64,000 nucleotides of DNA from the NCBI GenBank assembly GCA_951406725.2, contig OX597816.1, positions 55,738,001 through 55,802,000 of the forward strand, written 5' to 3'. Made by a program: the position numbers and the translations under genes. Below the pieces are notes generated by a model. That model ran no database searches. It had not been told where the DNA came from and saw only the letters and a list, made by a program, of their open reading frames with translations. The DNA comes from Octopus vulgaris (Eukaryota). Below are positions 1-64,000 of the stretch, in pieces (position 1 is the first letter of the stretch; each line of letters opens with the position of its first letter).

Positions 1-1116
1 TTCCTTTTAAACTCATTAACAAGAAGTTTTGTCAAGTGCTGCGTATTCCTCCTGAACGAAGATTAATTATTAATTTTGCATGATGAGTATATCACATCAT
101 ATCAATTCGATGAATTGACACAGCGATATTTAGATGTTGAAGATATTTGTTTGGTATGCACATGTGAATGTAACCACTACTAGAGAATTTTTAAATATTT
201 ATTCATTGTTTTTATTTTTAATATTACATGACCCTTTACTCCATGAGCCTTAATATAAAAGCTGTTGTTTACGAATAGGAAGTCAGAGAGTTGAGCAGAT
301 GAATGTACATCGTTGAGAATGATAGAGAACTTCTAGTACGGACATAACGCACATTTGCAGCAGCTCAAGATATAATTTGTGTTTCTCCCCTTGAACGGTT
401 CCAAATTGAGAAACAAAAAAAAAAAATTAAAAACAACAACATTATATATTGAAAAGTGTGTGCAAATGAAAGATGTGTCTGTTCTTTTATAGTTTAGTCC
501 TGAAATTACAAAAGCTCAAAGGAATATTATAGTAATATACAAACAAAAATATTAATAAAAATCAGAAATAGAGACTATATTTCAACTGTTAAATGGTGAA
601 CTGCAAAAACAAAATATTGTGTATTCAATGTATGAAAAAGTGGTTGTTATTATCGCCAATTCTGCACTCAATGTTACACACTGTATAAGAACGTGATGGT
701 AAAAAGACGGGAAAAAGTCAAAGAAGTTAATTCCCAGGAGTAGATATACGCAGAACTTGTTTAGACCATTAGTAAAATTATGAAAGTATAAACAAGAACA
801 TTTTATGAAGCTGAATTCTTAAATTTCTTTTCAGTATAATTCACGAGGAAAGTGTAATGTTGCACTATGAATATTTACGGTGAAATCATTTCACCAGATC
901 GATAAAAGTCAGGGATCTTTTATATAAATGTTTATCTCATATGGTAGTTAGGTAAACAATTTATTGGGAATTCAGTTCTTCGCTGGCCAATGTTCCATTA
1001 TAAAAGAAATATCTAATCAGATTTTTAATGTTTATTTATTTTATTATGAATAGTAACGTTGATTAGAAATGTTGAGGTTTCTTTGAAACCGGTTCGGTTT
1101 CCACTGCTTTACTTAG

Positions 1117-1199
1117 GCCAGTGCAACTAAGACCTTCGCCAGTGCAACTGAGACCTTCGCCAGTGCAACTAAGACCTTCGCCAGTGCAACTGAGACCTT
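1117..1199. repeat. Minisatellite, 4 x 21 bp (GCCAGTGCAACTRAGACCTTC)
   Basis: Four adjacent copies starting at 1117, 1138, 1159 and 1180; the variable base alternates A/G/A/G. Confidence 0.95.
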
Positions 1200-1490
1200 G
1201 ATTCTATCGTTACAAATATTGTTACTGTATGTAGAACTATTCTATCTCAGTAGAATGGAAAAAGATTTACCATTTTCTTCTCAGTGTTATCAAAGAACAC
1301 GAAATAAGATTCCAAATATGGCATTGGCAAGGGTTAACGAAAGCAACCTGATACATTAATCAATTACTTCCTTACTTATCTTGTTTCTATTAATACACCT
1401 CTCCGGTCTTAAATACGGCCGGAATATGATGATAACTGTTGACAGCTCATATGATAACTATGATAACAAACTAAAACTGTCGATCTGATG

Positions 1491-1546
<56 letters not shown>

Positions 1547-1565
1547 TGTGTGTGTGTGTGTGTGT

Positions 1566-1896
1566 GGAGGCGCAATGGCCCAGTGGTTAGTGGACTCGCG
1601 GTTTCGATCCCAGACCGGGCGTTGTGAGTATTTATTGAGCAAAAACACCTATAGCTCTTCAAGGGTCCGGCGGTGTGGGGTGGCGAACCCAACAGTAATC
1701 TTTCACCACAATTTTCTCTCACTCTTTCTTCGTGTTTCTTAAGGGCCAGCCTTATCACGCTGAATCTCTCCGAGAACTATGTTAATGGTACACGCGTCTG
1801 TGGAGTGCTCAGCCACTTGCACGTTAATTTCCTGAGCAGGCTATTCCGTTGATCGGATCAACTTGAATCCCCGTCGTCATAACCGACGGAGTGCCA

Positions 1897-1898
<2 letters not shown>
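1566..1898 (+). mobile_element. tRNA-derived SINE, family A, tail type 1
   Basis: Head GGAGGCGCAATGGCCCAGTGGTTAG (A box) and GGTTTCGATCCC (B box-like); homologous along its length to 48858-49237; flanked by (GT)n and (TA)n. Confidence 0.85.
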
Positions 1899-1940
<42 letters not shown>

Positions 1941-3020
1941 GTCTGGGGAGAGTCATTCCCTCTTAGTTCCTTATTATTTAACACGCTCACATATGTGTGG
2001 GTGGGGGTTATGTGTGTGTTTTTTGTTTGTTTCTGTTTGTTTGCACATTTTTGTTTTTGCTTGTTTGTACATATATAGCACCCTATAAAATTCTATAATC
2101 CGTTAATCCGTTGATCCCTGTAACAGTACCCTTTCTGTGTTCCAAATATGTGCAAGCAATCCCTTATCGAACCGTACCCAACTGTCTTCAATTCAGGCGT
2201 AAACCTAAATCAAGTGGTTACACAGAAACATTGTCACCGAGTCTTATTCTGTTAGGAAATCATCAATGTGTGATGCGTTCTCGTGTATGAATTCCCTTAC
2301 CTGTGTCATACTTGTAAATATCACATAATGTGGTTCTTCTTTTACAAACCTCCAACTATCTTACATTCACTTCGTGTATCTTTCTTCATAACAGGAGGTT
2401 GTAGTTTCTGGGTGGGGAAACGTTTGGTCAATGCCAAAATAATGAATTCCAAAGTTTACGCTTTTTCTACCACTGCCATTTTCCTTCTCTGTCTAAAACT
2501 AGTGTGTTCATTTCCCTTTCTATAATACTACGTGTATTAATACTAGTTGCAGCGGTCAAGACGTGTCACTCAGGTTAAACGCCTTCCGCTGTGATCCTCT
2601 CAAACAATGAAAATCGTTAATGTCATTAGGATATCAACTATTTTATAACAGTCCTACAGCACCAGCACTTGTACCACAAGGTTTGGAAGACATGTAGCGA
2701 TTTATTTGCAGATGACCTTTCTCATCTCTTTGCTCGTTATTACCATATTAGACCTGTTTTAGTTTCCCAATGATGCATTCTAAAAGCAGTTTAATGGACT
2801 TCCTCCCTGGTGGTTTATTCGTTCATTAAACTTCTAATTAAGAATATTAGGTCTCTAGACACACATTGGGCCATGTGTCTCTAACCACTGAGCGCGTTCT
2901 CAATCATGTGGTAGTGAGTCCGATTCCCGGACCGGGCTGTGCGTTGTGTTCTTGAGCAAGCGACTGCTGGTCTTCCATTGCAATCCCATAGTTATTCATT
3001 ACCTAAGGAGGTCTTTGTGC

Positions 3021-3052
<32 letters not shown>

Positions 3053-4137
3053 CTGTGAAGCTTTCCAATGGAAAAATAGGTGTAAAAATATGACCTTTCG
3101 ATTATGTCTCCTCGTAGAATAGATGGTAATTGTCCGCAGAAGTGGAAAGGGGATATCTCAATTCAAAATCTGTATAATCGATAGAGTGAATTGTTAAATT
3201 AACTCCAATGATAATTTTCCTGAACTAGATATCACTTCTTTAAGTAAAAGTAAATACGATTGTGATAATACATTTAAAGTAACAACTAATTTTAATATTA
3301 ATTATGATAATAATTTTGCATGAACACTCAGGTCTGTGAGGAGGAATTTCGGGAATTCTTTTAACCATGAGTATCAAATACAAGTGAATAAATGCTTGTG
3401 TAATTTCAAAAACAAAATTGCTAGTCCTTTACGGGAAAAGGTAGTGTATCAATCTGAGGTGATTACAAGGAATCATAAGTATCATGGCATAAATTTAATC
3501 TGCTACAGTTTGCAAATCTAGATTCTATAATCATACTCATTCATTGAAGTACAGAAAAAATGGTATTTCTACAAGTCTTAATAAATGCATTTATGATTTA
3601 AATGATAGTTCCATTATTAGTTAGGCACTATTGTACAATATTGGTAATTCTACATGTGATTTTTGCCTTGAGGAAATGCATTATATAATTAATTCTAAAT
3701 TAATGTTATTAAAATGGTAATTTTACAATAAAAATCTCATAACGCATTTAAATATTTCAATTATTAAATATAATTGTTTTTTATATGTTATATAATAATC
3801 ATAGTTTTTTCTAAGAAAGTTTATTGTACTTCATAAAGAGATAACTAATTGTACTGTAAATCTCTATGTTTCTAATTGTTGCAACGTAGAATTCATTTAT
3901 TTATTTTTATTGAAGACTTATCCTCTGGCGTCACAATGACAAATACGAAAATAACTTTTTTGGACTATAATTCTTCATAAAGTTCACTTTGAATTTAACT
4001 AATATTGGATCGCCTTGACAACATTTTGTAGCTTTGTATTTTCGGGATCTAAATATGTTGACACAACAGAAACGATTGTCGGCTCTGTACGCTGAATTCA
4101 GCAATTAAAGTTCTGATTCTCTCTATCTGTTCTTTTG

Positions 4138-4141
<4 letters not shown>
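3053..4141 (+). pseudogene. Decayed Penelope-like element (GIY-YIG endonuclease region)
   Basis: ORF 3336-3521 reads CLCNFKNKIASPLREKVVYQ..KYHGI, a degenerate CNCRxxxxCPL linker plus GIY-YIG. Downstream frames give ..RFYNHTHS and CDFCLEE. Bounded by (TA)n on both sides. Confidence 0.6.
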
Positions 4142-4167
<26 letters not shown>

Positions 4168-4168
<1 letters not shown>

Positions 4169-4476
4169 CACCGTGATCACCGTGACCGGCCAGGCTATCA
4201 GATGTTGCTACATATCGCTGGTCACAATGCGCTTCGCATTGTTTTCTAGCCTTCAAATGACGCCACTCCGCTGGCTAAGCGAGCAGGCCAACAGAAGAAA
4301 GAGTGAGAGAAAGTTGTGGCGAAAGAGTACAGCAGGGATCGCCACCCCCTGCCGGAGCCTCGTGGAGCTGTAGGTGTTTTCGCTCAATAAACACTCACAA
4401 CGCCCGGTCTGGGAATCGAAACCGCGATCCTACGACCGCGATTCCGCTGCCCTAACCACTGGGCCATTGCGCCTCC
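4168..4476 (-). mobile_element. tRNA-derived SINE, family A, tail type 2
   Basis: Reverse complement of the family A head at 4476-4390, with a different 3' half ending ..CACGGTGA(TA)n; matches 54706-54992. Confidence 0.85.
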
Positions 4477-4479
4477 ACA

Positions 4480-4539
<60 letters not shown>

Positions 4540-5930
4540 AATTGTAGTAAACGCACTGAGCTCCAAGTGCCCATACCCCGAGGATGGACTGGTTATATCC
4601 AACAACACTAGAATAAGTTAGGAAATAGCACACCTTCATCGTTAATCAATAATGCCTTAATATCTTAGTCGCTACTAATCTGTCAGCAGTCGAATTTTTC
4701 TCTAGATCTAAACTCTTCCTCTTATAAGCCTTATCATAAGCCCAACAAGAAACTTTCGCACATTCACAATTTTGTCACCCCCACCAAAAACCACAGTGCG
4801 TAAAAGCTGACTGCCAACATTAGCTACATGATATTTAATGTTTTTTTCCTCTAAAGACATTTTTGAGAAGGTAACCCACTATCAATAGTGGCTCTAAAGA
4901 ATTATTTTACAACCCCTCAACGAGTTACAGAAGTAGACATAGAATAATTTGGTTCGTCCCTCCCCTTTTACCTTAAAGTTAAAAACAACATAGATAAAAG
5001 ATACCTGTCTCTTTTAGACATACATATATCCGTAAATCACAGCTACAGAAAAATATTCCACAGGTACTCAGTTAAATTATTTATCAGATATCTGCTGCCC
5101 TAATATCAAGGGCATCATTACACGCAAACACCACCAAGAGACTACTCCTAGTTGCAATTGTCGAAACTCAAGAAACTGCCCACTCAACCACGGGTGCATC
5201 CGACATATATGAGGCAGAATTTACAGCAACAATAGATTAGAAACATAAGAAAAAAGAAGAGCTACATCGGGTTATGTGAACGCGACTCAGAAATCACTTT
5301 ATTAAAGATATATCTCCCTTCCGGCACAGGGACCGACCGAAAGCCATTAAGTTGGTTAGCCATGTAAGGGGGTTGAGGCCTAAAGTCCTACAACATACAA
5401 TCAAGTGGGGATAGTTGAAAATCCTATACCATATGTCATCGGATCAAAAAAACATATGAGCTAATGGTAACTGAACGAGCACAGATCCTTTTCACAACTC
5501 CACTGTACTGTTGAATTGCAGATCTGAAATTTTCAACAGATGTAAACATATAGATACGTTCCTGTTGGCGAATTGGAAAATACGGCCCTCTCCGTATTGA
5601 GCAATTTTAGTGCAATCTCCGGGACCCTATCCATTCAGCCTTATGGCTTTACGGTCAAAGGGGATATAATTAATTTCTCGCCCTTCATTTCTTTGTTGGG
5701 TATTTTCGACCTTCAAACTTTTACATCTATATTTATCGACTTTTTCACCATTCCTCTTATGTTTTAGCTTGTTATGCCATGTGGTCAAATCTTGACGATT
5801 GTATGAGGCACGGGACGTGTTATAAAATGTCAGTAGCTTATAAAATATAGGCTGTTTATTAAATAATATTTATCCCTTACCATATCATACAGAGTGCTTT
5901 GTTATTGAGTTTACATTCACGGAACTGTGT
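4540..5930 (+). pseudogene. Decayed Penelope-like element, 3' part (RT thumb, Cys linker, GIY-YIG endonuclease)
   Basis: Frameshifted translation gives IIWFVPP(F)..KVKNNIDKRYLSLLDIH..HSYRKIFHR (~4945-5070), SCNCRNSRNCPLNHGC (~5150-5200), IYEA..SYIGLCE (~5205-5280) and LLNCRSEIFNRCKH..FLLANW (~5508-5577). These are typical PLE C-terminal motifs. Confidence 0.85.
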
Positions 5931-5932
5931 AC

Positions 5933-5963
<31 letters not shown>

Positions 5964-5965
<2 letters not shown>

Positions 5966-6930
5966 GGATGATGAAATTCCATATAGAATTAGGAAAGAAA
6001 GTGTTGCTTTCGGAAGGCGAGACGTATGCAGAATGACAAAGATAAATGTGTACAAGGCATGTGTGCTCCCTTCTCTTCTCTATGCCTGCGAGACGTGGTT
6101 CACATATCGATACCACCTTAAACAACTGGAACGCTTCCATCAGATGTGCCTCAGACGGATCTATGTCATTAAGTAGGAGAACCGCATCAGTGATCTTGAA
6201 ATATTGGAAGGCTTTCAGTGCGAAAGTATAGCAGCTCTTGTGTTAAAGCAAAGGCTCAGATGGAGTGGTCATCTGGTCAGGATGAAGGATTCAAGGATAC
6301 CAAAACAACTCTTTTATGGAGAGTTAGCTAAAGGAGGACGACCTCCATATAAACCAAAAAAGAGGTATAATGACTTGCTGAAGGCTTCCTTAAGAGATGC
6401 TTGCATCTCTCCTAACACATGGAAGGGCATAGCTATTGATCGTAGCAGGTGGGGAAGGATTGTGCACGAGGGAACAGCTACTTTTGAGAAATCTCGAGTT
6501 GCGCATGAGAAAGTAAGGAGGGATTTCAGTAAGAGCATCGCTGTTACACTTCCAGATGGGACGGGTCTTCCTTTGATGCTGACATGCAGTGTCTGTGCAT
6601 GATCCTGCCTCAGTAAAGCTGGACTCAAGAGTCATCTTCGTAGTCATAAATCGAGACAGATGAGTGACAACCTGGTCACTGGTGGTGGTGTTACACACCA
6701 TACTAATCATATCTGTCAGGCATGTGGAAGAAGTGTAATTCGACAGGAGGACTTAAACGACATGCCCAGTTACAACTACAGCCGGCTATTACCGGTAAAG
6801 GTTTTGTCTGCCAATTCTGTAGAAGACATTGTAGATCTTTAGCTGGGCTAAAAATCACATTCGATCACAGCACCAATTACAGTTAAGCATCGTGCAATGG
6901 CCATACTCGATAACGTGGGGGCAGCCATCT
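5964..6930 (+). mobile_element. RTE-clade LINE, 5'-truncated 3' end
   Basis: KINVYKACVLPSLLYACETW, LERFHQMCLRRI, QRLRWSGHLVRMKDSRIPKQLFYGEL and a C-terminal CxxC..H zinc knuckle; contains in-frame stops. Confidence 0.9.
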
Positions 6931-7797
6931 TCATGTATGTATGTATGTATGTATGTATGTGTGTATGTATGTATGTATGTATGTATGTATATGTGTGTGT
7001 GCGTACATACATAGGCGCACGCAGGCGAGATGTTTCTGATTCAGTAGTATTTGTGTCAGTAGCTAGTGAGTTCCATACTTTGTCGGGAGTGTTCTTGCCA
7101 AAAAGCAAGGAATTACATGTTATTGCTGTTCTAATTGCGACTTGTTTCTTTACACGACTTTCTCGTTTGTTGGAATCTCTAAAATTATTCTCTATTTACA
7201 CAGGACATGATTGAAGCAATTGCTTATAACTTGTGTCTCATATTTTCTCATTTTAAAATCAACAATGTTTCCATTGTATCAAAATTTCACTACTGTTGTA
7301 TCCATCTTCACCTAAAGAATTATCTTTATAAAAAAAGTTGTCTATTTCAATTCAAGTGTTCTGGTAGTATATTATCTTTTCCAGAATGAGTATCACTTCC
7401 TTTCAACGACCAAGAAGAAGGTTTATTATATATTACGTAAGAATATTGTGGGTGTATTTGATATTAGCTTAGAAATAGGAATGAATATGTTCCTTTGAAC
7501 TCAAGGAAACATGGATAAATTATTTCGTATCTTTGGGGAATTCTTTGAAGATGCAAACTGATACTTAGAATAACTGATAGATAGTTTAGCGAAAACGATG
7601 GAACTTTGTCATTCTAAGTATTATCTAGCTGTTCATTTCTATGTGGGTAAATATTCGGATATCATTTACTCCCAGAATTCTGCAGTACAAATACTGCTTT
7701 GAACATTCTCATCGTTCACCATTCATCAGTTTCAAACATTTGTTCACACTCAGAAAACATTTGTTTGAAATCTTCATGTTACATTGCATTGCATTCC

Positions 7798-7835
<38 letters not shown>

Positions 7836-7842
<7 letters not shown>

Positions 7843-8035
7843 ATAACGCGTGGACGTAGTACAAGTACTGTATTATCAGAGGCTCAGGAAAGGAAGGAAA
7901 GAGGATCTAACATTTCGAGAAAAAGCTCTTCTTCAGAAATAGAGGTAAGTCCAAAGGAAGGGAAGACGGAGGAAGAAAATCGCCAACGGTACACACGTGA
8001 TTACATTTTGAACAGGCAAAAACGGTTATCCAATT
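7836..8035 (-). mobile_element. HHR-bearing short element, family 3 (degenerate minimal hammerhead)
   Basis: Minus strand reads CTGAAGA-AGAGC-TTTTT-CTC-GAAATGTTA; inverted homolog of 8055-8275; 3' end abuts (TA)n. Confidence 0.6.
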
Positions 8036-8054
8036 ACATATATATATATATATA

Positions 8055-8275
8055 TGGCGATTTTTTTCCTCTGTCTTCCCTTCTCTGTATCTTTCCTTCT
8101 CCTATGTTTCCGATGAAGAGCTCTGCTCGAAACGTTATGCCCTCCTTCTTTCCTGAGCGTCCAATAATACTATATTTGTTCCACGTCCTCGCGTTGTTGG
8201 GTTTTTTTTTGTGCTTTCTTGTTTGGATTAACTTATATATATATATATGAATTGGATACCTGTTTTTGCCTGTTT
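8055..8275 (+). mobile_element. HHR-bearing short element, family 3 (degenerate minimal hammerhead)
   Basis: CCGATGA-AGAGC-TCT-GCTC-GAAACGTTA at ~8110-8137 with palindromic AACGTT; inverted homolog of 7836-8035. Confidence 0.6.
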
Positions 8276-9259
8276 TATTATGTTATAGGATGCCCGCTTT
8301 GGATTGAAAATGAACGAACACAGCTCAAGGATATGTTTCCTCCCATTTATAACGCCATATCCTTTAGGATTCAGCAATGATCTCTTATCTTCATCGTTCA
8401 TTCATTTCCGCCATTTATGTAATGTTTTTCCGATATTTTTAACCCTTTACTACATATATTTTTCTTTTGTGTGTTTTGTTATCGATCTCATTAACAATTG
8501 AGATATTTTTATCTTATTTTCTATGACACCCTGTATCTTCCTTGGGTTTAGATGATCTTATATCAGCATTCCTGAAGTGGTTTCCTTTGTGACTGCAACT
8601 TTATTGATCAGTTTATTTCTTGTAGTGATATTAATGTTTGCATCTGTCTTCTTTATGCGTTTATGTCTATAATGGCGTAGTTTCCGTTTTGCATTGTTGC
8701 TTCAATTTTGTTGCTAAGTTTCAATTTTGTGGCTTAGAACTTTGTAGCCATGTTTGCTCTTTAACTATTTAGATAAATGTCATTACAACAAAACGAACGG
8801 TTTACATTTCTCATTTAGGCCAGTGATATTTTTTATATTTTATTTTCTCCTTGTCGTTAATGGATATCTTTTTACTAAAAGTTAATTGTGTTCATATTTT
8901 CGTTGATGTAGTTTTGTTAATCGATATTATGTTGGTTTGTTATTTATTTGTTTAGCGACCGTTATCAGTATCGTTGTGATTTATGTACCAATGTCTGAGC
9001 TTCAAATCTTTTGTGTTTTGGTGATTCTAAATTGTTTTCCATTGCCCGTTCATTATGTGTTTTTTTCTAATATAAATTATCTATTAATTTCTACATAAAC
9101 TGTTTTATTCACATTTATTCTACGAAACAAAATGATAGGTTTGAGAGTGTTTAGATCATAATCACTAGCTCTCACAGTATATCCATCCACCAATCTAACT
9201 GTTTCCGTCCACACAGACGCATACACATGAATGTATGTTTGGAAAGTCCGGTGTTGGCA

Positions 9260-10350
9260 CAGATGTCAGATTACATCTTAAATTTTATCAATAGATCAAT
9301 GAAGAACTAGAATACAAAGTTAACGTCAGATGGACAATTTTTGGCGAGGGTTAACATCAAGAGAGGTATATTTCAAAGCGATAGACTATTATCATCGCTG
9401 TTTGTAAGAAGATTTGATACCGCAGCTTTTGTACAAACATCAAAACCAGCAAAAAGTCATATTCTTCTGATTAGAAAGCTTGCAAATTCTCAAGAATCTT
9501 GAATTCGATAAAGAAAGTGAAACCACTGCCACCAAACAAGCGAAACAGATAACAGACTGCAAAAAAGAACGGGTAGAAACAAATTGGAGAGCGGTGGAGA
9601 CAGAAGCCCCTGGATGGACAATATTTTCTTCGAAGGTGAAATTCTCAAGTGGACCAAGCACAAGCCCATTAGTGGCTGAAAATTTCAAGACTGAAGGTTT
9701 ACATTGACAGCACAAAATTAAAGATTGCTTATCAGACACTACCAGGCTAACGTTCTTCAAAACGGTTCTGACCCTAAATGCAGATTCTGCGATACATTTG
9801 AGGAAACAATAGACCATTTCATTTCGGGATGTCTTGTGCTGGTACCAAACGAATACAAAATTTGCCACGATAGCGGTAGAAGTATTTACATTGGAAAATA
9901 TGTAAACACTGAAAAATCAGCACTTCTGTTTACTGGTATGAACATTATCCTGAGCCTGGCGCTGAAGATAAAAATGTCATTATTCTCTGGGACTTTCCAG
10001 TCAACACTGATAAAATGATCCTGGCTAATCGACCAGACATAATTATTAAAGACGGAGAAAAAAATACTTGTAAACTAATAGATGTAAGTATTCCCACTGA
10101 TAAAAATATATATGTCAAAGAATTTAACAAAGTTAGTAAATATAAGGACATGGAAATTGAAATACAAAAGATGTAGCATCTTAAAGCAAGAACTGATCCT
10201 ATTGTAGGTGCCCTAAATATGATTTTAGAAAGAGGGATGTCAGAAACATCTGGATAAGAAACCAGGAGAACTATGTCTCAGAGAAATCCAAAAGATTGTG
10301 CTGACAAGTATTGCCCATATCCTTAGAAAAACCCTGTCAATTTAAATGTT
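9260..10350 (+). mobile_element. R4/Dong-like LINE fragment (restriction-like endonuclease)
   Basis: INI/KRGIFQ.D RT motif near 9350; CRFC..ETIDHFISGC..YKICHD zinc knuckle; NRPDIIIKD..LIDVSIP..KYKD endonuclease; ends ..AHILRKTLS. Confidence 0.85.
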
Positions 10351-10989
10351 TGTGTTGTATCACATGAGGTTATTTCGTTACTGTCTCTGCCACTTCCCCT
10401 CTCCACGCTTTCAGTCATACTGTAACATCTCTTATATTTCACTCTCCCTAAGACGCCGGGTGTGTCTCGGCAATTGATTGTAAGAAGCATGCAGACTAAG
10501 AGTAAATAACAATAATAAATAATGCAACAAAAGTTCAGAGAATGGAATGATTTGATCAGAGAAATCGCAGAAATATGGCATTTGGAGGACGCTACAAAGC
10601 CAATGATTGCAAATGCACTAGGAATCATCAAAAAATAATCTGGACATTAACATCACCGAATGAAGTGCAAACAAAATGTTTTATGTGGTATGTCAGTCAC
10701 ACATTGAAAATCTCATTTTCGTTGCGAGAACGATTACCAAACACGTAACTATCTTTATTTGACTTGTTAATGACCAGTCGGTTGTATTTATTTTAATGGC
10801 CTAAGTCTTTTGCCGATTGTCGGGAAGACACTGGGCAAGAAACGGAAGCAAATTTGGAAGAAGAAAAATTAATAATAATAAGACTATACTAACAGCGCAA
10901 AACTAAGTTTTGGCTACGAATTGTAAGATCAAAATCTGAGGAGATGAGCAAGTGTTCCCACTATGCCACATCTGTAATAGAGTAGACGA

Positions 10990-11610
10990 AACCATTGCCC
11001 ATATCACTAACGAATCCCTAGACTTACCCAAAACCACTACAAGTTGAGGCGACATGAACAGGTACCGAAAGTGCTACATTGGAAACTGCGAAAAATGGGG
11101 CTAGAGAGAGATCAGACCTGGTATGAGGAGAACCCGTAGAGAGTAGCGGAGTCGGAGACTAGCGAAATCACCTGGTATTTCTAAATCCAAACAGATCAGG
11201 TGCCAGAGTATAACAGACCGGACCTGATGGTGGTCGACAAGATGCACCGCATATGCTATATAGTTAATGTTGCATGCCCCTTTGACCCACGAACAGTCAA
11301 AAAGGAAGGCGAAAAAATAGTTAAGTACAACCCTATGAAAAGTACGAAATAGCCCGGCTATGGAAAATGAAGAAGGTGAAGATAGTGCCAATGATTGTTG
11401 GCTCATTGGGAAAGGTATCAGAAAGCATCAAAAGAAATATAAAGGGAATTGGAATAGAACTGTTACAAAATGTTTGCCACCTTAGCACTGCCAGAATAAT
11501 CAGGAAAGTATTAGATAGCTGGAAAGGACAAATAGCATGGCACCGTAGTAAGTCCGCTACGCATGCAAGATTCCAGGCGATCCAACAAAACTTATGATAA
11601 AGAGAAATAA
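10990..11610 (+). mobile_element. R4/Dong-like LINE 3' fragment
   Basis: RPDLMVVDK-like motif near 11220; MKKVKIVPMIVGSLG..LSTARIIRKVL C-terminus. Confidence 0.75.
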
Positions 11611-11629
11611 TACTAATTATAATTTCTAA

Positions 11630-11815
11630 TGTAGGCACAAGGGTTGCAAATTTGAGGTAGTAGGTAAGTAAATCACATCGGCCCTAGTATTTGACTGCTA
11701 ATTAATTTATCGACCCTCAATGGAGGATTGGCGAAGTCAGCTTGAGCAGAATTTGATCTCAGAACTTAAAGACTTACAACATTTTGCTCGGCGTGCTACC
11801 GATTGTGCCAGCGTT
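11630..11815 (-). mobile_element. SINE family B, degenerate copy
   Basis: Contains TTTATCGACCC..GAATTTGATCTCAGAAC..GGCGTGCTA, homologous to 39130-39350. Confidence 0.65.
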
Positions 11816-14029
11816 GCGATTTGATATCAGAAATACTTTGGCTGGAAAGTTACCAATAAAATGGTCAGAATAAGTGACGTTTGTCATTGGTAGCGAATTC
11901 CATGGTTTCTTTTAAATCACATGATGTTTGTCTTTATGATACGGAGAAGAAGTAGATTATCATTTGACTATGCTGGGATATTTTAATACCCGTTGGATGG
12001 GTGTGACTAGTTTACAGGTAGATTGCAAGTGAGTTCCGAAGTTTTAGTAGCAGTTTATGAAGTGTTGTGTGGAACAAGGTTTGTTAAAAATGAATCACTT
12101 GTGGCTGGTGTATAATATAAAGAGCGAGTCATATACAAATTCACTTTGATAAGTTTTGAGAAACGCATCATCAAAACAAAATATACGTTCGTGGGATCTG
12201 ACTGGAACATTCCATTATCATATATGTATATTTCCATAGTAAAGGACTTGTCTTTGACATTTCCTGAAACAACCAACCAGCTATGGGTACACCTAATTTG
12301 ATAAAGTTCATTTCGTCTGATGCGACCATATGCAACCTTGCTGAAAAAAGGGATTTAACGTAAAGTTTAGACCCGAAATATATGACGGAGGTTTATAAAA
12401 GTAGGGTTGTTTGTACACGTCATAACAATCCCAGTTGTCAATTTGTTGCTAACGCCGGAGTAAAAACTTTTTTTTTATGGGGAAAAATAGATAAACTATT
12501 AGCTAATGTATGGCACAGCAAGGAATGTACACTGTAAATCTGGTAATTCAGAAAACAATGCTGGTCAGACTGATTGGAAGAATAAAACTATATTCTTTTT
12601 ATGAGAAAGAAAATGAATTGTTAAAACTTCCGTTTATATTTCCAATTAGGATTTATTGAGTATATTTATTTGCATTGGTTAAGAAAGATACACGTAAAAA
12701 GAGACAAATTGAAGAAATTAGCAACTATGTTAACAAGATTTCAATCTCTTTGGATGGAGGCACGGATGGATTTCACAATTCAATCTTCATGTTGGGCATC
12801 GCAAGAGGGACTTTATCTAGATGGTTGCGAGATTTACAACGACTGTCTGTAGATAGCGTTGTAGATGGGGGACTGTACGTTTGTGGTGTAGAGATCGATA
12901 AGGGAAACATTAAATATTCAGTACCATGACATTGAGCACTTTGCTGAAGAATAATGCACAGAAGGCGAAATGGGACTCCATCATAGGGTAGCATTTCTTA
13001 ATAATCGGTAGGATATTGTAAACGAGTAAATGTCTTCAATTAAATAATAGGTGGAATCTAATAAACCTCAGAACCAAATTAAAGAAGTAACTAAATACAA
13101 CAAACTCTGAATAAATATGGAATATTTACTAACCAAAACAGATTTGCTGCAAGGAAGATATAAATACAATTTAATGACAAAAAAAATCTAATTAAAGAAT
13201 AATGTAGAGACGAAATCTGAGAATATAAAAGTACGAAAGTCAAAATAGATTAAAATCGTTTGGACGAGCGAAGGATAAATTGTAATAACGAAGTTATAAC
13301 AAGAGAAAGATCAGAGGGACGACCTTCATAGGCATGGTAGAATATCACCAGAAGAAATTAACTAATTTATGCAATGGCCACAACAAAAAAGTGAATATTT
13401 CTTTAAAACGCCTCGTCTACAGATAGATAAAAGGAAGAAATCACTAAACATTAAAAATAACGATAGTAAATTGATAGTTTCTTTCATTCTTTAGATCGAG
13501 AATAAATAGAAAATGAACGATCTTATTCTTGGAAATGTTCGTAATCCCAGACTTACAAATACTTTAAAATTAATGAAGCAGACAGAATTTCATTCTGACA
13601 AAGAGGAATACGAAATCAAAGGCCAGTCAAATCGTGAGATTCTTCCTAATTCGCAAATAAACTTTCGCGCTAAATCGTCAATAATTCTTTGAACAAAATA
13701 ATGTACAGAAGCGAAAACCATTTTAACAAGTGAGTGTGAGAGAGAAATAAAGAATACAGTTTTAGTCGGAAGTGCACTTGGAGATTTTAAAGAAGAATGT
13801 ACAATGGAGCAACAGCAGACGCAAATAAGATTTTTAAAAACAAGATCTACTTCAAAAAATATGATAGGAAGAAATAACGACGGTTGCAATCGTGATATTA
13901 CAAATTACGAACGTGAGAAACTACGAAAGTGAGAAAGTTCAGACATTACGTAAAAATATGTTAAAAATATTCAAAAATATTTACAAATATATTAAACATT
14001 GTTCTGAGAGTGTTAGAGGTAAAATATCT

Positions 14030-14256
14030 GTTTATTGCCCTCAAGGGGCTAAACATAGAGGGGACAAACAAGGACAGACAAACGAATTAAGTCGATTACA
14101 TTGACCCCAGTGCGTAACTGGTACTTAATTTATCGACCCCGAAAGGATGAAAGGCAAAGTTGACCTCGGCGGAATTTGAACTCAGAACGTAACGGCAGGC
14201 GACATACCGCTAAGAATTTAGCCCGGCGTGCTAACGATTCTGCCAGCTCGCCACCT
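14030..14256 (-). mobile_element. tRNA-derived SINE, family B
   Basis: Reverse complement of GGCGAGCTGGCAGAATCGTTAGCACGCCGGGC..GAGTTCAAATTCCGCCGAGGTC..GCCTTTCATCCTTTCGGGGTCGATAAA; many copies in this window. Confidence 0.85.
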
Positions 14257-16556
14257 TCGAGTGTCAGAGGTAAAATATCACCGACATAACCACGAATTGA
14301 AAGGATCTTAATTTTCAAGAATATTTATCAACAATTTGTCAAATGAAAGGTCTATTACATACATAAGTATTCCTGGCTTATGTATTATCACCAGAATTAT
14401 GAGGATTATCAGAAAAGGTGAAATGTCGCAGTAAAGAATCACATATTGAGGAAGAAGGGCGAAAAGAAGAACAAGAGGAAAAAGAAAGAAAAAAGAGGAA
14501 AAGGAAGAGGAGAAGCTGACAACAGGGGTTTTAATTATGTTTGTTTAACACAAGAAATTTTGAAACATTATCCTAGTGTAAGACATTTCTAATTAAGTTA
14601 TCGCTAATTAAATCATCACTAATTAAACAGGTTTCAAATGTTAAGCTTTTTGAATAAAAATTAATCACAAGGAAAACATTTAACCTCAAAATAAATTCCA
14701 TTTACAGAAAATATAATTTTCCCTTTATTCCCGTTCGCTTATGTAGAGTATCTGGAGTTAACTTCTTTAACCAATATGCTGAACCAGATTCTGTTCGGAT
14801 CTGAATGTTATTGGATGGCAATTAAGAAGCTCTCTATAACTGACATCTAATTGTATGTGGCAGATGATAAACAGATGGGGAATCCGTTAAATTTATTTCC
14901 CCTATGGTGCAGAAAAATTAATATGAAATTCCGTTTGTAAAACTTTGCTATGACAACGTCGAACAGCAGAAAATTAATAAAATGACAGTTGTATCCTGTT
15001 AGGTAAAATGACAGAGATATAAAAATTAGAGCGAAGAGAAACTGATAAATATAAGGAATTAATGAACGAGAATGATTGAAAGAGAGACAATGAAAGAGAG
15101 GTTAAGGAAGAACAATACTGACGCCTGTAATTCATACATAAAGCAGCGAAACGGCAAACATTAGTTATTAGATGTCAATATTCTGATGGCTTAAGTAATG
15201 ACTTATCGTTGTAATTTCTCAGCTGAGAGTTAATTACCAGGACCAGACAGAAAATATAAATGAGAAAAATAATATGAAAATAGTATCTCGATACGTCATA
15301 TAAAGGATGAAATATTATATTGACGACTTATACAGACTTATACAGAGGATTGTTTCTCTGTGAAACTAGAAAACAATAAGTGACCAATAACAACAAAATG
15401 TGAACAAAAACAAAACTAATTTGTGGTTTTAGGCAGTTCAAAATGATTGTAGCAGACTGAACTAAAAAAAATATTCCCATAGCAACGTGTAGAATTTGTA
15501 TAAGAAATGTTGAAAAATACTCAATGAAAAAATTAGTAGTAAAATAAATTAGAAGTAAAATAAATCACAGCCAAAAGTAGAATACTAATGATTGGAATCT
15601 GGGACCAGAAGATTCTTGACGGCCGTACACCTTCTTCGGGAAACGTTGTAAATGTTATTCAGAAAATAGTGTGTTAGATGTGAAAAAGCAATGACACATG
15701 TTAATCGTGGTTAAGTCTTGTAAAAGGTGGGTGGTAATGAAGAAGCAATGAAACCCGTTCGTTATTGGTGAGACTTGTATGGTAGTGGAGAGACGTGTGA
15801 GTTCAACTCTAATGAGTACCATGAAAAGTCTCTGAACACATTTCGATAGTGGCCAATAGGGTGAAGACGTACTGGAGTCAGGTGAATGGCATTTCAAGGG
15901 TTCTCATGATCACTGTTTTATATAGAAGAAGCCGAGATTATAAGATATATTCAGAAAACAATCATTAATTGATTTAGTTAAGATAATGATGATAAAGTTA
16001 TTATGATGTAATGAGTTTGGATAATTAAGACATGCAATAATATAATAAAAGAAGTACAATTTAAATGACATTTCCCTCGATATATAGGTGCTCTATTAAA
16101 TTCAGTTACTAACCGTTATTCATGTGATGTACGCGAACATTATATATATACACACATGTATATGGATGGATGTTTGCATATGTGTTCGTCTTCTTGTATG
16201 TATGTATGTATTCATAAACGAGACAGTGGGTAGGCGTGCGTCCATCTTTATGTTTTGCATATGTCTAAGTATCATGTCCACTGGTTTCAAAGTAGGACAG
16301 CTTCTGTTCTGATGACGGCTATTGAAGCATAAAGTTCACATTCGTCATCTTGTTTTCAAATAATCAGATTGACTTTTCATTACTGCCATGGCAATTTCAG
16401 AGAATCGTTAATATTATCTTCCATTCTTATTTATATTGGTCTTTTTCTGTCGTGGGTCTTTACTCTCTTTCATTCTTTTTGCTTAAGAATTTCTACAGCA
16501 ATAGAAGTTGCACAGCATATTAGGTCATTTTCATTTGCTCTTATAATTATTATTAT

Positions 16557-17095
16557 TGAGTGACAGAGCAGTGTATGCCAATCAAAATGACACTGGGGTA
16601 CAAATATACGATGTCCATTATACCCATCATGACTACCCGTCTGATAAGGGTACAACAGGAACATGCACCACAACCATATGTGCACGACATGGAGATCTCA
16701 TATCAAGATAATTAGCGCATGACCTTACAGGTGGGGACCAGTTAGAATCTTCAGGTCGAGTAGCCCATCCCACTCAAAAGGTCCCTGAATAAGGTTTAAG
16801 GATGTTGAACTAAACACCCATATTACCAGAAGTGGATAATTCCGACACCAAAGAATTTCTCTCAAAATATGGCTATGATACTCACCCACTAATTCTGCTC
16901 GTGATTAGAGAATGCACATAGAGGGACATGCTCAACTGGCTATAGTCAAACAGTTAAGCATATATGTGGCATTGAGCAGAATATTTCCTGTAACAAATCG
17001 TTTATACCGACACAAAACATGTACATGATAACACTTCCAATCGGTTAAGATCAAAAACCATGAGAACCAATGCCTGGCATTGCATCAAGCCATAT
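16557..17095. repeat. Interspersed repeat inserted in an (ATT)n tract
   Basis: Block of higher GC between ATT-rich tracts. Its end (..GGCATTGCATCAAGCC) resembles GGTAGTGCATCAGGGC before the (TTA)n at 30297-30313. Confidence 0.45.
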
Positions 17096-18904
17096 ATTGT
17101 TCTTCTTCTTCTTCTTATTATTATTATTAAGGTGACGAGCTGACAAAATCGTAAGAACCCTTTCTTCCGGATTTACGTCGATGGAATAAGTACGATTTAG
17201 GCTCTGGGAGCGATGTAATCGAGATTCTCACTCTCAACTTTTCAGGCATTGTACCTTTAATCATAAGAATTATTATCACTATTAAGGTGGCGTGTTTGCG
17301 GAATCGTTAGCGCATTAAATAAAATCTTTGAGGTAGGGTATATCGTCTGCCTTTTACTCTGAGTTCAAAACACCCTGATTTCAACTGTGCCTTTCAAATT
17401 TTTGATTCCATAAACGATTGACCAGTCAAGAATTGGGATCAATGGTATCGACTAACACCCACTCACGTCAATAATCCTCTCTCTTTTCTTTAGTTTTTTG
17501 TAAAGCGAGATAATCGGGAATGGATGATCAGGATTTCGTCGTTCTCAGTGCAATTATCAATCTGGTGCACATTACTACTGATTCGACCGATGTTAAACGG
17601 TAAAATGGTTACAAATAACAACCAGGGAAAAATAGGGGGAAGGGAAAATGTCCGGAAAAAACTCCTCCCATCACAGGAACATATGTGGAGGGTTAGGTAA
17701 TGCAAGCAATCTCTTGCTTGATAATACATGTGAATACGGTGAAATCAATGTTTCGTAGGGTTTTGTGAAGCCTCACCCTTCATAGCAAAGAAAAACAATA
17801 ACAAAATAATGATAATGAAGACAAAGATAATGATGAGGATGATGATGATGATAAAAACAAAAGATAAAGACAAAAAACAAACAGAGACAAAAGCAAGAAT
17901 TACATTGTCTTTCTTATTCAAGGACGTGTTCGTCCGCATCCTGTTTATTAATTAATTCTCTGTCTGTCTCCATTAATTAACTTTATGTCTGTATTGGTTC
18001 GTTCCACGATGAAAAACATTTCATTCGTGACCGTGAATGGCATTTATCTCAGATGGTCTTACAAGGATCACATTATACGAAAAGAAAGATTTATTTCAGT
18101 GAAGTTTTTTGCTCTTCATTTTATTTATCATGGCTCGTAAGGTCTCCGCACGTTCGATTCTCTAGGCAGAATAACATGCTACGTCCTTCCTTCTAGGACA
18201 TTTTCATCAAGTGAAAACAGATTGTTTACATGGTTTTGAACCCAGAACTTTGAGACCTGATTGACGTCATATCTTCAACGTATTGGCTATCAACCTAAAA
18301 ATATATTCCCAAACATTATACCTTACATACACGAAAACTTCTATCACATTGTCGGTGGTAAGATACAATTAATTTTACCAAACACTTATTGTCAACGCAT
18401 ATATTAATATACAATGCTTCGTGCGTGTTTAATTAATGTAGCTGCTACATATGCCTGCTTTTCAGTTAATACTCTTGTATTTTCTAAATTTATCTCAGCT
18501 CTTGAAAATGAAATTTTCTCCAAAGTCAAACTAATTAAGTATGTATATATTTAATTAAAAGAATGAATATCGAAGATGTACATATGAAATAATTGTTAAA
18601 AGGAAACAAAAAGGAAATTAGGTATCTCAATAATTTGGAATAAGTGAAACGCAGAAAACGAAGCAGTGAAACACATTAAAATAAACTTTGTGTACTTTAG
18701 AGAGAAACAAACATTTTGAGAGGCTTCTAAACGAAAATAGTAACTCTTCCTGGCGGTTAAATGAATTGAAGAGAAATAGAATTGTACTTACTACATACTG
18801 AAATTATTATCTTATAACTATTCTTCAATGATGAAAACAAATCTAAAATTTTAAGTAAATACCAATGAACAACTTAAATATACCACGATCATAAAAGATG
18901 AACA

Positions 18905-19308
18905 TATTTATTTCTTTATTGCTCACAGGGGGCTAAATAGAGAGAACAAAGGGATTAAGTGGATTATATTAACCCCAGTGCGTAACTCGTACTTATTTAA
19001 TCGGCCTCGAAAGGATGAAAGGAAAAGTCGACCTCGGAGGAATTTGAACTCAGACCGTAATGGCAGACGAAATAACTATTTCTTTACTACACATAAGGGG
19101 CTAAATACTGAGGAGACAAACAAGGGCAGACAAACGGATTAAGTCGATTACATCGACCCCAGTGCGTAACTGGTATTTATTTAATCGATCCCGAAAGTAT
19201 GAAAGGCAAAGTCGACCTCGGCGGAATTTGAACTCAGAACGTAACGGCAGACGAAATATGGCTACGCATTTCGCCCGGCGTGCTAACGCTTCTGCCAGCT
19301 CGCCACCC
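18905..19308 (-). mobile_element. SINE family B, partial tandem (~1.7 copies)
   Basis: Two consecutive copies of the CCCCAGTGCGTAACT..AAGTCGACCTCGG..AATTTGAACTCAGA body. Confidence 0.85.
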
Positions 19309-20457
19309 AAATAAGATGAACATATTAGACGTTATCAACCACATATCGGAGAAAAAACACCCACCTCACATGAAAAACACTGAACATAGAAAAGTAAAGC
19401 AATGTAAAGTAAAAAATACTTAGAGCGTATCATTCTTACAGAAAGACAGGATCAGAATTGTCTACAGAAAATAAAGTAGATTCACAATGGATTATATCTG
19501 ACTGGGATCCCAAAATCTCCACAGCAAATCACAATAAACTACAACGAATAAGACACAGCACGTTTCCCATCACGTTTTACCCAGGCCACAGCCGTCATAT
19601 TTATACCTATATAAATAAAGGGATAAATATTGAAGATGCAAAAATTAAATCAGTGCTAAAACAAAAGCGAAATTAAATATTTCAATAATTCTAAATTAAG
19701 AGAAACGTTAAGAAAACGAAATGGAATATTGAACCACACAGAAATATATTACGCAATCGGTAGAGAGATTCTCAGAACGGTGTCTAAATAAATGGAATCT
19801 GTTCCTTATATTCATGAGAATATAATGCAAGTAACAATCATATGATTTCTAAAAAATGTTTGGAAAGACCCGAGTCAAAATATGTGCTGATGAAAGAGAA
19901 GATATCTTGTTTAAGCATTTAGAACGAACATAGAAATATAGATCTGTAGAGTGACATTGTTTAACCTACCGATATCTGGAAAACTTCTATTGTGATTAGC
20001 TGTCGTCGTAATGGCTTAAAGAATAAAACATTCCCCGTTTCAGTGTCGAAATACAGTCAATAGATGAACGCTTCAGTAAGGGAAGAATAATGGCGGTAAT
20101 ATCTAAAACTGGTAATCAGTGAAAAAAATGCAAGAGTGGAATCCGATCGGTGTTATCAGGTGTTTATATAAAACATTCACAACCAGTAGCTGCTCGGAAG
20201 AAAAACACGTCTCAAACATAAAAAAAGAGAATATTTTAGAAGATAACAAAAAATGGATTGCAACATGGCAGTAAATACTGGGACAGTCCATTATTGAAAC
20301 GGAAAATCATAAAGGAATTTAGCAGGAAGAAGTAAATCATAAATACGGTTTATCTTGCAAATAGGTTTGCGAGAGATCCACAAACATTGATTCTTTATGC
20401 AGCATCCATGAGTAAAATAGCGGCATAAATAACTTCTTATATTATATATATTATACA

Positions 20458-21040
20458 AGGAGCGAATTGGCAGAAGCGTTAGCGCAGTGGGCGAAATGCT
20501 TAGTTCAAATTCCGCCGAGGTCGACTTTGCCTTTCATTCTTTCGGGTTCAATTAAATAAGTACCAGTTACATACAGTGTTTAGCCCCTTGTGGGTAGTAG
20601 AGAAATAGGTATTTCGCCCAACGCTATGTTCTTAGTTCAACTTACGCGGAGGTCGACTTTGCCTTACGGAGTCCATAAATTAATTACCAGTGAAACACTG
20701 GGATCGATGTAATCGACTTAATCCCCTTCCTCAAGCTGCCCTTGTGGCAAAATTTTGAAATCATTATGTTATTCATATTATAAACAGCTGGTTATAATAT
20801 CTTCTACTCTAGCCACAAGGCGTAACATTTTTTCTGGGGGGGGAGCAGTCGGTTAGATCGATCCCCAGTACGCAACTGGTACTTAATTTATCGACAACCC
20901 CAAAAGGATGAAAGGCAAATTGACCGCGGTGAAATTTGAACTCAGAACATAGCGGCAGACAAAATACCTATTTCTATACTACCTACAAGGAGATAAACAC
21001 AGAGGAGACAAACAAGGACAGACAATCGGATTAAGTCGAT
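20458..21040. mobile_element. Cluster of SINE family B copies in both orientations
   Basis: + copies at ~20458-20740 and a - copy at ~20805-21040 share the GTCGACTTTGCCTTTCAT core. Confidence 0.8.
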
Positions 21041-21050
21041 CATATGTACA

Positions 21051-21105
<55 letters not shown>

Positions 21106-21589
21106 ACGTCTATCACAAGCTTGAAGGCTTCCAGGCAGTTTTCTGATTAGTTTCGTTCAAGATACACATCTATCTCAATAGTGTTTGTTTTGCAATTGAT
21201 ATTATTCTTGACTTTTTTTTTATATCCTTTTTTCATTATAGCAGACGTGATTACAATGATATCATTGCGAAATATTAGCTTACTGCATAACATATGCAGA
21301 ATATGATATAGCGAATATATCATTTTACAATTAGGATGTAATTTTAACAGTCACACTTCCATATGGAAATATCTTTATTACCATATTTTGTAGAGTAATT
21401 AAGTGACCAGCCTGATACTAAAACACAGACCATGGCAAAATATCATTACAGACAGCAAAGATAAAGCATTAATGATGTACAAAAGACATTGGTACGAAAA
21501 CCGGAAAAATATACGGAAGGTTTTGTACGTATATACTGATTTACAACATATTTATATATTTGATAATATATAATTCCTCAAAAGGATGA

Positions 21590-22650
21590 GAGACTTTCTA
21601 GGGCTGCTTGTGGGAAAATCATAGAACCATGATCACCTAGTTCAAATACACCAAGCGCCCCCTGCTCATCCTCTTTCTGCAATCTACAAGCACGTACTCA
21701 GAACAGGTCACCCCACTCAGAATATTCTTGTTATTCTCACCCAACTTTCAACAAATTTGCTGGAATACACGGCTTCCTCTTCCATTTCGATTGAGACTTG
21801 AAAAAGTTAATGAGGCCCTTAGCGAAAGAGGAAAGTGTTTCTTTTTAGCCGTTTCTACTTGGCCCATCATGCAACCCTTTTGTTAAGGTCACCAGACAGA
21901 CAAACATTGCCTATCGTTCCAGACCAAAAAAAAAGGGGCAGGCAATCAGATGTTATCTGGACCCATCCTACATATGACAAGTCCCAAGTCAACAACCCTT
22001 GAGTATTTAACGAGTGCAAACGGAACAGTTTCGTCAATTTTGTACGCATCCGAAGAAGGTCCGGTCGACGACATTTGCATGCCTTTGGAATCTATCTCGA
22101 ACCGACAATACTCCATATCCAGTAGCACTGTCAGCGGAGATCTCTAGAAATTGTCCATGGACCCAGGCTCAAAAGTTCTCTGGAGCAGCCGAGACAGTTG
22201 ATTCTCGTCGACGCTCAGAATCTTTCCAAGAATGTCGTCACTCTTGCCTCCCCCACGAAACTTCTACATATTGCCAAAGTAGTTCTTCCACCGACTACAT
22301 TATCCGAGTGATAAATGGCTGTGAGAACCTGACCACACTCAAGGTGCCAGGCGGGTTACAATAGGATAGCTTGTAAAAGCACTTGATTCACTCGAGACGT
22401 GATCGTTCCCACCATATTCCTATCAAAGAATTTGTTGGACAATACAGCTCTTCCCACCCCATTCTCATTTACTATTACAAGTGAAACCTAAAAAGTTGAA
22501 GTGAGCGTGGCCAAAAAGGAAACTATCTCCATTCCTTTTCATAATGTCCACATCACTATCTCATTCGCCATTTTTACTACACGGTGCAAGGATCAGTAGA
22601 CTCAACTGATCACAGGGTCTATCCTACACGAGGCTGCTTCTACGACCAGA
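21590..22650 (-). mobile_element. L1/Tx1-like LINE 3' remnant
   Basis: Minus-strand frames give ETVPFALVK (degenerate ETxxHxxxxC knuckle) and GLINFFK..FVESWVRI, resembling Tx1-type C-termini; heavily decayed. Confidence 0.45.
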
Positions 22651-22986
22651 TTCCATAAAGTAACAATGCACGTGTTATAAGCTTGCAATCTGATAACTGT
22701 CGCTAATTTATGTCAAACAAATAAATACCGAACTTCTGGTCATCCGATCATTAATATCCTTCTTCGGAATTCACCCATGACGATCAAATCACATTTCAGT
22801 GTCTTTCACCAGTTTCTGTGCAAAAGTTGCTGAATGTATATAAGAGTTAAAACGTGGAAGAATATCTCTGAGGCAAATCTACTTGGTATTTAACTCTAAA
22901 ATAAAACTCCTCAAGTATCACGGTTATTTAGCCAGAAGCGATGAGCTTACTCGTCGTTTGATAGTTGGTTCGGTTTGAATTATCAG

Positions 22987-23447
22987 GTTACTCAGATTCT
23001 GTGTCAGTTCACGAAAGAATCGTATGTTCTTTGTAAGTTCGGAAATGGATATTAATTAGTTTAATAATGATAGCGGAAAAAGCCAAATAAGAACAACTAA
23101 CCACATCATCAATTAGACAGAATACACCGATATTTTGAAACCTTACAATATACTTAGGATATAAACGAATATATATTCTAAGTATATATACTGTAGTAAC
23201 ACTATAATATGAAATTTAATCTAAATTCCATCAGTGATATGCAAGATAATCGAAGCCGTACAGAAGACCATTAATGAAGTCGAGTAATTACGTTTCTAGT
23301 CGAATAAACTTTTTTCTTTAGCTGATATATTTACAACACTAGCAATAACAACTTTATTTCTGTTCCAGGCTCCTCCGTAATCAGAATAATGAGAGACGCC
23401 ATTATGAAGTTACTTCTACTTCACAAACTCCTATTGTAAACAATTAG
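22987..23447 (+). other. Candidate last two exons of a host gene (22987-23032 and 23369-23447)
   Basis: CAG|..|GTAAGT exon and a pyrimidine-tract-CAG exon join in frame as (G)YSDSVSVHERIVCSLLLRNQNNERRHYEVTSTSQTPIVNN*; AATAAA at ~23583. No homology recognised. Confidence 0.2.
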
Positions 23448-24267
23448 AGCAATGACAACACGTCAGAATCTCAAGTTCATTTGAATGAAAATTTGTCTAA
23501 AGTTTGAAGTATATATCATATAACTAATATGTTCAGAAATATATTCTATTTAGACAAAATATTTCACCCGAACTTTAAGCTTAATAAAATACATATTCAA
23601 ATTAATATGATCAAAACTACCGCAATATTTATTATCGACATCGAAGCAATTCTCTGATTATACTGATTGTGGTATTTTCAATTTATTTCACAATAATCTG
23701 AGTTAGTAGATTATTGTGAAATCAACTTTCTTCAGGTATATCGTAGCAGAAGTAGAGGTGATAATATGATTCAATTAATAACTGGCGTTACAGACAGGTA
23801 GAATGTATATATGATCGAAATATAAAGGAATATTTAAGTCCATTGTAACTGTTAAATGCCACGTAGATTCAATTAAATTGTGAGTTTTCTAAATGCCTCA
23901 TAAATATGTTGCACTCAACATTGAAACTTAATGATACATTCACCTGTTGGAAATATTTCCCGCTCTTTCTCTTGTAACCCGTACCTCCTATGTCTATTTG
24001 TTCATATCAAGTTGAACGGAAACATTTAACTGTAATTCATAAAATAGTGTGAGTTTTGAATATATAAATATTTGGTAATTTTTGTTCGATAAAATCACGA
24101 ATATTGAATATATATAATTAGAATGATCAAGATGTAAGCATATATGGGTGCGTGTGCGTATTTCTCTGTCAGTGGGTATTCGTGTAGATATATTTATGTA
24201 CATATAGCTAAATAGAGATGTACGTACCCACATACGTACGTACGTACATAATACATACATACATCAT

Positions 24268-25190
24268 ATGTGCATCGCTGGGCCAAGTTTGCATCTGGAG
24301 GCTGATAACACCATAAAACTTGGAAGGCAGCTCCTTGAGCAACACTCTTTGTCTGATAACCTAGAATACATGCCCAAAGAAGTCGCACGACTCTACTGCA
24401 ACAAATCATCAGATGAAAGGATGAGACTATATGAGCAGAAGACGATGCATGGATATGTTAGTAGAAAGCTCCGTGATGATAGTAACATCGATCATCAAAG
24501 CAATTTATCATGGACGAATGGCCGGAATACTACCTCCCATATTGAACGGTATGCATTTTGCAGTGCAGGAACAGGAAATATCAACCTGAGGCACAAAAGG
24601 AGTTGAGAAACACGAAAAGCAGCAAAATATGACAACCGATGCAGACTTTGTGGAGTTAACACCGAAGATATCAACCATATCATAAGCAGGTGTCTGAAAA
24701 TGTCATCGCGGTATTATTTATCGATGAGACATGGTGTTGTAGATAAGGACGCTCTATAAGGAAATCCGTCGGAAGGATAATCCCGAAGACAAAGAAATAA
24801 GAACCCAAAATATGGTAGAAGCCATAGCCACTCATAATAAAAAGGAATCCTGGTGGAATGTACCAGTAAAGACCTTGATAAAATGTAAGTATAACAAACC
24901 TGATATAATGATTTGGGATAGAGAAGAGAAACTGTGCACAGTAGTGGAAATTAGCTGCCCAGCGGATGTTAAAGCTGAAGATCAGTGAAAAAGAGAATAC
25001 CTATGCTGAACTATTGGGAAATCTGCAGTTACTCTACGCAGATTACGAGTTCAGGATTATACCTGTAATTATTGGGGACCTGGGATATGCAAAACACTGC
25101 CTAAATATCAATCTTGAGAAATTAGGCTTCTCAAAACCAGAAAGAAAAAAGCTGATTCGAAGTCTATCGATCCAATCCATCACGGCAATG
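24268..25190 (+). mobile_element. R4/Dong-like LINE 3' fragment
   Basis: QKTMHGY, CRLCG..EDINHIISRC..RH, KPDIMIWDR..VVEISCP and IIPVIIG motifs across frameshifts. Confidence 0.85.
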
Positions 25191-25753
25191 AGAAATCTCA
25201 CCTGGAAGCATCACCGCTGGAGATTGAGAAATAACGGAAGCACTCACATGGGAAAGAAAGATGAGATAAAGAAACCTGAGTCGTAAGAAATATAAAATCA
25301 GACCCCAAACCTTATTTAAATACGCCAAGAAGAGTGCCTCTGTGCACTGCGGGATAGGACCACACCTCCAAAACGATGGCTCCCTCACGGGGATCCCAAT
25401 GAGGATTAGAGAAAAACTGAATGAGCAGGTAAAAAGTATCTTCCCCCCACCCATACGGCACATGCAAGTTAGCAAACCTGCAGAATTCTTTACCACTACT
25501 GATGTAGAAATGGAATAACAATTGATTACATGAACATCAAAGAAGAGAATGTAATAATGGCAATAGATTATATAGATGCACATTCAGCTGCTGGCTCTGA
25601 TTGATTCCCAGCAATCCTTCTCAAGTATGCAAATGAGTCCTTGTAAAACCATTGCAGCTACTTTCTCAGAGCTTCCTCGCAGATGCACTAAAGGAAGGAA
25701 TAATATACCCTATCCTTAAAGGAGGAAGCAGAGAAGATGCTAAAAACTATAGG

Positions 25754-25841
<88 letters not shown>

Positions 25842-27130
25842 CTCACACATCAGCAAAGCCATGGTTCGAATGGTCCGAAGGATATTAATTGCATTCTTTG
25901 AAGATTATGACTTGCTGACTGACACCCAGCATGGTTTCCGACCAGGTAGAAGCTGCCTGAAACAGTTCTTGCAGCATTACATCTTGGTGTTAAAGCAATT
26001 GATCAACAATTCAAATGTGGACGTGATATACCGCGATATTACAAAAGCACTTGACAAGGTCGACAATGGAATGATTTGTACCAAGCTCCAAAATATTGGC
26101 ACACTCGAAAAACTTGGAGAATGGCTCCATAAGTCTAAAAGATAGAAGTCTGGTAGTGGTGGTCAATGGGACCAGCTCCGAGGAAATAGAAATAATGAGT
26201 GGTATTCCACACGGTACTCTTCTGGAGCCAGTGTTATTCAGAGTGGCCCTCTCTGACATGCCCTCAGCTGCTCAAGTAGCTACCCTTGCTAACTATGGAG
26301 ACGATACAAAAATCTCTCAAAGGATGCAGGATCCTGGAGATGTGCATCTACAACGGAAATTTGAGGCAATATATAGGAGGGCTGAGGAAAATAAGATGCA
26401 GTTTAATATTGGAAAATTCCAAGCCCTGCGATACCAACACAGATAGCTATGAAAAGTAGATAGGTTACAGTGGGCCAAAAGGGATTTGTATTCCGGTATC
26501 AAAATCAGTACATAATCTGAGCATCGACATGAGTAATGTTGCCGCTTTCCAGATACATATTACCAAGCTGGCAATAAAATACAGACGTCTGGCTGGATGG
26601 AACCTTCGAACATTCAAAACAAGAGAAAAGGAAACCATGATGGTCCTCAGAATGACTTTCATTTTCTGCCGTCTGATTACTACTCCCAATTGTGGTCACC
26701 AGACAGTGTAAAATAACGACGAGACTCAAGGACATCTAGTGAAGCTACACCAAGAAGGTAGACACAATGTAACACATTAGCAACTGGGAGAGACTCCCTG
26801 GAGCGAAGGCGGGATAGATATTTAGTAATATACATCTGGAAAATCCTGGAAACTCTTGTGTCTAATTTTGGCATTATCAGTTACATTAACAACAGGGCGG
26901 GGTGCCACTGCATAGTACCAAAAAGCTAAAGATTGCCAACAGGATACAGAACCAGATACTGCACAAGCGACTGGGTTTCAAAGTCCCACAGCTCTTCAAT
27001 ATCCGCCTCAAAGCCTGAGAGACCTGCAAAACAAAATGAGATCTCTTTCTGTCTAGAGTTCCGGATGAACCTACCTCAAGGAAAGAAACATAGAAGAGGG
27101 CAGTAACGTCAAACTCCCTCGGTTTAGTGA
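25190..27130 (+). mobile_element. CR1/L2-like LINE reverse transcriptase remnant
   Basis: PILKGG..NYRP(I)SLTSHISK, QHGFRPGRSC, D..KALDKVD, SGIPHGTLLEP, YGDDTK and MQFNIGKF; frameshifted. Confidence 0.9.
25755..25838. repeat. (CT)n microsatellite inside the LINE RT YRPISLT motif
   Basis: About 42 CT units between AACTATAGGC and GACCTCACAC. Confidence 0.95.
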
Positions 27131-28434
27131 AAGTGTAGCAAAGTAAATGGCCGCAGTCCTTGGAATAAATCTAAAATTTAAAAAAAACCTTTTCTGCTTT
27201 TCCAAGTTATTTTCCAGACTGCAATGATCTTTTATCATTGGTAAACACTAAAAAGTATTAAATATATAAACACGAAAATTAATGAAATTTCTCCAGGCCT
27301 GGAGCCGCTACAAATTATATTTCAACTTCAACTGGTTGGCACTTTCAGGCAACTGGTGTCACTAGGTCAAATCAAACCCTCTACCTTTCATAACCCATAC
27401 TATAGAAAATTCATTTAAATACAAGTGTATTCAGATGTATGATGATAAAGAGAATTAGTTAAAGACTCCGGCGCATTTTGTCGCGACTCCATCAATTTTT
27501 ATATTTTCTCCGCAAGTGTGTCAGTTTGTATGAAACAATTGAAACAGATGTTAAAATCACTATTCGATCAATAAAACCTGGCAGTCATTTTTGATTTTTT
27601 TACGTGACTAGTTTTATATTTGCTGTTTACCAATGTGCTCATAACAGGCAGACACATACTTTAGCTAGCATTTCGATATCAGCTGTGTCTGCCGGCAGTT
27701 CGCGCTGTCCATCTCATTATGGCTGACATCCTCTCTAGAGGGACATCTCATTATGACCGACATTCTCACTACTTTCTCTGTCATTATGGCGTCGACTTCA
27801 ACTGATTTCAAATATTTTAAATCTCATTTACTCGCAGATAAATTTTTAGCTTTCCAGTTAGACTTGAAGGAATGAAATATTCATGAAATTTCCGATTTTA
27901 TAATCAGAAATATTTGCATCTTCACAACTACAACAATAATCACGTTGAAATATGTTGCAGATTTTTTCCTGCCCTTAAGCAATCAAGATTTATATATGCG
28001 TTTTTTCGAGCTGTTTGTTGACTAAAGATTCTGTCAACTTCCTGATAGAAAGATTACTCGAAAAACATGGCTCTTTTATAATCAGTTTATCAAAATTTGC
28101 AAATGTTGACATCTTCATTTGCACATTAGTATAAATTGGCTAACAATTACCTATTTCTTCGCTAAGAAATTAATTAATTAGTTGCAATTAGTTTTTTAAA
28201 ATGACTCTACGACAGAATTGGGAAATTTAGCTAAGTGTTGCTATCGTAAATACATTCATAAGTCATAATTTTATAATATACATGCATATACATATATATC
28301 TGTGTGTGTGTGTGTGTGTGTGTCTATATACACACATGCACACACGCACACACACAAACATATATATATGTGTATATATACATACATACATACATACTTA
28401 CGTACGTACGTACATACATACATACATACATACA

Positions 28435-28468
<34 letters not shown>

Positions 28469-28499
28469 CATACATACATACATGTATACATATGTATAT

Positions 28500-28928
<429 letters not shown>

Positions 28929-29395
28929 TTTAAATAATAAGGGAGATAGATTAATATCAATTTTAATATCAATTTAAAACCAGTAGTCTAGCAAACAAAA
29001 AATCTGAAAAATCAGAGAAGATTCTAATACACGTGTATATTTACAGGGCAAGACTGCTAGGTAGTCTGCCACATGCTAGAAATAGATCACCAACGATCAA
29101 ACTACAAAGAAAGTTCTCTAGAGGAAAAATTCAGCGAACACCAGAACCAAATTTGGCGGGCAGGACAGATGAAAATTTATATAAAAAAACAGAATTAATT
29201 GCATACCTCGGTTTCGGCCTTTAACAAAAGAATTACTTACATAATTCAAATGTCCGTGGTTCCATCAGTGCAATCGTTCAGTGTAAATGCAATCTGAAAA
29301 ACTAACTCCAGCTTTCTGTGCCAAAACAGACACGTGTTTAGTTTTACCGAGTACATTAGGGATAAAATTTCAAATGTCTTAGTTCCGGCGCGCTA
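28929..29395 (-). mobile_element. HHR-bearing element, family 2 (degenerate copy)
   Basis: Homologous to 59042-59630 but starts at a different phase of the unit; 3' end next to (TA)n; other end abuts a mariner fragment. Confidence 0.8.
29198..29274 (-). ncRNA. Type I hammerhead ribozyme, probably inactive
   Basis: Minus strand: ATTGCA-CTGATGG-(long stem II region)-GAA-ACCGAGGT-A-TGCAAT. Stem I is perfect; core A9 is changed to G. Confidence 0.7.
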
Positions 29396-29970
29396 TGAAG
29401 GCGTCCATCAAGGCGTCCAGGACCCTTGTCATATCATCCTTCTTCTTTCTCAAAGCCTCCACAAAGTACTATTTATTGGCCGCCTTCTGGCCAGAGGGAA
29501 TCCAATGAAAGAAGATGACGCCTTTTCTGTTGTAAAACGTGTTCAATATGAGCTTCTCGGTGGACTCGCTTTGCCTGATCTTCAGGGGTCTGGAAGAACC
29601 AGGATGCTTCCATTGTCCCTTTTGTCTCTTAGTTGCTGGATTATAAGAAATAGATTCTGATTTCGTCACAGGACTCCAGAGGCTCAAGTACTCTTGAACC
29701 GGGGGTAATGAGTTCAACCACCTCTTGCTTCTTGCTTTCTCTTCGTCACTGTGCGTTCTGGAAACAAATTATGCACATATTCTGTGCTTGTTCAGATCTC
29801 CCTCAATAATCCTGTGTATGTACGACACCAATTTCAAACTGTACGTTTATTGACTTTGTAAGAATTCAGAATTTTCTCATTTATCTCTGAGGTTCCAAAC
29901 ATCCATCTCCCCCTCACACCTCTCACTGTCTCTCATCTCCTTTCTACCCACTTTGAATATTTTGTACCAG
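29396..29970 (-). mobile_element. Mariner-type transposase remnant
   Basis: VTKSES..YNPATKRQKGQWKHPGSSRPLKIRQSES.EKLILNTFYNRKGVIFFHW matches the mariner region following the first catalytic Asp. Confidence 0.85.
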
Positions 29971-29979
29971 TAAAACACG

Positions 29980-30012
<33 letters not shown>

Positions 30013-30312
30013 TCGCATACACACACACATGCACATTATTTCTAAGAACTGTGTGAGTTGTACTTTATTACTTGATGTTGTGTATATATCTAATATTTCT
30101 CACGAACGCGCTAGGCAGACCTTGACGTGCGTTTGGAAGACAATGCGATTCCAAACCAGTAATATACGGTAAGCTGTCCTTCGAAAAGCGTCCTAATCAC
30201 AAGCTACAAAAACAGTTAAAAAAAGATTCGTGAAAGTAACCTAAAGGAAGAGCAAACCAATATAAATAACTGGGAAAGACTAGCTTTGGAATGGGCTGGT
30301 AGTGCATCAGGG

Positions 30313-30536
<224 letters not shown>

Positions 30537-30538
<2 letters not shown>

Positions 30539-30770
30539 TAGTTTTATTTTTATAGCGTGCTTTCATTTCACTACCGAGCGCAGCTCTGTGTGCTTTGGGT
30601 ATGTGCTGTGGTTTGTTGTGATGTTCTTATGGTTACTGTATTGAAAGTGTTTTACGTAGGATGTGTGCAGTCCCCAGCAGTGCAATTTTCTGTATGTTAT
30701 ATATATTTGTAAGTCCTGGTGTTTTTGTTATGTATTTGTCTGAATATTTTTTATCATACTTAATGTAGAA
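30537..30770 (-). mobile_element. R4/Dong-like LINE extreme 3' end
   Basis: Minus strand reads ..TPGLTNIYNIQKIALLGTAHILRKTLSIQ*, then a short 3' UTR and (AAT)n. Confidence 0.8.
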
Positions 30771-30824
30771 GAAACGGTCGTAAACAACTTATGTTGGTTT
30801 TATCATATTCGAATTTTGTTTTTA

Positions 30825-31016
30825 ATCACAAGGCCAGCAGTCTCGGGGAAGGTGATAAGTTCATTACATCAACCGAAGTGCTCAACTGGTACTTGTTTTA
30901 TCTTCTCTGAAATGACTACAGGCAAAGTCGAGTTAGGCGGATTTTGAACTTGGGACGTAAAGATAGACTGGTAAGAATTTTGCCCAGCATGCTAATGGTT
31001 CTGCGATCGCCGCCTT
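30825..31016 (-). mobile_element. SINE family B, degenerate copy
   Basis: AACTGGTACTT..GGCAAAGTCGA..TTTGAACT..GCATGCTAA homology to family B. Confidence 0.65.
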
Positions 31017-32229
31017 TCACGTGTATTGTATTAAAGCTTAAAGCAATATAATAGTGATATAGGGTGATAGACATAATTTATCAAGTTATCCTTGTCATAA
31101 ATTTTAGTTGATATAATTAGAATATTATTTACACGAAAGAAAACTAAATTATTGCATTGACACCACAGGAAAATAAGAAAACAATTTTTTTTATTTAGAA
31201 TTTGCCTCAAACTATCTCATTCAGAAACTTGAAGCTTACCAAGAAATGGTGATAGGATTGGTCGTATTCATCTAGAAGACTATTACAAAATACCTAGAAG
31301 TACCTTGTGAATAAATAGTAAAAACTTACGTGAATTACTAAAACGCGATCAAATCAACGAAAATTATGGTGTGGCCCCAGGGAATCCATTTAATAAGGAA
31401 ATGTCTAAAATGACTGACTGCAGTGGAATGAAAGAAAATGGAAGTAAAGAAATTGAGGAATAGATAAAATATATGCTAAAAGGAATCGCAAATATTGTGC
31501 ATTGTTATTTCCTGGAAAAGAAATACATAAGTTAGGAGGCATCTTCAGGAAACCTATGGGGGTTTCATCATAACTTATTTCTCTCCCAGTTACTTTTCAA
31601 TAACCTCCAAACATGTACGGAAAAAACGAAGTCAACTTATCCATTTATATCACAGCTTAGGTCTGTTTCTCGTTTAACTGTGTTAATGCAATGGGATTCC
31701 GTGACTGACAACGCCAATAATACGGAAAGCTTGCCTCACTGAAATAAAAAAAAGCTTGGTAAACGCAGGTACACTAGGATAGAAATAAAGTGTTGAACTG
31801 TTGCCATAACCAGCTTAGTCCCGTGATCTGAAGAACAAGCTTTTTTTTTATTTTCATTCATATAAAAATATACAATCGTATTGTATTATATTGAACATAC
31901 GTAATAATGTAAACATGTAAGCATAACTTCCGGTTTACTGAAATTAATAATGCCAAATGATTTCGGAACGCCTGAATCCGATGAAAATCTTTTACTTAAA
32001 TGAATATCCATTTCACTTGTTAAACTTCATGACTAATTATTTTATATTCTCCTTACTGAATAGTGTTATGGTTTGGATATTCCGGATTTTCAGTTACATG
32101 GATACTAGACATTACATTACATTGTAAGCGATTATTACAGGGATTGAAGGCGTAGGCCGAAATATGTGCTTACTGTGATAGGTACACGATTCTCTGAATC
32201 CATATCTTATATTATTCTCTCTTATATAT

Positions 32230-32445
32230 ACCAGTGTCATATTAAATGACAGAGTTATGGAACATTGACAGCCATCATTCTGAATTACTAAACGGCAATT
32301 TCATGTTCACTGCCAGCTTTCTCGGTTTAAATAAGCGTTCAATTTGCAAAAGCTGATGAACAGCAGTGAACATTGAATCGTTGTTCAGAAATCGATAGAC
32401 CTGAATATAAGTGTTCCTTACCGTTTGTCATTTAATATATTTGGG
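32230..32445. repeat. Imperfect foldback / MITE-like inverted repeat
   Basis: Left arm ATATTAAATGACA..GGAACA..TTCTGAA..ATGTTCACTGC..CAGCTTT is mirrored by AAAGCTG..GCAGTGAACAT..TTCAGAA..TGTTCC..TGTCATTTAATAT. Confidence 0.6.
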
Positions 32446-32504
32446 CGTCTATTACTAACGATATTGAGTGTTAAAGATTTGTTGTTAGACATATATATAT
32501 ATAT

Positions 32505-33083
32505 ACATAAATTTGAATTAGGATAAAATCTTTATAAGCATTTATCAAGTAGTCAGCGTGAAAACCGCATAAGGGAAAAAAATTATAATCATTCCATTTA
32601 AAAACATTTCTTTATATTAAGGGCATTACTACACATAAATGCCTCACGCTATTAGGGAATCTTACAGTCAAAACTACCATAATAAATACACAGTGTATCC
32701 AACGCGAGGTAATGCAACCGGAATATATTCAGTGCTGAATTATTCCGAATATACACGTGTACCTAAACGTAATTTGAAAAGCCCGTTTCTTACATAGATA
32801 TATAAGAGTGAATATCTCTATGTACTATGTTGGATACATTTTGTGTTTGTCTGGTATGTTGATTTTGTTTATTTTTATATGTCTTCATTATGCCAGCACT
32901 GACGATTAGAAAGTGGATTATGCACACTAACTATGAAATCGTATGATTTGCGGCTGAATCTGTTTTTAAGGGTCGGCTTCAAAGATTGAATTCCCTCACT
33001 GTCGGTGCACTGTATTTATTATGGTTGTTTTGACTTTAAGAGTCCACAATAGTGTGAGGCATTTATGTGTAGTAATGTCCTTA

Positions 33084-33087
<4 letters not shown>
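32505..33087. mobile_element. HHR-bearing element, family 4, head-to-head inverted arrangement in (TA)n
   Basis: 32618-32697 is the near-perfect reverse complement of 33008-33085; (TA)n on both flanks; hammerhead at 32892-32954. Confidence 0.7.
32892..32954 (+). ncRNA. Type I hammerhead ribozyme
   Basis: GCC(A)GCA-CTGACGA-tTAGaaAGTG..CACTaaCTAt-GAA-ATC gtat GAT-T-TGCGGC; stems I, II and III all pair; predicted AUU cleavage triplet. Confidence 0.7.
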
Positions 33088-33131
<44 letters not shown>

Positions 33132-33251
33132 ATAGACAATACACATATATGTGTGCGTGTCTCTATCTTCACTACCACACTGCATTTTGTATTATACTCT
33201 GCTCTGTTTTCTTGTTAAAGTGCCGGCAAATATGTTTATTTGTTTTGCCAG

Positions 33252-33650
33252 CATCATCATCATCATCATTGTTAGACCCTGGTCGAGACAATGGAATTTA
33301 CCATGCTACGCCAGAATTCACGGTCCATCATGGCATTACGGAGGTCCTGTTGCTGGATGCCTGTATCCCTGGAGATTACATCAGGGTAGGAGAGTGTGCG
33401 CCCTCTGGTATTGCGAGTAGATGGCTTCCAGAGGAGAAGAGTAGAAATTACTTCTTTTTCAGCTCTACAACAATGTCCAGCAAACTGGACTCTCCTACCT
33501 TTCACAAGAGATGACACAGGTGGTAGTTTCCCATATATGTGCATTTTGGTTGGATGGCGCTTCCACGAGAGATTTTGAGCTCTCATAAGGAGGCGAGTGT
33601 AGGTTCCATCCAACCGCCTCTCAAGCTTCTTTGATAGCATCAGCAGACTC
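33252..33650 (-). mobile_element. RTE-clade LINE 3' end with (GAT)n tail
   Basis: LERRLDGTYTRLLMRAQNLSWKRH..RRVQFAGHCCR..AMMDREFWR, followed by a (GAT)n tail. Confidence 0.85.
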
Positions 33651-35439
33651 CAAAGATGTAATATCGCCTCCCTGATATCCTCAGAGTTTCGAGTTAAACA
33701 ATATTGTTTCAAACAGTTTCTTTTGTACATACCATAACTTGATTTTATCGGGACGGTAAACAAAATTCCGATTGGTTAAACAGAGTCGTACAGTTTAAGA
33801 CCCCCATCTGATATCACTATCAACCATTATCGTAGTTAGTACTCATCTTCTGCAAAGTTTATTAAGGTAAGGAGAAAAATACCGAAATCAGTTGAAATGA
33901 ATCTATTTGTGGAAAGAACAAAACCTTGATCAAAATTTCAAAGATTACAAAGAAAAAAATAATAATAACTAGTCACCAGTAGCATAGGGGAAAGGGAAAC
34001 ACGAATGAAAACTCTGTTGAAAGGTATGTCTTTCGTCCAAAATCTATAGAAAGTTATAAATAGGTTGAATGGTTCCAGCGATAGTGTTGTTCAGTCATTC
34101 AATAAAATAGATATAATCGGTTGAATGGAATCGGGAAGAGATTGATTAGAATATGCCCTCTGAACAGAAGGCTATTCCTGGTTTGAAGAAAAAATAGGAA
34201 ACCCGTTTCCATACTAAAGATTGAAAACGCCAAAATGTAGAGACTTATGCTATATGTTGATGAATAATTGTTATTGTAAAGAAGGCATGAAATAATGGTC
34301 TCTTAATGAAGTAGAAATATAAGATGGAATTCTCTCTACTCGAGAGATTAAAATTGGGATAGAAAAGAATAAATGAAGGTAGAAGTGACTGTCAAGTGGA
34401 AGAAAATCTGGAAATCTAAAACCGAAATTATTTAAGGCGCTTAGGGAAAGGACAGATTAAGTATTATAAAGATAACATTATTTAGAGTGAAGTATTAAAC
34501 AGCTTAGTGTAAAGGAAATCTGTGCATGGTCATCACAGCAAATATTGCTGAAGGCAATAAATATTGATTGAGAGAAATTCAATGTGATAGAAATGTGTTT
34601 GCGATAGAATAACCCATATACGAAAATCAGGAAAAGTAAATGTCTTCTATTCTTTTTCACTTCGTTTTGTTTTTGTTTTGTTGTTGTTGCTGTTGTTTTT
34701 CTCGCTCGAATACGATATGCGTAATACCAAAATTACCAAAAGAAAAGATTTAATTTTAGTACCTAATTATCATTTGCTAATGTAGTTTAATGAATTAGTC
34801 TGTCCCGGAAACAAAACACAATGCAGGAAAAGCAGCATGAAGACTTTAAGAAAAGGTAGCTACACTGGAATATGTCAAAGGAAGATTAACAGTGTTTATT
34901 GTGAAGAATTATCGATTAATTGCATTCGTACGAACCCACCAATTTTTGGAGATTAAGAACCATAAAATATATGAAATATAACTATGGTTTTATTTGTTCA
35001 AACTCCCAAAAATGTCTTGTATTGAACAGTAATGAAATCATGAAATTAAAACATTATGTGTATGTAAATATTATAATAACGTATTTTGGTGAATATCCAT
35101 GTGGTTTTTGTCCTGCTAGAAATAGCAGCTAAATTCCTATCAACATAGTTGACCGTCATAAAATAAAAACATATACATTGTATAACGTATCCTGTAATGT
35201 ATTAAACTTGATAGATAGATAAATAGACTTTATGGCCATTGTTTGAAAGTCTTTTGTTATATGTTTGCCGTATCCTGCTCATCTTTGAGCAACAGCAAAA
35301 AGAATAAAACAAGATTTTGCGCTATAAAACAATAGGAAATATTTTTTGAGCAGCGGTGCTTAAACGATATATCTTACCCTGATGAGAAACTCCGTAATCT
35401 TAATTACTAAGGAACTCCTAAAACGACAGGTTGGCCACA

Positions 35440-36500
35440 GATGGAGCATCTTTGATAATAGATCATTCAATGAGACGATGGTTGATTTGGAGATAATGAA
35501 ACTGACACTGCATCAGATATAACAATATTGATGACTTAACAATTTTCATCAAATGGAGATAACCAGTTGAAAAATTGATTAGAATTTGTTCAGAATACTT
35601 AACGCAGAGGTTTATATATATATACAAAGGACAGGAAATATGTAAAACTACTTCGATTTAACGAAGATCACAGATATACATAATATAGAGTTGAATAAGT
35701 ATAGAGAATATTAAGGAATTATGATTGGGAAAGTCTTCAAATATCTTGGAAGGATTGTACGAAACAGAAACGAAATTACATAAAAAATATAAAAATCAAA
35801 CCAAAGTAATCTTAGTGCAATGAAATATTAATATACAGCAGTAAAGTAAAATCATAAAGTCTGGTTCATTGTTACAATAGTTATATTGATACTAAGCTAC
35901 AATTTTCATGAGATAAACTGCAGGATAAACGAACTCCACAGACTATAGAGAAAAGCAAGGAAATTAATTACTATTTTTAGTAGAAATCACAGAAAACACA
36001 AACGTAGAAAGTAGCAGGCTATATTTACCACAGGCAGAAGGTGGAACTGGACTCGTGCAGTTAGAAGATTACTATTAGCTTAGCTACCCTATCTTTATAT
36101 AAATATATACGATGAAACTGCATTATTAGAAGACTATATGTCCAAAATAGCAAAGTATATTATAATGCATCTAAAAAGAATCTGAAAAATACGAAAACGT
36201 TTGTGAAGAAGACGAGGAACAACGGACGTAAAGTGAATCTATAGAACTAAACATGATTAATGAATTTTAAAATAGTAAACACTGCCATTTGGAAGAGTAT
36301 TATTATTAAGTGATGTAAATATTTACATAATAAAGATCATATCCTAATGGACGTATCAGAAATAGATCATGGAAACCGATGCAGCTTCAGACAGAACACA
36401 TCATCGTACAATGTTCAAGATCAAGTTTTGACCGCCGCCGGAAGTTACATAAAACATATTCATCAAAGACTTAAAATGGCCTGAGATGAAAGGGGAAAGG
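35440..36500 (+). mobile_element. Highly decayed R4/Dong-like LINE RT
   Basis: IDDL (~35527), FKYLG (~35736) and RLYLPQAEGGTGLVQLEDYY (~36017-36076). Confidence 0.65.
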
Positions 36501-38081
36501 GAAAACCGCGAAACATGCGATTACGTGTCTCAAATTAAGCTCTTTTAAAGGCATGGCTATATGTACATCGGAAATGATGACAATGTAAGAATTTAACGTA
36601 ACAAGGAGGGAACAAAAGCATTCTCTTCGGACAAAGAACTGGAAAATGATAAAATGGCAATAATGCATTGGCAAAAACTGTAACAGAAAAATAGGTCACC
36701 CATAATTGTAATTATTAAAAAAAAACAAAGGTAAAAGATGTGTACAATGCTTAAAATGGTTCATGTAACCGTCATATGTCTCATAGACAAATACGGTTTT
36801 GATGCCGTAATGTTAATCAAGCTGAACAACTGACAACGGTGGAAATGTTGAACAAAATGCCTTATGGCGTAATTTGCGTACGATTTTTCAGTTCCGATTT
36901 TAAATCCTTCTGGTCTGAGGGTAATTATTTAATCAGCAAAGGTTCTTCCCCTAATAGTTGCTGAACTTCTTCCTAACTTAGATACAATGCTCATTCTCTT
37001 CTAATTTTTTTTTTTAGTTTTTTTGCCAATTTTGCATTTTCTTATTCTATGTTCAATCCCTAAGTTATTGACCAGTACGCCAACTGAGAAACGTTTTAAT
37101 GCTTCCAGATTAATGGACGTAATTAATTAAATTCATATAAACACTCTAGACATCATTATATATTGCCACTATTATTTATTACATTGATGTAATAAATATT
37201 GTTACGTCTGTCTGTCAGAAAGAGGGTTGCGGGTTCACGTGCTCTTGAGCGCGAAAATACAAGATATTATTTCTCATCAACATCTATAATCTTCGATACT
37301 AAACTTTCTTGTTTCTACGCATTGTTCTATTGATGATTATGCAGTGTTTTTGCAGGAAGTTCAGGTAGAAATTTACTATCCATTTGTGGGTTTTCTTTTC
37401 ATTAAACGATTTGAAGAAAATGAATCCGTTAAACAATGATTTCTGAAAAGATAGCAAAATATTTACAAACGCAACAAAAAGAAAGAAAGTATTTTAAGGA
37501 AAGGTATGAACATAGAACTCATGCTATAGACGAAATTGCTTAAAACAGCTACGTTTCTTGGTCCGAAGACCTGGGAGTAGATACATACACAGCGCTGGCT
37601 AAAATATTCATTATTATGCTAAAATAATCTGAAATATTCCTCAGGGGATCGCTATACAGGACAGATTATATCGCACTATATACAAGGATAAACAAAATTT
37701 GGTCGTGTTGATTACTATTCACACTGTCCTGGAAAATGATCTCAATATTCAGATGAAAATTTAGAAATATATTTGAATATGTGATTCTTTTTATACGATG
37801 AGTTCACAGGAAACAGCGGTGTGCATGATATTTCCAGACCCTCCTACACAAAGGAGATTAATGCCATCAATTTTCTCATGTTAACATCTGTAGAAAAGAC
37901 ATGAAGGCACGACGGTTAGGGGATGAAGAATTGTGCATAAAGGTTAACAAGTGGTCTTGTGGATTATACACAAGAACTGTAAGGAGAGAACGAGAGATAT
38001 GTGAGGTGATATGTTGGCCTCGGTATATTTCCTGTGTCCTTATCTTTACAAAGGTGGATATAAGCACCTCCACTCAACAAT

Positions 38082-38120
38082 CAGAGACTAGTTTCTGAGT
38101 CATTGCTCGTCATCAGTCTG
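38082..38120 (-). ncRNA. Minimal type I hammerhead ribozyme (Penelope-type)
   Basis: Minus strand: CAGA-CTGATGA-cGAGcaatgaCTCa-GAA-A CTAG T-C-TCTG. Intact core, 4-bp stem I, palindromic ACTAGT helix III and GUC triplet. Confidence 0.8.
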
Positions 38121-38464
38121 GAGTATCATGGCTTGCAAACTGTCGATGTCTATCTGCCTTTGTGAACTTATAATAATTCTAGTGAAATGCATTCACTGAT
38201 TTAGAAAATAGAAATAATAGATTTCTAAAACTCTCAGAGAGATTTATACAATAGTAACACGATAAAGTGGTGGCATGCTGTTAACTTAATTTGACAGTCC
38301 CATGAAAGGGAGTAATACTACTGCTGTTTTGTCTTAAGAAGCACCACTTCCTGTCAGCCTTGACACATTTCCTGTGTCCTTATGTAGGTACAAATATTGA
38401 TATTTACTGGGTGGTAAAATTCGATAAAATCTTAAATAATATTTGATTGATAATATTGAATTCA

Positions 38465-38575
38465 AATTTTGGCACAGGGCTAGCAATTTCGGGTGAGTCG
38501 GTTATTTCGACCTCAGTATTTCACTGGTACTTATTTTATCGATCCCCAAAAGGATGAAAGTTTAAGTCGATCTCA
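38465..38575 (-). mobile_element. SINE family B, 3' fragment
   Basis: CACTGGTACTTATTTTATCGATCCCCAAAAGGATGAAAG homology to family B. Confidence 0.7.
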
Positions 38576-38952
38576 TACATACATACATACATACATACAT
38601 ACATACATACATACATACATACATACATACATACATACATACATACATACATACACACATAGGAGTAAAATACCCTGTTGCTGATGTTGAAATTACAATC
38701 TGTGAATGGAACAGTAAAAATATGCAAGACTTTTCTCAAGTTCCAAAAGTGAATTTGTTTGTGTTAACTGTATCCGAAAGATGGAGCCATATATCAGTGT
38801 TGGAAATCGACTCCCTTCTCAGTGGAAGCTTTATAATTATTAAAATAACAGAAGACGTATGTATATGACACGAATTCTGATGTGTGATACATCAAAAATA
38901 ACTTGCTTTCTCCATACTTTTTTCTGCCCTTCTCTCTCTCTCTCTCTTTCTT

Positions 38953-39015
<63 letters not shown>

Positions 39016-39129
39016 CTGTCTCTCCGTCCCTCTTTTTTATCCACATACTGGAAGCAAATGAACAAACAAGTATATGCATATGTGTGTGTGTGTGTTTCTT
39101 GTGTTGGCACACACGCAATATACACACGT

Positions 39130-39525
39130 GGTGGCAAGCTGGCTGAAACGTTAGCACGCCGGCCGAAATGCTAAGCGGTACTTCGTCTGCCCTTACGTTC
39201 TGAGTTCAAATTCCACCGAGGTCGACTTTGCCTTTCATCCTTTCGGGGTCGATAAATTAAGTACCAATTACGCACTGGGGTCGATGTAATCGAGCTAATC
39301 CGTTTGTCTGTCCTTCTTTGTCCCCTCTGTGTTTAGCCCCTTGTGGGTAGTAAAGAAATAGGTATTTCGTCTGTCCTTACGTTCTGGGTTCAAATTCCGT
39401 CGAGGTCGACTTTGCCTTTCATCCTTTCCAGGTCGATAAAATAAGTACCAGTTGCGTAATAGGACCGTTCTAATCGACTGGCCCCCACCCCCAAAATTTC
39501 AGACCTTGTGCCTAGAGTAGAAAAG
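39130..39525 (+). mobile_element. SINE family B, partial tandem
   Basis: Full head GGTGGCAAGCTGGCTGAAACGTTAGCACGCCGG and B box GAGTTCAAATTCC, followed by a second body starting at ~39360. Confidence 0.85.
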
Positions 39526-40176
39526 AATATACAGACATGTATATGTAAGTATGTATGTATGTATGTATGTATGTATGTATGTATGTATGTATGTATGTAT
39601 GTACGTACGTATCTGTAATTGAAGAGCGAGCTGGATTCTTGCTTAAGAACGACTGTACACACTCACATAAAAGTGTATATGTATGGTGCAAAGTATGTAC
39701 ACTTATGCACGTTTGTATGTAGTTGGGTTGGTATGTTTGCTGGGAGCTCATATTCGTGAACATTCTTTAGCTATCACGGTTAGTATGGCGCCACTAACAA
39801 AGTGACTGTGCAAATTTAACCACTTACGACGTCGTCTTAAATCTGTCGCTCGGATGCAGAAAGTCACAAAAAGCAGAAAGTCACAAAAAAAAAAAAGATA
39901 ATTGATTGTTGCTCACTGGTGTCAGAGAAAGAAGCGGGGAGAGAGAAAAAAACGAAAGAAAGAAAGACAGAAAGAAAGAAGGAAAGGAAGAGAAAAGCAG
40001 AAAGTGTTAGGACATGGATGTCTATAAAAAAAAATCAATGTCTGACATCTGTTAAAACCTTTCTAATATATATATCGAGAAAGCTGACCATTAATAATGA
40101 ATTCATTCATATTAAGAAATAATGTTAAAGTGTTTATCTAAAGATGCACCACTAAAATTAGATAGAGAATCGGTAG

Positions 40177-40207
<31 letters not shown>

Positions 40208-40305
40208 GATAGATACATACATACATACATACATACATACATACATACATACATACATACATACATACATAGAGAGATACAAGATGCATACCTACTTACA
40301 CGCAC

Positions 40306-40347
<42 letters not shown>

Positions 40348-40407
40348 GTATACACTTATATATATGTATATACATAAACGCACATATAAAATTATATACG
40401 CATGCAT

Positions 40408-40575
40408 AGGCGTAGGAATGGCTGTGTGGTAAGTAGCTTGATTACGAACCACATGGTTCCCGGTTCAGTCTCACTGCGTGACACCTTGGTCAAGTGTCTC
40501 CTACTATAGCCTCGAACCGACCAAAGCCTTGTGAGTGGATTTGGTAGACAGAAAGGGAAAGAAGCCCGTCGTATA

Positions 40576-40610
<35 letters not shown>

Positions 40611-40669
40611 TATATATATGGATATATATATATGTGTGTGATATATATATATATATGTGTGTGTGTATG

Positions 40670-40702
<33 letters not shown>

Positions 40703-40905
40703 GTATATGTTTGTGTGTCTGTTTGACCCCTAACATCGCTTGACAACCGATGCTGGTGTGTTTACGTCCCCGTAACTTAGCGGTTCATCGAAGAAGGCGA
40801 TAGAATAAGTACTAGGCTTACAAAGAATAAATCCTGGGGGCGATTTGGTCGATTAATGGCGGTGCTCCAGCATGGCCACAGTCAAATGACTGAAACAAGA
40901 GTAAA
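40408..40905 (+). mobile_element. tRNA-derived SINE, family C, with internal microsatellite
   Basis: A box TGGCTGTGTGGT and B box GGTTCAGTC, then CACCTTGGTCAAGTGTC. The head recurs at 48433-48540 and the tail at ~50215-50330. Confidence 0.8.
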
Positions 40906-40999
40906 GGGAGAGAGAGTATCTATATACGACTGTTTGCCTGCAATATATATTACCATTTTCGAAATCAGTCGTTGTTTCCTATGGTGTTCTATTTAAGGC

Positions 41000-43720
41000 T
41001 GATACGTTGACATAGGCTTCTTTAGCCCTCGGCGACTGATGAAGATTGATTAAATCTGAAATCAGCTCTGATATGACTCCATCTTGCTTGCCGTAGGAAG
41101 GGAGTTTGTTTCCTTTGTCAGTCGTTAGAAAAGTGGTCTCATGTGGCTAAGAGTAAATTTGGCTCTTATTTCTAGCACTTGATAAATCGTGAAGCTAATG
41201 TTAAGGTCGTTTGGGTAATGCTGGCGGTATATTCTCCACATCGTGGAAACAAAATATCGCTCGCGGCGGCGCTGGAGAGAGTAGAGTTTCAATGCTTTGA
41301 GGTGGTCCCAGTAATCGAGATCAATCATGTTCTTAATTCGTTTAGTGAAAGCCCTCTGGGGGATACAATTTTCGAGATATTTTATTTCTTATGGGGAGAC
41401 CACAGGTGACAGCAGTATTCGAGGTGTAGCCGTACAAAGGAGAAGAAAAGAGGAACTATGCCACCTTGTTCTCTGGACCGGAAGGTCCTTAAGATCCAGG
41501 AGTTCATCCTATTAGCTATATCGACCTTATTGTTGATTTGGGCACTCCAACTGAGATTGTTCCCAGATCTCTGATATTATTAGATACTGTGAGAGTTTTC
41601 CCTAGAAGAAGAGAGTGTTGTTATTTAGAGAGTGTATTTTTTTTTCAAAATGCATCAGCTCAAATTTTCCTTCGTTCAGTTGCATTTTGTTTTTGTTTGC
41701 CCATTGACTCACAGCATATAGATCAGACTGGAGTTGAGTTCCGTCTTCTTCTTCATTGATGATTTGCTGGAGCTTTGTGTCATCAGCAAACATATTCCCT
41801 TTGCTGTGTTATACGACGCCGGAGCGGGCCCAAGACAGTCCCCTGAGGGACACCACTGGTGACTTTTGCTGGGCTTGAGTGAACTCCATCGATATCAACA
41901 GGTGTTTTGTTCGCTAGGAAATACTTAATCCAGTGTAGAAGTTTTCCACGGATTCCAACATTTGCCAATCTTGAGAGTATGACATTATTATGGTCCACTG
42001 TATCGAACGCTTTACTGAAGTCAACATGTATGACATCAGTTTCGAACCTGTTCCCAAGGCTTTTACTATATCATGGATGTGGTGTAAGAGCTGTGTTAGA
42101 CAGTCCCTTTCACAGCGAAAGCTATGCTGATTTGCATTTAGGAGTTTGTGGATCTCCAGGAAGCCAGCTATGCTTGATTTTACCGCTCTTTCAAACACTT
42201 TAATGATGTGGGAGGTGAGTGAAATTGGGCGATAGTTGACAAGGAGGAATATGTTTCCCCGTTTGAAAACTGGGATAACAGACTGGGATAGTTGTTTCGG
42301 TATATAACTTGAATCTAAACAATTTCTCCAGAGGTTGGTCAGGGGTACTGCAAGTTGGTTTCTACATTCCTTCAGGAGTCTAGCAAGGAATCTATCAGGG
42401 CCTTCAGCAGAATAGTATTTGACCTCATTTATTGCTGTTATAATATTTGAGGCAGTGAAGGTTATGTCCGAGATTAAATGTTGGGAATCGACTTCGTTCA
42501 CATCCCTTACGTCAATATCAGAGGATCACTAAATACAGAGCAGTATTGTTTCTGCAATGCTGCTGCCATTTCTTTAGCATCGTATTGGGAAATGCCGTTA
42601 TCATCGATCAATGGCCCAAAGGGTGAGGCAGCGGTTCTATGATTATTTGCATATGAATAGAGCACTTTTGTGTTCTGTTTAGTTATTGGTTATTATCCAT
42701 TGTTCTTCTGCAGCTCTTTGATTTTCAATGGAGGTTTCCATGTTGGTCTGCAGCTAAAGGTTTTCCAACTCCAGCTTTTTCATTGTTGTTGAATGTAGAT
42801 GTTGTATGTGGGAGTATTTTCAATTAGTTGTTTTTTTTTATTAAGTCTTTTTATGCGCCTGATGCGAGTTTTATTTTATTTATTTTTAGAGAGCCGGTTT
42901 CTGTTTGTGTTAGTAGATCTCATAGGAGCGTGTTTTGAGCAGGTACGGGTAACAACGTTCTCAAAGTGCTGCCATGCGGTCTCAATGTGAGTGGAACTGA
43001 GAGTGAAGAACCACTCGATAAAGGACAGATCCTTTCTGATTGCTCCCCAGTCCGCTTTATGGAAGTTTATGTTGTCGAATAAGTGCAATGGAGTGGGATT
43101 GGCTGGTTTGGTTTTGATATGCTGGCAATTAAATTTGCAAACTATCATACCGTGGTCTGAGAGGAAAGTTATTTTCAACTGAAATACTGTGAACGGAGCT
43201 AGAGTAGTTGGTTACTATTAGATCCAAGATCGTTTTATTCTCTTTGTTGGTTCGAGCACTAGCTGATTCAGGAAGAATTAATTCATTAGATTAGATAGTA
43301 ATTCTGCTGCTGCTTTATCTGGTGTAGACCATTTGCCAGTTTATATAAGGAAGGGTAAAATCACCCATCACTTGTATGTTTCCGGAGTTGTATTTTTGAA
43401 GGAAGGGCTTGATTTTGTTGAAGTATTCTTTAAAGCACTTTAGGCGTACTTGGGGTGCCCTGTAAAGACCAACAATGATTATGTTTGGCCTTGTTGAATA
43501 GTGATATCGATTCACAGTAGTCATTGGGAAATATGTCCTTGGCATCAGCCGAAATGGAGTCATGGAGAAATATGGCTGTTCTCCTTTTATTTCGGTCTGT
43601 GCAATCTGCTCAGATGATGGGGAAATCTTTTATTTTTACCTCGGCATCCATATGAGTGCTTTTTAGGTCAATTTCCATAGAGATAAAAAAAAAGGGATTG
43701 GTATTTGTATTGTTCTAAGC
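41000..43720 (-). mobile_element. CR1/L2-like LINE ORF2 pseudogene (APE endonuclease + RT)
   Basis: IIVGLYRAP, GDFTLPYINW and SDHGMI (APE); GPD, NYRPISLTSHIIKVFE, QHSFR, GVPQGTVLGP, FADDTK and LYSLQRRRER (RT and C-terminus); many frameshifts. Confidence 0.92.
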
Positions 43721-43989
43721 GCTTAGTCTTATGCGTTATGTTGTTCAGAGATACCAGTGAGTGTAGTTTTTATATAGACCTGCGTGTGTGGGGGATTTTC
43801 TAGTTGGTGATTGGATGTGTTCCTATTGTTTTGCATAAATGGTTGCTGATAGCTCGTTGGATCTCCTCCTGGCTTAGTTCGGCCTTCATATTTTCTAGAT
43901 TTTCTCTCTCTCTCTCTATATATATATATATAGAAAATATTCATATATATAGTCGAGAGACCGATTCATTTAAATGCGATCTAGCTACT

Positions 43990-44640
43990 GCTTTTCAAGG
44001 TTTTTCAAGCAGCTTAATTTCCACTTCGCAGACAGCCGCCGCCATCTTTGGAACAAGCGACCAGGAATCTATACTGGTTCCAAGGAGGATATTTGTTTTC
44101 AAACGTCTGGATTACTGCTCTCAATTGTGGTCACCACACATTATCAGATAAATAGGGGAACTTGAGGCAGGCCAATGCTTACTACACCAGGAAGATTGTG
44201 TCGATGGGACAGCTGAGCTACTGCGAGAAACTTAAAGAGTTACAACTCTACATTCTGGAGCGAAGATGGGAGAGTTATGCTGCGATATACGTATGAAAGA
44301 TCTTGGAATGGCTGGCTCCAAACTTTGGTTTTCGAGAGATATACCAGTCTCTGAACGGGACGTCATTGCACTGTTCCAACTATCCCAGCTGTCCCAACTA
44401 AGGTGAGGTCCATGTACTCTAATAGCTTGGCATTCAAGGGCTTACAGCTACTTGATCCATGGCCAAAATATCTGAGAGATTTTCATGGAAAAGAGAATAG
44501 ATGTTTTCAAGAAACAAATTGACCTCCTGCTATCCAAGGTCCCAGATAAACCTTTATCAAGGTAGGAAACTGAACAGAGGGCAGCAGTGTCCAGCTGTCT
44601 CCTTCACCAAACATCTAGTCACTTAAGATTGGACATTTAC
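43990..44640 (+). mobile_element. CR1/L2-like LINE 3' fragment
   Basis: RLDYCSQLWSPH, LKELQLY.LERRWERY and ..LLSKVPD; homologous to 26600-27120. Confidence 0.8.
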
Positions 44641-44965
44641 TAGGTGATTATACTGGTGTTGCTCTAGCATGGCCACAGCTTTAAGGCCTGAAATGTATAA
44701 TAGAATAATAGAATATATAACTTACTTTTCAGTTTAGGTAAGGTCAACGACAAAAGTATTCTCTCCAGTGAGAGATAAATATTATCCAATGTACACTGTA
44801 TACAGTTATGAGGTGCTGATAGTTTCATGCGTTGGAGATGTAATGTAGGCCATGTGCTTAGAGCCTCAGGATTGAAGCCACAAGACGTTTTATTAAAACA
44901 TGCCCAGACTACATTTCCTGCGCATGAAAATATTAGTAACTCGTAACTGTAGACTCTGTATATAA

Positions 44966-45007
<42 letters not shown>

Positions 45008-45285
45008 GGAATTTTGTATGGATAATACCATACAACATTATGGTGCCTTTAACTTAAGTACCATATTCATCTGAATCTATATATATATATATATATACTA
45101 AGCAATTAAGGGTTTAGCAACGAATTGCCTTACCACACACCGAATTTAGAAATAGCAGTCAAAGAGATTATAGCTATTTCTTCTACTAAAAGGGAGATCA
45201 CAGTAAAGGCACAGCATTTGAAAGGCAAACACAAACAGGTAAAAGAGAATGAATTAACGGCAATCTATTATACAGTTTTAAGTCA

Positions 45286-45377
45286 CCTACGGACGTACGT
45301 TTCGAGATCAAGTCTTAGGAAAGCATAAGAATTAGATAACTCTACTTTACCCAGACTTCTTCTTTCATCAGCGCAGG
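45286..45377 (-). ncRNA. Type I hammerhead ribozyme (inverted unit)
   Basis: Reverse complement of the motif at 45742-45833. Confidence 0.9.
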
Positions 45378-45741
45378 ATACTAACAATCATGAATGATTG
45401 AATATTGAATTTTGAGATACTAGAAGGCACCAACTCAACTCAGTATCAGAGCGAGCTAGAGGCCACAGCTAGTATCACCAAATTCAAAGTATGAATGAAA
45501 GCTTGTGTCACCAGTCCCTTCCCACCCGCGTGTAGCCAAGACAAAGTGCCGTGGTCATTTACTGGGATGAATATGGTTTATGAGTAACAATGAAGGGTGA
45601 AATTAATTAATTTGGAACAATTATCAATTACACCAAGTAGTCTTCGGCATGTAAAAGCCTCATTTCGCTCTGATACTGAGTTGAGTTGGTGCCTTCTAGT
45701 ATCTCAAAATTCAATATTCAATCATTCATGATTGTTAGTAT

Positions 45742-45833
45742 CCTGCGCTGATGAAAGAAGAAGTCTGGGTAAAGTAGAGTTATCTAATTCTTATGCTTTC
45801 CTAAGACTTGATCTCGAAACGTACGTCCGTAGG
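45742..45833 (+). ncRNA. Type I hammerhead ribozyme, extended helix II
   Basis: CCTGCG-CTGATGA-(61 nt hairpin)-GAA-AC GTAC GT-C-CGTAGG; predicted cleavage after C45827 (GUC). Confidence 0.9.
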
Positions 45834-46327
45834 TGACTTAAAACTGTATGATAGATTGCCGTTAATTCATTCTCTTTTACCTGTTTGTGTTTGCCTTTCA
45901 AATGCTGGGCCTTTACTGTGATCTCCTTTTAGTAGAAGAAATAGCTATAATCTCTTTGACTGCTATTTCTAAATTCGTTGTGTGGTAAGGCAATTCGTTG
46001 CTAAACCCTTAATTGCTTAGTATTACTTAAATTTTCCTCGAATGAGGCTTTTACATGCCGAAGACTACTTGGTGTAATTGATAATTGTTCCAAATTAATT
46101 AATTTCACCCTTCATTGTTACTCATAAACCATATTCATCCCAGTAAATGACCACGGCACTTTGTCTTGGCTACACGCGGGTGGGAAGGGACTGGTGACAC
46201 AAGCTTTCATTCATACTTTGAATTTGGTGATACTAGCTGTGGCTTCTAGCTCGCTCTGATACTGAGTTGAGTTGGTGCCTTCTAGTATCTCAAAATTCAA
46301 TATTCAATCAATCATGATTGTTTGTAT

Positions 46328-46419
46328 CCTGCGCTGATGAAAGAAGAAGTCTGGGTAAAGTAGAGTTATCTAATTCTTATGCTTTCCTAAGACTTGATCT
46401 CGAAACGTACGTCCGTAGG
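46328..46419 (+). ncRNA. Type I hammerhead ribozyme, extended helix II
   Basis: Same motif; predicted cleavage after C46413. Confidence 0.9.
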
Positions 46420-46914
46420 GAACTTAAAACTGTATGATAGATTGCCGTTAATTCATTCTCTTTTACCTGTTTGTGTTTGCCTTTCAAATGCTGTGCCTTT
46501 ACTGTGATCTCCCTTTTAGTAGAAGAAATAGCTATAATCTCTTTGACTGCTATTTCTAAATTCGGTGTGTGGTAAGGCAATTCGTTGCTAAACCCTTAAT
46601 TGCTTAGTATTACTTAAATTTTCCTCGAATGAGGCTTTTACATGCCGAAGACTACTTGGTGTAATTGATAATTGTTCCAAATTAATTAATTTCACCCTTC
46701 ATTGTTACTCATAAACCATATCCATCCCAGTAAATGACCACAGCACTTTGTCTTGGCTACACGCGGGTGGCAAGGGACTGGTGACACAAGCTTTCATTCA
46801 TACTTTGAATTTGGTGATACTAGCTGTGGCTTCTAGCTCGCTCTGATACTGGGTTGAGTTGGTGCCTTCTAGTATCTCAAAATTAAATATTCAATCATTC
46901 ATGATTGTTTGTAT

Positions 46915-47006
46915 CCTGCGCTGATGAAAGAAGAAGTCTGGGTAAAGTAGAGTTATCTAATTCTTATGCTTTCCTAAGACTTGATCTCGAAACGTACGTC
47001 CGTAGG
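46915..47006 (+). ncRNA. Type I hammerhead ribozyme, extended helix II
   Basis: Same motif; predicted cleavage after C47000. Confidence 0.9.
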
Positions 47007-47500
47007 GAACTTAAAACTGTATGATAGATTGCCGTTAATTCATTCTCTTTTACCTGTTTGTGTTTGCCTTTCAAATGCTGTGCCTTTACTGTGATCTCCC
47101 TTTTAGTAGAAGAAATAGCTATAATCTCTTTGACTGCTATTTCTAAATTCGGTGTGTGGTAAGGCAATTCGTTGCTAAACCCCTAATTGCTTAGTATTAC
47201 TTAATTTTTCCTCGAATGAGGCTTTTACATGCCGAAGACTACTTGGTGTAATTGATAATTGTTCCAAATTAATTAATTTCACCCTTCATTGTTACTCATA
47301 AACCATATTCATCCCAGTAAATGACCACAGCACTTTGTCTTGGCTACACGCGGGTGGAAGGGACTGGTGACACAAGCTTTCATTCATACTTTGAATTTGG
47401 TGATACTAGCTGTGGCCTCTAGCTCGCTCTGATACTGAGTTGAGTTGGTGCCTTCTAGTATCTCAAAATTCAATATTCAATCATTCACGATTGTTAGTAT

Positions 47501-47592
47501 CCTGCGCTGATGAAGGAAGAAGTCTGGGTAAAGTAGAGTTATCTAATTCTTATGCTTTCCTAAGACTTGATCTCGAAACGTACGTCCGTAGG
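47501..47592 (+). ncRNA. Type I hammerhead ribozyme, extended helix II
   Basis: Same motif with one A>G in helix II (A-U becomes G-U); predicted cleavage after C47586. Confidence 0.9.
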
Positions 47593-47878
47593 TGACTTAA
47601 AACTGTATGATAGATTGCCGTTAATTCATTCTCTTTTACCTGTTTGTGTTTGCCTTTCAAATGCTGGGCCTTTACTGTGATCTCCCTTTTAGTAGAAGAA
47701 ATAGCTATAATCTCTTTGACTGCTATTTCTAAATTCGGTGTGTGGTAAGGCAATTCGTTGCTAAACCCTTAATTGCTTAGTATTACTTAAATTTTCCTCG
47801 AATGAGGCTTTTACATGCCGAAGACTACTTGGTGTAATTGATAATTGTTCCAAATTAATTAATTTCACCCTTCATTGT

Positions 47879-47965
<87 letters not shown>

Positions 47966-48432
47966 CATGTATGTTTGTATGTATATATGCATGCATGCAT
48001 ATATGTGTGTGTGTGTAACTATTTCTACCCTTGAAAAACAGTTTGAAAACTGGTATAAACCACATCAAAAATCCCTTAAAAAACTGACATTCTCAAACAC
48101 AAAACTTACTCTTCACTTGACACACATAATACTCCTTTAATGCAGGACAAAGTAGTCATATTTAAAACTAATTGGCATATTGGAGACATTAAAATAAAGA
48201 TCAAAGACAACGAAGTCACTTTGTTCCCAACCTTAGGCGAAAGCTTTTAAATCCTGCTAAATCGGATTAGTTAACAAGTGAATCCTAACTTTAATGACAT
48301 GAGGAAAGTTACGAAATTTACAGAATGGCTTATTAACAACGTAGGCCTCACCACATTTGATGGCATTCCCAATGACATTAACGACACTTTCCGTCAATTT
48401 CATGTTGTCGATTATATCTGAAACATTATTCT

Positions 48433-48540
48433 GGCGCAGGTGTGGCTGTGTGGTAAGGAGTTTGCTTACCAACCTCATGGATCCGGGTTCAGTCTTACTG
48501 AGTGGCACCATGGTCAAGTGTCTTCGACTATAACTTTGTG
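48433..48540 (+). mobile_element. SINE family C, 5' fragment
   Basis: GGCGCAGGTGTGGCTGTGTGGTAAG..GGTTCAGTC..GGTCAAGTGTCTT matches the head at 40408. Confidence 0.75.
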
Positions 48541-48857
48541 GTCGCCTTTCGCTCGGTGTCACATCGCCGGGTGCCGGAACACATCTTTACGCAAAGCGGC
48601 GGACCGGTACGGGATGTAACGTTGCGTCAGACTCGGCATCTCGAGATGTATTTTTTAAAAACCTAGTGTTTGCTATGAATTTAACTTGCTGAGAGAAGCC
48701 GCTAGCAGCTGGCGCCTGGATATGGTGTGTAGCATGACTAGTGCAGATTTCTTCTGTGGCTGAGAGATCCGATATCAAGATTGATATGCCCATAGTTACA
48801 CTATCAAAGGAAGATTTATGGTGATTCGAGTTTATGCTAATGTATCTAAAGTAGTAA

Positions 48858-49237
48858 GGAGGCGCAATGGCCCAGTGGTTAGGGCAGCTGACTCGCGGTC
48901 GTAGGATCGCGGTTTCGATTCCCAGACCGGGCGTTGTGAGTGTTTATTGAGCGAAAACACCTAAAGCTCCACGAGGCTCCGGCAGGGATGGTGGTGATCC
49001 CTGCTGTACTCTTTCACCACAACTTTCTCTCACTCTTACTTCCTGTTTCTGTTGTACCTGTATTTCAAAGGGCCGGCCTTGTCACTCTCTGTGTCACGCT
49101 GAATATCCCCGAGAACTACGTTAAGGGTGCACGTGTCTGTGGAGTGCTCAGCCACTTACACGTTAATTTCACGAGCAGGCTGTTCCGTTGATCGAATCAA
49201 CCGGAACCCTCGTCGTCGTAACCGACGGAGTGCTTCC
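48858..49237 (+). mobile_element. Full-length SINE family A, tail type 1, with target-site duplication
   Basis: tRNA-like head with A and B boxes; ATCTAAAGTA duplicated at 48844-48853 and 49238-49247. Confidence 0.9.
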
Positions 49238-49607
49238 ATCTAAAGTATTGACTGTGTTTGTGGTAGGGGAATTGTAGTGTAGATTTTATATCTAAACTAA
49301 CATCTAGAAAATGAGTTGTTTTGTGTTTTCAAAACTGATGGATAAATAACGAAATACCCAGTGTATGGAGATGATAACCTGTCACTTGGGATATCTAAAA
49401 AAACCGCTATAGGGAATTCAATAATTAATTAATTGATTAATTAATTAATTAATTAACTACTTCAAATTCATTTGACTCTAATTAGATATTTTAAATAACT
49501 ACAAATACTCGTCATACCTTTGTTTTGGCATCCTTTTTCTTCTAATACATACATATACATATATATATATATATGTGTGTGTATGTATATGTATATATAT
49601 ATATGTA

Positions 49608-49656
<49 letters not shown>

Positions 49657-49736
49657 TATATTTATATATATATATATATATGTATACATATATATATATG
49701 TATGTATGTATGTATATGTATATGTATATATATATA

Positions 49737-49784
<48 letters not shown>

Positions 49785-49787
<3 letters not shown>

Positions 49788-50200
49788 TTAATAATTAGGG
49801 TTCAGCAAAGATTTGCTTTACCACATACCGAAGTTTAGAAATAGCAGCCAAAAAACCTTAGCTATTTCTTCTATTTTAAAAAGGGACTCCCAGAGGAACC
49901 AAAATACTTGAAAACAATTCACACAGGCAGAGAAAATCAATCAATATCTGGTCATCCATGGACGCGCGTATCGGAATTAGATCGGTATAATGAATATAGA
50001 ATTATACTTTACCAACCATTTTCCTCATCAGCATGGCATTCCTCAATAATTAAATATTGAAATATTAAATTCGAGGGTACTGGAATAATTGAACATATCT
50101 CTCCACCTAACGGTATCAGGCAGATCATATTCAGTGTTAGTACCGCCGAATTCAAAATATGAATGAGGTTCGTTTACCTTCCCCGCCCATCCGCGTGTGT
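49785..50200 (-). mobile_element. Diverged single copy related to HHR family 1
   Basis: Collinear with 45096-45533 (..TTAGAAATAGCAG.., ..TTCAAA.TATGAATGA.., ..CCGCGTGT); same end point next to (TA)n. Confidence 0.8.
49956..50036 (-). ncRNA. Type I hammerhead ribozyme, core mutated (GAUA for GAAA)
   Basis: Minus strand: CCATG-CTGATGA-GGAA..(long insert)..TTCC-GAT-AC GCGC GT-C-CATGG. Confidence 0.8.
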
Positions 50201-50778
50201 CTTCAAGTAAGCATACCGATAGAATAAATACTAGGCTTAAGATATGTCTTGCTGTCGATTTCTTCGACTAAAGCCCTTCAAGGTGATGCTCCAGTATGAC
50301 CGCTGCCAAATGACTGAAACAAGTAAAAGAACAAACGTGACTTAACTCACAAAATTTACTTCCTTATCTCTGGGAATTATCTCCCTTTACTGTAAGAACT
50401 CTCAAAACTATGGTTTTGCCTTTGTTTTAAAAACCCGAGTAAAATCTTAATCGCTCGAAATTTTATCTCACCCATGTATTTCCAGCACACGAATCATTAA
50501 CATATTTGTGTATTATATATCGATTATTTATACATTTTTCAATAAGCAGAATCGCTCTATGCCTTTCGGCATAAACCTATTATAGAACTTAGTTCAAGCT
50601 GTTTCCTTTCAGAATTCATATCATGTCTAGTTGTGTCTTTGACTTTCATCTCTCTGCAATAAGATAAAATAAGCGTCATAAACATATAGACGTCGAATCA
50701 ATACAATGAATACTTAGTCCGAACATTTTGAAATAACGGGCCAAAGATAGAGATCAACAGAGACACACACACACACAC

Positions 50779-50821
<43 letters not shown>

Positions 50822-50953
50822 CAGGTTAAAAAAAATTTAGAAATTCTTACTGTGGCCTAGCGTGCAGAAAAATTAGTCAATAGACAATGTATTCTTCATA
50901 TAAATACAGTGTACTTTTAAATGGTTAGCTCTTATGCGTTTAAACTTTCACTG

Positions 50954-51091
<138 letters not shown>

Positions 51092-51944
51092 TGTGTCTGT
51101 GTGTGTGTCTGTGTGTCTGTGTGTCTGTGTGTGTATGGCAATAGCGGATATGTTTTATAATTCGGATAACCTGATATAAGTGAGTCGCTGGAAAAAGGAA
51201 ATTTAATGACAATCTCCTGCATTAATCTAAGGACACAAACTTTCATCTACTCCATAAGTAGCACCGAAAATGTGCGTTTAGGAAAACTAATTCGTTTTTT
51301 GTTTTGTTTGATTTTTCTTTTCAGAACGGCATATGTAGTATCAAAAAAATCCATGTCGCAATTCAGCATTACTAAAAGTTAATTCTGGTCCATTCTACAG
51401 AGAACCTGAGACAGCGAACTGGTGGAGAGCAAAGCCAAATGACTGATCTGAATCAGCAGTGCTTGAAGAATTTCCTGTCAGTGTGTTGAGATGGCATTTA
51501 ATTTGGTAGGGAGGCAAGTATTATTGCACAACATGGTAAACAATCTCCCCTTGAAGAGAATTACCAACAAAATATTGGAAAAGGTTTCTCTTATGAAAAC
51601 TGATTTATGTAGACCCGAGGGGAATCTGGAACTGAAATTATTTTTAAAGTAAACACGAATGGGATAAGTTAGTAAGTTGTAAGTCGGAGACGAAGAATTT
51701 TAACCATCAGGACTGAGTCTATTTATGAGAAGAGAAAGAGATTTCTCAATTGAGGTGATTAGAGAGTATTGGGAATACATATCCATACACACATGCACAC
51801 ACACACACATACACACTCAAATAAACGCACACATGGACGTGTTTTTATTTGTTCATATAAAGGTATATATAAGGGTGAAAACTATTGAAAAGGTTGCAAG
51901 ACGAAATTTTAGAAAAATAAAGAAAGAAATAAGTGGAATGTTTT

Positions 51945-52065
51945 TCCGGTGAGTGTGTTAAATTATAAGGCACTAAAGGAGAACGACTCGCCCCAGACGA
52001 CAGTATCTGCTTCAACACACGAACTCATATAAAGAATCTTGCAAACCAAATCCCAAAACGAAATA
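51945..52065 (-). repeat. Unclassified short interspersed repeat (second copy at ~1935-1992, + strand)
   Basis: GTCTGGGG.GAGTC.TTC.C..TTAGT.CCTTAT.ATTTAACAC.CTCAC is shared by both loci, each next to (TA)-rich microsatellites. Confidence 0.6.
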
Positions 52066-52151
52066 TATATATACATACATACATATATACATACATACAT
52101 ATATACATATATACATACATACATATATACATACATATATACATACATATC

Positions 52152-52271
<120 letters not shown>

Positions 52272-53751
52272 TTGATTGCTAACACCAGAAAAGCAGCATC
52301 AAAACAAATAACCAAAACATAAGAATGAGAAACCCATCCCATTTTCATAACAAAACACCAGTCTAAGCAACCACAGGAAATATATCTTGCAAGCAATGTT
52401 ATACAAGAATTTCATTGAAATAACACTGGCCATACAACCACATTTTTTTCTATCATTGACCAAACGTTTACAAGGAAACGCCAGCTCTCATTATAAACCT
52501 GAACGCAGAATTATATACATAGTAGAAATAAAAGAAATCCTCAGTCGTTCGCAGTACAATGTTGTACACAATTTTACAGAAGGCCTGAAAAATGATGATG
52601 AAATCTTTACTTACGCCAAGAAACAAAACTAAAATCGATGCACAGATAACTCAGCTGTAAAATATATTATGAAATGTTAATACTACTTAAACTTAGAATA
52701 TTTTTATATCCGACGTTCACAATTGTATCAGTTTTTATATTATTGCCATGATCCTTTGAGACTTATACAACACGTGGAAACAACAAGAACGTTATTACCT
52801 TCAGTTCAATGTTTTTGTGATAATAAATAAATGGCGGTGTCCTTAGACAAAAAAAAATATAATAAGTTGTCTGCAAATGAAAAGGAACCACTTAGAGCAG
52901 GATTTGTAATTTATTTTATTTCGTTAACTCATAACTTACAAGATATATGATGCCAAGTATAGTTGTTTCTCATTTTCTCGGTTTCACTTGTTTTTATTAA
53001 TCATCAAGCAGTGATTAATATCATCACAAAGTTGAACAAATTAGATTATTGCTGAGTGAAAAGAGATGTAGCGAGATGTAGAATGATGGTAAGTCGGCTA
53101 AGATGGCGGCTAGAGAGAAGTTATAAAATATAAAAGTGCTACATTTAGAAGGGAGACAGTTCAATGGGTGTCACTGTATTGGGCGAGAATTGTATTAAAA
53201 AGACACTGGATTTGAATTCAGAAGGAAGACATATAATTTACAAGTTACAGATAATGACGCAGGAGTCAGAGTTATTGCAGTAGAGATGAGACGAGAACCT
53301 TGTAAACGAAAAACGCAAAGCTCATTTGTTTAAAGTCATTTAACTGACCCAAAATACTGTGAAACGTTTATAAAGATGCAAGAAAAACTATCACAAGTAG
53401 GGAAAAGAAATGAGAGGATCGAATCACAGTATTCAAAGTTGCAAGAAAGATGCTAGAAAATTCAATTAATTTCAAAGCTTGGATACAAATATCAAAACGT
53501 AGACAAACATGGATGCACACGAATTCACACATTCCACATCTTACAAATAATTTTATCAAATCTATGCATAACCACGTTATATTAGATAATGGATCGTTGA
53601 TAAATACTGAGACAAACTTCATTTCAACTTCATTGAATTTCCATACGGAGGTTCAAGATAAATTAAAGTCGTGATTTATTAATTAGAGTTACTGTAAGCC
53701 GTTGTATGTAACATGTGCTCCTGCATATAAATAAGCTTTTAGTGTTTGGGC

Positions 53752-53803
<52 letters not shown>

Positions 53804-53875
53804 ATGGATAGACATACAGACAGATAGATATGGCAGGTAGGTAGGTAGATAGATAGATAGATAGATAGATAGATT

Positions 53876-53942
<67 letters not shown>

Positions 53943-54374
53943 GGATGGATGGGTGGATGAATGGATGGATGGAGGGATGGATGGATAGTTATGCAATATA
54001 TGCATCTATTGAAATCGTCATTATTGAGAAGGGAATGTGGTTTGGTACTTTGTATCAATAACCTTCACTTCGATAGTCAAGACCTTATAATTTTACTTGA
54101 ATCATTAAACACAATTAATAATGCCTTTTACTTTCTTAGGGCTGCCTTCGCATTATGCTTTCAAATTCGAAAATTTCCTATCAGTCACCAACCCATTGTA
54201 TGTTATAACTACATTACAATAACTCTTTACATGACATATTTGACACATATGTATACATCTACACATATACCTACCTACATACATATACACACACACACAC
54301 ACTCATACACACATGGATGGATGGATGGATGGATGAATGGATGGATGTATTTATTTATTTATTTATTTATTAAT

Positions 54375-54550
54375 TTAGGGGAAGGGACGAGTCGATTACA
54401 TGAATCCCAGTAATCAACTGAAACTTAATTTATCGACCCCAAAAAGATAAAAAGCAAAGTGAACCTCTGCCGAATTTGAACTCAGAACGTAGCGGCAAAC
54501 GAAATACCGCTAAGCATTTCGGCCGGTGTGCTAACGATTCTGCTAGCTCA
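54375..54550 (-). mobile_element. SINE family B copy
   Basis: TTTATCGACCCC..GCAAAGT..GAATTTGAACTCAGAACGTA..GTGCTAACGATTCTGC. Confidence 0.8.
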
Positions 54551-54705
54551 CAGACGAAAATAGTTTAGTAATGTGGCATATAACACCTCGACGGAAAAAG
54601 TAGGTTTTCCCGTACGCGTGGGACTCGAAACCACACTTCTTTGTCATCGCGATATAAATCGACGCTGCTTAATAAAAACCATCGCAGTAAAAGCATATAT
54701 ATATA

Positions 54706-54990
54706 TCACGTGACCGACCAGGCTATCAGATGTTGCTACACATCGCTGGTCACAATGCGCTTCGCATTGTTTTAGCCTTCAATTACGCCACCCCGCTGGC
54801 TAAGCGAGCAGGCCAACAGAAAAAAGAGCAAGAGAAAGTTGTGGCGAAAGAGTACAGCAGGGGTCACCACCAGCCCCTGCCGGAGCCTCAGGTGTTTTTG
54901 CTCAATAAACACTCACAAAGCCCAGTCTGGGAATCGAAACCGCGATCCTACGATCGCGAGTCCGCTGCCCTAACCACTGGGCCATTGCGC

Positions 54991-54992
<2 letters not shown>
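54706..54992 (-). mobile_element. SINE family A, tail type 2
   Basis: Homologous along its length to 4168-4476. Confidence 0.85.
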
Positions 54993-55034
<42 letters not shown>

Positions 55035-55275
55035 TAAGAACAAACTTACTTAGAAATGGATGCGTGGGTTCTGTCGTATAATAACAAATTAATAAATAAA
55101 ACATATGCATATATACATAAATATATGTACGTACCTACATCTACATGTATATATACATGCATATATACATATATACACACATACATATGCATACATATAT
55201 ATACATATACATACATACATATATATTTATATATATACATACACACATACATACATACATACATACATACATACA

Positions 55276-55311
<36 letters not shown>

Positions 55312-55329
55312 TTAAGTATATCATTATAA

Positions 55330-57007
55330 AAATATTATTATAATTAAGGACGCAAAATGTAGATGTCAAATATCTAAAAAATAAATATAAATTTATTCTC
55401 TTTTTAACAAAAGGTTGAATGCCCTGGTACTTTTTAGCCTTAAGCTGTTTCTGATGAGTTCTCAGGAAGTGTAACCAATCTTCTATCTTTACATATTGTT
55501 CTGCTGTATATTGTTGCATCAAACGCCTACGTTTCATTATGCCATTGAACTCGTCCTTTGTTACTTAACACCGATATGAATAAAAGTCACATTCAGTAAT
55601 GTTTTTACTTCGGTCATTGTCTTTCAAGAACAATTTCCAGCCATCTTCCCCATAAGGAAACAGAAGTACATAATGGAGAGGGTCATAGCTTCTGTGGATT
55701 TCACTAATGTAGTCTAACTACGCATTGCTGTCTCTACACTGCACAACAACATCTGCAGGCTTATTGTTTGGATTATTGGTATCATCTCCCACTATGATCA
55801 CAGCAACTTCTGATGCAGTTGATGGATTACAGGTTCTCCCATGTGACCCAGCAGGTATAAGCCGTATCTCATTACTTATAATAATATCACCGGTAGAACA
55901 TTTTCCTGGGGCAGATTATTCCTTAATTATATCAATAGCCTGTTTAAAACTTTTGACATATAGATTGTGCATATGCAGTGCCCTCTACAAGCCTAGCAGG
56001 ATGTTCTCGTTAAGGTCACTGTCAGCTCCTCTGAATGACAACCTGTGTCAACGAAATATGGCTGAGCGTAGACTGGATTTCTATTTACTGCTGGTAGGAG
56101 AATTCCTATGCAGTGGTACAACTTTCCTTGAATATTGAAAGTGGGCATAAAAGTGCTACCACTCAGTGGTCCAACTGCTAGATTATCCAGCCCAAGTGAA
56201 GCCATATCCAGTAAATTATTTTGTTCATAAACATTTGCCCGGATAGATAAACACCATAGTACTTAGCTATTAATTCTTGGAGGTTTTGTGTATGTGGAAC
56301 TTTGTCATTACGAATTTTTCCTTTCCCACAGTAGAGGGAAGTTTTCTCAGCACTCCAAAGGAAAGCTTTGCAGTCAGGGGATGTTCTGTTAAAGATATTT
56401 CCACAGTAGTGCAACATCAGACTTGGGTTTCGTTCTTTCTCATGAAAATCTGCCACATCAACTTCCAAAGTCATTCTTTCAGAGTTAGTTCTTTGCCGAC
56501 GAAATCCTGATTTGTATCGTGCCTGGTTGTTTGACTGTCGCTGCTTAATTTGTGACAGCGATGTGTTTTCCTTGGAGTCCTGTTTCCTCAGCTGATAAGT
56601 ATTTGTCCGTGCTTCTGTTTCTTGTGGTGTTTCCATTGCACGGATTTTCTGTGTTCTCAGCCGATTCGCATTTCTCTCTACTTCTGTTTTTTTTCCTGGT
56701 CTTTCCACTGCATGGGTTTCTTGTGTTTTCCTCCGATTCGCATTCCTTCCTACTTCTGAATCTTCTGGTTTTTCTATTGCACGGTATTCCTGTCTCCTCA
56801 GCAGATCTGCATTTCTCCGTGCCTGTTGCTTCTGGCGTTTCCATTGCACGGGTTTCTTGTATTCTCCTTCACTTTATGTCGAGACACTGCTAAGAGCTAG
56901 GTCCCTTGTCTGTTTTCTTCAATTAGCATCTGTTGTCTTTGCTCCGCGATCTTTTGTGAACGGGAGTTTTTTCGGGATAGGTTGTTGCTCTTTCTTCTTC
57001 TGGGCAT
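55330..57007 (-). pseudogene. Helitron Rep/helicase N-terminal region, decayed and 3'-truncated
   Basis: Starts MPRRRKSNNLSR (ATG at 57007) followed by ~24-aa RAxETPxE repeats; PTFNIQGKLYHCIGILLP..YAQPYFVD; IHRSYDPLHYVLLFPYGEDGW; RRLMQQY..KIE..FLRTHQKQLKAKKYQG. Confidence 0.88.
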
Positions 57008-57376
57008 AGTGTACTGTTGAAAGCGTGAATAGTTATGACAATTATATAGAGAAGGTTTTGAGACGATTTAGCAAGTATTTGAGCCAATTTCTCCCCATAT
57101 GGGGCATATACTGGATTGCCTCGTGTATATGTATTTAATCTAAGGTGTACCTGCTTAAGAAGACTTCGCCTAGCAAATTATTCTATTTGCTAAAAAAGTC
57201 CGAAACCATTGGTCCAGCAGTTAGATGGTAAATGTTCTTAAATTTCATTCCCTTCGGAATTCTATCCCTAATAGTGGTTTGGAATTTAACTATCCTCTCT
57301 AACGTGCAAGGAGCCCTATGAAGGATTCTTCTTGTGTTTAAATGTACACTGTATTTATATGAATTATACATATATA

Positions 57377-58698
57377 CTAGCAGAGATACTCGGCGTTGCC
57401 CGGTTACATTCAATTGAAGAATTAGACTTTTCTGTTATATTTTCTGTAATGAACTGGAATATCTATGTTTCGAATTTCATCAAAATTGCATATGAGGGTT
57501 ATTTTCCTCTTTACACACTCTAAAAAATTGTAATCGTGCCACATGTATCCCATACGACTGATTTTTATGCGCATATTCCAAGAGTCCAGTCTTATTGAAC
57601 CTGTTAAAAAGATTTTGCTCCTGAAAAATGAAGGTCATGGAGCTCTAAAATGTGAGAGTTAAGGCGGCATCTTAATGTCAACCAGAGAAGTTGAATTGTT
57701 GAAAATCTTTTTAACTTGGGTCTTATATCTATTGTTTGAATTTCTTTGAAAGAAGAAATATATGTTCACTGAGTTTGTAAAAGAGAGCAATGCTACAGGA
57801 AACCAAAAGACGAATGATCACAATAAGCAGTCAATTACCCTACCCTAGTCGTTACCACTACTAATGTAGGATTCCTCACCATCCAGGTGACAGGCACAGC
57901 CTTAAGATGCATTACGAATCTATAACAATTGGAAGGGCCTCACCCAACTGAAATCAACATTAATAAATGTGTGACGTGAGGGCTAAGGATAAATTATAGT
58001 GTCACCTCTGGAGTTTGCAAATGACCCCTATACTGATACGTAACTGGACAGAATAAATTTAAAATCTATAAATGTCCTTGAATAACCAGTCGCTCATCTA
58101 GGAAGGCCTTGAAATCAACGTTACCATCTGAGGACTATGTGTGACCGAGTGATAATAAAAAGACTGATAGGAGGTCTGCAATCAAATAACTTTACTCAAC
58201 ACTTTGCAACTGAATCAGTGGAAGCAAAGATGCCTCTCATTTACTTGACAGTTTATGCACCACATTGCATAAATCACAATGTAAATGTATGTCAAAGCAA
58301 ACTGTTACACTGTTGTACCATTGAATTAGAAATAATACCCAATTTTTATGCTCGGGTAACCCTACAGCTTCCAAGAGCACAACTGGATTCGTTATTGCTT
58401 AGATAAGATGACAAAATTGTTGGTGTAAAGTCCCCATGGAGGGGTCTTTCTAACTTTGGAAGAAGATGTAATTTTATAAATATTATTTCATTTGTGTCTA
58501 ATATCTATGGTTAAAATTTCATCAACAGCAAAAATATATGAATTGTCATGGGGGTTATGGCCCTTATGTATAAAATATAATTTCCAAATTTCGTAAAGAT
58601 CCATTCAGTACTTTTGCCCTAGTTTTGGATCATAAAAGAAATTACTAAAATTTGGGAGTTAAGGCTCCCATTAGGGTGTTTTATATATATATATATAA

Positions 58699-58700
<2 letters not shown>
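57377..58700 (-). mobile_element. Non-autonomous Helitron-like element
   Basis: Minus strand ends in hairpin CCGGGCAACGCCGA, then GTATCTCTG-CTAG|T (CTAG at 57377-57380). Subterminal AAAAGTACTGAATGGATCTTTACGAAATTT near 58590-58615 resembles Helitron 5' regions. 5' boundary approximate. Confidence 0.6.
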
Positions 58701-58795
<95 letters not shown>

Positions 58796-59041
58796 TACAC
58801 ACATACACACATACAAAGATAAATTGATAGATACAAATGAGTGGGCAAACAAAAATATGAAACACAGCCTAGTGCTTTTTTATGTTAATAAGCCTAGTAC
58901 TCATTCTATTAGTTTGTTCTTGTGAAACCAGCAAGTTATGTGAATGTAAAAAATGAACAGCAATTGTTAAGCAGTGATGAGGGCGAAACACAGAGACAAA
59001 AACACACACATAGACTTGCATATATACATACATATATATAC

Positions 59042-59630
59042 GTATATTCAAAGGACAAGACCGCTAGGTAGTCGGCCGTATGCTAGAAATAGATCACCAA
59101 CGATCAAACTACAAATAATGTTCTCTAGAGGAAATTTCAACACCAGAACAATTAGGCGGGCAAGACAGATGAAAATTATGTAAAAAAAAAAACAGAATTA
59201 ATCACATACCGGCGGTTTCAACTATTAACAAAATAATTACTTACATAATCAAAATGTCCGTAGTTTCGTCAGTGCGATCGTTCTGACAAATGTAATTTGA
59301 AAGACTAACCCCAGCTTTCTGTGCCAAAACAGACATGTGTTTAGTTTTACCGATTACATTAGGGATAATGTCTTAATTCTGGCGCACTAAAAATTCCGGA
59401 AGCGAAGAACTACAGTAAATAATTTACTGCGGTTAGTGCTGCCTATTAGAGAACATATTTATTTTAATTAAATAATGAGGGAGATAAATTAATATTAATT
59501 CAAAATCAGTTGCCTAGCATACAAAATCTGAAAGATCAGAGAAAATTCTAATACATTTGTATATTCAAAGGGCAAGACCGCTAGGTAGTCGGCCGTATGC
59601 TAGAAATAGATCACCAACGATCAAACTACA
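59042..59630 (-). mobile_element. HHR-bearing element, family 2, 517-bp unit plus ~70-bp partial tandem
   Basis: 59042-59113 is repeated at 59559-59630; contains an intact hammerhead; homologous to 28929-29395. Confidence 0.85.
59201..59278 (-). ncRNA. Type I hammerhead ribozyme, extended helix II region
   Basis: Minus strand: ATCGCA-CTGACGA-AACTA-(36 nt)-TAGTT-GAA-ACC GCC GGT-A-TGTGAT; intact core; GUA triplet. Confidence 0.88.
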
Positions 59631-59676
59631 TATACGATTGATTTGTTTCAGTTCCTGTCTACGAAATCCATATATA

Positions 59677-59890
59677 TTGTTGTTGGCATACCTTTTCGTC
59701 TCGGGAGACAATGGAGTTGTGCATAAAATAATCTAGTCCGGCTTTTACATTTCATGTCGTAATACATCTCCTGCTGTGGCTGTGTAGTCCTATCCTGGAC
59801 AAACACTCCCTCTGGCAGGTGCCGCAAATGTAGCGAGGACTTTGCCTGGCTGGTTGTAATGTCATACTTTCTTGTTGACGTCTTTTCTTG
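59677..59890 (-). mobile_element. RTE-clade LINE extreme 3' end
   Basis: Minus strand reads RYICGTCQRECLSRIGLHSHSRRC (zinc knuckle), then a short UTR and (CAA)n. Confidence 0.75.
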
Positions 59891-59949
59891 TCTTTCCATT
59901 TCTCCTCTCTCTCTCTATGTCACTCCTTTGTGTTCCTTCGTTTACGGTA

Positions 59950-60450
59950 CGTGGCCAATCTCCACGGTTGCTGGCAATTAGCGGGAACCGTCCTCATTGT
60001 TTGAGATGCAAACAGGGAGGAGGTGGGGACAGATTTTGGGCTGTCATCATTGGTTGTATGATGGTCAGGCCATAGAAAGCTCCAGATGACATTAAGATGA
60101 TATCAAAACCACGTTACCTTCTTAGATGACAATTTCTAACCGTAGTTCAAAAAGCAAAAACTTTCGTTCAAGAGAAAGCTGGTCTTCTGGCAAGAAGAAT
60201 TTTAAGGAATACGTGCAGCAAATAGACTTCTCTGGAGGTCTTTTGATGGAGTGGCCACCTTGTTTCCCTGACTTAATCCCGATCGAAAGCGTATGGAGTG
60301 TTCTGAAGCGGCGCGTTTACCAAGATGGACGGCAGTTTTCTAGTAAAGTTACGATGTTATTGTAGATGCTGCTCAAATCATAACTCAAGAGGATATCATC
60401 ATCTAGACAGGGAAGGTTATTGTATACGAAGGATCATAATCAAAGATTAG
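59950..60450 (+). mobile_element. Tc1-like transposase remnant
   Basis: QGGGG..FWAVI and MEWPPCFPDLIPIESVWSVLKRRVY, matching the WPxxSPDLNPIE motif. Confidence 0.8.
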
Positions 60451-60909
60451 GATCTGTATGACATCATAATCCCATGATTATTTTCATTCGAATGTTTTAT
60501 GCTTACCATTAAATCCTTTATGAATGATTTCTTTTTTGTTAAACCTTTATTGTTGAATTAAATAAATGTTTGTTCCGACACAATTATCGATTTTATTATA
60601 CTTGCCTAATAATTCGTGTCGGTGAAAACGTTGCCTAATCACAAAAACTGGCCACCATTTAATTTTAACAGAAGTGCACAGATAGATGTTGCCAACAGTC
60701 AGTGAGAACAACAACTGGTTTTGAACGAATATACATTTATTTAATGGGAGAAGGTTGATTTGCAGTGTATATATAATTTCATCTTTGTTAGCACTGTTTT
60801 GAGAGGCCAGTCTCAGGGAAACTTTTAAGTAAATAACTAAACTCAATAAAAGATAGTACGTAGACAGACATACTTGCGCATAACAGACACAAACACGCAA
60901 TGATATATA

Positions 60910-60973
<64 letters not shown>

Positions 60974-60979
60974 TGTATG

Positions 60980-61014
<35 letters not shown>

Positions 61015-61052
61015 GTATTATGTGTATGTATGTATGTGTTTGTATATGTATG

Positions 61053-61107
<55 letters not shown>

Positions 61108-62459
61108 CTTTCTGTATGTATGTGTATATATTTAAAAATATATACGTATATCATCTATTATGTATGCTTATGTTCATATATATTTCATTCCGCTTGTCTG
61201 TTTATTAGTGAATATATCACTAAGTGTCAACATCAATGAAACCTGAAATATTTCACTAATGTTCACGCAGACATTTCGTCACTGTATTCTAAAAGAAATA
61301 CGACTTCAGTCAACTAGAGTGAGATAGCGACAGAGATGTAAATATAAGTATGTAGAATCAGGAAAATCTCATTGAATTTTAATTAAAAAGTATTTTTCTG
61401 GAATGTAAGTTATTTATAACTCGTCTGAGCGTCAAAAAATGTCTACAGTTTTGATGTTATATAATGCTTTTCTAAATATTAACCATTTTAAAATCTTGTA
61501 TTAGACTTTGATAACAGAATAGAGTGATTGGAACGTTTCTGATCACACTAAAAATATCACATGTTCTCCTTTATATCATTTTGTTGGGTTACTGTAAAAT
61601 ATGATTATAGAAAAGTTCTGTCGTGAAACGCAATAAGAATTGCAGTCATGTAAATTATTCCAATGCTTTTTTATCTACGGAATGTATACGAGCATTGATT
61701 TATCTGGTAAGTATATGCTTGGAAACATTTTCTTTCCATAAAAAATAAACACATCATTTGCGGCCCCCTTCTGCACCAATGATATTGTAGTATGAGCTAT
61801 ATTTCAGACACGCACAACATGACTGAGCTGTTTTAGCAGTTCTACACTTTTAAAACACTTTAGAAAATGCAGGAAAAGTGTAGGGTTCCATTTCTCTTAT
61901 ATAGTATCTTAAGCAGCGAGAAATAGAACCTATATGGTATATTAGTATAAGACAATTATTCTTAAATAATTCTGTCAAATTTTAAATCTGTATATTGGCG
62001 AGTGTATGGTAAACGAAAATTACATTTAATTTTTTATTACCAGGACTAATTATATATCAGGTTAGTCGCTGAATATTCAGAAAAACTAATAAAAATAGCA
62101 ATAAATTAATTAATGTAAATTTTATAGATTGCTTTAGACAATAAATTATATCTTCTCATATTAATAACAAAGGTCAGATTTTCTCTTGAAAAATCAAACA
62201 TTAGAAAATAATAATAGTTTATTTATAATTATATTATTTATGAGATTGGTTTTCAATCTTATCACCCAACATTATATTACTCGTCGAACACAGTGTATTT
62301 CATTGAAAGTGAAATAGTGTGTTACACGAAATTCTACTGTTTTAATTTATTATGTCGACAGACAATATCATCACATACTTTCGTGGGATGTCATCTGTTT
62401 AACTTCAAATATAAGCGATTACTAATTCTTAGACTAGAATGTTTACCAACATTGGTACA

Positions 62460-63292
62460 TACGAGGGGGTTACTGAAACGGTTTTAAGGTTATCCTGAAA
62501 GTCATAACTTAGACTTTGCGGATCTACCACATTTTGTAGATAAGAGAGCTTTCCGCAAAATGGTGCGGAAACAGCTGAACGTAGATCAGAGGTATATCAG
62601 AATGACGACATCAAAGGTGATCTTGGATCAATTGAAGCGGATGAGGTTGATTTTATGACTCTTTTAATCGCCATGGATGAAGCTTGGCTTCATCATTATG
62701 GTCCTCAGACCAGACAGAAATCAATGAAGTGATGCCACTGCGCTTCACCACGTTCCAAAAGCTTTCGGACCCAGAAGTCAACTGGACAGATTCTGGTTTC
62801 AGTGCTCTTGGAAAAAGACGGAGTACTCCTCATATAATGTCTGCCAAAGGATGGCACCAAAAATGCAGAATACTAGATGTCTCTGTTGGACGAACTGCGT
62901 GGAAGTTTGAAGCAAGAACGCCGTGGAAAGGTTGGCCGGGGTGCTTTTGCAGGACAATGAACCAGCACACACTGAACATGAATCTCTATTGAAAATACAT
63001 GACTTTAGCTTTGAATTGGTAGACCACTCATCTAACCCTCCTGATTTGTCCCTCCCCACCCGCACGGATGTCACCTCCTTCCACCCCTGAAGAAACACCT
63101 CATGGGAAAAAGTGATCGCTGCTACAGACGCCTGGTTGGAGGACCAAGCTTCCAAGTTCTTTTTACAGGGCTTAGAAAAACTGAATGACCGCTGCAATAA
63201 GTGTGTGAATCTGAGAGGGGAATATGTTGAATAAAACTAACTGATCTTCCTGTATTTTACCCATAGCCAGGAACTTTTCAGCACGCCCTCAT
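62460..63292 (+). mobile_element. Internally deleted mariner element with TIRs
   Basis: Left end TACGAGGGGGTTACTGAAA and right end TTTCAGCACGCCCTCATA are imperfect inverted repeats bounded by TA; MDEAWLHHY and HSSNPPDLSP motifs in shifted frames. Confidence 0.85.
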
Positions 63293-64000
63293 ACTAGTCA
63301 TTGTTTCTAGTATGTTCAATGAACTTTCTCATCACTAAATATTTAGGTGTTGATCGGAAAATCGCTGAATTCACACACAAAAACTAAAAAGAATTGACAA
63401 AAGTGATATGTGTTCAAACATTTTTTTTCTTATCCTTAAAACAATACGACAAATAGTCCTTGTGTAATGAGTTTCCGTCCTATATTGGGATAAAACTACT
63501 TCTAATTTCTTTGAAACGTTGTATTTAAGGAAGAACATTTAAGGAAGTAGGCTGCAAATATTTTCTATCAAATGTTTAATATTTTATAGTCTACTGATAA
63601 GAATCTATTCCATTTACATTGTTTGGAGTATTGAACAACACAAGATGCAATCGCAGATATATATGATTGCTTTATGACAAAGAAGGCTCTTAGTATAAAA
63701 AGTATAGTTTGTCTTTTGGTAAAATCACAATTTATTTGCGTTAGTAATGTTTATGAACATTAATATCCCAGAGAAAAGTCAGATTTTGGTTACAGAGAGG
63801 TCGAAATCAGAAACTACAGTTATAATATCTTCTGATTATGATAAACGACTATTCGGAAACACTAATCGTAGTCTGTATCCGAACGAGTCAATGAAATGCT
63901 GCAAACTATTCATCAGCCATTCGTGTCAATTATTTCGTTATTGATTAAGTCTAAATTAGTTTTCTTTCGTCTGTCCACGCAATGTTTTAAAGGCATCGTA

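What the first reader, a model, noticed from the sequence alone, without database searches (positions are those of the whole stretch)
45742..45833. Unusual hammerhead architecture: very long helix II with a tiny palindromic helix III
Seen: helix II is a 61-nt interrupted hairpin (AGA/UCU, AAGUCU/AGACUU, GGG-AAAGU/GCUUU-CCU, GAGUU/AAUUC) opened by an A.C mismatch, while helix III is the self-complementary ACGUACGU. Known: Penelope-associated type I HHRs have short palindromic helix III and are thought to cleave as dimers, usually with a short helix II. Inference: neighbouring units could pair through ACGUACGU to form double hammerheads, so cleavage would need a multimeric transcript. The long helix II may also cause standard motif searches to miss these.
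Basis: partly seen in the sequence, partly recalled or inferred. Interest (0 to 1): 0.75.

Follow-up and report, generated by a model that had tools for sequence, protein, structure and literature searches.

The report
Long-armed hammerhead in a retrozyme
This is a predicted self-cutting RNA motif in a small protein-free jumping repeat; its long side arm is most likely an ordinary short arm with an extension, it likely cuts best when two neighbouring copies pair, and thousands of such long-armed motifs in this genome escape the standard RNA-family search.

Summary
The motif is real: a type I hammerhead (61-nt helix II, A.C first pair, ACGUACGU helix III), one of five copies in a two-armed insertion of a 587-bp non-coding unit in (TA)n, i.e. 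a retrozyme with Penelope-type insertion marks. Comparison of 52 relatives changes the reading. Helix II is a canonical 4-bp stem plus an internal loop that keeps the known docking residues (3' A 52/52, U1.7 51/52), then a variable extension; a viroid (CChMVd minus) has such a design. The palindrome centre covaries (UA/CG; 51/52 self-complementary) and a two-unit RNA folds into a double hammerhead, supporting dimers; that dimers are required is not shown, as published invertebrate monomers cut. The A.C pair is a recent change from G-C in a lineage that kept spreading. Long helix II is not rare here: at least 7,778 pattern matches against 844 short ones, and Rfam misses them. Cutting, circles, expression and the partner enzyme are unshown; copy 5' ends do not mark the cut. 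This scan had already noted long-stem-II, two-armed retrozymes in this genome. New variant of a known kind.

The parts
45742..45834 (+). Type I hammerhead, copy 1 of the + arm (the finding), with unpaired U1.7 at 45834; predicted cut between 45827 and 45828
45755..45815 (+). Helix II: 4-bp base (45755-45758 with 45812-45815, first pair A.C), internal loop with 5' purine (45759) and 3' U-R-A (45809-45811), then a covarying second stem and a variable distal hairpin
45819..45826 (+). Palindromic helix III ACGUACGU: 2 bp plus GUAC loop as a monomer, 8 bp between neighbouring units
45095..45664 (-). Inverted arm, 570 bp (unit positions 18-587), 3' end at the first fixed site, running into (TA)n
45286..45377 (-). 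Hammerhead copy in the inverted arm
45665..47882 (+). Direct arm, 3.8 head-to-tail 586-587-bp non-coding units, 3' end at the second fixed site (unit position 99), running into (TA)n
46328..46419 (+). Hammerhead copy 2 (G instead of U at 1.7)
46915..47006 (+). Hammerhead copy 3 (G instead of U at 1.7)
47501..47592 (+). Hammerhead copy 4 (AGGA at the helix II base)
46414..47000 (+). Predicted monomer, cut site to cut site, 587 nt; as a circle 64% paired, z -6.8 against 40 shuffles
46546..46572 (+). Conserved terminal motif (RCTGCTATTTCTA...GTRTGTGG) about 130 nt downstream of the cut, shared by many families; approximate coordinates in unit 2; candidate site for the retrotransposon protein (inferred)
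   Evidence: (9,399 matches, control 0)
49784..50210 (-). Single truncated copy of a sister family, with a hammerhead at 49956-50036: G-C first pair, 52-nt helix II, palindrome ACGCGCGU, GAUA instead of GAAA in this copy; upstream end approximate

Best explanation
This is a type I hammerhead motif in a 587-bp protein-free repeat with Penelope-type insertion marks; its long helix II is likely a canonical 4-bp stem whose docking loop has become an internal loop under an extension, and it is predicted to cut mainly as a double hammerhead between neighbouring units. Steps: (1, inferred) arrays with two or more same-strand units are transcribed; (2, predicted) each unit folds as a domain closed by helix I strands of successive hammerheads, and two palindromes pair into an 8-bp helix III; (3, inferred) the 3' A of the internal loop docks on U1.7, as in Schistosoma and CChMVd hammerheads; (4, untested) cuts after GUC release 587-nt monomers that are ligated to circles, in which the core is predicted to misfold and so stay closed; (5, inferred from shown insertion anatomy) a Penelope-like reverse transcriptase/endonuclease primes at two fixed sites about 100 nt apart, copies round the template through the cut site and inserts into (TA)n. 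The A.C first pair is a derived change (shown) that likely slows cutting without stopping spread.
For: Compensatory changes in helix I (4 of 6 pairs), the helix II base (G-C/A-U at 2 of 4 pairs), the second stem and the palindrome centre; 96.2% of cells paired, slid controls 25-47%. Internal loop: 5' A 50/52, 3' U 52/52, R 52/52, A 52/52; U1.7 51/52; pyrimidine before helix I in at least 90%; the unrelated GCUA family also has 4 bp, 3' A and U1.7 (6 of 6 distinct sequences). These are the residues named by Dufour et al. (PMC2632901 passages). Two-unit fold: double -196.9, two single hammerheads -183.8 kcal/mol; in the whole + arm units 2 and 3 pair through all 8 bases. 110 of 118 arms end at one of two sites, 109 of 118 in TA-rich DNA, 29 of 36 two-armed inserts use one site each, as for Penelope-like elements (PMC11167929, PMC8557442). 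Arrays are uniform: 6 of 99 within-locus differences are family-wide variants; 0.6% within against 1.9% between loci. A10.1 copies nest inside G10.1 lineages, 1-2 changes on a 61-row tree. Two young Penelope-like families with intact RT/GIY-YIG frames and TA targets exist in the genome.
Against: No cleavage, ligation, circle or transcript was observed. 5' ends of copies are not enriched at the cut (3 of 118 within 3 nt, 1.4 expected, P 0.17) while arms pass through it 122 times; uncut multimers would give this too. Uniform arrays also follow from read-through of already uniform arrays, and the window's own array is the most mixed of 34 (15 variable sites). The largest long-helix group (GAAG base) lacks the U1.7/3' A geometry (U1.7 in 2 of 16), and window copies 2 and 3 have lost U1.7. 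No sequence link between the unit's ends and either autonomous element (270 and 181 of 300 shuffles scored as well). The two-unit fold was cut at the hammerhead ends, which favours the outer helix; in the whole arm only one of the possible pairs formed. Covariation counts are sequences, not independent events. In PMC11167929 cleavage was not needed for insertion in vitro; in bioRxiv 10.64898/2026.07.22.740005 eight of nine retrozyme dimers did not cut.
Confidence: 0.65

Rival explanations
1. Same element, but the hammerhead cuts well enough as a monomer: the tertiary contact stabilises the 2-bp helix III, and pairing between units only speeds it up.
For: Coral and mussel retrozyme monomers cut at about 0.8 and 0.1 per min; an axolotl motif with 2 bp plus tetraloop and a U.U mismatch at the helix II base gave 22% in an hour as a monomer (PMC7229834). 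64 of 81 loci hold only one same-strand hammerhead. Folding programs ignore tertiary contacts.
Against: The two central bases cannot pair in a monomer hairpin yet stay self-complementary in 51 of 52 and in 8 of 10 families grouped by eye. Monomer helix III probability 0.002. Axolotl dimers cut much better than monomers.
Confidence: 0.3
2. In this youngest subfamily the ribozyme is crippled by A10.1.C11.1; the family spreads from uncut multimeric read-through RNA, with array growth by template jumps, and the hammerhead is a passenger.
For: G10.1-C11.1 is the most conserved stem pair and mismatches lower activity (PMC3088659 passage). No 5'-end signal at the cut; 122 read-throughs. Catalytic mutants still inserted in vitro (PMC11167929). 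A second G-to-A lineage appears in the sister family (about 7 look-alike copies, by eye), and other relatives have altered cores.
Against: The rest of the core, helix I and the docking residues are intact in the A lineage, though it is too young (98-100% identity) for decay to show. Arrays up to 5.2 units that are internally uniform, from a family whose median arm is 0.8 unit, are more simply made on a circle.
Confidence: 0.2
3. The long helix II is there for splicing: it displays a splice donor (GGUAAG/GGUAAAG) whose use would remove the cut site, making a splice-or-cut switch.
For: A GT donor-like word is kept in helix II of most aligned relatives and GTAAGT/GTGAGT in the GCUA family; a pyrimidine tract and AG lie about 100 nt downstream; Penelope-like elements have introns in their repeats (PMC4209133).
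Against: No joint from this donor in contigs of seven runs guessed to be RNA; the same bases are explained by pairing (GUAA with UUAU, 49-51 of 52); the largest long-helix family has no such word; no genomic copy among 118 arms lacks the would-be intron.
Confidence: 0.07

Closest known systems
Metazoan non-LTR retrozymes (Cervera and de la Pena 2020, PMC7229834, parts 2-3 of 6 read; Li, Clavereau and Pollet 2026, bioRxiv 10.64898/2026.07.22.740005, parts 1-3 of 5 read)
   Same: Non-coding tandem units, one type I hammerhead per unit, 2-bp palindromic helix III, low GC, strongly self-paired monomer; a family with a mismatch at the helix II base is known (axolotl Amex2, U.U).
   Different: Helix II of 50-70 nt with an internal docking loop instead of a 4-bp stem and hairpin loop; unit of 587 nt, above the 170-400 nt circles described in 2020 but within the 51-972 bp of the 2026 preprint; circles and cutting not shown here.
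Hammerheads of Penelope-like elements (Cervera and de la Pena 2014, PMC4209133, parts 1-2 of 4 read)
   Same: Type I, palindromic helix III, dimer model, tandem and inverted arrangement.
   Different: Those have helix II of 6-8 bp, an unpaired base after A9, a short helix I and no recognisable loop contact; here helix I has 6 bp, no unpaired base in most relatives, and the docking residues are kept. No ORF here.
CChMVd minus-strand hammerhead (Dufour et al., PMC2632901, passages; review PMC3705267, one passage)
   Same: Unusually long helix II in which loop 2 is an internal loop whose 3' A pairs with the 5' U of loop 1.
   Different: Type III viroid ribozyme with a hairpin loop 1; here both loops would be internal, in a type I motif of a genomic repeat.
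Schistosoma mansoni full-length hammerhead (as described in PMC2632901 and PMC11875169, passages)
   Same: 6-bp helix I, unpaired U1.7, pyrimidine at the end of internal loop 1, 4-bp helix II, 3' A of loop 2.
   Different: Its loop 2 is a terminal CAAAUA hairpin loop.
Penelope-like insertion mechanism: Poseidon of Anolis (PMC11167929, parts 1-2 of 4 read); Neptune/Naiad structure (PMC8557442, passages)
   Same: Two fixed internal start sites, optional tail, inverted 5'-truncated copy, AT-rich or (TA)n target.
   Different: Tail about 100 nt rather than 30-40 nt; the element is non-coding and its partner is not identified.

Membership tests
Type I hammerhead ribozyme | Core CUGANGA, GAAA, UH in type I order | tested here: met
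   (core columns invariant in 52 relatives apart from N7)
Type I hammerhead ribozyme | Helices I and II supported by compensatory changes | tested here: met
Type I hammerhead ribozyme | G10.1-C11.1 (paired first position of helix II) | tested here: not met
   A.C in all five window copies; G-C in 43 of 52 aligned relatives; derived state
Type I hammerhead ribozyme | Loop 1-loop 2 contact residues (U1.7, 5' R and 3' A of loop 2) | tested here: met
   sequence only: against PMC2632901; the contact itself is not shown; copies 2 and 3 have G1.7
Type I hammerhead ribozyme | Match to Rfam Hammerhead_1 (RF00163) | tested here: not met
   none in the array locus; sister family 19.3 bits, E 1.9; short-helix control 32.2 bits, itself just under the 34-bit gathering score
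Type I hammerhead ribozyme | Site-specific self-cleavage | not testable with these tools
   no assay; copy 5' ends give no signal
Dimer (double) hammerheads | Self-complementary helix III kept across variants, including loop bases | tested here: met
Dimer (double) hammerheads | Dimer cuts much faster than monomer | not testable with these tools
   needs kinetics
Metazoan non-LTR retrozyme | Dispersed non-coding tandem units with one type I hammerhead each | tested here: met
Metazoan non-LTR retrozyme | Monomer strongly self-paired | tested here: met
   z -6.8 against 40 shuffles
Metazoan non-LTR retrozyme | Expressed as monomeric circular RNA | tested here: inconclusive
   only contigs of runs guessed to be RNA were available; a tandem unit cannot show a circle joint
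Non-autonomous Penelope-like element | Two fixed 3' ends, 5' truncation, inverted partner arm, microsatellite target | tested here: met
Non-autonomous Penelope-like element | Sequence shared with the terminal repeat of an autonomous element | tested here: not met
   two autonomous families compared, no significant likeness; other families of the genome not sampled, 150 of 6,136 GIY-YIG candidates scored
Autonomous Penelope-like element | RT and GIY-YIG reading frame | tested here: not met
   no frame of 100 aa in the array; (TA)n follows the 3' ends

The most novel reading that the evidence does not exclude
A type I hammerhead class in which two internal loops dock, with a free-length arm on helix II, is the dominant ribozyme of this genome (thousands of copies invisible to Rfam and to short-stem descriptors, so probably overlooked in other animals too), and the youngest lineage gained from weakening its own ribozyme: A10.1.C11.1 makes cutting strictly dimer-dependent, so circles stay closed and are copied more often.
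Probability: 0.2. Interest if true: 0.65.

Novelty: new variant of a known kind. Interest (0 to 1): 0.42.

Why it matters
It shows that hammerhead counts from short-stem models can miss most motifs in a genome (here at least 7,778 long against 844 short pattern matches), and it gives a natural series for an open question, whether the ribozyme of Penelope-type parasites is needed for their spread: sister lineages differ at the conserved 10.1-11.1 pair, in arm length (30-70 nt) and in the palindrome, all within near-identical, recently mobile units. The dimer idea itself and retrozymes are established, so the gain is a structural variant and a test system, not a new mechanism.

Tried and rejected
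Expression: no RNA holder listed; contigs of seven runs guessed to be RNA and one larger run of unknown kind hold pieces of the family, which shows neither transcription nor processing. A '72-nt skip, GT..AG' joint over the hammerhead was rejected as a splice: the record is long enough to hold the skipped part and loose ends at that place read as the diverged 70-nt-helix subfamily. Hammerheads spaced 5 kb apart on C1 and 8.7 kb apart on C2 were fetched as candidate autonomous elements and have no reading frame. The partner element was sought by GIY-YIG search, by protein search and by the shared terminal motif; a by-eye likeness of the ends to the 781-aa element did not beat shuffles. A cluster of 13 5' ends at unit 480-500 is not significant (293 of 5,000 simulations). 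RNAalifold on the raw alignment did not recover the helix II base; the structures counted were drawn by hand. My first pattern was too short and found nothing. Lunse et al. on dimeric Penelope hammerheads is not held and was seen only as cited in a review. Literature searches gave no report of cephalopod retrozymes or of a 50-70-nt helix II in a type I retrozyme; supplements of PMC4209133, PMC7229834 and PMC8557442 (which marks cores with 35-50-nt spacers as 'half cores') were not opened and may hold such cases.

Full report
Observation. The + strand folds into the interrupted hairpin (z -2.65, 1 of 200 shuffles as stable), the - strand does not. Rfam has no match in the window at gathering score.

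Context. The motif is one of five copies in one insertion: an inverted arm at 45095-45664 joined head to head to 3.8 tandem units of 586-587 bp at 45665-47882, 98-99% alike, both outer ends in (TA)n. There is no reading frame of 100 aa in it. A sister family with G-C at the first pair, a 52-nt helix II and palindrome ACGCGCGU lies 2 kb away. The genome has 2.8 Gb in 227 contigs; a search with the motif gave 1,174 candidates, 40 scored, 42 matches, 41 of them full-length at 98-100%.

How common the long arm is. Exact patterns over the genome gave 773 matches for a 35-65-nt spacer with helix III ACGNNCGU (control 3), 7,005 for G plus 34-64 nt with ACANNUGU (control 2) and 844 for a 5-34-nt spacer with any ACNNNNGU (control 53). 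These are pattern counts; helices were checked only in fetched loci. The short group is mostly a canonical 353-bp retrozyme with palindrome ACUCGAGU. Relatives sharing the unit's terminal motif (9,399 matches, control 0) have spacers of 30, 52, 60, 61 and 70 nt, so arm length is free. Rfam at E<=5 found the short control (32.2 bits, under its 34-bit cut-off), one long motif weakly (19.3 bits, E 1.9) and none in three other long-motif loci, including this array.

Structure from relatives. I aligned 52 distinct hammerheads of the ACG group, chosen by hand from the 71 distinct cores of clusters 0 and 2, leaving out unrelated ones and some near-duplicates. With a structure drawn from the alignment, 96.2% pair, 10 of 24 pairs change on both sides, and slid controls give 25-47%. 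Helix I, the 4-bp base of helix II and a second stem covary; the distal hairpin fits another register better. Counts are sequences, not events. Between the 4-bp base and the second stem is an internal loop with A on the 5' side in 50 of 52 and U-R-A on the 3' side in 52 of 52; the seventh base after the cut is U in 51 of 52, and the base before helix I is U in at least 90%. Dufour et al. (PMC2632901, passages) describe exactly these: a 5' purine and 3' A in loop 2, the A pairing with the first U of loop 1, a pyrimidine ending internal loop 1 in Schistosoma, and an internal loop 2 under a long helix II in the CChMVd minus strand; PMC11875169 (passages) names the U as 1.7. The unrelated GCUA family has the same geometry (6 of 6), the large GAAG family does not (U1.7 in 2 of 16). 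So the long arm is best read as a normal docking module with an extension. The contact is inferred from sequence.

The palindrome. The two central bases cannot pair within one hairpin, yet they are UA in 29, CG in 18, UG in 4 and non-complementary in 1 of 52; the search patterns left them free. Grouping by eye, 8 of 10 families have a Watson-Crick self-complementary centre, against a quarter by chance. In the monomer, helix III has probability 0.002 and the core mispairs with the cleavage triplet; for two units the unconstrained fold is the double hammerhead, 13 kcal/mol below two single ones. That construct ends at the hammerheads, which helps the outer helix; in the whole 2.2-kb arm units 2 and 3 pair through the palindrome and units 1 and 4 do not. 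This is the known dimer model (PMC4209133; PMC3088659 supplement legend). It does not show that dimers are required: the same helix III type cuts as a monomer in coral and mussel, and weakly in axolotl, where dimers are much better (PMC7229834).

The A.C pair. 105 of the 773 matches have A after A9; about 73 of the 100 listed are this subfamily and about 12 the sister family, by eye. On a tree of 61 loci the A copies nest inside G lineages with 1-2 changes and branch further among themselves (bootstrap not fully settled), so the change is recent and the lineage kept moving after it. Mismatches here lower activity (PMC3088659); an axolotl family with U.U at this place still cuts.

How copies are made. 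Of 155 arms mapped, 118 in 81 loci were kept (at least 85% identity, not at a locus edge). 70 end at unit position about 587, 40 at about 103, 8 elsewhere; 109 run into TA-rich DNA; 29 of 36 two-armed inserts use one site each and none uses the same site twice. This matches the two internal start sites, tail and inverted arm of Penelope-like elements (PMC11167929; PMC8557442). 5' ends are spread; 3 lie within 3 nt of the cut against 1.4 expected (P 0.17), while arms cross the site 122 times, so templates were religated or uncut. Units within a locus differ by 0.6% against 1.9% between loci, and only 6 of 99 within-locus differences are family-wide variants (34 loci), which suits copying round one circular monomer but does not exclude read-through of uniform arrays; this window's array is the most mixed. 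Only 13 of 81 loci have two or more same-strand hammerheads and could release a monomer. Two young autonomous families with RT, a CxxC linker and GIY-YIG (781 and 775 aa), TA targets and two fixed ends are present; the label Neptune for them rests on the linker as described, not on a tree. Neither shares detectable end sequence with the unit.

Earlier notes of this scan. After my own mapping of ends I saw notes on other long-stem-II, two-armed retrozymes in this genome. They agree but are not independent support; the count of end pairs and the 5'-end test were made after reading them.

Verdict. A real and well-supported hammerhead in a retrozyme-type parasite of Penelope-like elements. The dimer idea is old and is supported here by covariation and folding; the long arm has a viroid precedent but I found no report of it in type I retrozymes (searches; supplements not opened; Lunse et al. 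not held). New variant of a known kind, interest 0.42.

Noticed in passing
L145:788-6009 (G000:C6, about 112,993,800-112,999,000); also L139-L146: Young autonomous Penelope-like element with two overlapping frames (479 and 781 aa), TA target, and a hammerhead with the U3-A8 core (UUGAUAA), 20-nt helix II and palindrome ACAUGU in its terminal repeat.
   Followed up: partly
L150:3581-5982 and L231-L260: Second autonomous family (775 aa), 130 near-identical copies among 131 scored, two fixed ends 32 nt apart, with a hammerhead-like motif whose core reads CCGAAGA.
   Followed up: partly
L130:1489-1545 and the list: Canonical 353-bp retrozyme family (4-bp helix II, palindrome ACUCGAGU, U1.7), often two-armed; scores just under Rfam's cut-off.
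   Followed up: partly
L171-L190: Two much larger long-helix families: GAAG base with ACAURUGU, and GCUA base with ACAAUUGU in 532-535-bp tandem units; 7,005 matches together.
   Followed up: partly
window 46243-46493 (units 2 and 3 against 1, 4 and the inverted arm): Units 2 and 3 share four variants, among them loss of U1.7, that units 1 and 4 lack; a local one-unit duplication or a mixed template could explain it.
   Followed up: partly
L261, L273, L289, L290: Relatives with the same terminal motif but altered cores: A-U at 10.1-11.1, UUGAUAA or UUGACGA, or an extra A before GAAA.
   Followed up: no
L155:1484-1588, L159:1397-1500: Subfamily with a two-base insertion right after position 10.1 (GUCGAA, GACGAA), shifting the helix II base.
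   Followed up: no
unit positions 480-500 (window about 46503-46523): 13 of 118 5' ends fall just upstream of the conserved terminal hairpin; borderline (P about 0.06).
   Followed up: yes
window 5844-6602, 25753-26446, 33272-33775, 41914-43629: Fragments of LINE-type reverse transcriptase and endonuclease frames, recognised by eye in the ORF list.
   Followed up: no

What the first reader, a model, noticed from the sequence alone, without database searches (positions are those of the whole stretch)
59042..59630. Second hammerhead family (517-bp unit) occurs as circularly permuted copies
Seen: this copy is 1.14 units long with an intact HHR. The copy at 28929-29395 begins with sequence (TAAATAAT.AGGGAGATA..) that lies near the far end of this one (~59470) and reads straight through the unit junction. 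Stem I co-varies (AUCGCA/UGUGAU versus AUUGCA/UGCAAU), and helix II again encloses a long insert. Inference: permuted, slightly over-unit-length insertions are what reverse transcription of a circular or concatemeric RNA would give.
Basis: partly seen in the sequence, partly recalled or inferred. Interest (0 to 1): 0.72.

Follow-up and report, generated by a model that had tools for sequence, protein, structure and literature searches.

The report
Hammerhead retrozyme with two fixed ends
This is one copy of a dispersed, protein-less repeat of about 520-550 letters that carries a predicted self-cutting RNA; its copies end at one of two fixed points beside TA repeats, the footprint expected if a Penelope-type retrotransposon enzyme copied them, so it is likely a new family of a known kind of jumping element.

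Summary
In detail: 59042-59630 is 1.14 units of a 517-nt repeat with an intact type I hammerhead on the minus strand, and 28929-29395 is a permuted 0.85-unit copy whose core is broken. The permutation is only half free. In 89 genomic insertions, 121 of 129 3' ends fall at two sites of the unit about 95 nt apart, and 111 of 129 abut (TA)n/(CA)n; 5' ends scatter. Forty insertions have two inverted arms; the 33 with both ends classifiable all pair one site with the other. This is the published Penelope-like (PLE) footprint: two internal start sites ('tail'), partial tandems, 5' inversions. No copy sampled runs on into a coding element. So this is a non-autonomous, PLE-mobilised non-LTR retrozyme. 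Most sampled copies read through the cleavage site with no junction scar, so the template was a ligated circle or an uncleaved tandem RNA; the genome data do not separate the two, and no RNA data could. An intact TA-targeting PLE family is present but shares no detectable sequence. The scan found this architecture before in other repeat families of this genome.

The parts
59042..59630 (-). Retrozyme copy, 1.14 units of 517 nt; 3' end (ribozyme sense) at 59042 = start site A, 5' end truncated at 59630
59042..59113 (-). 72-nt terminal direct repeat, 3' copy (pseudo-LTR-like redundancy)
   Evidence: 1 mismatch in 72 nt to 59559-59630
59559..59630 (-). 72-nt terminal direct repeat, 5' copy
59201..59278 (-). 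Type I hammerhead: stem I 59278-59273 with 59206-59201, core CUGACGA 59272-59266, extended stem II, GAAA, short stem III, predicted cleavage between 59207 and 59206 (GUA)
   Evidence: motif scan; pair counts on 53 copies; activity not tested
59551..59566 (-). Site A as it reads inside the unit (circle positions about 158-173): small AC-rich hairpin where 66 of 129 sampled 3' ends cluster (class window c120-190)
59459..59475 (-). Site B (circle positions about 249-265): small AU hairpin where 55 of 129 sampled 3' ends cluster (class window c236-275)
59020..59041 (.). TA-rich target flank; TATAC stands on both sides of the copy (low complexity, so not a reliable target-site duplication)
28929..29395 (-). 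Second copy, 0.85 unit, another subfamily; 3' end at site B beside (TA)n; 5' end joins a mariner-type transposase remnant
29198..29274 (-). Hammerhead of the second copy: stem I AUUGCA/UGCAAU intact, core broken (CUGAUGG)

Best explanation
This is a dispersed non-coding repeat with a conserved type I hammerhead whose copies end at two fixed sites next to TA microsatellites, likely a non-LTR retrozyme mobilised in trans by a Penelope-like retrotransposon. Shown: the conserved ribozyme fold, the two 3' sites about 95 nt apart, scattered 5' ends, head-to-head arms that pair site A with site B, read-through of the cleavage site, and intact PLEs in the genome that also end at (TA)n at two points. 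Inferred: a PLE GIY-YIG/RT protein nicks both strands of (TA)n. Each nick primes cDNA inside the RNA, one at A and one at B. The cDNAs run a variable distance, often past one unit, and are joined 5' to 5', or only one survives, giving a direct copy ending at A or B. The window copy is an A-primed arm that ran 1.14 units. The template is likely a monomer read round more than once, a circle made by hammerhead cleavage and ligation (about 0.55), or else an uncleaved tandem transcript (about 0.4).
For: 3' ends: 121 of 129 in two class windows that cover 21% of the unit; 16 of 17 in the 11 insertions added last, after the windows were set; the same two sites appear with an internal query that contains neither end. 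111 of 129 3' ends have a microsatellite within 30 nt, against 426 of 4183 distal flank windows. Inverted insertions: 40 of 89; 33 pair A with B, none A-A or B-B, 7 have an unclassified end. Hammerhead: core intact in 33 of 36; over 53 copies 96% of cells pair and 8 of 24 pairs change on both sides, 3 of them among the 4 pairs of stem II, against 29-41% paired when slid. The unit folds at z = -3.8. The genome holds intact 781-aa RT plus C-terminal GIY-YIG ORFs whose copies end at (TA)n with or without a tail of about 35 nt. Literature: the PLE 'tail' lies between two internal RT start sites, both strands are cut and extended, and one start lies in an AC-rich stem-loop (PMC11167929); tail often at one end only, 5' inversions, microsatellite bias (PMC8557442); animal retrozymes derive from PLE pLTRs (10.64898/2026.07.22.740005). 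For a monomer template: junction length constant in 81 of 81 passes (13 or 14 nt by subfamily); repeated parts within one insertion differ by 2.9-3.8% against a median of about 8.7% to other insertions, and no unit-position haplotype was seen to recur apart from one CpG site.
Against: No sequence link to an autonomous PLE: blastn and an nhmmer profile found nothing in 42 GIY-YIG loci, which cover few of the genome's PLE families. PLE fragments lie beside 3 of 89 copies, but none is a same-sense chimera. The A-B distance (about 95 nt) is longer than the 30-40-nt tails described. Variants private to one insertion and shared by both of its repeats are few (7, against 63 unshared), so a single RNA molecule per insertion is not shown. 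Most inverted arm pairs overlap so that one arm lies within the other, which fold-back on the first cDNA would also give; only a few (L048, L037) do not. The class windows were drawn after seeing the first data, and the sample is top-scoring hits only. Cleavage, transcription and circles are untested.
Confidence: 0.82

Rival explanations
1. Same element and same PLE enzyme, but the template is always an uncleaved linear tandem transcript from a few homogeneous source loci; no circle is involved and the ribozyme serves some other step.
For: PAc used unprocessed RNA as its main substrate, and ribozyme mutants inserted normally in vitro (PMC11167929). At least 8 of 89 insertions hold two whole ribozymes in one arm and could be sources. 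Within-insertion divergence (2.9-3.8%) is not below the distance to the nearest other insertion (2.1-3.3%).
Against: Daughters could never be longer than their source, and the longest arm seen is 2.94 units; no long array turned up in 89 insertions (not exhaustive). Subfamily changes are carried by all units of an insertion, which is simplest if lineages pass through one monomer (inference). Compensatory changes around an invariant core suggest that cleavage was selected.
Confidence: 0.38
2. One reading: copies are randomly permuted because reverse transcription starts anywhere on a circle.
For: 5' ends are scattered round the unit and the two window copies are in different registers.
Against: 121 of 129 3' ends lie at two sites.
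Confidence: 0.03
3. The copies are solo pseudo-LTRs, the 3' fragments of a longer coding PLE that was not sampled.
For: PLE insertions are mostly 5'-truncated and retrozymes resemble pLTRs.
Against: Long copies continue into another unit, not into an ORF. The 5' flanks of 43 direct copies share no extension (only scattered other repeats), and tblastn with two PLE proteins finds no same-sense 5' fusion in 89 loci.
Confidence: 0.1
4. Inverted arms arise by fold-back synthesis on the first cDNA followed by endonuclease trimming, not by priming from both DNA ends.
For: Several junctions sit on palindromes of the unit (c224, c158-161, c5) and in most pairs one arm is contained in the other.
Against: L048 (arms c184-253 and c333-165) and L037 have arms that are not contained in each other; either arm can be the longer one; both strands were extended in vitro (PMC11167929).
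Confidence: 0.25

Closest known systems
Metazoan non-LTR retrozymes (Cervera and de la Pena 2020, PMC7229834; passages and section 14 seen)
   Same: Non-coding, low-GC, highly paired unit with one type I hammerhead; monomers to short tandems; PLEs proposed as mobilisers; circles shown in coral, mussel and axolotl.
   Different: Unit of 517-560 nt against 170-400 nt there; mostly dispersed copies of about one unit rather than arrays; stem II extended to 46 nt; circles not shown here.
Non-LTR retrozymes as non-autonomous PLE derivatives (Li, Clavereau, Pollet 2026, 10.64898/2026.07.22.740005; parts 1-3 of 5 read)
   Same: Co-occurrence with EN+ PLEs; unit length within their range (51-972 bp); many monomers.
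   Different: They show pLTR homology in Xenopus; none was found here. In the parts read they do not map insertion ends. Only 1 of their 9 dimers cleaved in vitro, so activity cannot be assumed.
EN+ Penelope-like elements: insertion structure (Craig et al. 2021, PMC8557442, passages) and mechanism of PAc (Frangieh et al. 2024, PMC11167929, abstract and main text)
   Same: 5' truncation, partial tandem (pLTR), 5' inverted arm, tail at one end only, AT-rich or microsatellite targets, two internal start sites.
   Different: No ORF; distance between the start sites about 95 nt rather than 30-40; in vitro PAc showed no difference of start site between strands, whereas here the two ends of one insertion used different sites in 33 of 33 classifiable cases.
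Other hammerhead repeat families in this genome (360-nt and 485-495-nt units in earlier scan notes; the 587-nt family at 45098-47882)
   Same: Same two-arm, two-site, TA-flanked architecture (seen directly for the 587-nt copy).
   Different: No significant sequence similarity to the 587-nt unit (local score 34 against shuffles 33.7 +/- 4.5; no nhmmer hit), although its two ends align with sites A and B.

Membership tests
Metazoan non-LTR retrozyme | Type I hammerhead with conserved core and stems I-III | tested here: met
   no Rfam hit at gathering threshold
Metazoan non-LTR retrozyme | Head-to-tail repeat unit of a few hundred nt, low GC, dimers or longer exist | tested here: met
   unit 517-560 nt; arms up to 2.94 units; at least 8 of 89 insertions with two whole ribozymes in one arm
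Metazoan non-LTR retrozyme | No protein-coding capacity, no true LTR | tested here: inconclusive
   no tblastn match of two PLE proteins within copies or the window; terminal repeat length varies by copy; ORFs of the unit were not listed separately
Metazoan non-LTR retrozyme | Highly self-paired monomer | tested here: met
   z = -3.76, 0 of 100 shuffles as good; outside the ribozyme almost no covariation among 46 arms
Metazoan non-LTR retrozyme | Self-cleavage in vitro | not testable with these tools
   needs a transcription-cleavage assay
Metazoan non-LTR retrozyme | Expressed as linear and circular monomer RNA | not testable with these tools
   only assembled contigs of runs guessed to be RNA were offered
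Non-autonomous Penelope-like element | 5' truncation with fixed 3' ends at two sites (tail) | tested here: met
   121 of 129 3' ends at two sites; 5' ends scattered
Non-autonomous Penelope-like element | Inverted 5'-truncated arm, tail at one end only | tested here: met
   40 of 89 inverted; 33 A+B, 0 same-site, 7 unclassified
Non-autonomous Penelope-like element | AT-rich or microsatellite target | tested here: met
   111 of 129 against 10% background
Non-autonomous Penelope-like element | Sequence shared with the pLTR of an autonomous PLE | tested here: inconclusive
   none in 42 GIY-YIG loci, of which the 30 clustered were mostly one family (21 of 30) out of 6136 candidates
Autonomous PLE | RT plus GIY-YIG ORF | tested here: not met
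   no ORF within or fused 5' of 89 insertions

The most novel reading that the evidence does not exclude
Each insertion is written by one PLE dimer from one circular retrozyme RNA, with a strict rule that the two nicked DNA strands start at two different hairpins (A and B) about 95 nt apart; the hammerhead is selected because cleavage and ligation regenerate the monomer that internal initiation would otherwise erode. The family would then be a natural genetic record of circle-templated, two-site priming and a minimal substrate for testing it.
Probability: 0.4. Interest if true: 0.6.

Novelty: new member of a known kind. Interest (0 to 1): 0.36.

Why it matters
How animal retrozymes get back into the genome, and how PLEs make their tails and inverted arms, are still mostly inferred. 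This family gives a countable rule (one A end and one B end in all 33 classifiable inverted insertions) that ties the two internal start sites seen in vitro to the two DNA strands, and a 520-nt substrate with which circle and linear templates can be compared. The element class, the PLE link and the footprint are all published, and earlier notes of this scan report the same pattern in other families of this genome, so the gain is incremental.

Tried and rejected
RNA: no RNA holder is on record. Contigs of three runs guessed to be RNA and one run of unknown kind cover most of the unit, but contigs cannot show ends, strand or circles, no listed piece from a guessed-RNA run bridges the cleavage site by 31 nt on both sides, and flanking repeats are covered more deeply; not used as evidence. 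Pile-up of 5' ends at the cleavage site: about 7 insertions start within c514-c8 (L108, L110, L130, L133, L140, L141, L176), but genome-wide an 18-nt motif across the intact site has 181 exact matches (control 2) against 4 for TATA joined at the site (control 2; 2 of the 4 are family copies), and a stricter pattern had 0. TA microhomology and a palindrome at c5-12 could explain these, so it is left as a hint. Apparent unit-position haplotypes and the divergences were BLAST gap-placement artefacts; redone with MAFFT. A suspected two-subfamily inverted pair at C5:101.19 Mb: only one arm and a short A arm mapped (L137), not followed further. PLE chimeras: L172 is separated from its PLE neighbour by a TA run, L148 is joined tail to tail, L027 lies beyond the microsatellite. 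Homology to the 587-nt family is not significant. Target-site duplications cannot be defined inside (TA)n. Literature searches listed no paper on cephalopod retrozymes or on a strand-by-site rule; the library lacks most subscription papers, only listings were seen for papers not named here, and no supplements were read.

Full report
Observation. The window stretch 59042-59630 is 589 nt. Its first and last 72 nt repeat at a distance of 517 nt with one mismatch, so it is 1.14 units. The minus strand carries a type I hammerhead: stem I AUCGCA/UGUGAU, core CUGACGA, 46 nt of stem II, GAAA, a short stem III and a GUA cleavage site between 59207 and 59206. Rfam reports nothing at its gathering scores.

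The family. The window lies in a 2.8-Gb animal genome (earlier scan notes call it a cephalopod, which I did not test). Four DNA searches gave 2029, 842, 1730 and 1009 candidates, of which 40 each were scored. An 18-nt motif across the intact cleavage site has 181 exact matches, control 2, so there are at least some 180 ribozyme-bearing units. I mapped 89 distinct insertions onto the circularised unit, position 1 being the first base after cleavage: 65 from the 90 loci after removing duplicates; 13 picked ones (12 fetched, mostly because hit tables showed two nearby matches, plus L133); and 11 of the 30 loci, chosen by eye as not overlapping earlier ones. Tandem spacings in other copies are about 528-562 nt, so 517 is particular to this copy.

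The ribozyme is under selection. The core is intact in 33 of 36 ribozymes. Over 53 copies, 96% of cells pair, and 8 of 24 pairs change on both sides, including 3 of 4 pairs in stem II (AACU/AGUU, GGCC/GGCC, GUCU/AGAC) and 2 of 6 in stem I; slid structures pair 29-41%. The copies fall into about three subfamilies, so independent events are few. The 'insert' in stem II is a two-part extension with a GUAA loop. The unit folds at z = -3.8, but outside the ribozyme there is almost no covariation.

The ends. Of 129 outer 3' ends (ribozyme sense), 66 fall at site A (mostly c155-173), 55 at site B (mostly c247-259) and 8 elsewhere; the class windows cover 21% of the unit. The windows were drawn from the first data, and the first query itself began at A. 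But an internal query with neither end gave the same sites, and the last 11 insertions gave 16 of 17. A microsatellite, (TA)n or (CA)n(TA)n, lies within 30 nt of 111 of 129 3' ends, against 426 of 4183 distal windows. The 5' ends of 43 direct copies are scattered over the unit, 25 of them also next to a microsatellite, and their flanks share no extension. Forty insertions have two arms joined head to head; 33 pair an A end with a B end, none pairs like with like, and 7 have an end of neither class. Both sites lie in small predicted hairpins, A in an AC-rich one. The window copy is a direct A-ended arm; the copy at 28929 is a direct B-ended arm.

What makes such ends. Craig et al. (PMC8557442, passages) describe PLE insertions as 5'-truncated partial tandems, often with an inverted arm, with a 30-40-nt tail often at one end only and a bias for microsatellites. 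Frangieh et al. (PMC11167929, abstract and main text) show that a PLE protein cuts and extends both strands of AT-rich DNA, starts inside the RNA at two sites whose interval is the tail, one in an AC-rich stem-loop, and mainly uses uncleaved RNA. The family fits this point by point, with a tail of about 95 nt. [quoted passage not shown] Neither blastn nor a profile found sequence shared with the unit in 42 GIY-YIG loci, so the partner is not identified. PLE fragments lie beside 3 of 89 copies, but none is a same-sense fusion.

Circle or tandem. In 82 of 89 insertions an arm crosses the cleavage site and in 50 an arm exceeds one unit (both favoured by the queries). The junction has a constant length in 81 of 81 passes, and copies that begin at the cleavage site are few. 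So the template was not a cut linear monomer read once. Repeated parts within an insertion differ by 2.9% (30 tandem pairs) and 3.8% (33 arm pairs), against 2.1-3.3% to the nearest and about 8.7% to the median other insertion; shared private variants number 7 against 63 unshared. That fits decay after insertion from one monomer sequence, but equally a homogeneous tandem source. At least 8 of 89 insertions have two whole ribozymes in one arm and could release a monomer. By inference, internal initiation on linear sources would shorten a lineage each round, and a circle or an exact template jump would restore length. I put a monomer read round at about 0.55 and uncleaved tandem RNA at about 0.4. 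No usable RNA data were available.

Comparison and verdict. Cervera and de la Pena (PMC7229834, passages and section 14) define animal non-LTR retrozymes, show circles in coral, mussel and axolotl, and propose that a PLE RT copies the circle into tandem cDNA. Li et al. (10.64898/2026.07.22.740005, parts 1-3 of 5) link them to PLE pLTRs. This is a further family of that kind; cleavage and circular RNA remain untested for it. The useful detail is the A-with-B rule in 33 of 33 classifiable inversions, which makes a per-strand start-site experiment concrete. Interest 0.36.

Noticed in passing
window 45098-47882: The other hammerhead family: a 587-nt unit, about 3.8 units in tandem plus a 567-nt inverted arm, 98-99% identical, (TA)n on both sides, two ends about 100 nt apart; core CUGAUGA at 46334 with a 61-nt stem II and GUC site. 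A local alignment with the 517-nt unit is collinear over about 265 nt and puts its two ends on sites A and B, but the score is not above shuffles.
   Followed up: partly
L091-L099, L102 (for example G000:C5:1037500-1047000): Very young PLE family (98-99% identical copies) with a 781-aa RT/GIY-YIG ORF, an upstream open frame of up to 479 aa without a convincing Pfam match, a pLTR of about 500 nt and a repetitive 3' region; my scan for a canonical hammerhead core in five loci gave none inside the pLTR.
   Followed up: partly
L102:7550-7827, L068:2515-2781, L087:304-386: Short pieces 70-87% like the 3' part of the 587-nt family lie in TA runs at or near PLE copies, two of them two-armed; they suggest a wider set of related short elements and reuse of the same TA sites.
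   Followed up: partly
L148:1-1542 (G000:C12:39005000): Four alternating segments: PLE antisense, PLE sense, retrozyme antisense, retrozyme sense, with no microsatellite between PLE and retrozyme; most simply two adjacent two-armed insertions joined by a deletion.
   Followed up: partly
window 29395-29900: Mariner/Tc1-type transposase remnant (Pfam Transposase_1, E 5.6e-6) directly at the 5' end of the second copy.
   Followed up: partly
L108, L110, L130, L133, L140, L141, L176: Copies or arms whose 5' end lies within c514-c8, at or just after the predicted cleavage site; possibly copied from the 3' cleavage product, but microhomology and a palindrome are alternatives.
   Followed up: partly
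L172:120-1455: A 5'-truncated PLE of another family (about 30% identical to the 781-aa protein), ending at (TA)n; not tested as partner.
   Followed up: no
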